This document shows positions 1-18,552 of a stretch of 18,552 bases of DNA, in pieces (within the stretch, counting starts at the first letter, position 1; the number at the start of each line of letters is the position of its first letter). The notes beneath the pieces are model-generated. The model worked only from the letters and a program-made list of their open reading frames with translations. It was not told the origin of the DNA and made no database searches. Location of the stretch: contig JALGVJ010000056.1 in the NCBI GenBank assembly GCA_029838195.1, positions 1 through 18,552 of the forward strand. The letters are read 5' to 3'. The position numbers were made by a program, and so were the translations under genes. Origin of the DNA: Promethearchaeota archaeon. GTDB lineage: Archaea > Asgardarchaeota > Lokiarchaeia > Sigyniarchaeales > SOKP01.

Positions 1-122
1 TATTTAACCTCTTTTCCGCAGATTATACACTTGTTATCTAAACTTGGTGGATAAGAGAACCTTACAGTATCGTAATCATCTGAATAAGTTTTTCGATTCA
101 TTAAGATGTAATGGATCTTCAT
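1..122 (-). CDS. N-terminal fragment (runs off window edge) of a CxxC zinc-ribbon protein, possibly a transposase
   Basis: Manual translation from ATG at 122: MKIHYILMNRKTYSDDYDTVRFSYPPSLDNKCIICGKEVK, open to the edge. The transposase idea rests only on the N-terminal Zn ribbon and recollection of similar Lokiarchaeia ORFs. Confidence 0.4.
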   Translation of the reverse strand, partial: MKIHYILMNRKTYSDDYDTVRFSYPPSLDNKCIICGKEVK

Positions 123-461
123 GCTTTTTCAACTTTTTGGTGGTTTTGTCGCCAATCTTAGAGCTGGAGCGTGGTAACTGAGATTAATTTGCTACCTCAT
201 ATTTTTTTTAGTTTCTCAATTTACGTTCAAAAAATTATCAAATTACCATACAAATTAGCTGAATTAAAAGTAGATTTCACATCCCGTGGAGGGAGATTTA
301 TTTACAAAATGATAAAATTAAACGAGCAAGAGAACCATTAAAACGATTCAAGAGCTCACATTAACAATTAAAGGCACATTTTCATTAAATTTTCTCATGA
401 GATAGTTCGGGGGCGGGGAGTCATGGTCCATGGGTTAAAAATCAATAATCAAGGACCCCAG

Positions 462-884
462 TTATAGGGGTTCTTTTTGGAGAAAATAGATCCTATTAGA
501 GGCACATTTAGGACATACGGGTTGTTTTTCTGCTTGTTTATTAGCAGAGGCCATTTCGTCTTCCCATTCTGCTCCACATTTCAAGCATCCATATCCCACG
601 AAACCTTTTTTATAGAATATTTCTCCGCCATGCACGCGAATGGGTTTTCCTTCCATTAAAGCTTGGGTGGTTTTTTTATGGGCTCTTTCGAGGATTCGGG
701 AAAAGGTAGGTTGAGAGATCCCCATTTTTTCAGCCGCCTCTTTTTGATTTAGATCGAGATAATGCTTTAATCTCATGGCTTCGAATTCAGCGACGGTAAG
801 AATAACAGAATTGTCGATAATATCATTAAAATAAAAGTTTCTTGGGGTTTCTTTTACCCAGCGCCGGCGAACACGTCTTCCCAT
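462..884 (-). CDS. DUF134/UPF0251 family DNA-binding protein with C-terminal Zn/Fe ribbon
   Basis: MGRRVRRRWV start; LTVAEFEAMRLKHYLDLNQKEAAEKMGISQPTFSRILERAHKK HTH typical of DUF134; C-terminal CLKC...CPKC. ATG at 884 preferred over TTG at 887. Confidence 0.85.
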   Translation of the reverse strand: MGRRVRRRWVKETPRNFYFNDIIDNSVILTVAEFEAMRLKHYLDLNQKEAAEKMGISQPTFSRILERAHKKTTQALMEGKPIRVHGGEIFYKKGFVGYGCLKCGAEWEDEMASANKQAEKQPVCPKCASNRIYFLQKEPL

Positions 885-1051
885 CAAGAATCACATGCAT
901 GAAATTGAATAAATTTTTTTTACTATATATTCAAAAAAAATAAATAAAAAAAGATTAATGATTCTGAGAATACTCTTTGCTTGCCATGAACATGATTTTA
1001 GTTGGTTCTCACCGGTGTATTCAAGGGGGAGCATTGAGAAGCGAATATCAA

Positions 1052-1996
1052 TTAAATTTCTCCAATATCCTTGAGATATTGTTCAAACGCTTGGAGGGTT
1101 TGAAGGGTGTCGAATTTAGGGGCCCATCCGAGTTCTTTTTTTGCTTTCGTGCAATCCACGATTATGGGATATCGACTCATCCGCAGCCAGCCAGGCAGCA
1201 TGGTTCTTTGAAGATGTAGTTTATAAGTCAATGCGAGAAGGAATAATGCAAATTTATAAGGCATTTTATTAAATTTCTTATTGAATTGGCGTGCTATTTC
1301 TCTGTGAATAATGGGATTGTCTGCTCCGAGGTTGAAGGCACCCCGTGCTTTTTTCTTGAAGGCTAAGTAAAAAGCTTGAGCCACGTCATCGACCCAAACG
1401 TATTGAGCTAATTGGTCGGGGAAAAACGATAAGATCTTGTCCTTTTTTAACATTTCTCTGACGAGATTGTTGATTTGAGGGCCTAAAAAAATGTGAGGTC
1501 TCATTCGCACAATAATGAGGTCGGGATGAGCTTGTTCTAATTCATCTAAATATTTTTCCACTAAGTATTTCGTTTCGTGATAATAAAATGGTTTTTTCAT
1601 CAATCGAATGGGATGCTCTTCGGTAATGGGAACTGGATTATCCGGAAAAGCGCCATATGCAGCGACAGAGCTTGCATGAATGATCTGCTTGACTCCAGCA
1701 CTTACCGCACAATCAAACACGTTCTTGCTACCCTCAATATTAATGGAATACATTTCTTTAATCGATTTCAAAGGACTGACAATGAAAGCTAAGTGAAAGA
1801 GCGCATCACTTCCTTTAAAATCCTCTCGTAATTGAGGATCTCTCACATCCCGCTTGATAAATTTCAATTTAGAAAGAACTTGTTTTGGCTCTATAATGTC
1901 CACGCCTATAATAGAATCAATTTCCTCATCCTTTTCCAATAACGGGAGAAGGGTATAAGCAAGGAATCCTGAACATCCAGTTATAGCTACTTTCAA
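1052..1996 (-). CDS. NAD-dependent epimerase/dehydratase (extended SDR)
   Basis: TGCSGFLA Rossmann motif, HLAF, SSVAAYG, catalytic YHETK (YxxxK), VWVDDVA; TTG start. Confidence 0.9.
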   Translation of the reverse strand: MKVAITGCSGFLAYTLLPLLEKDEEIDSIIGVDIIEPKQVLSKLKFIKRDVRDPQLREDFKGSDALFHLAFIVSPLKSIKEMYSINIEGSKNVFDCAVSAGVKQIIHASSVAAYGAFPDNPVPITEEHPIRLMKKPFYYHETKYLVEKYLDELEQAHPDLIIVRMRPHIFLGPQINNLVREMLKKDKILSFFPDQLAQYVWVDDVAQAFYLAFKKKARGAFNLGADNPIIHREIARQFNKKFNKMPYKFALFLLALTYKLHLQRTMLPGWLRMSRYPIIVDCTKAKKELGWAPKFDTLQTLQAFEQYLKDIGEI

Positions 1997-2113
1997 AAAT
2001 AAAACACCTATTTCTTTTTTATATTATTATTTAGGGAAGGGAAATTAGAATAAAATGCTTTCGAAAATTGTTTCTTATCCTATTAAAAAATACATTGACT
2101 ATTCATCATCAAT

Positions 2114-3418
2114 TTAATGAGTGGCACAAGAAACACAAGGATCAAAACATCTAATGATTTTCTGTGATTCTTCTTTAATCATATTGAGATCTCCCGTTTT
2201 TTCATACAATTCTTTAGAAACGTTGGTAATCATGGTATCAATGAGTGGTAGATTAAATTCTGTAGCTATAAATAATTTAACTTCTTTAATTATTTTATGT
2301 TCATCAACCTTATAATGATGAATCAATAACCCTCTTGGTGCTTCAAGCACACCTATTCCTTCATTTTTTTTTAGTTTCTTGCAAGATTCAAGGGGTATAT
2401 TTTCATTTAGTACAGGATTTTGAAGATATAATTGAGAAAATTTTACTTCTTTTAACATTTCCATTAATCGAATAATATTTGCAAAGAGAATGTTATTCTT
2501 CCACGTGTCATTAAAAAAACTTAAATAATCAGGAATACCAATAACTACGGAGTTTTCAATTAAATTATTCCTTGCCATCGGTCCTACCAATACAGGATTT
2601 TCTTTATCAAATAAGATATCAAAACCTCGCGTGTAGGGGGTTTTAGTGAAATAAGTGAAGTAATTTTGAGGATGAAAATCGATTGGATCATTATTGAATT
2701 TTTTAATCCTTAAAATCCCATTATATCTATTGTAAGATCCATAATCATGCAAGCTTATCATACTTGTTGGAGGCAATTTATATGCTTCAGGAGGATGTTT
2801 GCTAGAAAATAATTCTACCGTTTTATCTAAGATCCATTCCAAGTTATTTGATGCAATATCCATGTATTTTTGCGCAAGTTTTATTTTCTTGCTTGAAGCT
2901 TTATAAAGGACTCCTCCTGGTATAGGCGTGATTAAATGAATTGACCGCCCACCGAATATTTTATCTAATTGATTTCCGATATTAACTGCTTCTAAAAATT
3001 TATTTGTATAATCAGGAAATTCTTTAAGTATCTCAAAAGGATTTAAAATTCGGTTTTTTATCCCCAAAATCAGTAATAAGTCGGGAAATGCTTGAAAAAT
3101 ATAATGCATGCCATGTGATTTTAACAATTCCCCCGTTAATAATAATTTCCTAAGAACAACGTGCCTTTCATGAAGTTCCGTACCAAACATATCTTCAATG
3201 GCTTTGCAACTTGCAATGGATTGGGACGCATGACATAACCCACAAATACGCGAAACTATTTTGGGTATTTCTAAAAGTGGTTTTCCCACGAGAAAAGATT
3301 CAAATCCTCTATAGATAGGTAAATCAAAGATAACGCGATTTACTTCATCATCCTTGAGATAAATCTTCACGTTTCCATGACCTTCAATTCTTGTACATGT
3401 TTCAACAACTTTAATCAT
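2114..3418 (-). CDS. mvhA: [NiFe]-hydrogenase large subunit, group 3 (MvhA-like), atypical: CxxCxxxQ and no C-terminal extension
   Basis: TRIEGHG, RGFE, RICGLC, GGRSIH..PGG, VGPMAR, EAPRGLLIHHY, DPCVSCATH-stop. ATG at 3418 has GGTGA upstream and overlaps the small-subunit stop, so it is preferred over 3430. Confidence 0.88.
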   Translation of the reverse strand: MIKVVETCTRIEGHGNVKIYLKDDEVNRVIFDLPIYRGFESFLVGKPLLEIPKIVSRICGLCHASQSIASCKAIEDMFGTELHERHVVLRKLLLTGELLKSHGMHYIFQAFPDLLLILGIKNRILNPFEILKEFPDYTNKFLEAVNIGNQLDKIFGGRSIHLITPIPGGVLYKASSKKIKLAQKYMDIASNNLEWILDKTVELFSSKHPPEAYKLPPTSMISLHDYGSYNRYNGILRIKKFNNDPIDFHPQNYFTYFTKTPYTRGFDILFDKENPVLVGPMARNNLIENSVVIGIPDYLSFFNDTWKNNILFANIIRLMEMLKEVKFSQLYLQNPVLNENIPLESCKKLKKNEGIGVLEAPRGLLIHHYKVDEHKIIKEVKLFIATEFNLPLIDTMITNVSKELYEKTGDLNMIKEESQKIIRCFDPCVSCATH

Positions 3419-4184
3419 TATAAATATCACCTAATAATTTTGGTTTTGAAAATCGATAAAAAAGGCCTCTATTTTTTGTCAAGTTTTCAGAAAGATTTAA
3501 TATACTCAAAAAATTAATGAGATTGGATGTAAATTCTTTTGAAACTGGTCCCATGCACCCCTCGCACGGCACACCACACTTAATGCATTCAAGGTCGCAC
3601 CCTTCACGCGTAATAGGTCCCAAGCATAATAATCCCCGTTTTAAAAAACATGTTGGCTCATTTTCAGTAACATTTACATTTAGATCTTCCAAGAAAGCCT
3701 CAATAATCTGGTATTCGTAATTCTTATCCATTTTATCTCTTAATGGACAAGTTGCACACAAATTTCTATTTCCTAATACAATTTCTTTCCCCTCAATTAA
3801 ATGAATAATACTATTTCCTAATAATTGAGAAGGAGGAGGGCATCCTGGAATTATTCCGTTGATTTCAACATAAGTAGATAAAGGATCTGCTTGTTTTTGA
3901 TTGGATAAACTTAAAATTCCTCCAAATGCGGCACAAGTACCTAATGCGTATAATTTTTTTGCATGATGTCGAATCTTTTTTAAAATAGAAACTTGCGTCT
4001 CCTCCGATATACATCCCTCTATTAAAGCAATATCACAATCTTTAATTTTAGTTTCATCCATAATGAAAGGAGAATAAGTAAGCGAGATTTTTTCTAAGAA
4101 TTGAGAAAAAATATCTAAGCAAATAAGTGCTGAGATGCACCCGCTGCAAGATGTTAGTGATGTGATGAGAACCTTAGGCATCAT
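3411..4184 (-). CDS. mvhG: [NiFe]-hydrogenase small Fe-S subunit (MvhG-like)
   Basis: SCSGC, IEG, GTCAAFGGI, IPGCPP, CATC, CFLKRGLLCLGPITREGC...CGVPCEGCMGP; GAGGAGGAG RBS; overlaps both neighbouring genes. Confidence 0.88.
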   Translation of the reverse strand: MMPKVLITSLTSCSGCISALICLDIFSQFLEKISLTYSPFIMDETKIKDCDIALIEGCISEETQVSILKKIRHHAKKLYALGTCAAFGGILSLSNQKQADPLSTYVEINGIIPGCPPPSQLLGNSIIHLIEGKEIVLGNRNLCATCPLRDKMDKNYEYQIIEAFLEDLNVNVTENEPTCFLKRGLLCLGPITREGCDLECIKCGVPCEGCMGPVSKEFTSNLINFLSILNLSENLTKNRGLFYRFSKPKLLGDIYND

Positions 4185-6723
4185 ATTTTATCTCCTCCTC
4201 CAATTGTTCATAAAAATCATTTATAACTTTAGCAAAGATATTGCCTTCCACCGCGTTCATTTGTCTTAAAAGAATACGATTTTTGTACCTTTCTCCCAAT
4301 ATTTCTTTTAATAATTTAATCTTTTTACCTATTTTTTCCACCCCATCTATATATCTACACGCCGAACGCCGACATCCAACGATTAATACACCATCAAAAC
4401 CAGCCTCTAAAGATCTCAAGATGAAATGGGTATCCACCCTTCCCGTACAAGGTACCTTAATAATAAAAACATTTGGATGATACCATAATTTTTTATATCC
4501 AGCATCATCTGCTGCAGCATATCCGCAGGATTTACAGCAAAAAGCGATGATTTTTGGTCGGGATTTATATTTAGAAAAAATATCTATTGAACTTATTATT
4601 TTAGAGGAGGTATCTATATTCATCTCTAGAGCATTCGTGGGACAAATTGAAACGCATGTTCCACATCCCTTGCATTTGAATTTGTCCAAATTAATCTTGT
4701 CATGATCCATTGTAATCGCATTATATGGACATGAAACCACGCAAAGACCACATAACCCACATTTTTCCTCTTCTATTTCAATTCCACTAAATTCTGCATC
4801 TAAAAAATCTTGAGATAAAAGAGCAATGATTTTAAGGGCTGCCTGATTTGCCGATGCCTCCGTACTATGATAATCTAAAGGGCCGAGCACGCTTCCAATT
4901 CCGTATATTCCCGAGGCGAGAGTTTCTTTACTCATGAATCCATCATCATTTAGAGTAAAATCCATGATTTTTCGAAAAGATTTAAGATCTTTATTCGGAA
5001 CCATATTAGTATTCAATATAATTAAATCACTCTGATACTCTCCCTCATCAGTTTTTATAATTTTTTCATTATAGCGTTCAATAATCTCTAATTGGTTAAC
5101 GTAATGTACTCGTGAATCTATAGGCGTTAAATAAAAATTGCGAGTACTCTCCAGCTTGTTTATTTCATAAAATATATTGATTTTCGCATCAGGGAGCCTC
5201 CCAGAAATGCTGTTCATATATTTTAGCACTAAAATATCATTAAATCGGGATGAGCCTTTCTTTCCCCCCACTCCTTGTATAATAGATATGGATTTAGGAG
5301 GCTTTTTATCCGATAGTTTGATTATCTGACCTTCGGTGGGACCATCTGAAGCCAAAAGACGTTCAAATTCCCATGAAGTAATAATATCATTGAGAGGATC
5401 ATGTTTATAGGTTTCTAAATCTAAGGGAAACTCTGCACCTATAGCAATTACTTTGGCACCAACATTAATTTTAAATTTTTCTTCCTTCTGATCCAAGTTT
5501 ATGGCTTTATTAATACATGCTCGTTCACAGATTCGGCATTTAAGACAATTCTTTATATCTTCTTCATCGATTAGAGGCACATAGGGATAGGAATGAATAA
5601 AGGGAATATAAATAACTTTTCGATTAGATAATCCAAATTCATATTGATCAGGTTTCTCAATTGAACAAATATTCATGCAACTCCCACAACCAGTACATTT
5701 TTTCTTATCCACGTAGCGCGGTTTTTTCAAGAGATAAATGGAGAAATTTCCTACTTCTCCCGTGATATTCGTTACAACGGTATTGGTATAGATTTTAATA
5801 TTTTTTTCTTTTGCCAATTCAGCAATCAATTCTGAGATAAAACAGATAGAGCAATCCCCCATTTCATGAATTCTATTCCAGCGAGCTACTTTGCCTCCTA
5901 ACGTGGGAGATTTCTCAATGAGGTGGACTTCTATCCCTGCCCTGGATAAATCCAGAGCCAAAATGATTCCGGCAATGCCACCTCCAATTATGGCACAGCT
6001 TTTCTGAATTTCTACTCTTTTAATTTTAACACTTTTTTGTAAGACTACTCTTTCTACGGCAGCTTCTATTAAAAGTTTAGCTTTTTCTAATATTTTTAAC
6101 GGATCTCTTTTTTTTACATCGTAATGATGTACCCATGCGCATTGCTCACGGATGTTAGCTATTTCAATATTCACGCTATCAATAACATCCTTGAATATTC
6201 TTTCAAAAAGTACTTGATGGGTTTTGGGGGAGCACGCTACTATGACAATCTTGTTTAGATAGTTATCTTTAACCCATTGTGAAATTTCATCAATATTTTT
6301 CTGTTGACAAAGATTTTTAAATATTTTAACAGAAATGACATGGTTTAATTTACTAACATAATTTTCTAAAAGCTCTACATTAATTGCTTTAGAAATTTCG
6401 GTATTGCAATTACAGATGATAACGCCGACTCGATTTATTTCACTTCCCTTAGAAGGTATATATTCATCAATATCTTCTCCCGAAAGGATCCGTTTATTGA
6501 GGCTCAAGATTTTTAATATTCTTTTACCATCTTCCGTGAGAAAATAGTGCTTGTTGTCTTTATTAATCAAGGAGCCCAATTTTTTTAAATGAAAGTTTAA
6601 CTGGCCCGTAGAGTCAACTCCCAATTTTTCCATTAAATCTGAATAAGAAATATATCCCTCTTTCTCTAAATACTGCAAAATTTTCCGGCGAAAAGGATGG
6701 GATAATACCGAATATATATCCAA
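4174..6723 (-). CDS. hdrA: Winged-HTH (ArsR-like) - HdrA - MvhD triple fusion
   Basis: aa ~1-80: LSHPFRRKILQYL...YSDLMEKLGVDSTGQLNFHLKKL...YFLTEDG (wHTH). HdrA: VGVIICNC, VACSP, ANIREQCAWVH, IIGGGIAG (FAD), DCSIC, four CxxCxxCxxxC ferredoxin motifs. C-terminal MvhD: AFCCKSCGYAAAD, VPCTGRVD, DGVLIVGC...C. TTG start with AAGGAG upstream. Confidence 0.9.
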   Translation of the reverse strand: MDIYSVLSHPFRRKILQYLEKEGYISYSDLMEKLGVDSTGQLNFHLKKLGSLINKDNKHYFLTEDGKRILKILSLNKRILSGEDIDEYIPSKGSEINRVGVIICNCNTEISKAINVELLENYVSKLNHVISVKIFKNLCQQKNIDEISQWVKDNYLNKIVIVACSPKTHQVLFERIFKDVIDSVNIEIANIREQCAWVHHYDVKKRDPLKILEKAKLLIEAAVERVVLQKSVKIKRVEIQKSCAIIGGGIAGIILALDLSRAGIEVHLIEKSPTLGGKVARWNRIHEMGDCSICFISELIAELAKEKNIKIYTNTVVTNITGEVGNFSIYLLKKPRYVDKKKCTGCGSCMNICSIEKPDQYEFGLSNRKVIYIPFIHSYPYVPLIDEEDIKNCLKCRICERACINKAINLDQKEEKFKINVGAKVIAIGAEFPLDLETYKHDPLNDIITSWEFERLLASDGPTEGQIIKLSDKKPPKSISIIQGVGGKKGSSRFNDILVLKYMNSISGRLPDAKINIFYEINKLESTRNFYLTPIDSRVHYVNQLEIIERYNEKIIKTDEGEYQSDLIILNTNMVPNKDLKSFRKIMDFTLNDDGFMSKETLASGIYGIGSVLGPLDYHSTEASANQAALKIIALLSQDFLDAEFSGIEIEEEKCGLCGLCVVSCPYNAITMDHDKINLDKFKCKGCGTCVSICPTNALEMNIDTSSKIISSIDIFSKYKSRPKIIAFCCKSCGYAAADDAGYKKLWYHPNVFIIKVPCTGRVDTHFILRSLEAGFDGVLIVGCRRSACRYIDGVEKIGKKIKLLKEILGERYKNRILLRQMNAVEGNIFAKVINDFYEQLEEEIKYDA

Positions 6724-6808
6724 TTTTAATTCTCAACTCCTTGAGAACCTTTATGATTAGTGAATATTAAAACTGCATTCACAAAAAAAACAATTTTATT
6801 TTTCTTCA

Positions 6809-6826
6809 TGATAAACATTATTATCA
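6809..6826. promoter_or_regulatory. Palindromic operator TGATAA-N6-TTATCA upstream of the wHTH-hdrA-mvhD gene
   Basis: TGATAA acatta TTATCA, a perfect 6-bp inverted repeat ~85 nt upstream of the TTG at 6723; the same motif occurs at 6942 and 12031. Confidence 0.7.
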
Positions 6827-6941
6827 AAAAATAAAAATCTTTTTATTGAAAATGGTCACCTAGATTATTGATTTCAAAAAACTGATAGTAGAAATCGAAA
6901 TAGCATCATTTAAGACAAGTCATCTGATTTTTATTGGAGAT

Positions 6942-6983
6942 TGACAATTCTTCTTGTCATAATAATCATAATTTTTCTTATCA
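6942..6983. promoter_or_regulatory. Tandem operators upstream of the divergent operon
   Basis: TGACAA ttcttc TTGTCA (6942-6959, perfect) and TCATAA tttttc TTATCA (6966-6983, one mismatch), offset by 24 bp. Confidence 0.7.
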
Positions 6984-7068
6984 AATTTTTTTTATTTTAC
7001 TTATCCCGTTTTCCTCTTGGTAGATATTTTTAATTAAAAAGGAACTGAACTTCGAGGTGGTAAAATAA

Positions 7069-7686
7069 ATGGAAGTATTAGAATTAAAGCCTTTAAAAAA
7101 TAAAAAGATAACAGCTTATTTCTTCTCAAAACAAAGTTCAGCAGATCTTAATGAAATCAATTCAGATGAGCTAAAAAAATTTCTTAAAGAAAAAAATGTG
7201 GACTTTGCAACCATAGATTTCGATGTAGATATGAAAGATTTTAACAATAATGAATTTGCGAAGACTCTTATCAAGTGTAATATCCCATATTATCAAGTAG
7301 ATATCCCTGAATTCGTAATGGGTTATTTATATGAGGAAATCATTGAAAAGGAAGAGTTAGTTGAGGAATTGATCCAAGAATATCAATCCATGGAAGATAA
7401 GGAGTCTTATAAGGGATTGAGTCTAAAAAATTGGATCGACATGCTTAATCTTGAAATACAAGAAAAGGAAAATTTTCTTAGTTTACGGTTGAGACCCCAA
7501 TGGATCGTGAAAAAAATGTTAGATCTTGCGAAAAAAATAGATAAACAGGTAGTTACATTTATTCATTTTGTCAAAAAGGATATATGCGAAGATATTTGTT
7601 CTCAAGTAATTGAATGCTTAAGGGAGATGGGAGTTAAGGTAATAGATTATAATAAAATTCATACAATTAAAAATATAATTTTATAA
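7069..7686 (+). CDS. Hypothetical protein, degenerate paralog of 7714..8457 (possible TraB/Tiki-like fold with coiled-coil insert)
   Basis: 205 aa ORF with GAGGTGG RBS; shares EVLELKPLK, DFA, NIPx...DI and RxxW...LxLAK with the next gene. Confidence 0.7.
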   Translation: MEVLELKPLKNKKITAYFFSKQSSADLNEINSDELKKFLKEKNVDFATIDFDVDMKDFNNNEFAKTLIKCNIPYYQVDIPEFVMGYLYEEIIEKEELVEELIQEYQSMEDKESYKGLSLKNWIDMLNLEIQEKENFLSLRLRPQWIVKKMLDLAKKIDKQVVTFIHFVKKDICEDICSQVIECLREMGVKVIDYNKIHTIKNIIL

Positions 7687-7713
7687 TAAAATTAAAAAGG
7701 AGGTATGATAAAA

Positions 7714-8457
7714 ATGCCAGAAGTTTTAGAATTAAAGCCTTTAAAAGAGAAGGTTTTGAAATTAATCCTCATAGAAAGTGAATTTCCCATTGATTGGTGG
7801 TTTGAGGTACCTGAAGAATTAAAGGAGGATTTGGTATGGAATTTGCATTTGATTTCAAGAGAGTATCTAGATTTAATCGAAAATCTTATAGAAAAATATA
7901 AGCCTGATTTTGCCTTAGAAGAACGTCCAAATTATCTTAATCGTAATGAAAAGGATCCCTTGAAAGTTTTATTTCAAGTTAAAAATATTCCATTTAAACA
8001 TGCAGATATTGATGAAAATGCAGAAGACTATCTTTCTGCTGCTTTAGAGGAACATAGGCAAATATTAGAGAAATTAGAGGAGAGAATAGCAGAAATAATC
8101 AAAAAAAATGGAAAAGCTCCCACAGAAGATGAGGAATTTCAGCGATTGCTCATATGGAAAGAATATTTAAAAAAGGATTATGAGGATCAAGAAGATGAAG
8201 TAAGATATAAGGTTCGAGAAGCTTGGATGATGATGAATATTTTAAATTTGGCTAAAGATGTGGGAAAAAAAGTGGAAAGCAAAAAATTAAAGGGATTTTT
8301 CATCTGTGATAAGAGACATTTTGATGGATTAGATGCCTTGGCAGAATCTCTGGGAGTTGAAACGGAAAAAATTAAGATCAAAAAGAGCATAAAAACGGAA
8401 GAGATTGAAAAAGTCATGGAAAAAGAGATTGAAGTAAAAATCCGAGATAAAGAATAA
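7714..8457 (+). CDS. Hypothetical protein, possible TraB/Tiki (EreA/ChaN-like) fold
   Basis: GGAGGT abuts ATG 7705, so ATG 7714 (MPEVLELKPLK) is the better start. PDFALEE, ADID, REAWM and ICDKRHFDGL resemble the TraB-type PDxVxxE / RxxxM / GxxHxxG pattern. Fold call is tentative. Confidence 0.65.
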   Translation: MPEVLELKPLKEKVLKLILIESEFPIDWWFEVPEELKEDLVWNLHLISREYLDLIENLIEKYKPDFALEERPNYLNRNEKDPLKVLFQVKNIPFKHADIDENAEDYLSAALEEHRQILEKLEERIAEIIKKNGKAPTEDEEFQRLLIWKEYLKKDYEDQEDEVRYKVREAWMMMNILNLAKDVGKKVESKKLKGFFICDKRHFDGLDALAESLGVETEKIKIKKSIKTEEIEKVMEKEIEVKIRDKE

Positions 8458-8522
8458 ATTAGAGTTTTTTCTTAATTTTCAATTTTATCATGAAATTTTA
8501 AATTATTGAGGTGAATGTAAAA

Positions 8523-9512
8523 ATGGCAAAATATAATGAAGTAGAACAAATTTTAGGAAGAAAATCAATTTTAGAGCTAACACCAATCGTGATTAAAAAA
8601 AAGGATACCTCCGATAAGATCTGTTATTTTCTCGATACTGATGATGTAGCCTCCCCATTTGACATAAACATGGCATACGATGCGGGGTTTGATGTAGTAG
8701 TGCCCATTAGTAAAATGAAGGCTGAATTTGTTCCTAAAATAGTACAAGATGCAATTTTTTCTCGAAAACCAGGAGCGCCTACCACATTTTTCATAGGAGG
8801 ATCTGATGTTAAAGAAGGTGAAAAAATTGCGAAAAATGTCGTTAAATCGTTAGTTCCACCATTCGAATGCCCGGTCATTATTGATCCACGAGGATCTCAC
8901 ACGACCGCCTCAGCAGTAGTAGCCATGACCTTAGATATCGCAAAAAGAAAGCATGGAATAACTGATGTGAAAAATAAAAAAGTGGTAATTTTTGGAGCGG
9001 GGCCTGTAGGAAGAATTGCTGCAATTTTGGCAGCAAAAATTCATTTAAATACTTTTCTCGTTGAAACTTGGGAAAAAACCAGTGAGGAATTCATTATCAA
9101 TTTAGCTAAAGAATTAACGGAAGAAGCGGGAGATGGTTCCTCGCAAATTAAAGGCGTATTCGCACCTAGTTTAGAGGAAAGATTTCAAATCTCTCAAGAT
9201 GCTGATTTCATATGGTCGCTAGCAGCAGCAGGCGTCGAAATTTTACCTGAGGAATTAATGGCCAAATTAAAAGGTAAAAAGCTGGTTGTAGATATTAATT
9301 TGGTTCCCCCATATGGCATTGGAGGCATAAAACCAAAGTATAAAAATGAGGAAATTTATCCCGGAATTTTCGCAATAGGAGCTCTAAGCTTAGGAAGGCT
9401 AAAAGCAAACTCCGAAGCCGCCATCTTGAAAGAAGCGGCTAACACTAAAGGTCTAAAAATATTTGATTATAATGTCGCTTTTGAAATTGCGAAAGAATTA
9501 TTGAAAAAATAA
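8523..9512 (+). CDS. NAD(P)-dependent methylene-tetrahydromethanopterin/tetrahydrofolate dehydrogenase (MtdA/MtdB/MtdC family)
   Basis: SPFDINMAYDAGFD, VQDAIFSR, FIGGSD, PPFE..DPRGSHTTASA, GAGPVG, DINLVPPYGIGG are characteristic of the family. ATG 8523 lies downstream of GAGGTG. Confidence 0.85.
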   Translation: MAKYNEVEQILGRKSILELTPIVIKKKDTSDKICYFLDTDDVASPFDINMAYDAGFDVVVPISKMKAEFVPKIVQDAIFSRKPGAPTTFFIGGSDVKEGEKIAKNVVKSLVPPFECPVIIDPRGSHTTASAVVAMTLDIAKRKHGITDVKNKKVVIFGAGPVGRIAAILAAKIHLNTFLVETWEKTSEEFIINLAKELTEEAGDGSSQIKGVFAPSLEERFQISQDADFIWSLAAAGVEILPEELMAKLKGKKLVVDINLVPPYGIGGIKPKYKNEEIYPGIFAIGALSLGRLKANSEAAILKEAANTKGLKIFDYNVAFEIAKELLKK

Positions 9513-9525
9513 AATTTTAAATCAG

Positions 9526-9540
9526 TTTTTTTTATTTTTT
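9526..9540 (+). terminator. Oligo-T archaeal-type terminator after the mtd-like gene
   Basis: TTTTTTTTATTTTTT shortly after stop 9512. Similar T-tracts follow 12411, 15941 and 18001. Confidence 0.4.
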
Positions 9541-9588
9541 AGTTTTACATTTAATTTTATGTTTATTTTAAAAAAAAGAGGAGGAAAT

Positions 9589-11880
9589 TTGGTGATTTTC
9601 AAAAATAATAAGAACTTTTCCTTGCCTCAAGGAATTAAGCTCAGAATTAAAGATTCATTTAAGGATGACGCAGGTAAAGGAATTGTGAGATTAGATCCTG
9701 AAATAATGGTAAAATTAAATTTAAAATCAGGTGATATTATTGAAATCAAACATTCTAAAAACAATACCAAAACAGCAGCTTTACTCTTAACGGGTAGAAA
9801 TGAAGATCGAGGCAAGCATATATTACGAATGGATCCTTCTGAGCGGAATAATATTATTGCATCTATCGATGATTATGTTGAAATTCGAAAAATAGAAGCA
9901 CCTCTTGCAGAAAAAGTCATCCTAACTGGTTTAGAAAGCACGTATTTAATAAGAGATTCTCAATATTTAGTAAGAAAATTAGAGAAGAGAGCAATTACTA
10001 TGGGAGATCGTCTGAGCTTTTATGTCATGGGGCGTAGAGTTGATTTAATGGTAATAGATTATCAGCCAAAGGCGGAAGCGGTAAAAATTACATTGGATAC
10101 TGAAATCTCTTTTACAGAAAAAAAAGAAATCGAATTAAAGCGAAAATCGATTTCTCGATTTAAATATGAAGCAATAAGTGACATTGAACAAGAAATGCAT
10201 AAGATGGCAAAAAGGATAACTTATGAGGATATCGGAGGTTTAGGGGAGCAAATTGAAAAGATTAGAGAAATGATTGAACTACCCTTGCTTCATCCTGAAT
10301 TATTTGAAAAAATTGGTATTAATCCCCCTAAAGGAGTATTACTCTATGGTCCCCCAGGAACAGGAAAGACTTTATTGGCAAGAGCTGTAGCATATGAAAC
10401 AGATGCACATTTTATTTCAATTAGTGGCCCTGAAATAATGAGTAAGTTTTTTGGCCAGAGTGAAGAAAATTTAAGAAAAATATTTGAAGAAGCAAAAGAA
10501 AAAGCCCCTTCCATTATATTTTTTGATGAGATTGATTCGATTGCAAGTAAACAAGATAATGGTCGAAGTCAAGTCGAAGCAAGAGTTGTAGCTCAATTAT
10601 TATCCTTAATGGATGGATTAGAGAAGCGAGGAAAAGTAATCATTATTGGAGCAACTAATAAGCTTAATCAAATAGATATTGCATTAAGGCGTCCCGGGCG
10701 GTTTGATCGGGAAATTGAAATTGGAGTTCCTGATGCTGCAGGTCGTTATGAAATTCTCTTAATCCATACAAGAGGCATGCCCTTAAATCCTGATGTTAAT
10801 CTTAAATTGTTAGCTGAAAAAACTCATGGATTTGTAGGAGCTGATATAAAAGCATTGGCTAAAGAGGCCGCCATGCTAGCCATTAAGGATATATTTCCTC
10901 ATATTGATTTAGAAAAACCCATTCCTAAAGAAATATTAAATCGTATTGAAATCAATATGAATCATTTTTTAATCGCCCTAGCTTCAATAGAGCCCTCTGC
11001 CTTGAGAGAAGTTCTCATTACCAAACCCAATGAGACTTGGGAGGATATTGGAGGGTTGCAGGAAGCAAAGCAACAACTAAGAGAAATTATCGAATGGCCA
11101 TTAAAATTCCCAGAATTTTTTGCTTACATGAAAGCAGAACCACCTAATGGAATTCTTTTATATGGGCCTCCTGGCACGGGAAAAACATTGCTTGCAAAGG
11201 CAATAGCAAATGAAACGGAGGCAAATTTTATTTCAGTAAAAGGTCCTGAATTCTTATCCAAGTGGGTTGGAGAAAGTGCTAAGGCAGTAAGGGAGATCTT
11301 TCGAAAAGCCCGCACAGTCCGTCCTTGTATTATTTTCTTTGATGAAATCGACGCCATAGCCACTAAAAGAAGTATAGAAAGTAGCACCAAGGTTGTGGAA
11401 CAGATGGTTGCTCAATTATTAACGGAGATGGATGGCCTGGAGGAACTTAAAGATGTAATATTGATTGCTGCGACTAATAGACCCGATATGTTAGATCCGG
11501 CGCTATTAAGAGCAGGGCGTTTTGGAAGACATATTGAAATCCCCTTACCTCATAAAGAATCTAGAAAAGAAATCTTTAAAATTCACTTAGAAGGAAAACC
11601 TTTAGATCCAGAAATTAATTTAGAAGAATTAGCAGAAAAAAGTGAAGGATATTCAGGGGCGGACATTAAAAGTATCTGTGAAGAGGCTACCATATTTGCC
11701 ATTAGAAGAGGGATATTTGATGATAAGATAGATAAAAAAGATCCCAGTTCCTTTAAGCAAGTGAAAATAAATAATTCTGATTTTACCAAAGCTTTTGAAA
11801 AGATAAAGGTTTCAATTTTAAGAGCTAAAAAAATTTATGAAGATCAATTGAAGGGAGCATCCGAACAACTCTATGGTTAA
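9589..11880 (+). CDS. cdc48: CDC48/p97/VAT-family AAA+ ATPase with C-terminal HbYX motif
   Basis: N domain ([10 protein letters not shown]), two AAA modules with [23 protein letters not shown] / RAGRFGR; ends LYG. GAGGAGG at ~9578-9584 suggests TTG 9589 or GTG 9592 rather than ATG 9559. Confidence 0.93.
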
Positions 11881-12030
11881 ATATTTTCTAATTTTTATCT
11901 CCTTATTTTTTCCTTATAATTTATTGGGTCGTTATATCAATTAAATTCATTATTATAAGGTTCAAATCATTCTAAAGGAATTCATTGTGCATTTTATTTC
12001 ATAACACAATATTTGTTAAACTAAAAGATT

Positions 12031-12072
12031 TGACAAATTGAATTATCAGAATGATCAAAATTCTTCTTATCA
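12031..12072. promoter_or_regulatory. Tandem operators upstream of the 86-aa gene
   Basis: TGACAA attgaa TTATCA (12031-12048) and TCAAAA ttcttc TTATCA (12055-12072), with the same 24-bp offset as 6942/6966. Confidence 0.65.
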
Positions 12073-12150
12073 AATTTATTTTATTTTATCAATTTCATCT
12101 TTTACTTAGAATTAAAAAAATTATAAAAATTAAAAAAAGGTGGTAAAAAA

Positions 12151-12411
12151 ATGCAAGCTTTTGCTCATGTCCCCGAGGAAAGGGAAAAAATAACTTCATA
12201 TAAAAGTATGATAGAAACAAAAAATAAAGAATCTAAGAAACAATTCTTAAAAGAATTGGCAAAAGGATATTTAGAAGCTGAAAAAATGAAAGTAATGGAA
12301 ACATTTAGAATGTTTGAAAAAGAATATGAAAGTCTTGAGAATAAAGACTCCTTTAAAGCTCAATACCTTGAATCTTTTATTTTTGAGCTTAAAACAGAGC
12401 TCCATCTCTAA
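12151..12411 (+). CDS. Small helical protein homologous to the coiled-coil segment of 7069..7686
   Basis: AGGTGG RBS and T-tract after the stop; 17/50 ungapped identities (hand count) with EFVMGYL...LNLEI of 7069..7686. Confidence 0.75.
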   Translation: MQAFAHVPEEREKITSYKSMIETKNKESKKQFLKELAKGYLEAEKMKVMETFRMFEKEYESLENKDSFKAQYLESFIFELKTELHL

Positions 12412-12871
12412 ATAACTTTTTTTTTCCCTCATATTTTTATTAAAAATCCATAATTGCTATTTTTTCACGTGAGATTATTACTATTCCCCAAAGAAACCAC
12501 TTGACTTATTAAATTGGCATTCTTAATTATTTAATTTAAGATGGATAAAACTTACTAAAATTTAATAAAGAAGAAATAAACCCTCCTTTTATGGATGGCA
12601 CTACTTTCTATTCTTGATTTTATTTTTTAATTATAATTCCAAAATTGTTATTTTTCCTATTTTCTTATTATTTTTCTAATAAATAAAATAACACCATCAT
12701 CGAAATACCATTCTATTAAAATATAAAAATTAGAATGTCAACGTAATGAAAAATGAGCAACAAAAAGACTTAGAAAATTACAGCGTTAATTCCAAACAAA
12801 AATAAATATGAATAACATTAAAGTGTAAAAATAACTGAATAATAATTAAAAAAAATAAAAAATCAAATTGA

Positions 12872-14200
12872 TTAAGGTTTTAAATCGTTTTCTGATTTCA
12901 TAACCGACTCGGATTCTTTTCTGGAAAGTTTAAATTCATAATCAGTCGGTGATAATAAGAAAAATCCTACCAGCCCCAGATTAGAAATGAGTGCCATGAA
13001 GAGAAATACCATGAGATAAGAAGCCGTCAGTGATAAAATTACCCCTGTTAATGCAAGTCCGATTACCCCTCCAAGGTTCGCAAAAGCGTTCGTGAGACTA
13101 TAATAAGTGGAATCCATTGCAGGATGCTGCTTGGAAATCTCCGTCACCACTGCTGCATAACTACTATGGCGCCAGCCGATAGCTAAGCCAATTAGTGAGG
13201 CAAAAAACAATAAAACACCCCAAATGGTCGGAATTAACATCAATAAAAGAGATATGGTAGTAATCGCATAAGCTAAATACACGCTTAGCCTCCTACTTTT
13301 CTTGTCAGCCACTTGCCCTCCCACAATTGCTCCAATAACTATTCCAACGGATATAATCATGGTCATGTTTCCTTGGTATAAATATACAATGGGATCTGTT
13401 GTAGTCAAAGAAAGGCTGGTTCCAATAGAGGAAATCAACCCAATTTGAATGAGCAAGAATAAGGTAACAAATAAAATCACCACGGAATCCACTATGGCCG
13501 CAAATAATGAAAAAATGTACGTCTTAAAATCGCGTTTATTATTAAACATCTCTTTTAAATGAATCATTAACATTACTTCGGGATATTGTTTCGGCTCTTT
13601 AATGAAAATGGTTAATAAAGAGCTCGCAATCATTAAAATCCCAATGATAATGAAAAGAGATGGCACATTCAACCCACCATAGACGACCAAAATGGCCAAA
13701 ACTGGACCTCCAGCAATTGCTCCTACGCTTCTTAGCCCCCAATTAAAACCTGACGCCCGACCTAGTTTCTCTTTCGGGCAAATATCTAAAAGCAAACCGT
13801 CGATAATAGTGTCTGAGAATGCAACTCCGGTGAAAATTAGAATGCCCATGACGGTAAAAACGGTAATAGCGTTCTCTTTATTGAATAAATTTGGGGTTCC
13901 AAGTAATGCCCACATGACACCGGCCATGGACATCATACCAATGATCCAAGGGCGCCGTCGTCCAATTTTTTTCGATCCTACTTTATCTCCGATAATTCCA
14001 AAAAACACTTTAAAAATCCACGGGAGACCAATTATAGATCCTAAAAAAGCCAACGCAGCAGCATCCAGCACGCCGATATATTGAATGAGATAAATGGGAA
14101 TGATAACAGCAAATAAACTCTGATCAATGCCCTGAAATAAGTAATTGGAAGAGAAAATTGCGATATAATAATTTTTAAACTCTACTTGCTCTTTTTCCAA
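12872..14200 (-). CDS. MFS transporter (AmpG/BT1-like motifs), paralog 1
   Basis: ~12 hydrophobic segments; PWIFKVFFGIIGDK...GRRRPW, SDTIIDG, GGQVADKKSRR; TTG start. Confidence 0.88.
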   Translation of the reverse strand: MEKEQVEFKNYYIAIFSSNYLFQGIDQSLFAVIIPIYLIQYIGVLDAAALAFLGSIIGLPWIFKVFFGIIGDKVGSKKIGRRRPWIIGMMSMAGVMWALLGTPNLFNKENAITVFTVMGILIFTGVAFSDTIIDGLLLDICPKEKLGRASGFNWGLRSVGAIAGGPVLAILVVYGGLNVPSLFIIIGILMIASSLLTIFIKEPKQYPEVMLMIHLKEMFNNKRDFKTYIFSLFAAIVDSVVILFVTLFLLIQIGLISSIGTSLSLTTTDPIVYLYQGNMTMIISVGIVIGAIVGGQVADKKSRRLSVYLAYAITTISLLLMLIPTIWGVLLFFASLIGLAIGWRHSSYAAVVTEISKQHPAMDSTYYSLTNAFANLGGVIGLALTGVILSLTASYLMVFLFMALISNLGLVGFFLLSPTDYEFKLSRKESESVMKSENDLKP

Positions 14201-14600
14201 GACATTCCCTCGTTAATATATATTATTTACGTTCAAGTATTTTTTTTAAATGAAAAAGATTTTTCAATGATTTATTAAACATTCTTTTTTAAATATTTAA
14301 AAATTTCTTTTTTAATAAATTCCATGAACGAAGAGACCATGATATAATGGGGCATGGAGGCGTATTCCACGGTATAATGGTACCTTAAAAATTTCATTGA
14401 TTTATCTTTTATCTTTCATTCTTCCCTTAGCGATATTTTTCTTCCTTTTTCTTACTTTTGGTTCATTACTTCTCTTTTCATGAGATTCAAAAAAAAAGAT
14501 CTCGCACTAAAAACTTTAAATAGTTTAGGACGTGAATTAAAATAATAACAATATTATTACACGTTATAAAATCAAATCATTTAAAACTCAGGAAAAAATC

Positions 14601-15941
14601 ATGAATAAAACAAATGTTGAATATAAATCGCTTTATACGGGTGTTTTCTCCTTGAATTACTTCGTGCAAGGAATAAACCAGTCCATTTTCACGACCGTTG
14701 TCCCCATTTATATCTTGAACTTACTGGGTGTAGTAGATACCGTTGCCATTGCTTCCATGGGCTCGATCATCATGATTCCCTTTGTCCTCAAGCTTATATT
14801 TGGACTGATCTCCGATAAAGTAGAAATCGGGAAGCTTGGACGAAGAAAGCCCTGGATCATTGGTGCTACGAATTTTGCGGGAATCATGTGGTTAATTTTA
14901 CCTCCAATTCTATTTTCAAATCCTTGGGCCGCATATAGCATCTTTACACTTGTTGGATTTTTTGTCATGTTTGGTACGGCCTTCTCAGATACATCAATGG
15001 ATGGTTTTATCATGGATATTTGCCCTAAAAACTTGTTGGGACGCGTGACAGGAGCCGTATGGGGTTTTAGGAGCATGGGAATCATTACAGGGGGATTGGT
15101 CATCTTATTACTAATTAATATCATTCCCGTTGAGACGATTTTCATTTTTTTAGGAATCATTACTATCATATTTGGATGGTTAATCTTATTGATTAAACAT
15201 GGAGAAACCATGAAAGACAGGGAAATTCTTTCGAATCTGAAAATAATATTTAAGCGAAAAGAAAATTGGAAGGTTTTTTTCTTTTCGATGTTCATGGCAG
15301 TTGTGGATGGAGTCATTTTCCTTTTTATTGCATTATATATTTTAATTCGAGCCGGGCTTGTTAATCCCGTGGGCGCCACCATAGAGATCTTGGATGAAGA
15401 TTTGAATCTATATTATCCGCAAGCTTTCATCACTTTAATCGTTAGTTTAGGAGTGTTAGCGGGTGCTTTCATTGGAGGGCGGGTTGCTGATAAAGTATCG
15501 AGAAGAGTAGCGACGTTTTCATCTTTCATTCTTACCACAAGCGCTTTATTATTGCTATTAATCCCCGTGCCTTCGAATCTAGTTTTCATTTTATTAATCT
15601 TCACGTTTATCGCGGGCTCATCAAGCGGCTGGAGCAATTCTGCATTTTCTTCGATTTCGGGAGAATATGCACAGCAATATCCGGAGGCTCCGGGAACTTA
15701 TTTATCACTATGTACTTCATTCATCAATTTTGGCACCTTGATGGGGCTATCTTTTACAGCACAGATTTTTAGTACGGCTTCAACGCTTTTCATAGATGTA
15801 TTGGCAATATATGCGACAGTTTTTATTTTCATGGCCTTTCTTTCCAACATTGCTATTATACCTTTCTTGACCTTAGATAAACATCAATACGAATACAAGC
15901 TAAGGGAGGAAAGTTCCATAAAGGAAATGTTAAAGCCTTAA
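14601..15941 (+). CDS. MFS transporter, paralog 2
   Basis: PFVLKLIFGLISDK...GRRKPW, SDTSMDG, GGRVADKVSRR. Confidence 0.88.
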   Translation: MNKTNVEYKSLYTGVFSLNYFVQGINQSIFTTVVPIYILNLLGVVDTVAIASMGSIIMIPFVLKLIFGLISDKVEIGKLGRRKPWIIGATNFAGIMWLILPPILFSNPWAAYSIFTLVGFFVMFGTAFSDTSMDGFIMDICPKNLLGRVTGAVWGFRSMGIITGGLVILLLINIIPVETIFIFLGIITIIFGWLILLIKHGETMKDREILSNLKIIFKRKENWKVFFFSMFMAVVDGVIFLFIALYILIRAGLVNPVGATIEILDEDLNLYYPQAFITLIVSLGVLAGAFIGGRVADKVSRRVATFSSFILTTSALLLLLIPVPSNLVFILLIFTFIAGSSSGWSNSAFSSISGEYAQQYPEAPGTYLSLCTSFINFGTLMGLSFTAQIFSTASTLFIDVLAIYATVFIFMAFLSNIAIIPFLTLDKHQYEYKLREESSIKEMLKP

Positions 15942-16314
15942 ATAAAATACTGCTCTTTCTTTTTTTTTTACTCTTATTGTTGAAAAGAATTTTAACATGT
16001 AAACCCTGTTCCTCCTTATTTTGAAAATTAAACTCATGGGTCTCTTGGATTTCTTAAAGAGCTTGTTTAACTTATTAGACATTTTTTAATAAGAGTTCTT
16101 GGTTAAAATATCCTTCTTTTTGGAAAAATACTGGTTTCTTTTTTCCTCATGGTGGCTCTCCATAAAAATCTCTTTTTCCCTTGGCAGAAGGACCGTTTTC
16201 CTTGAACGTATAGTCCTAAAGATTACATCCTATCATATACAAATTTTACTCTAATTTATACATGTATATCAGCTTACCTTCTTCTTATTTGGAAGCTAAT
16301 GGGCTTCACCTGAT

Positions 16315-16662
16315 ATGGGATATAAAATTTTTATTCTGAAAGATGAAAATGGTGCGAGAGTTGATATGGAAATCTTTTTTTCTCTTCCGCTTGAATTAGT
16401 TCTTGCTCCCTTCGTAGATGAATTGCATGAGTTACATGAATGGAAACCGGACATGACCAGAACGATGCTATTTTTACCCATTTCAATGATGGAGGCCATC
16501 CTATATGCCAGATTTCATGAGAACATGTCCAATCGGGCATTTAGAATTATTTTTATGATAATTCATGACATTTTTAAAAAATCAGAGGAAAAAAAAAACT
16601 TAAATTCAATCCATATAAATGTAGATCATCGAGTCAAAATTGAATATTATTTGGGAACGTGA
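16315..16662 (+). CDS. Hypothetical protein or transposase N-terminal remnant
   Basis: 115 aa ORF whose stop lies 1 nt before the MFS3 ATG. FLPISMMEAILYARFHENMSNRAF loosely resembles IS5/IS1182-type N-terminal helices. Confidence 0.35.
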   Translation: MGYKIFILKDENGARVDMEIFFSLPLELVLAPFVDELHELHEWKPDMTRTMLFLPISMMEAILYARFHENMSNRAFRIIFMIIHDIFKKSEEKKNLNSIHINVDHRVKIEYYLGT

Positions 16663-16663
16663 A

Positions 16664-18001
16664 ATGATACGAGAGGAATACGAATATAAAAATTCTTATA
16701 CCTTGATATTTGGATTGCTTTATTTAACACAAGGGATAATTCATTCTACGTTTGCTAGCTTGGTGCCGATCTACATCTTAACTCTCCTTGGGTCAGTCGA
16801 AGCCGCTGATGTAGCTAATTTAGGTACGATTGTAATGCTCCCGTTTATTTGCAAATTAATCATGGGGATATTAACGGACAAGATTGGTACTCAGAAACTC
16901 GGTAGACGCAAGCCTTGGATTATTGGTTCAACACTATTTGCCGGCATTAGTTGGTTTTTCATTCCTTCCTTAGTTTTGGCAAATCCGCAAGCTGCATTTT
17001 TAATTTTTAGTCTGGCGGGATTAATCATCATGTCGGGCGTGGCAATGAGCGATACGGCGATGGATGGATATATTCTCGATACATGTCCTCCATGGAAATT
17101 GGGAACCGTGAATGGAACGTGTTGGGGCGCTCGTTCGCTTGGAGTCATTGTAGGGGGGCCTGCGATTTTACTATTTGTAGGGGTAACTGATCAAATTTTA
17201 GTGGTATTTTATTTATTGGGCATTTTAACGATTTTATTTGGGCTTATAACCCTATGCATAGAAACACCAAAAGAATACGAGAAAATGCAAATTGTAGAAC
17301 ATTTAAAAATAATTGTAAAATCCAGGGAAAACTGGAAAGTGTTTGCCTTCTCATTTTTCATGGCAATAACTGACGGTGTAGTATTCATTTTTCTGGCGTT
17401 ATACGTATTGATTAGAGCAGGATTGGTGAATCCAATAGGAGCAACCATAAATTTATTGGATGAAGATGTGAACTTATTCGAGCCGCAAGCATTCATTACT
17501 CTTATTACAGGGTTGGGGATTTTAATTGGGTCCATAGTTAATGGAAAAATAGCAGATGTAAAATCGAGGCGCATGGCAGTAGGGGGAGCATTGATATTTA
17601 AATCCGTTTCGTTACTCATAATTCTTTTACCTGTACCAATAATAGTACTATTAATTTTAGCATTATTAGTGGGCATATCAAGTGGCTTTAGCACGGCGTC
17701 ATATTTTGCTGTCGCAACGCAATATTCAAAGAAATATCCGGAAAGCACCAGCACGTATTTCTCGATTAGCTTATCATTCATCAATTTGGGCACGATCTTA
17801 GGCATTTCATTAACGGGCATGATATTTAGGAACATCACGACGTTTACACAAGATACCTTTTTAATATATGCAGTGGTGTTCATCTCGATAATAATTTTGA
17901 ACGATCTTGCCATTTTTCCATTTTTATTGATGAAAAGAGAGAATTATGAAGTTCCAAAAGGAGAACAAGGCTCCGAATTTCGAGAGTTAATTAAACCATA
18001 A
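16664..18001 (+). CDS. MFS transporter, paralog 3
   Basis: PFICKLIMGILTDK...GRRKPW, SDTAMDG; shares ALYxLIRAGLVNPxGATI..LDEDxNL..PQAFITLI with paralog 2. ATG 16664 preferred by alignment with the paralogs. Confidence 0.88.
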   Translation: MIREEYEYKNSYTLIFGLLYLTQGIIHSTFASLVPIYILTLLGSVEAADVANLGTIVMLPFICKLIMGILTDKIGTQKLGRRKPWIIGSTLFAGISWFFIPSLVLANPQAAFLIFSLAGLIIMSGVAMSDTAMDGYILDTCPPWKLGTVNGTCWGARSLGVIVGGPAILLFVGVTDQILVVFYLLGILTILFGLITLCIETPKEYEKMQIVEHLKIIVKSRENWKVFAFSFFMAITDGVVFIFLALYVLIRAGLVNPIGATINLLDEDVNLFEPQAFITLITGLGILIGSIVNGKIADVKSRRMAVGGALIFKSVSLLIILLPVPIIVLLILALLVGISSGFSTASYFAVATQYSKKYPESTSTYFSISLSFINLGTILGISLTGMIFRNITTFTQDTFLIYAVVFISIIILNDLAIFPFLLMKRENYEVPKGEQGSEFRELIKP

Positions 18002-18082
18002 GAGACACGAGTTTTTAAGTATCTTTTATCTTTAAATTTTTTTTTTTTATTTTATCGAGCATGTTTCATAAATATTAGTTTC

Positions 18083-18552
18083 TTATTGTAGTTTTTCCAA
18101 CAAGGCAGGCGAGACTATCACGAGACATCCGAGACGATTCGATATTCTCATGCGAATATTTTCAAGAGTGCGCATCCCACACTGAGTTTGATACAAGATA
18201 TTCATCAATTTATTGCTCGACTCGTTAACTACCTTAATGGAGGGAGAAAAGGTACGCCGAGGGAAAAGCTCATGAAAATGTTGGAACCGAAACACGTTCT
18301 CCTCATTGTTTAGTAAAGTCAATACGGCACTTTTTAACCAAGGATGCATGCCGGGTTTTAATAAGCCCAAAAGGAATCGGAGGGACGCTCGTTTCTCGGG
18401 AGGAAGCCGAAATTGATAATAAAATTTCACCACCGTGTGCCTATAAGGGCGGAGCCAGGGAAATTCCTTGAGGCATTCTCGAAGCTGACGATGATGCCAA
18501 GAACTCATGTTCACGGGATTCATTAAAAGCAAATATTTAGCCCGGTTAAAAT
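18083..18552 (-). mobile_element. C-terminal part of a probable ISL3-like transposase (open at window edge)
   Basis: The frame stays open past 18532 (FNRAKYLLLMNP...). NESSNKLMNILYQTQCGMRTLENIRMRI resembles the ISL3 ExxNxxIKxxxRxxxGxRxxxxxxxRI motif. Region is visibly more GC-rich than its flank. Confidence 0.55.

Follow-up and report, generated by a model that had tools for sequence, protein, structure and literature searches.

Among described systems, the best sequence matches for all parts of the locus studied here came from MvhAGD-HdrABC, the complex with which methanogens bifurcate electrons (M. wolfeii, 5ODC; M. marburgensis, 9SW2). In the solved canonical Mvh-Hdr complexes, HdrA is dimeric. 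HdrA2 of Methanosarcina (NF040770) has HdrA and MvhD fused in one protein, keeps the HA4 cluster, and has HdrB2C2 as its partners. The H2 sensors described so far, to our knowledge, come from bacteria and relay their signal through kinase cascades; in Cupriavidus necator, the group 2b sensor HoxBC (HupUV in Rhodobacter) signals with the kinase HoxJ and the regulator HoxA. Group 2b enzymes are also marked by very low H2 turnover and by insensitivity to O2. A more direct route from redox chemistry to transcription is taken by the trigger enzyme PutA (E. coli, Salmonella), in which a flavin redox enzyme carries an N-terminal DNA-binding domain, with operators in the divergent promoter beside its own gene. 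H2 transfer between partners is central to ideas on the Asgard lifestyle and the origin of eukaryotes, and we know of no account of how Asgard archaea sense H2.

The window, the whole stretch of 18,552 nucleotides that was analysed, carries on its minus strand three genes that would encode a cytoplasmic Mvh-type (group 3c) [NiFe] hydrogenase. An earlier note on this DNA had proposed that one of them (4174..6723, minus strand) fuses an ArsR-like winged helix-turn-helix (wHTH) in frame to HdrA and MvhD, and Pfam searches indeed placed all of these domains within a single 849-residue ORF: DUF7347/HTH_24/HTH_20 at residues 2-71, FAD/Rossmann and ferredoxin motifs mid-protein, and FlpD/MvhD at residues 725-843. 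Aligned to solved chains, residues 97-703 correspond to HdrA (5ODC_A, E = 8e-108) and residues 722-842 to MvhD (5ODC_D, E = 7e-23). The ORF starts with TTG, and because the MDIYS..HPxRRKIL N-terminus is kept in all relatives, we consider this start right. The order of HdrA and MvhD is shared with HdrA2, which is also the best NCBIfam match (593 bits vs a cutoff of 1100), whereas the N-terminal winged helix and the lack of HA4 set the window protein apart from it. No RNA run was listed among the sequencing runs that contain this DNA, and contigs from three hydrothermal-vent DNA runs, which were short and of low depth, included none that spanned the wHTH-HdrA junction.

The ArsR-type winged helix covers residues 1-80 (6484..6723, minus strand; DUF7347, E = 6e-13), and among solved chains the putative ArsR repressor 1Y0U comes nearest to it (E = 1e-3). 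AF2 modelled it with the ArsR topology, a1-a2-a3-aR-wing-a5, with a disordered tether, roughly 15 residues long, C-terminal to it (6439-6483, minus strand; pLDDT <50 at residues 82-94). The domain belongs to a large archaeal family of N-terminal wHTH domains, with matches to DUF7347, HTH_5 and HTH_20, and its best-conserved stretch is the recognition helix, TGQLNFHLKKL. A complex prediction with two winged-helix copies scored 0.27. In its matches to DUF7347, HTH_20 and HTH_24, its predicted winged-helix fold, and a palindrome in its own promoter that is conserved in orthologues, it resembles the ArsR/SmtB and DUF7347 wHTH regulators of archaea (e.g. 1Y0U). Unlike ArsR/SmtB regulators, it has no metal-sensing site and is not a stand-alone protein, being fused to a 770-residue flavo-iron-sulfur protein.

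The HdrA core is degenerate at one specific place, in line with what the note had suggested. Relative to 5ODC HdrA, the fusion retains the FAD loop, the DCSxC motif, the N-domain Cys, and the inserted and C-terminal ferredoxin domains, and the MvhD cluster is also present. All four Cys of the HA4 motif CVGSRD..CSxxCC are absent: at the site of these [4Fe-4S] ligands (residues 483-500; 5224..5277, minus strand), the canonical IQCVGSRD..YCSxxCC reads IQGVGGKK..SSRFNDIL. The locus therefore departs from group 3c, in which HdrA holds FAD and all six [4Fe-4S] clusters including HA4. In the canonical complex, the high-potential electron reaches HdrB via HA4 (PMC13580544).

The two hydrogenase subunits follow the fusion gene in an overlapping arrangement, as expected from the reading of mvhG and mvhA as translationally coupled. 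The small subunit, a 257-residue MvhG/VhuG-like protein (3411..4184, minus strand; Pfam Oxidored_q6), shares 11 nt (4174-4184) with the fusion gene; its best NCBIfam match is VhuG, with a score far under the cutoff, and its cluster Cys are conserved throughout the family. The large-subunit gene (2114..3430, minus strand; 438 residues) shares 3411-3430 with the small-subunit gene; taking ATG 3418, the likely start, shortens the overlap to 8 nt. This subunit is group-3c-like, having both CxxC Ni-Fe motifs with all four Ni-Fe Cys and similarity to MvhA/VhuA (best solved match MvhA, 5ODC_F, E = 1e-51), and its NCBIfam scores, like those of the other parts, lie far under the cutoffs. Canonical MvhA has a His in the L1 motif (RxCGxCxxxH) and a cleavable 25-residue tail, whereas the window protein reads RICGLCHASQ, with a Gln encoded at 3221-3223, and ends without a tail at DPCVSCATH.

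Both departures recall regulatory hydrogenases, of which a Gln in place of the L1 His (PMC5665086) and a large subunit that lacks the C-terminal extension (PMC8229454) are hallmarks. Direct alignment to C. necator HoxC (RVCGICSVSQ) supported the description of the large subunit as sensor-type: the Gln coincides with HoxC Gln67, and both proteins end at the His of Cys-x-x-Cys-x-x-His. Identity to HoxC is 22%, the match to MvhA is much stronger, and the histidine kinase and HoxC/HupV kinship that mark group 2b are lacking. Since the subunit is group-3c-like and so distant from HoxC, we regard the resemblance as convergent.

What surrounds the complex also differs from its metabolic and sensory counterparts. 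Unlike MvhAGD-HdrABC, the locus has no hdrB or hdrC, and Pfam searches of the window found neither a CCG/HdrB domain nor a HycI maturation protease, as the note had stated; hdrB and hdrC were likewise missing within 8 kb in 25 related loci. HoxBC and the window complex are both proposed to report H2 to transcription. Unlike HoxBC, the window complex is encoded beside no kinase or response regulator, and no histidine kinase is found in the window, which agrees with the kinase-free scheme first put forward; its signal would pass from MvhD through HdrA to a DNA-binding domain of the same polypeptide. In this respect it is closer, by analogy, to PutA: a flavin redox enzyme and an N-terminal DNA-binding domain (here predicted from sequence) share a single chain, with palindromes at its own locus and predicted operators in a divergent promoter. 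The folds are unrelated (ribbon-helix-helix and proline dehydrogenase in PutA; winged helix and HdrA here), and PutA switches through membrane binding, a step that nothing suggests for the window fusion.

The observed architecture and its conservation, the operator footprint described below, and the motifs lost and gained lead us to favour, with moderate confidence, a complex that would bind its own operators and report H2 or redox state without a kinase. Electrons would run from NiFe through three small-subunit clusters to the MvhD [2Fe-2S] cluster and on to the Fe-S clusters and FAD of HdrA, so that the chain would end in a protein to which a flexible tether, some 15 residues long, attaches an ArsR-type winged helix. 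An HdrA dimer would offer two winged helices to a two-fold site. H2, and possibly also reduced ferredoxin via the retained ferredoxin domains, would set the redox state of the Fe-S/FAD chain, which would alter DNA binding by the tethered winged helices, and transcription of a local regulon would track H2 or reductant supply with no kinase involved. Four steps are inferred: that this winged helix binds DNA, that redox state switches the binding, that H2 provides the signal, and which sign the regulation has. Because HA4, the exit to HdrBC, has been lost and the large subunit has come by convergence to share the Gln and tail-less end of bacterial H2 sensors, we take this copy to be specialised for sensing. 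Turnover may nevertheless persist, for example H2 evolution linked to ferredoxin.

The candidate operator is an 18-bp palindrome, TGAYAA-N6-TTRTCA, which occurs exactly at 6809, 6942 and 12031 in the window, with 0.01 expected in shuffled sequence. These are the promoters of the fusion gene, the divergent operon and an 86-residue gene (o86), where a shared palindrome had been noticed. The predicted operators would thus abut TATA-like elements of the hydrogenase's own operon, of a divergent operon (o205, o250, an MtdA-like gene and a CDC48 gene) and of o86. Beside the fusion gene, TGATAA-N6-TTATCA (6809..6826, no strand assigned) abuts an A/T-rich TATA-like run on the fusion-gene side, and a promoter alignment showed its position to be conserved among close relatives. 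On the other side, predicted tandem operators (6942..6983, no strand assigned) consist of the exact O1 (6942-6959) and O2 (6966-6983; one mismatch), with centres 24 bp apart, directly upstream of the TATA-like run (6984-7001) of the operon that begins at 7069; the same 24-bp spacing recurs in two related loci (L061, L065). The third exact predicted site (12031..12048, no strand assigned) precedes a degenerate second copy and then a TATA-like run, repeating the layout of 6942-7001, and the equivalent place after cdc48 holds an exact site in L067 and one with a single mismatch in L068.

Across the whole 4.5-Mb genome there are nine exact palindromes against two to six expected under a Markov model. 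We considered the six outside the window as further regulon members and treated them as chance occurrences, five lying inside ORFs and one about 500 nt from two genes of uninformative families. Among 26 loci covering 452 kb, all 25 exact palindromes are intergenic, and nearly all are at most 400 nt upstream of the fusion gene, an frhB-like gene ahead of the fusion, o205, o250-Mtd or o86. The palindrome recurs at equivalent promoters in relatives down to 38% protein identity. Comparative genomics thus strongly supports a predicted operator with a small local regulon.

The winged helix might instead be a docking module that joins HdrA to the o205, o250 or Mtd proteins, leaving an ordinary metabolic hydrogenase and an unlinked regulator on the palindromes. 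Its fusion either to HdrA-MvhD or, in another lineage, to o250-Mtd is a Rosetta-stone pattern of the kind that docking would leave, and it raises the possibility that the winged helix may serve the Mtd module rather than the hydrogenase; one family (f18) keeps the winged helix with no recognisable operator. However, the palindromes occur only where the winged-helix fusion does: o250-Mtd loci of fusion-less genomes (f10, f15, f2, f28, G228) have none within 5 kb on either side, even with one mismatch allowed. An apparent counter-example with palindromes and no fusion (G099) was dismissed when the first 13 residues of the fusion were found at the contig edge. No other DNA-binding protein is conserved beside the related loci, and a DUF134 protein at 462-887 was discarded as the alternative regulator, since none of these loci conserves it next to the operon. 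A domain drawn from a large family of wHTH regulators, most conserved in its recognition helix and borne by a presumably dimeric carrier that would fit a two-fold operator, also speaks against docking, which we judge improbable. A search for a different operator in f18 or in the wHTH-o250-Mtd lineage detected no conserved palindrome.

The earlier note had asked whether the HTH-HdrA-MvhD architecture recurs, and it proved to be a conserved Asgard family. Of 301 Asgard genomes, about 70, belonging to seven families, encode full-length fusions (38-70% identity), which the two hydrogenase genes always follow; related genomes are not independent samples in this count. More than 120 protein clusters of about 849 residues carry PF24038, and an assembly chimera or one-off fusion is thereby ruled out. 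All 25 fetched loci keep the gene order fusion, small subunit, large subunit. The sensor-like features are narrower in distribution. Loss of HA4, the Gln and the tail-less end occur together only in the family of the window genome, while a sister family has the Gln with a 9-residue tail, fusions in f21, f14 and f9 pair with His-type, tailed large subunits, and those of f14, f9 and f18 keep the HA4 Cys. Thus, the suggested co-occurrence of the fusion with Gln-type, tail-less MvhA stands for one family and fails beyond it, and the idea of an Mvh-Hdr module repurposed for sensing draws partial support from the conserved fusion and the operator and, within that family, from HA4 loss and the HoxC-like traits. 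Because deeper fusions pair with His-type, tailed subunits and keep HA4, the sensor-like traits were acquired after the DNA-binding fusion had formed. The ancestor looks less like a dedicated sensor than like an enzyme that regulated itself, and the window complex probably descends from such an enzyme.

This history also bears on a second reading, in which catalysis is still the main function, the winged helix serves only to adjust expression of the enzyme to the redox state of its flavin, as in PutA, and the Gln and missing tail are incidental. Its output would be H2 from reduced ferredoxin, the HdrBC branch being gone, or electrons passed to frhB-like or o250-MtdA-like partners. Deeper relatives with full HdrA clusters and His-type, tailed large subunits do share the winged helix and operator, and in the window complex the FAD motifs, all Ni-Fe ligands and 8 of 9 other cluster motifs are intact. 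An frhB-like oxidoreductase gene lies inside the operon in some close relatives, which suggests an electron output, and in f14 and f9 the o250-Mtd gene directly follows the large-subunit gene on the same strand. There, however, a second palindrome accompanies o250-Mtd into the gap after the large-subunit gene, and an operator of its own is better explained by regulation than by simple co-translation. It is also hard to see why a working bifurcating enzyme should, in this one family, have lost HA4 and taken on both hallmarks of regulatory hydrogenases.

Metabolism, moreover, has other enzymes at its disposal. A check for a separate canonical mvh/hdrABC locus, which the note had advised, found by tblastn two Sec-containing VhuA/VhuU loci, each followed by hdrC and hdrB, at the ends of contigs C35 and C34, and a canonical HdrA-MvhD with HA4 on C86. 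Searches with PF00374, PF00346 and PF02906 had suggested that the window encodes the only hydrogenase of the genome; the VhuA/VhuU fragments, truncated where contigs C35 and C34 end, refuted this. It is possible that HdrC and HdrB from these contigs physically join the window complex. On balance, we consider the mainly catalytic reading rather unlikely, though better placed than docking.

Returning to the sensor, its fullest version is one that we put forward only tentatively, as somewhat less than an even bet: a [NiFe] hydrogenase would reduce a tethered HdrA-MvhD flavoprotein, and this flavoprotein would act as the transcription factor, giving a kinase-free H2 sensor in control of an MtdA-like C1 dehydrogenase module, and Asgard lineages would preserve the steps from a self-regulating bifurcating enzyme (full clusters, His, tail) to a dedicated sensor (no HA4, Gln, no tail). 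The broader conclusion, of a direct link from hydrogen or redox state through this enzyme to gene expression, is probably correct. In a search of full-text literature, neither a DNA-binding HdrA nor a comparable archaeal H2 sensor turned up, in agreement with the note, whose author knew of none. If true, this would be the first archaeal H2 sensor and the first hydrogenase electron chain to end in a DNA-binding protein, and HdrA, best known as an electron-bifurcating module, would join the redox-sensing input domains. With three genes and an 18-bp operator, the system is compact enough for testing in vitro and is a candidate H2-responsive genetic switch. Annotation pipelines label such genes 'heterodisulfide reductase subunit A' and 'hydrogenase iron-sulfur subunit', so reconstructions that count them as MvhADG-HdrABC may overstate bifurcating capacity.

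The candidate targets are led by o205 (7069..7686, plus strand), an Asgard-only protein that belongs to no Pfam family and aligns with o250 as its paralogue. The o250 gene (7705..8457, plus strand) encodes a domain confined to Asgard archaea; other lineages have it fused to the MtdA-like protein, with fused ORFs of about 560 residues in L071, L075 and L077. Its AF2 model (pLDDT 82) has no clear fold match: Foldseek returned none, and VIA-align gave middling Z values of about 8-9, including ChaN-like and methyltransferase-like halves. Atlas matches were to Asgard hypothetical clusters only, plus a weak TraB/GumN lead. The MtdA-like protein (8511..9512, plus strand; Pfam Mpt_N) is a homologue of NAD(P)-type methylene-H4MPT/H4F dehydrogenases and matches M. 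extorquens MtdA (1LU9) over its full length (E = 1e-28); a canonical F420-type Mtd is also encoded in the genome. The MtdA-like gene is present in every fusion genome except one that is 69% complete, and within the family of the window genome 50 genomes have both fusion and Mtd, 5 have Mtd only, none has the fusion only and 13 have neither.

The last gene of the divergent operon encodes a CDC48/VCP-type AAA+ ATPase paralogue identified by Pfam (9559..11880, plus strand), which is linked to the operon only in the close relatives L066-L069. Beyond it lies o86 (12151..12411, plus strand), a stand-alone copy of the o205 helical hairpin with 32% identity over 53 residues, and its homologues follow cdc48 in L067-L069.

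Three minus-strand genes of the window overlap one another: a fusion gene of 849 aa (4174-6723), a small subunit gene of 257 aa (3411-4184), and a [NiFe] large subunit gene of 438 aa (2114-3430). Domain matches divide the fusion protein into a DUF7347/HTH_24/HTH_20 winged helix (residues 2-71), a middle part made of an HdrA-like flavo-iron-sulfur core and two ferredoxin motifs, and an MvhD/FlpD domain (residues 725-843). The earlier note had described this as an in-frame fusion in a window lacking hdrB/hdrC and a maturation protease, and both statements held: the domains belong to a single gene, and we found no HdrB/C or maturation protease genes within the window. A common 345-bp spacer separates these genes from a divergent plus-strand set, o205 (7069-7686), o250 (7705-8457), an MtdA-like dehydrogenase (8511-9512), and a CDC48 ATPase (9559-11880), which is followed by an 86-aa gene, o86 (12151-12411, plus strand). 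The host genome, Asgard (Promethearchaeota-type), totals 4.5 Mb in 94 contigs and is 96.6% complete. Further along the window, three consecutive genes, 12872-14200 (-), 14601-15941 (+), and 16640-18001 (+), encode paralogous MFS transporters; they alternate in strand, and long A/T-rich spacers lie between them. A putative regulator, a DUF134 protein whose C-terminus forms a zinc ribbon (462-887, -), is encoded downstream of a gene for an NAD-dependent epimerase. In relatives it is not conserved beside the hydrogenase operon.

Among 5.8 billion proteins searched, more than 120 clusters of about 849 aa shared this domain set (62-99% identity); Promethearchaeota, Hod-, Hel-, Thor-, Hermod-, and Lokiarchaeota are among their source labels. 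Full-length matches starting at residue 1 or 2 occurred in about 70 of 301 sampled genomes of the phylum, across seven families and with identity down to 38%. The architecture, which the earlier note had proposed to look for elsewhere, is therefore that of a conserved Asgard family, and the small and large subunit genes lie 3' of the fusion gene in 25 of 25 fetched loci. Our full-text literature search found no paper describing the arrangement; published Asgard reconstructions mention only MvhADG-HdrABC (PMC7015854).

The profile of the winged-helix domain matches 2382 proteins, most of them archaeal, 100-350 aa long, and with the domain N-terminal; the ArsR models HTH_5 and HTH_20 also match. 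An AlphaFold model of the whole fusion protein (pLDDT 83) has the topology a1-a2-a3-aR-wing-a5, and because residues 82-94 are disordered in it, the winged helix is predicted to sit on a flexible tether. HdrA is the dimerising subunit in solved complexes, and an HdrA dimer would give the two-fold symmetry that the operator requires. The recognition helix, TGQLNFHLKKL, is the best-conserved stretch of the domain across families; fusions of family f18 (loci L073, L074, and L079) keep the winged helix with this stretch changed to SGKLNFHLKKM.

The palindrome TGAYAA-N6-TTRTCA, previously reported in front of the fusion gene, the divergent operon, and the 86-aa gene, is exact at 6809, 6942, and 12031 (0.01 expected), with a one-mismatch copy at 6966. 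The genome holds nine exact copies in total, and five of the six outside the window are within ORFs. Upstream of the fusion gene, at a distance of 47-260 nt, most related loci have an exact or one-mismatch site; further sites are almost absent from their 18 kb. Across 452 kb of loci, exact sites were intergenic in 25 of 25 cases, nearly all of them no more than 400 nt upstream of the fusion, an frhB-like gene, o205, o250-Mtd, or o86. Close relatives share a promoter layout, repeated before the 86-aa gene, in which a second site, retaining at least the right-hand half-site in these relatives, comes 24 bp after a perfect one and is itself followed by an A/T-rich TATA-like run. In families f14 and f9, a single fused o250-Mtd gene lies directly 3' of the large subunit, with a second operator in the gap between them. 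No recognisable operator was found beside the f18 fusions, where the Mtd-like gene and the fusion gene are on different contigs.

As controls, we used the o250-Mtd loci of fusion-less genomes (families f10, f15, f2, and f28, plus one genome of the window's own family, f1), which had no site within 5 kb on either side, one mismatch allowed. An all-against-all comparison of neighbouring genes detected no other conserved DNA-binding protein, and thus the operator appears to travel with the winged helix. This operator pattern is the strongest result of the analysis. We consider it rather probable that the complex binds its own operators, that H2 would set the redox state of the Fe-S/FAD chain and this state would control binding, and that the f1 copy would be specialised for sensing. 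The winged helix could instead dock proteins while another factor occupies the palindromes, but the control loci have no palindromes without the fusion, which makes this improbable and the least likely of the three readings that we weighed. One genome that seemed to have sites without a fusion was rejected, as the fusion's first 13 residues were found at its contig edge. In G228, a fusion-less f1 genome, a short stretch similar to residues 139-229 of the large subunit (L092:4651-4923) remains just 3' of o250-Mtd in a locus with no palindromes, suggesting that the system was lost secondarily.

Alignment to HdrA from the M. wolfeii complex structure shows that the fusion's core retains the Cys of the N-domain, the FAD loop (GGGxAG), DCSxC, and the full set of sixteen Cys in the inserted and C-terminal ferredoxin domains. 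Each Cys of CVGSRD..CSxxCC is replaced, which bears out the earlier description of the core as degenerate; this motif binds HA4, a [4Fe-4S] cluster that a recent structural study locates between FAD and HdrB on the high-potential route (PMC13580544). The large subunit can be aligned to MvhA over its full length, but its L1 motif RICGLCHASQ has Gln where MvhA has His, and it ends at DPCVSCATH, whereas MvhA runs 25 residues beyond. When HoxC, taken from the C. necator megaplasmid, was aligned directly, RVCGICSVSQ fell in the same columns and both proteins terminated at the His. An L1 Gln and an absent C-terminal extension are hallmarks of regulatory hydrogenases (PMC5665086, PMC8229454). Since identity to HoxC is only 22%, the likeness is convergent.

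The large subunit had been called sensor-type, and this stands for f1, which has lost the HA4 Cys and has the Gln and no tail, but not for the fusion family. The HA4 Cys are also lost in f3 (Gln, 9-aa tail) and f21 (His, 7-8 aa), and they are kept, with an L1 His, in f14 and f9 (7-13 aa) and in f18 (KICGFC..H). The f18 large subunit has an altered end, DPCISC(S/T)S.., without the terminal His. By sequence, then, sensor-like traits do not characterise the family as a whole. A quick tree from an unfinished search, rooted on the window genome's canonical HdrA-MvhD as one long outgroup branch, separated f14 and f9 from f21, f18, and f1+f3. The DNA-binding fusion and its operator likely arose first, on a complete enzyme; in the line to the window genome, HA4 and the tail were then likely lost and the His replaced by Gln. 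A working enzyme that regulates itself (a trigger enzyme), e.g. a ferredoxin-linked H2 producer, would fit the sequence as well as sensing does; we regard it as a doubtful account of the present complex, though it probably describes the ancestral state.

Pfam searches of the window genome detected no second large subunit, group 4 hydrogenase, or [FeFe] hydrogenase. Using tblastn, we recovered two [NiFeSe] large-subunit C-termini missed by Pfam and cut by contig ends (G000:C35:169325-169689 and G000:C34:93537-93732; L084, L085). Both show the VhuA/VhuU split, carry an in-frame TGA (Sec) in DCULSCAAH, and have a tail of 8 aa; hdrC (168 aa) and hdrB (~300 aa) lie 3' of each. These fragments rule out the operon as the genome's sole hydrogenase. 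The genome also has HypD, a HycI-type protease, a canonical F420-type Mtd, and a canonical HdrA-MvhD with HA4. The separate canonical mvh/hdrABC locus that the earlier note advised checking for thus has its counterpart in the two VhuA/VhuU-hdrC-hdrB loci and this HdrA-MvhD, which indicate metabolic hydrogenase-Hdr systems separate from the operon. Five of the genome's 13 FlpD/MvhD matches have an in-frame TGA, consistent with a large set of Hdr/Mvh-type selenoproteins.

Among the candidate regulon genes, the Mtd-like one encodes a protein homologous over its full length to M. extorquens MtdA (E 1e-28). The paralogues o205 and o250 are restricted to Asgard, a fold search gave no confident match for either, and the helical hairpin of o205 is copied in o86. 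All but one of the fusion-bearing genomes among the 301 sampled also hold the Mtd-like gene; the f1 counts (both 50, Mtd only 5, fusion only 0, neither 13) are a pattern and not a test, given kinship among genomes. One f9 lineage has this winged helix fused ahead of o250-Mtd (658 aa, L097:4002-5978, G218) or encoded just before it (90-aa ORF, L098:6675-6947, with 4973-6670, G275), an arrangement that ties the winged helix to the Mtd module even without a hydrogenase. Neither locus has a hydrogenase nearby or a TGAYAA-N6-TTRTCA site. The frhB-like gene, absent from the window, occurs in 10 of 26 loci (e.g. L061:10605-11759, L101:123-1289), nine of them in f1; it encodes ~380 aa with FrhB_FdhB_N and C domains and a ferredoxin motif, and lies between operators and fusion gene in at least L061, L062, and G099. 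A (V/I)LEL(K/T)P(L/I)xxKK peptide opens o205 (7069-7100), o250 (7714-7746), and the MtdA-like N-terminal extension (8568-8588), and in the fused protein (L097) it comes directly after the winged helix.

Follow-up and report, generated by a model that had tools for sequence, protein, structure and literature searches.

The histidine of the L1 motif has been described as conserved in all [NiFe] hydrogenases but the bacterial H2 sensors, and the glutamine found in the sensor from bacteria 'seems not to be involved in H2 sensing' (PMC5665086). Three described systems bear on the locus analysed here: the MvhAGD-HdrABC complex of methanogens (group 3c; 5ODC, 9SW2), the regulatory hydrogenase HoxBC of C. 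necator H16 (HupUV type, group 2b) and the HdrA2B2C2 complex of Methanosarcina acetivorans. To these a functional analogue can be added, PutA, a proline-utilisation flavoenzyme with a DNA-binding domain, whose own operon is autoregulated by the redox state of its flavin.

The window, that is, the whole stretch of 18,552 nt of Asgard archaeal DNA that was analysed, encodes a [NiFe] hydrogenase large subunit with glutamine at the L1 histidine position. Alignments and trees show this to be a second, independent and widespread exception to the L1 histidine, in an Asgard group 3 enzyme, and on this evidence Gln66 marks the crown of a branch of the group 3c (Mvh-type) [NiFe] hydrogenases that is specific to Asgard archaea. 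The exception coincides with a polar gate residue, the loss of the C-terminal tail, a DNA-binding domain and a candidate operator in the same complex, and the glutamine taken alone is only one supporting detail of this larger system. A literature search for HoxC Gln67 and for the L1 motif of Asgard hydrogenases found no description of the variant, which does not prove that none exists.

The large subunit and its L1 motif

The features of the large-subunit gene are as follows.

2114..3418, minus strand: [NiFe] hydrogenase large subunit, 434 aa, group 3c-like (MvhA-like), tail-less, translated from the ATG at 3418
3218..3250, minus strand: L1 motif RICGLCHASQS (R57-S67) with the Ni ligands Cys59 and Cys62, from the translation
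3236..3238, minus strand: Leu61, the x of CGxC and first gas-gate position, opposite HoxC Ile62 in an ungapped alignment
3221..3223, minus strand: Gln66, codon CAA, at the otherwise conserved L1 His position (HoxC Gln67), from HMMER and BLASTP alignments
3092..3094, minus strand: Gln109, second gas-gate position (second Cys + 47; HxxH + 4), by alignment
2114..2143, minus strand: L2 motif DPCVSCATH followed directly by TAA, without a C-terminal maturation extension, from the translation

An earlier note on this DNA had read a CAA-encoded Gln66 in RICGLCHASQS and likened it to the glutamine of regulatory hydrogenases. Translation from the ATG agrees with the first point, and ungapped BLASTP alignment with the second, since Gln67 of C. 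necator H16 HoxC (RVCGICSVSQS) falls at the same position. The L1 His of MBH HoxG (RICGVCTGCH) also lies opposite Gln66 without gaps, and so does, in HMMER alignments, the L1 His of MvhA (RICGICQVAHH in 5odc_F; also 9sw2_F and 7t2r_D).

By sequence, fold and gene context the large subunit is of the group 3c type, in keeping with the Mvh assignment of the earlier note. It matches Pfam PF00374 and the NCBIfam models VhuA and ShyA, both of the latter with scores under their equivalog cut-offs (169 bits for VhuA, the top one, where the cut-off is 800). Its best sequence match in the PDB is MvhA (5odc_F, E 1.3e-51, versus 5e-20 for HoxC), and the same chain is the best fold match (TM 0.87) of its AF2 model, which has a pLDDT of 86.8. 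In trees it nests among group 3 representatives, not group 2, and it is encoded together with MvhG, MvhD and HdrA partners.

Both CxxC pairs are present in the large subunit (C59/C62 in L1, C428/C431 in L2), and Glu12 within TRIEGH and Arg362 within EAPRG are kept. Indeed, the invariant positions of the clade alignment include E12, C59, C62, R362, D426, C428, C431 and H434. With the four metal-binding cysteines, Glu12, Arg362 and the three small-subunit clusters intact, H2 activation is predicted to persist.

Is the glutamine a peculiarity of this one sequence? Of the 119 closest database homologues scored, 118 have it too, as do 45 of 47 large subunits taken from retrieved loci and 123 of the 127 members of the Asgard clade, 50%-identity representatives included. 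This recurrence argues that Gln66 is neither chance nor a sequencing quirk, and the conservation in orthologues supposed by the earlier note is borne out. The glutamine codons of the clade are CAA (37) and CAG (3), one third-position change away from His.

Origin of the glutamine and the residues that changed with it

Among 119 other full-length group 3 representatives this position is His in 110 and Tyr in 7, and glutamine does not occur. Two trees were built, one of them with the L1 columns removed and outgroup-rooted; the later one is a quick LG+C20 PMSF tree with SH-aLRT as its only measure of support, and three rows of the first (L015, L020 and L021), being HdrA ORFs, were disregarded. 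The Asgard clade receives SH-aLRT values of 96–100%, and the inner Gln clade 99% in both trees. As reconstructed from these trees, the glutamine is shown to have arisen once inside the Asgard clade, from a His-bearing ancestor. Because it is kept in orthologues and is found in 0/119 of the other group 3 representatives, it was acquired independently of the group 2b sensors, that is, by convergence.

Histidine is found in four lineages with the wHTH-HdrA-MvhD context, namely the Freyarchaeia/Jordarchaeia, a second basal lineage and two revertants. These lineages speak in part against the claim of the earlier note that the protein had converged on a low-activity sensory site, a claim it tied to His being absent from orthologues of the same context and Gln being uncommon in ordinary group 3 enzymes. 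The independent origin of the residue and its absence from other group 3 enzymes agree with the convergence part of that claim, but the glutamine cannot be taken as the mark of a sensor, given the His-bearing orthologues and what has been reported for the bacterial sensor (PMC5665086).

Gln66 is accompanied by further changes near the active site, and the L1 signature of the clade is CGLC[H/Y]xSQ. Leu61 occurs in 121 and His/Tyr63 in 120 of the 123 Gln-bearing members, and the outgroup representatives have Ile or Val at position 61 in 92 of 119 cases. Gln109, which corresponds to Phe110 in HoxC and to Leu in MvhA, is present in 117 of the 127 clade members; the outgroups have Leu (91), Met (16) or Phe (7) there, and the two basal His lineages have Phe or Leu. 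Mapped on the trees, Leu61, His/Tyr63 and Gln109 are shown to have arisen on the same branch as Gln66. Both revertants also changed Leu61 to Ile, and this joint change suggests a coupling to Gln66. We take Leu61 and Gln109 to be the gas gate, from work on V74/L122 of D. fructosovorans and from the ungapped alignment with HoxC Ile62/Phe110. At the C-terminus, all close homologues scored end at the L2 His; tails of 5–11 residues occur in basal clade members and none in the crown, and MvhA-like representatives have His in L1 and tails of 13–34 residues. With natural Gln/His and Leu/Gln variants among the orthologues, revertants included, the role of this second-sphere residue can be directly tested.

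Partner subunits, candidate operator and hydrogenase inventory

Upstream of the large-subunit gene, and once more further along the window, lie the following features.

3411..4184, minus strand: MvhG-like small subunit, 257 aa, with Cys patterns for three Fe-S clusters (5odc_E, E 3.8e-37)
4174..6723, minus strand: wHTH-HdrA-MvhD fusion, from domain matches
6809..6826, no strand: palindrome TGATAA-N6-TTATCA, candidate operator, ~90 bp upstream of the fusion gene, from a motif scan
6942..6983, no strand: two more copies in the divergent promoter region, 6942-6959 exact and 6966-6983 with one mismatch, from the motif scan
12031..12048, no strand: fourth copy, upstream of an 86-aa ORF at 12151-12411, from the motif scan

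The 3′ end of the small-subunit gene shares 8 nt with the large-subunit gene at its ATG. The order fusion, small subunit, large subunit is that of the window and of 17/17 other complete loci, the large subunits of which are 36–74% identical to the one described here. In the fusion protein a DUF7347 wHTH (aa 2-71) precedes an HdrA2-like core (aa 97-715) and MvhD (aa 722-843), and its best NCBIfam match is HdrA2, over residues 98-843, with 593.6 bits where the cut-off is 1100. By alignment with 5odc_A, the HdrA core is without the four cysteines (C..CSxxCC) of the thioredoxin-reductase-domain [4Fe-4S] cluster; four ferredoxin-type cluster motifs, possible electron exits, are kept. Neither hdrB nor hdrC, whose products join Mvh-type enzymes in an electron-bifurcating complex that reduces heterodisulfide, occurs in the operon or the window; CCG-domain genes are numerous elsewhere in the genome, and an HdrBC-like partner may act in trans. 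Two loci (L005 and L006) have an FrhB-like subunit gene between the operator and the fusion gene. Elsewhere in the same genome the DUF7347 wHTH is also fused to an NrdD-like reductase, so that this kind of fusion occurs on ordinary enzymes. No histidine kinase or response-regulator domain was found in the window ORFs scanned.

The palindrome, with the consensus TGAYAA-N6-TTRTCA, precedes the operon in the window as it does in the majority of the other loci. Twelve other loci share its two-site layout, 9 with exact copies and 3 with one-mismatch copies; one of the twelve is from Jordarchaeia, and the His-bearing Freyarchaeia/Jordarchaeia lineage still has the upstream palindrome. Three of the nine exact copies in the 4.5-Mb genome fall within the window. 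A genome-wide scan gave no sign of a large regulon, its 9 exact sites comparing with 1–9 for control patterns, and points to local clustering only.

In the source genome, a MAG of 94 contigs that is 96.6% complete with 7.9% contamination, the Gln-type enzyme is the only hydrogenase detected by HMM and protein searches, and the maturation gene hypD is present. By the same searches it is the sole hydrogenase in at least seven other MAGs that are at least 90% complete, the genus mate included. Many relatives have a second hydrogenase, of the His type. The large subunit stands out by its rate of change: its sequences share 50% identity on average between pairs, as against 62% for the small subunit, 66% for MvhD, 68% for HdrA and 72% for the wHTH, and all 78 pairs compared give a lower value for the large subunit than for HdrA. 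Ten genome pairs could be compared for both enzymes, and in these identity is 78–92% for the co-resident His-type, VhuA-like large subunit and 49–66% for the Gln-type one. This fast evolution could reflect adaptation instead of relaxed constraint.

The sole hydrogenase of P. syntrophicum MK-D1, a cultured H2 producer, was considered as a further Gln-type case, but the argument does not hold. Three single-contig genomes of a neighbouring family, presumably the MK-D1/Lokiarchaeum family, encode a different large subunit, which is split and of the His type (RICGICPVPHH).

In genome-based models of H2 syntrophy the Gln-type enzyme is treated as an ordinary Mvh-Hdr bifurcating hydrogenase. If it is instead a low-flux or sensory enzyme, the H2 metabolism inferred for genomes that have only this hydrogenase will need revision.

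Possible roles and likeness to known systems

What might such a complex do? Our preferred reading, to which we assign a probability of about 0.45, is that a tuned, working hydrogenase forms the H2-reactive module of a bifunctional enzyme-regulator, with Gln66 as a second-sphere substitution kept by selection. The L1 His of standard enzymes hydrogen-bonds a bridging Cys sulfur; here the Gln amide would take the place of the imidazole, and a Leu/Gln gate that of the usual Ile-or-Val/Leu gate. Together, these replacements may tune the active site's redox properties and make gas exchange slower. MvhG and the MvhD part of the fusion would hard-wire the hydrogenase to an HdrA-like flavoprotein with its own winged helix, which would face the conserved candidate operator on its own promoter. 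Electrons would then pass at modest flux between H2 and the HdrA flavin and ferredoxin-type clusters, and the resulting redox state may feed back on transcription, an enzyme-regulator logic that we infer to be comparable to that of PutA. A working enzyme is plausible since it is the sole hydrogenase of the source genome and of at least seven other good genomes, and a modest flux since sequence change in the large subunit outpaces that in its partners and in the co-resident hydrogenase. A low-flux or signalling role thus draws indirect support from the conserved operator, Gln109 and the fast evolution of the large subunit, and not from Gln66, which is neither sufficient nor required for the role of the complex because the His orthologues share the architecture. 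Activity, catalytic bias and DNA binding of the clade members are predictions from their sequences.

It is possible, though we think it doubtful, that the complex is instead a dedicated H2 sensor, in which a low-turnover, tail-less receptor with Gln66 and Gln109 resembles HoxBC and the whole forms a one-complex H2-sensing transcription factor. Such a self-contained sensor might tentatively be pictured as a slow, gas-gated NiFe site that signals through MvhG, MvhD and the HdrA flavin to the winged helix, which would bind or release TGAYAA-N6-TTRTCA. The tail-less C-terminus and the L1 residue are those of HoxC and the gas gate is altered, but the same architecture is found in His-bearing orthologues and the glutamine of the RH is reported as uninvolved in sensing (PMC5665086). 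The wHTH is highly conserved and the candidate operator is conserved too, yet the palindrome regulon is tiny and local, and the window is without a histidine kinase or response regulator. The loss of one cluster's cysteines from the HdrA core and the lack of hdrBC in the operon would suit a sensor, whereas the four remaining ferredoxin-type motifs and the FrhB-like subunit added in some loci would not. Compared with the canonical hydrogenase of the same genomes, the large subunit evolves far faster, and bacterial sensors are likewise fast-evolving relative to their uptake enzymes. Many relatives own a His-type hydrogenase able to do the metabolic work; nevertheless, a second hydrogenase that could be regulated is often lacking, as in the source genome, its genus mate and at least six further good genomes. 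If the sensor reading were true, it would represent a second, independent evolutionary route to an H2 sensor, converging on the same L1 Gln as in HoxC/HupV, and would place an H2 sensor in the archaeal lineage closest to eukaryotes.

An ordinary metabolic group 3 hydrogenase, in which the change from His to Gln is a near-neutral or mildly tuning marker and the wHTH merely autoregulates, seems unlikely to us. Taken as interchangeable hydrogen-bond donors, Gln and His differ by a single third-position transversion, and the two reversions and the basal His lineages left the operon architecture unchanged. However, Gln is 97% retained over deep divergence with His one mutation off, which argues for selection and not neutrality; three other changes near the active site came with it, and the Leu61 to Ile change in both revertants suggests coupling. 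The Tyr of another group 3 subgroup (7 representatives) indicates that His is not absolute, and Asgard NiFe-FrhG-HdrA clusters have been annotated as energy-conserving hydrogenases (10.1101/2025.02.26.640444), but the large subunit evolves unusually fast for a high-flux enzyme. The missing tail, the loss of a conserved His and the fast evolution would also fit a degenerate, inactive remnant or a sequencing or assembly artefact. This we consider highly improbable, as no metal ligand or catalytic residue varies within the clade, the reading frames of its large subunits are intact in dozens of independent assemblies and hypD is kept where the Gln-type enzyme is the sole hydrogenase.

Of the known systems, MvhAGD-HdrABC is the closest to the Asgard complex for the large subunit in sequence and fold; it shares the MvhG-like small subunit with three clusters and has MvhD and HdrA adjoining, which in the Asgard complex are fused into one protein. 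The Asgard complex differs from it by L1 Gln for His, the gate Leu61/Gln109 for Ile/Leu and the lack of a C-terminal extension in the large subunit, by an HdrA in which a wHTH precedes the core and the four Cys of one [4Fe-4S] cluster are missing, and by an operon without hdrBC and with a palindromic candidate operator upstream. With HoxBC it shares the L1 glutamine, Gln66 corresponding to Gln67 and both standing in an S-Q-S context, and a large subunit that ends at the L2 His without extension; in both, the gas-gate positions are unlike those of standard enzymes (PMC5665086). Nevertheless, HoxC belongs to another hydrogenase group (22% identity, E 5e-20, compared with 1e-51 for MvhA), and its gate, Ile62/Phe110, is bulky and hydrophobic, in a narrow gas channel, whereas Leu61/Gln109 includes the polar Gln109. 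Sensors of group 2b are marked by slow turnover, by trapping in Ni-SI/Ni-C and by insensitivity to O2. HoxBC signals via the histidine kinase HoxJ and the response regulator HoxA; in the Asgard complex the flavoprotein partner itself bears a fused wHTH. Also, the RH always serves other hydrogenases, whereas the Asgard Gln-type enzyme is often the sole one. HdrA2 of M. acetivorans HdrA2B2C2 has the same HdrA-MvhD fusion order, without the N-terminal DUF7347 wHTH, with the cluster that is lost here and with hdrB2C2, which are not adjacent in the Asgard locus. It couples to F420H2, the Asgard fusion to a hydrogenase instead. PutA, finally, is a functional analogy only: it is unrelated in sequence and fold, uses a ribbon-helix-helix and not a wHTH, and has no hydrogenase.

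Conservation and origin of the L1 glutamine

Residues 57-67 of the [NiFe] large subunit, translated from ATG 3418, read RICGLCHASQS, with the Gln66 codon, CAA, at window 3223-3221 on the minus strand. In HMMER alignments Gln66 stands opposite the L1 His in three group 3 enzymes of solved structure, among them MvhA (5odc_F; RICGICQVAHH), so that translation and alignment bear out where the earlier note had placed the residue and its codon. We found no published description of a Gln-bearing group 3 variant in a literature search, and published Asgard metabolic models treat such clusters as Mvh-Hdr-type energy-conserving hydrogenases (including 10.1101/2025.02.26.640444). Gln66, its conservation and its convergence with the H2-sensing group 2b are real; what is contributed here is the rooted polarity of the Gln with reversions, the co-change of the Gln109 gate and a same-genome control of rate.

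The best 120 homologues are all about 430-440 aa long and come from Asgard MAGs wherever a source is named. Gln is present in 118 of the 119 that were scored, and the L2 His is the terminus in all scored. The earlier note had proposed checking orthologs and comparing L1 across groups 3 and 2b: Gln is kept in 123 of 127 sequences of the clade and is shared with HoxC, and when representatives at 50% identity were searched exhaustively, Gln proved confined to the nearest clusters; of the remaining full-length group 3 representatives, 110 have His, and 7, which form one subgroup, have Tyr. Because both Gln codons are used at position 66 (CAA 37, CAG 3), though His is one third-position change away, Gln appears to be under purifying selection. 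The Tyr subgroup (P0151, P0173, P0211, P0231, P0244, P0265 and P0272, all outside the window) is a further natural exception to the conserved L1 His; its motif, RICG[IL]CP[VI][AS]YQ, has Tyr in place of the "invariant" His, followed by Gln.

Two trees, one of 101 rows (LG+G4) and the other of 42 rows (LG+C20, L1 columns left out, outgroup-rooted), agree on a clade with 96-100% support that holds two basal lineages with His, namely the P0127 cluster (source names Jordarchaeum/Freyarchaeota) and the P0132 cluster. The Gln-bearing inner clade is nested within it (99% support), and inside that clade His was regained in two lineages, P0125 and P0057/P0281, each consistent across independent contigs. 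The best tree has one Gln gain and two reversions to His; starred branches require a minimum of two changes. Since the Gln clade lies within a group 3 lineage, the residue was acquired independently of group 2b, as the convergence proposed in the earlier note would have it.

Operon, candidate operator and HdrA core

The large subunit is encoded by the last of three genes:
window 6723-4174, minus strand: wHTH-HdrA-MvhD fusion gene, first of three
window 4184-3411, minus strand: MvhG-like small-subunit gene, second of three
window 3418-2114, minus strand: [NiFe] large-subunit gene, third of three

The fusion and small-subunit genes overlap by 11 nt (window 4174-4184) and the small- and large-subunit genes by 8 nt (window 3411-3418, ATGATTAA), which indicates translational coupling of all three. 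The gene order is identical in 17 of 17 other complete orthologous loci examined, whose large subunits are 36-74% identical to that of the window. An Asgard-type HdrA-MvhD/small/Gln-type large operon, with 43% identity, also occurs on DATKTP010000041.1, a contig assigned to a bacterium, "Candidatus Deferrimicrobium sp."; the start of its fusion gene is lost at the contig end, and the contig is probably mis-binned. Elsewhere in the window, three paralogous MFS transporter genes (12872-14200, minus; 14601-15941, plus; 16640-18001, plus) lie in a row downstream of a CDC48-like ATPase gene.

The palindrome TGAYAA-N6-TTRTCA, a candidate operator, has three exact copies and one single-mismatch copy in the window (0.5 expected), and the whole 4.5-Mb genome has nine exact copies, these three included. 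Orthologous loci repeat this arrangement of two sites, one about 90-125 bp and the other about 215-260 bp upstream of the operon's first gene; not all of them show the pair. One or more exact copies are found in nine loci, a His-type Jordarchaeia locus among them, and L013, L015 and L017 add three loci with one-mismatch copies. By this clustering and recurrence, the wHTH is very likely a genuine, local autoregulator. Upstream of the operon, no copy with up to one mismatch was found at L127-L130 (His lineages P0057, P0125 and P0132) or at Gln-type L020; the wHTH fusion is retained there nonetheless, and the operator may have diverged.

The HdrA core can be aligned to 5odc_A but is without the four Cys of one [4Fe-4S] cluster:
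window 5215-5290, minus strand: missing HdrA cluster (C..CSxxCC of 5odc_A; HdrA residues ~478-500), reading IQGVGG..KKGSSRFNDIL

The DKTFPT stretch of HdrA is NRIHEM in the window protein. From its place in the sequence, the lost cluster would be the one passing a high-potential electron towards HdrBC (HA4 in the labelling of PMC12350162). The operon contains no hdrBC.

Working enzyme or sensor

Is the Gln-type protein a catalyst or a sensor? The Gln does not establish the low-activity sensory site that the earlier note had drawn from it, and His orthologues of the same architecture partly contradict the idea. Of the two observations that the note itself had held against this idea, one was made, the wHTH-HdrA-MvhD/small/large arrangement being common to all four His-bearing lineages; the other was not, Gln being absent from the other group 3 representatives. 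We tentatively favour (probability about 0.45) a tuned, working hydrogenase module within a bifunctional enzyme-regulator.

A dedicated H2 sensor is a possible but doubtful alternative. A low-flux or signalling role would agree with the polar gate, the missing tail, the lost HdrA cluster and the conserved operator, and also with rates, since no other component is as poorly conserved as the large subunit (pairwise identities average 50% for the large subunit, 62% for the small, 66% for MvhD, 68% for HdrA and 72% for the wHTH; the large subunit lies below HdrA in 78 of 78 pairs). In five relatives with an additional canonical hydrogenase, His-type and VhuA-like, between-genome identity is 78-92% for that enzyme and 49-66% for the Gln-type large subunit over the same 10 genome pairs. 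The second, His-type large subunit (loci L151-L156; genomes G149, G173, G184, G206, G261) has the L1 RICGICPIPHH, its ORF ends in ..LPDPWIK with no L2 motif, and the enzyme is probably of the split VhuA/VhuU type; neither the window's genome nor that of its genus mate has it. Against a dedicated sensor, the window's genome, 96.6% complete, keeps hypD and has no second PF00374 match, no group 4 and no [FeFe] hydrogenase, and the same sole-hydrogenase state is found in the genus mate and in no fewer than six further genomes of 90% completeness or more. Across the family, 9 of 89 genomes have a group 4 hydrogenase and 2 of 89 an [FeFe] hydrogenase. Moreover, in some loci a gene for an FrhB-like subunit is also placed under this operator, and the Gln of the bacterial sensor itself "seems not to be involved in H2 sensing" (PMC5665086). 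The wHTH family also decorates ordinary enzymes: in this genome DUF7347 is N-terminal on an ATP-cone and NrdD-like anaerobic ribonucleotide reductase ORF (contig C22; L149:1-1761, minus), so such fusions recur. An ordinary enzyme with Gln as a near-neutral marker seems unlikely.

Active-site surroundings and comparison with known hydrogenases

The active-site surroundings were remodelled as a set. The clade signature is CGLC[H/Y]xSQ, versus CG[I/V]C[P/S]x[S/A]H elsewhere. Gln109 (second Cys + 47; HxxH + 4) is present in 117 of 127 clade members, where the outgroup has Leu (91), Met (16) or Phe (7); the basal His lineages retain Phe or Leu, and both His revertants retain Gln109. The C-terminal tail is 5-11 residues long in basal members and absent from the crown, and the metal ligands and catalytic residues (E12, R362, D113, D426 and four Cys) are invariant. 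A HycI-family maturation endopeptidase gene (189 aa; contig C54, L003:1342-1911, minus) is present though the sole large subunit detected lacks a cleavable tail; the gene may be orphaned, may serve some other purpose or may come from a contaminating contig (contamination 7.9%).

The group 3 (Mvh) assignment made in the earlier note holds: besides the operon context, the large subunit matches MvhA at E 1e-51 versus 5e-20 for HoxC (22% identity overall), and its AF2 model (pLDDT 86.8) has MvhA as closest fold (TM 0.87). MvhA has Ile and Leu at the positions of Leu61 and Gln109. For direct comparison with a sensor hydrogenase we used the C. necator H16 megaplasmid, in which the gene for HoxC (L1 RVCGICSVSQS) adjoins a "regulatory [NiFe] hydrogenase small subunit". 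The likeness noted earlier to the HoxC-type Gln is exact in position, HoxC Gln67 falling in the same column as Gln66 in an ungapped alignment, and both proteins terminate at the His of DPCxxCxxH. In that alignment HoxC Ile62 and Phe110 face Leu61 and Gln109, the putative gas-gate residues, and HoxG, the membrane-bound enzyme of C. necator, has His at the Gln66 position, unlike the window protein.

Follow-up and report, generated by a model that had tools for sequence, protein, structure and literature searches.

Regulatory hydrogenases of the HoxBC/HupUV type (group 2b) sense H2 and signal via a histidine kinase and a response regulator (HoxJ-HoxA). The flavoenzyme PutA of E. coli and Salmonella represses its own operon by means of an N-terminal DNA-binding domain and comes off DNA once its FAD is reduced, and Rex, with an N-terminal winged helix-turn-helix (wHTH) on a dinucleotide-binding domain, binds a palindrome as a dimer and senses redox poise. 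Asgard archaea are thought to live by hydrogen exchange; to our knowledge, nothing is known of how they sense or regulate hydrogen. In RbkR, an archaeal riboflavin kinase/regulator, a wHTH-like domain is fused to an enzyme; RbkR is reported to bind operators 5' of its own and of pathway genes, and its DNA binding to be tuned by the ligands of the enzyme (PMC5397151).

Here we describe a gene of an Asgard archaeon that encodes an ArsR-like wHTH joined to HdrA and MvhD (Table 1). It lies in a window of 18,552 nucleotides, by which we mean the whole stretch of DNA analyzed. Its nearest known counterparts are the electron-bifurcating MvhAGD-HdrABC complexes of methanogens (PDB 5ODC, 8RVU and 9SW2) and HdrA-MvhD fusions of the HdrA2 type (NF040770): its enzyme body aligns over the full length with HdrA (5ODC_A) and MvhD (5ODC_D) and shares their FAD and cysteine motifs. 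The likeness to MvhAGD-HdrABC extends to mvhG and mvhA, which are adjacent here, and chain 5ODC_F is the best match of the large subunit. In contrast to these complexes, the Asgard protein has 97 additional residues, comprising the wHTH and a tether at whose end the solved HdrA chains begin; the Asgard operon has no hdrB or hdrC, and its MvhA has no C-terminal peptide.

Among regulators, the ArsR/SmtB-type repressors (for example 1Y0U, NolR 4OMY and CadC 1U2W) have the same fold, including the recognition helix, the wing and the C-terminal amphipathic helix, but they are small stand-alone dimers sensing metals or thiols, whereas the Asgard wHTH forms the N-terminal part of an enzyme of 849 aa. 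Unlike the Asgard fusion, PutA is bacterial and uses a ribbon-helix-helix, Rex has no catalytic activity, and neither of them has a link to a hydrogenase or Fe-S clusters. The enzyme part of RbkR is a small kinase, with CTP and FMN as its signal, whereas the Asgard fusion is a large flavin/Fe-S redox subunit of a hydrogenase complex. With HoxBC/HupUV the locus would share the coupling of a [NiFe]-hydrogenase to transcription control, and in both the large subunit has no C-terminal maturation peptide; here, however, the hydrogenase is Mvh-like and the predicted DNA-binding domain is carried by its direct electron-transfer partner.

The fusion gene and its distribution

The fusion gene is a single unbroken frame of 849 aa, laid out as an ArsR-like winged helix (aa 2-71), about 26 residues of helix and linker, and the HdrA-MvhD body (aa 98-843). 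Because an in-frame TGA, read from the sequence, lies 12 nt 5' of the TTG at 6723, the frame cannot be extended beyond this codon. In the orthologues, ATG, GTG or TTG stands at exactly the same codon and is followed by GAT ATA TAT, which supports 6723 as the true start.

A sequence-only reading of the window had placed a wHTH and a linker of ~15 aa at 6430-6723, joined to the start of HdrA without a stop or frameshift, and had proposed to look for the same fusion in related genomes. The unbroken frame agrees with this junction, and the region corresponds to aa 1-98, that is, to the wHTH, helix 4 and the linker. The length of the linker holds for a stretch of 16 residues with lower model confidence (aa 82-97); this stretch is preceded by a helix (aa 64-81), and the connection is better described as both. 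In the search of related genomes the fusion recurred: more than 100 clusters of ~849-aa proteins with PF24038, HdrA and FlpD come from MAGs with Loki-, Hod-, Thor-, Hermod-, Hel- and Odin- names, and of 400 genomes sampled from the phylum, 118 match aa 1-250 without a break. Since the junction recurs in more than 100 independent assemblies, it is trustworthy without read coverage. Judged by its sequence conservation, the fusion gene is real and under selection.

In the large single-contig genomes of a sister family, the match is restricted to aa 91-250. Cultured Lokiarchaeia may lack the fusion, which may explain why it was not noticed earlier; no description of a DNA-binding HdrA or of a wHTH-HdrA fusion was found in the literature on HdrA, DUF7347 and Asgard hydrogenases.

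Table 1. Features of the fusion locus, with positions in the window.
Feature	Position	Strand or location	Basis
wHTH-HdrA-MvhD fusion gene, 849 aa, TTG start	4174..6723	-	ORF list; Pfam and NCBIfam matches; start position kept in orthologues
Predicted wHTH, aa 2-71 (DUF7347, ArsR-like)	6511..6720	-	Pfam E 6.2e-13; genome search places the domain there; AF2 model; fold matches
Amphipathic helix 4 (to aa 81) and lower-confidence linker (aa 82-97), wHTH to HdrA	6433..6510	-	AF2 secondary structure H64-81
HdrA part (aa 98 to ~720) retaining its FAD and Fe-S motifs, with fused MvhD (aa 725-843)	4195..6432	-	5ODC_A and 5ODC_D alignments
FlpD/MvhD domain, aa 725-843	4195-4551	-
mvhG-like [NiFe]-hydrogenase small subunit	3411..4184	-	Pfam Oxidored_q6; start overlaps end of fusion gene
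mvhA-like [NiFe]-hydrogenase large subunit	2114..3430	-	RICGLC and C-terminal DPCVSCATH ligand motifs (translation)
TATA-like box TTTTTATT	6830..6837	-	Read from sequence; ends 3 nt before operator A
Candidate operator A, TGATAATAATGTTTATCA read on minus strand	6809..6826	86-103 nt 5' of TTG start	Exact pattern match; score 21.1, joint best of genome
Candidate operator B, TGACAATTCTTCTTGTCA, perfect 6-N6-6 palindrome	6942..6959	Divergent intergenic region	Matrix score 20.6, third best of genome
Candidate operator C, one mismatch	6966..6983	6 bp from operator B	Pattern search
Candidate operator D, TGACAAATTGAATTATCA	12031..12048	103 nt 5' of ORF 12151-12411	Matrix score 21.1, joint best of genome
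Divergent conserved neighbours	7069..9512	+	Pfam; paralogy; synteny; Asgard-only clusters
First Asgard-only hypothetical protein	7069-7686	+
Second Asgard-only hypothetical protein	7705-8457	+
Mpt_N (methylene-H4MPT dehydrogenase-like) protein	8511-9512	+
86-aa small ORF	12151..12411	+	Related to central segment of 205-aa divergent protein
DUF134 HTH gene	462-887

The N-terminal domain

The match of aa 2-71 to DUF7347 (PF24038) covers profile positions 3-75 of 77 with 49.2 bits (cut-off 27.6), and the same residues match HTH_24 with 26.1 bits (cut-off 21.9). DUF7347 has no characterized member, and no mention of it was found in the literature. A PDB sequence search with aa 1-100 returned one significant relative, the ArsR-type repressor 1Y0U of A. 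fulgidus, which is thus the closest solved sequence (E 1.3e-3, 33-34% identity over ~66 residues); matches to FHA and MntR had E-values above 0.4 and were disregarded. The AF2 model has pLDDT values above 90 over aa 10-70 and contains at least three helices, among them the recognition helix (aa 39-52, TGQLNFHLKKL) and a C-terminal helix, and a beta-hairpin wing (aa 53-62). It matches only dimeric DNA-binding repressors (YodB, ArsR, PagR, NolR-DNA, AspA-DNA and CadC), several of them solved on DNA, with a Foldseek probability of 1.0 for YodB, ArsR, PagR, NolR and CadC. The profile match, the closest solved sequence and the modeled fold agree with the earlier assignment of the first ~80 aa to an archaeal ArsR-like wHTH, and support a predicted DNA binder at the N-terminus.

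The wHTH region is conserved to the same degree as the enzyme body. The recognition helix is nearly invariant: G40, H45 and L46 do not vary, and T39, L42, N43, K47 and K48 occur in at least 90% of the sequences. Across the phylum, there is little or no variation in the basic residues R12, K47, K48 and K55.

Along the tether, the mean pLDDT of the model is 84 over aa 71-80, 73 in the following block and 51 in the one after it, with mean values of ~50-75 over aa 82-97; G82 is invariant. A complex prediction with two copies of aa 1-88 scored 0.30 (mark 0.42), which gave no verdict and was counted neither way.

The enzyme body and the hydrogenase subunits

Residues 98-843 match the HdrA2 model NF040770 at full length (E 5e-178, model positions 1-770 of 777). 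Because the scores are far below the NCBIfam equivalog cut-offs (593.6 bits against 1100 for NF040770, and 372.7 against 1400 for NF041778), the HdrA body is classified from its sequence as a homologue, not an equivalog, of the HdrA2 models. It aligns with HdrA 5ODC_A over chain residues 5-636 (E 1.9e-107), and the MvhD part aligns with 5ODC_D (E 6e-23). The CxC, ACSP, GGGxAG and DCSIC motifs as well as four CxxCxxC-type motifs are kept in the alignment to 5ODC_A, and by these motifs the HdrA-MvhD body is cofactor-complete. An enzyme domain with intact motifs and a predicted DNA-binding domain are thus combined in one polypeptide, as is expected of a trigger enzyme.

The mvhG gene lies directly 3' of the fusion gene also in four related loci. 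MvhA, whose closest solved relative is MvhA 5ODC_F (E 1.2e-51), terminates at the ligand His; the absence of a C-terminal peptide is not kept in Hel and Sigyn relatives. The RxCGxC and DPCxxCxxH ligand motifs, the adjacent small subunit and MvhD place the enzyme with the Mvh-type (group 3c-like) hydrogenases. PF00374 has no match in the genome other than this mvhA, which argues for a working enzyme. A sensor-like second hydrogenase was rejected as a reading of the locus because of this single match and because the Hel and Sigyn relatives do not share the missing C-terminal peptide. A Pfam survey of the window found no hdrB or hdrC in the window or in the fusion operon; many CCG-domain genes are located elsewhere in the genome.

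Candidate operators

From the dimeric state of HdrA, the sequence-only reading had suggested that two wHTH domains would suit a palindromic operator. Such a site is predicted in the promoter region of the fusion gene, where the palindrome TGAYAA-N6-TTRTCA, with half-sites 12 bp apart, directly follows the TATA-like box of the putative own promoter, here and in relatives. The pattern was derived by eye from aligned promoters and later tested with controls; the operator matrix was trained on orthologous loci only, this window being left out, which mitigates the derivation by eye. A count of perfectly symmetric palindromes of 5-7 nt in 32 upstream regions yielded AT-rich noise only.

The window contains four matches of the palindrome, while 0.51 are expected. 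The 4.5-Mb genome has nine exact sites, three of them in the window, as opposed to one in the reversed control. In the matrix scan, operators A, B and D (starts 6807, 6940 and 12029) are the top three sites of the genome (20.6-21.1 bits); the next site scores 17.5, and the reversed-genome control has none of at least 18. Four exact sites inside ORFs, and two sites beside unrelated genes with less than 17 bits, were taken as chance.

Among close relatives, an exact site is located 5' of the operon in 29 of 32 loci, and one with at most one mismatch in 31 (reversed control, 0 exact). Eleven of 20 distant loci (38-67% identity) have a site with at most one mismatch and nine do not; GACAA half-sites are retained in others. 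The orthologue promoters carry TTTATATA 2-4 nt before the palindrome, so that the arrangement is conserved, and a tandem module of TTTGATAAGAAAAATT, ~10 nt and the palindrome is common to seven related loci. Within the family, genomes with the fusion have on average 4.98 sites (control 2.15) and those without it 3.19 (control 2.21), a comparison of related genomes whose significance is therefore overstated and in which sites remain slightly in excess even where the fusion is missing.

No other regulator is conserved in synteny beside the fusion gene in the four loci mentioned above. A DUF134 HTH gene of the window was rejected as the regulator of the palindrome, since neither this gene nor the epimerase is syntenic in them. 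We predict from these data that the palindrome is an operator specific to the fusion locus. In silico, a trigger enzyme is further indicated by the predicted operator at the own promoter and by the location of the three best sites of the genome at this locus.

The divergent unit consists of two paralogous genes for Asgard-only hypothetical proteins and a gene for an Mpt_N protein. Its genes are syntenic with the fusion gene in three families and probably form a co-regulated unit. The 86-aa ORF has no Pfam match; its relatives are found upstream of the fusion gene at five related loci, in one of which an operator site lies ~40 nt 5' of the start of the relative. This small ORF is a probable member of the regulon.

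A proposed mechanism and its alternatives

We propose, with a probability of roughly 0.6, that the fusion is a bifunctional trigger enzyme: wHTH-HdrA-MvhD would bind the palindrome and repress its own and the divergent operon, and it would likely be tuned by redox state or H2. The complete HdrA-MvhD flavin and iron-sulfur subunit would partner the co-transcribed MvhG/MvhA [NiFe]-hydrogenase and carry the N-terminal ArsR-like winged helix on a flexible tether. In the solved Mvh-Hdr complexes HdrA forms a dimer, so that the fusion would present two winged helices, and the pair would bind TGAYAA-N6-TTRTCA. Only 3 nt separate operator A from the TATA-like box, so its occupancy would keep RNA polymerase from being recruited and thereby repress the wHTH-hdrA/mvhD-mvhG-mvhA operon; the enzyme thus probably also controls its own genes. 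Through operators B, C and D, the divergent conserved operon and the small ORF would come under the same control. If PutA, Rex and RbkR are a guide, DNA affinity would probably depend on the state of the enzyme body, its flavin and Fe-S clusters being reduced by H2 via MvhAG.

We regard it as possible, although rather doubtful, that the complex of MvhAG with wHTH-HdrA-MvhD is a one-component H2-to-transcription transducer, which would sit on the operators when oxidized; electrons from H2, reaching the HdrA flavin through MvhG and MvhD, would alter the dimer and make its winged helices release the DNA. No feature of the sequence shows a redox change reaching the wHTH across the low-confidence tether.

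The same tether, which offers no obvious allosteric path, would also suit a wHTH that binds the operator in response to a signal other than redox state or H2, with free HdrA-MvhD, unassembled with MvhGA or other partners, repressing its own synthesis either as stoichiometry feedback or constitutively. The operator on the fusion gene's own promoter and the tiny regulon (~3 excess sites per genome) are what autoregulation predicts. However, sites are also found 5' of the divergent operon and of the small ORF, conserved neighbours that encode no subunit, and DNA-binding domains on redox enzymes elsewhere sense the enzyme's ligand, as in PutA, Rex and RbkR. This explanation appears unlikely.

Less probable still is that the wHTH serves for docking, be it to a protein, to the nucleoid or to some other complex, and that the palindrome belongs to a separate transcription factor. 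Many archaeal and eukaryotic complexes use winged helices for contacts between proteins, and DUF7347 has no characterized member, but the fold matches are DNA-binding repressors throughout, several of them with structures on DNA, and the recognition helix and its basic companions R12, K47, K48 and K55 hardly vary across the phylum. Moreover, the palindrome tracks the fusion promoter over deep divergence and is rarer in genomes without the fusion, and no alternative regulator is syntenic.

An artefact (misassembly, a missed frameshift or stop, or a real start at Met31 that would leave the wHTH not intact) could be suspected from the TTG start and from some ~819-aa database entries that begin at the equivalent of Met31 and have no PF24038, but it is effectively refuted by the same continuous frame in 118 genomes and more than 100 clusters, by ATG at the position of this TTG in most orthologues, and by residue 31 being Leu in distant lineages where the upstream 30 residues are yet conserved as protein.

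Implications

The reading as a bifunctional trigger enzyme places a predicted DNA-binding domain on the protein that exchanges electrons with the one Mvh-type hydrogenase detected here, together with a candidate operator at its own promoter that is nearly unique in the genome. A defined protein, an 18-bp site and a small regulon make this a concrete and testable regulatory circuit. The short list of trigger enzymes would thereby gain a large redox enzyme complex, and with it one of the few examples from archaea. If the complex were indeed a transducer, H2 availability would directly set the expression of the hydrogenase and of the neighbouring C1 (H4MPT-branch) operon, and no hydrogenase before it would have been physically coupled to DNA; the lineage is one whose hydrogen syntrophy figures centrally in models of how eukaryotes arose.

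Structure and distribution of the fusion gene

The region 6430-6723, which a sequence-only reading had described as a winged helix-turn-helix (wHTH) joined to the N-terminus of HdrA without stop or frameshift, corresponds to aa 1-98 of the encoded protein, and the ORF list of the window contains the whole gene as one uninterrupted frame of 849 aa (see table). Pfam assigns aa 2-71 to DUF7347 (PF24038; E 6.2e-13, 49 bits with a cut-off of 27.6), an HTH_24 match also exceeding its cut-off, and aa 725-843 to FlpD/MvhD; the HdrA2 model NF040770 is covered in full by aa 98-843 (E 5e-178), with a score well under the equivalog cut-off. The sequence-only description of the fusion was correct.

An in-frame TGA and a GGAG can be read 12 and 13 nt, respectively, 5' of the TTG start. 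In 32 related loci the codon equivalent to position 6723 is mostly ATG, otherwise GTG or TTG, and is directly followed by GAT ATA TAT. This conserved position indicates that the TTG at 6723 is the true start and that the N-terminal domain is translated. Met31, the alternative start implied by entries of roughly 819 aa lacking PF24038, was rejected as a matter of start-codon calls: in distant lineages the 30 residues preceding position 31 are conserved, whereas the Met is not.

A search of 5.8 billion proteins, clustered at 90% identity, yielded more than 100 clusters of about 849 aa with PF24038, HdrA and FlpD, whose source names are Prometh-, Loki-, Hod-, Thor-, Hermod-, Hel- or Odinarchaeota. 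In a six-frame search, 118 of 400 genomes of the phylum, from at least nine families, gave an unbroken full match to aa 1-250; the rest match from about aa 90 only and represent unfused HdrA paralogues. The fusion, for which a search in related genomes had been proposed, is therefore real.

Features of the locus and of the fusion protein
Feature	Position	Strand	Remarks
wHTH-HdrA-MvhD fusion gene	4174-6723	-	
MvhG-like small subunit	3411-4184	-	overlaps end of fusion gene
MvhA-like large subunit	2114-3430	-	Ni-Fe ligand motifs RICGLC and DPCVSCATH kept
Paralogous hypothetical protein 1	7069-7686	+	no Pfam family; relatives Asgard only
Paralogous hypothetical protein 2	7705-8457	+	no Pfam family; relatives Asgard only
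MFS paralogue	12872-14200	-	
MFS paralogue	14601-15941	+	
MFS paralogue	16640-18001	+	
Predicted operator A	6809-6826		exact match to TGAYAA-N6-TTRTCA
Predicted operator B	6942-6959		exact match
Predicted operator C	6966-6983		one mismatch
Predicted operator D	12031-12048		exact match
Helices	aa 3-7, 10-22, 27-34		AF2 model
Recognition helix	aa 39-52		AF2 model
Wing (beta-hairpin)	aa 53-62		AF2 model
Amphipathic helix	aa 64-81		AF2 model
Tether	aa 82-97		AF2 model, lower confidence
DUF7347-ATP-cone-NRDD-like fusion (L002)	G000:C22:98196-101423, ORF 1-1761	-	elsewhere in the window's own genome (G000)

The winged-helix domain

An AF2 model of the N-terminal region, built on a 33-sequence alignment, has a mean pLDDT of 82.6 (above 90 across aa 10-70). 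Foldseek against the PDB matched it to dimeric DNA-binding repressors only, namely YodB, ArsR-family proteins including A. fulgidus 1Y0U, PagR, NolR and AspA on DNA, and CadC, with probability 1.0 and E values of 3e-3 to 2e-2, in the range expected for a domain of 80 residues; 1Y0U is also the one significant solved relative by sequence (E 1.3e-3). Conservation of the first 110 residues equals or exceeds that of aa 1-250 as a whole. Y4, L7, H9, R12, G40, H45, L46, K55, Y60, G66 and G82 are invariant throughout the phylum, and the recognition helix, TGQLNFHLKKL, is almost invariant.

Two other DUF7347 domains occur in the same genome, one at the N-terminus of an ATP-cone and anaerobic ribonucleotide reductase (NRDD)-like protein (L002), by its domain content a further enzyme-regulator style fusion, and one at the C-terminus of a 254-aa protein (L003).

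The enzyme body and the hydrogenase operon

In the enzyme body, the HdrA part can be aligned to HdrA 5ODC_A (E 2e-107), starting at residue 5 of that chain, and the MvhD part to MvhD 5ODC_D; the FAD and cysteine motifs are retained. The winged helix and tether are thus a simple N-terminal extension of an enzyme that is apparently functional.

The top solved relative of the MvhA-like subunit is MvhA 5ODC_F (E 1e-51). This subunit terminates at the His of DPCVSCATH, without a C-terminal maturation peptide, as do those of the related loci L004 and L005; orthologues in Helarchaeota (L006) and Sigynarchaeum (L007) have C-terminal extensions, that is, the missing peptide is not a conserved feature in these relatives. 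The locus is the sole PF00374 match in its genome (4.5 Mb, 96.6% complete), a search of which found no second [NiFe] large subunit. On both counts, the lone match and the unconserved lack of the peptide, a 'second, sensor-like' hydrogenase was rejected as a reading for this genome. Neither hdrB nor hdrC is present within the window; about 40 CCG-domain (HdrB-like) matches and 13 further FlpD/MvhD copies are found across the genome, four of the latter having an in-frame TGA and being candidate selenoproteins.

In many relatives (L027-L050; e.g. L028:2352-3509, minus strand) the operon is led by a gene for an FrhB/FdhB-like protein of 385 aa that begins with a ferredoxin domain; this gene separates the operator from wHTH-hdrA and is lacking at the corresponding position in the window.

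A conserved palindrome upstream of the operon

Side-by-side reading of the regions upstream of orthologues identified a palindrome, formalized as TGAYAA-N6-TTRTCA. The window has four matches with 0.51 expected. Exact sites number nine in the whole genome and one in the reversed control; the window accounts for three of the nine, and four of the other six are inside ORFs. A position matrix, trained against circularity on 37 sites from other genomes only, ranked operators A, B and D (matrix matches starting at 6807, 6940 and 12029; 20.6-21.1 bits) as the top three in the genome, the next match scoring 17.5 bits; the reversed genome had no match of 18 bits or more.

Among 32 close loci, 29 have an exact site 5' of the operon and 31 a site with at most one mismatch (zero exact sites in the reversed control). 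The palindromic operator expected from the sequence-only reading thus has a conserved candidate. Such sites, with at most one mismatch, were also found in 11 of 20 distant loci (38-67% identity), and several further ones retain GACAA-N6-TTGTC or dispersed GACAA half-sites. An FrhB-like gene stands first in the operon at those loci whose site is about 1330 nt upstream. In the family to which the window belongs, exact sites average 4.98 in the 91 genomes that have the fusion (control 2.15) and 3.19 in the 43 that lack it (control 2.21); since related genomes are not independent, this supports, without deciding, a link between site and protein.

In orthologue promoters, TTTATATA is followed after 2-4 nt by the palindrome. 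In the window, TTTTTATT (6837-6830, minus strand) stops 3 nt ahead of operator A, which takes up the stretch from this TATA-like box to the expected start site. Polymerase recruitment is blocked from such a position by archaeal repressors, among them MDR1, LrpA and Phr. A second conserved module, TTTGATAAGAAAAATT followed after about 10 nt by the palindrome, is represented in the window by operators C and B and is shared by seven other loci. In most close relatives the palindrome is followed, at a distance of 15-45 nt, by further conserved half-site-like repeats (GATCAT ... TAATCA ... TAGTCA, spaced about 10 bp); these are degenerate in the window and may be auxiliary binding sites.

Neighboring genes

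Divergent from the fusion gene are genes for two paralogous Asgard-only proteins, 27% identical and both beginning (M)EVLELKPLK, and for an Mpt_N protein; their synteny with the fusion gene is seen in three families, including Sigynarchaeum. Downstream of operator D, an 86-aa ORF (12151-12411) is similar to the middle part of the first paralogue; its relatives in other genomes sit in the region 5' of the fusion gene, the one in L005 starting about 40 nt away from a predicted operator. A DUF134 protein (462-887, minus strand), which has an HTH and ends in a zinc ribbon, was rejected as an alternative regulator of the palindrome because its gene does not accompany the operon in L004-L007. Three clustered MFS transporter paralogues downstream of the locus show weak BT1 or acetyl-CoA-transporter-like matches.

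Proposed role

The observation of the fusion was confirmed, and its interpretation is supported in silico. With a probability of about 0.6, we propose a trigger enzyme: the HdrA-MvhD subunit dimer would offer two winged helices to the palindrome and, when bound, would repress its own hydrogenase operon and the neighboring units. Autogenous feedback through the same predicted operators, with no redox signal, is possible and distinctly less probable. It is rather improbable that the winged helix does not bind DNA and the palindrome serves another factor; the Foldseek matches are repressors, and no other regulator was found conserved in synteny with the operon. An artefactual fusion is scarcely conceivable with this distribution.

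The component families (ArsR-like wHTH, HdrA, MvhD and MvhGA) are already known. In the literature we found no description of a wHTH combined with an HdrA-MvhD hydrogenase partner and no mention of 'DUF7347', and the portions of the HdrA, Asgard and hydrogenase literature covered mention no DNA-binding HdrA. A self-regulating enzyme with a fused DNA-binding domain is a known principle, and PutA and Rex are models for redox-governed DNA release. As part of the trigger-enzyme reading, redox/H2 control is proposed by analogy with these two and with RbkR (PMC5397151): release of the dimer from DNA would depend on how reduced the enzyme body is.
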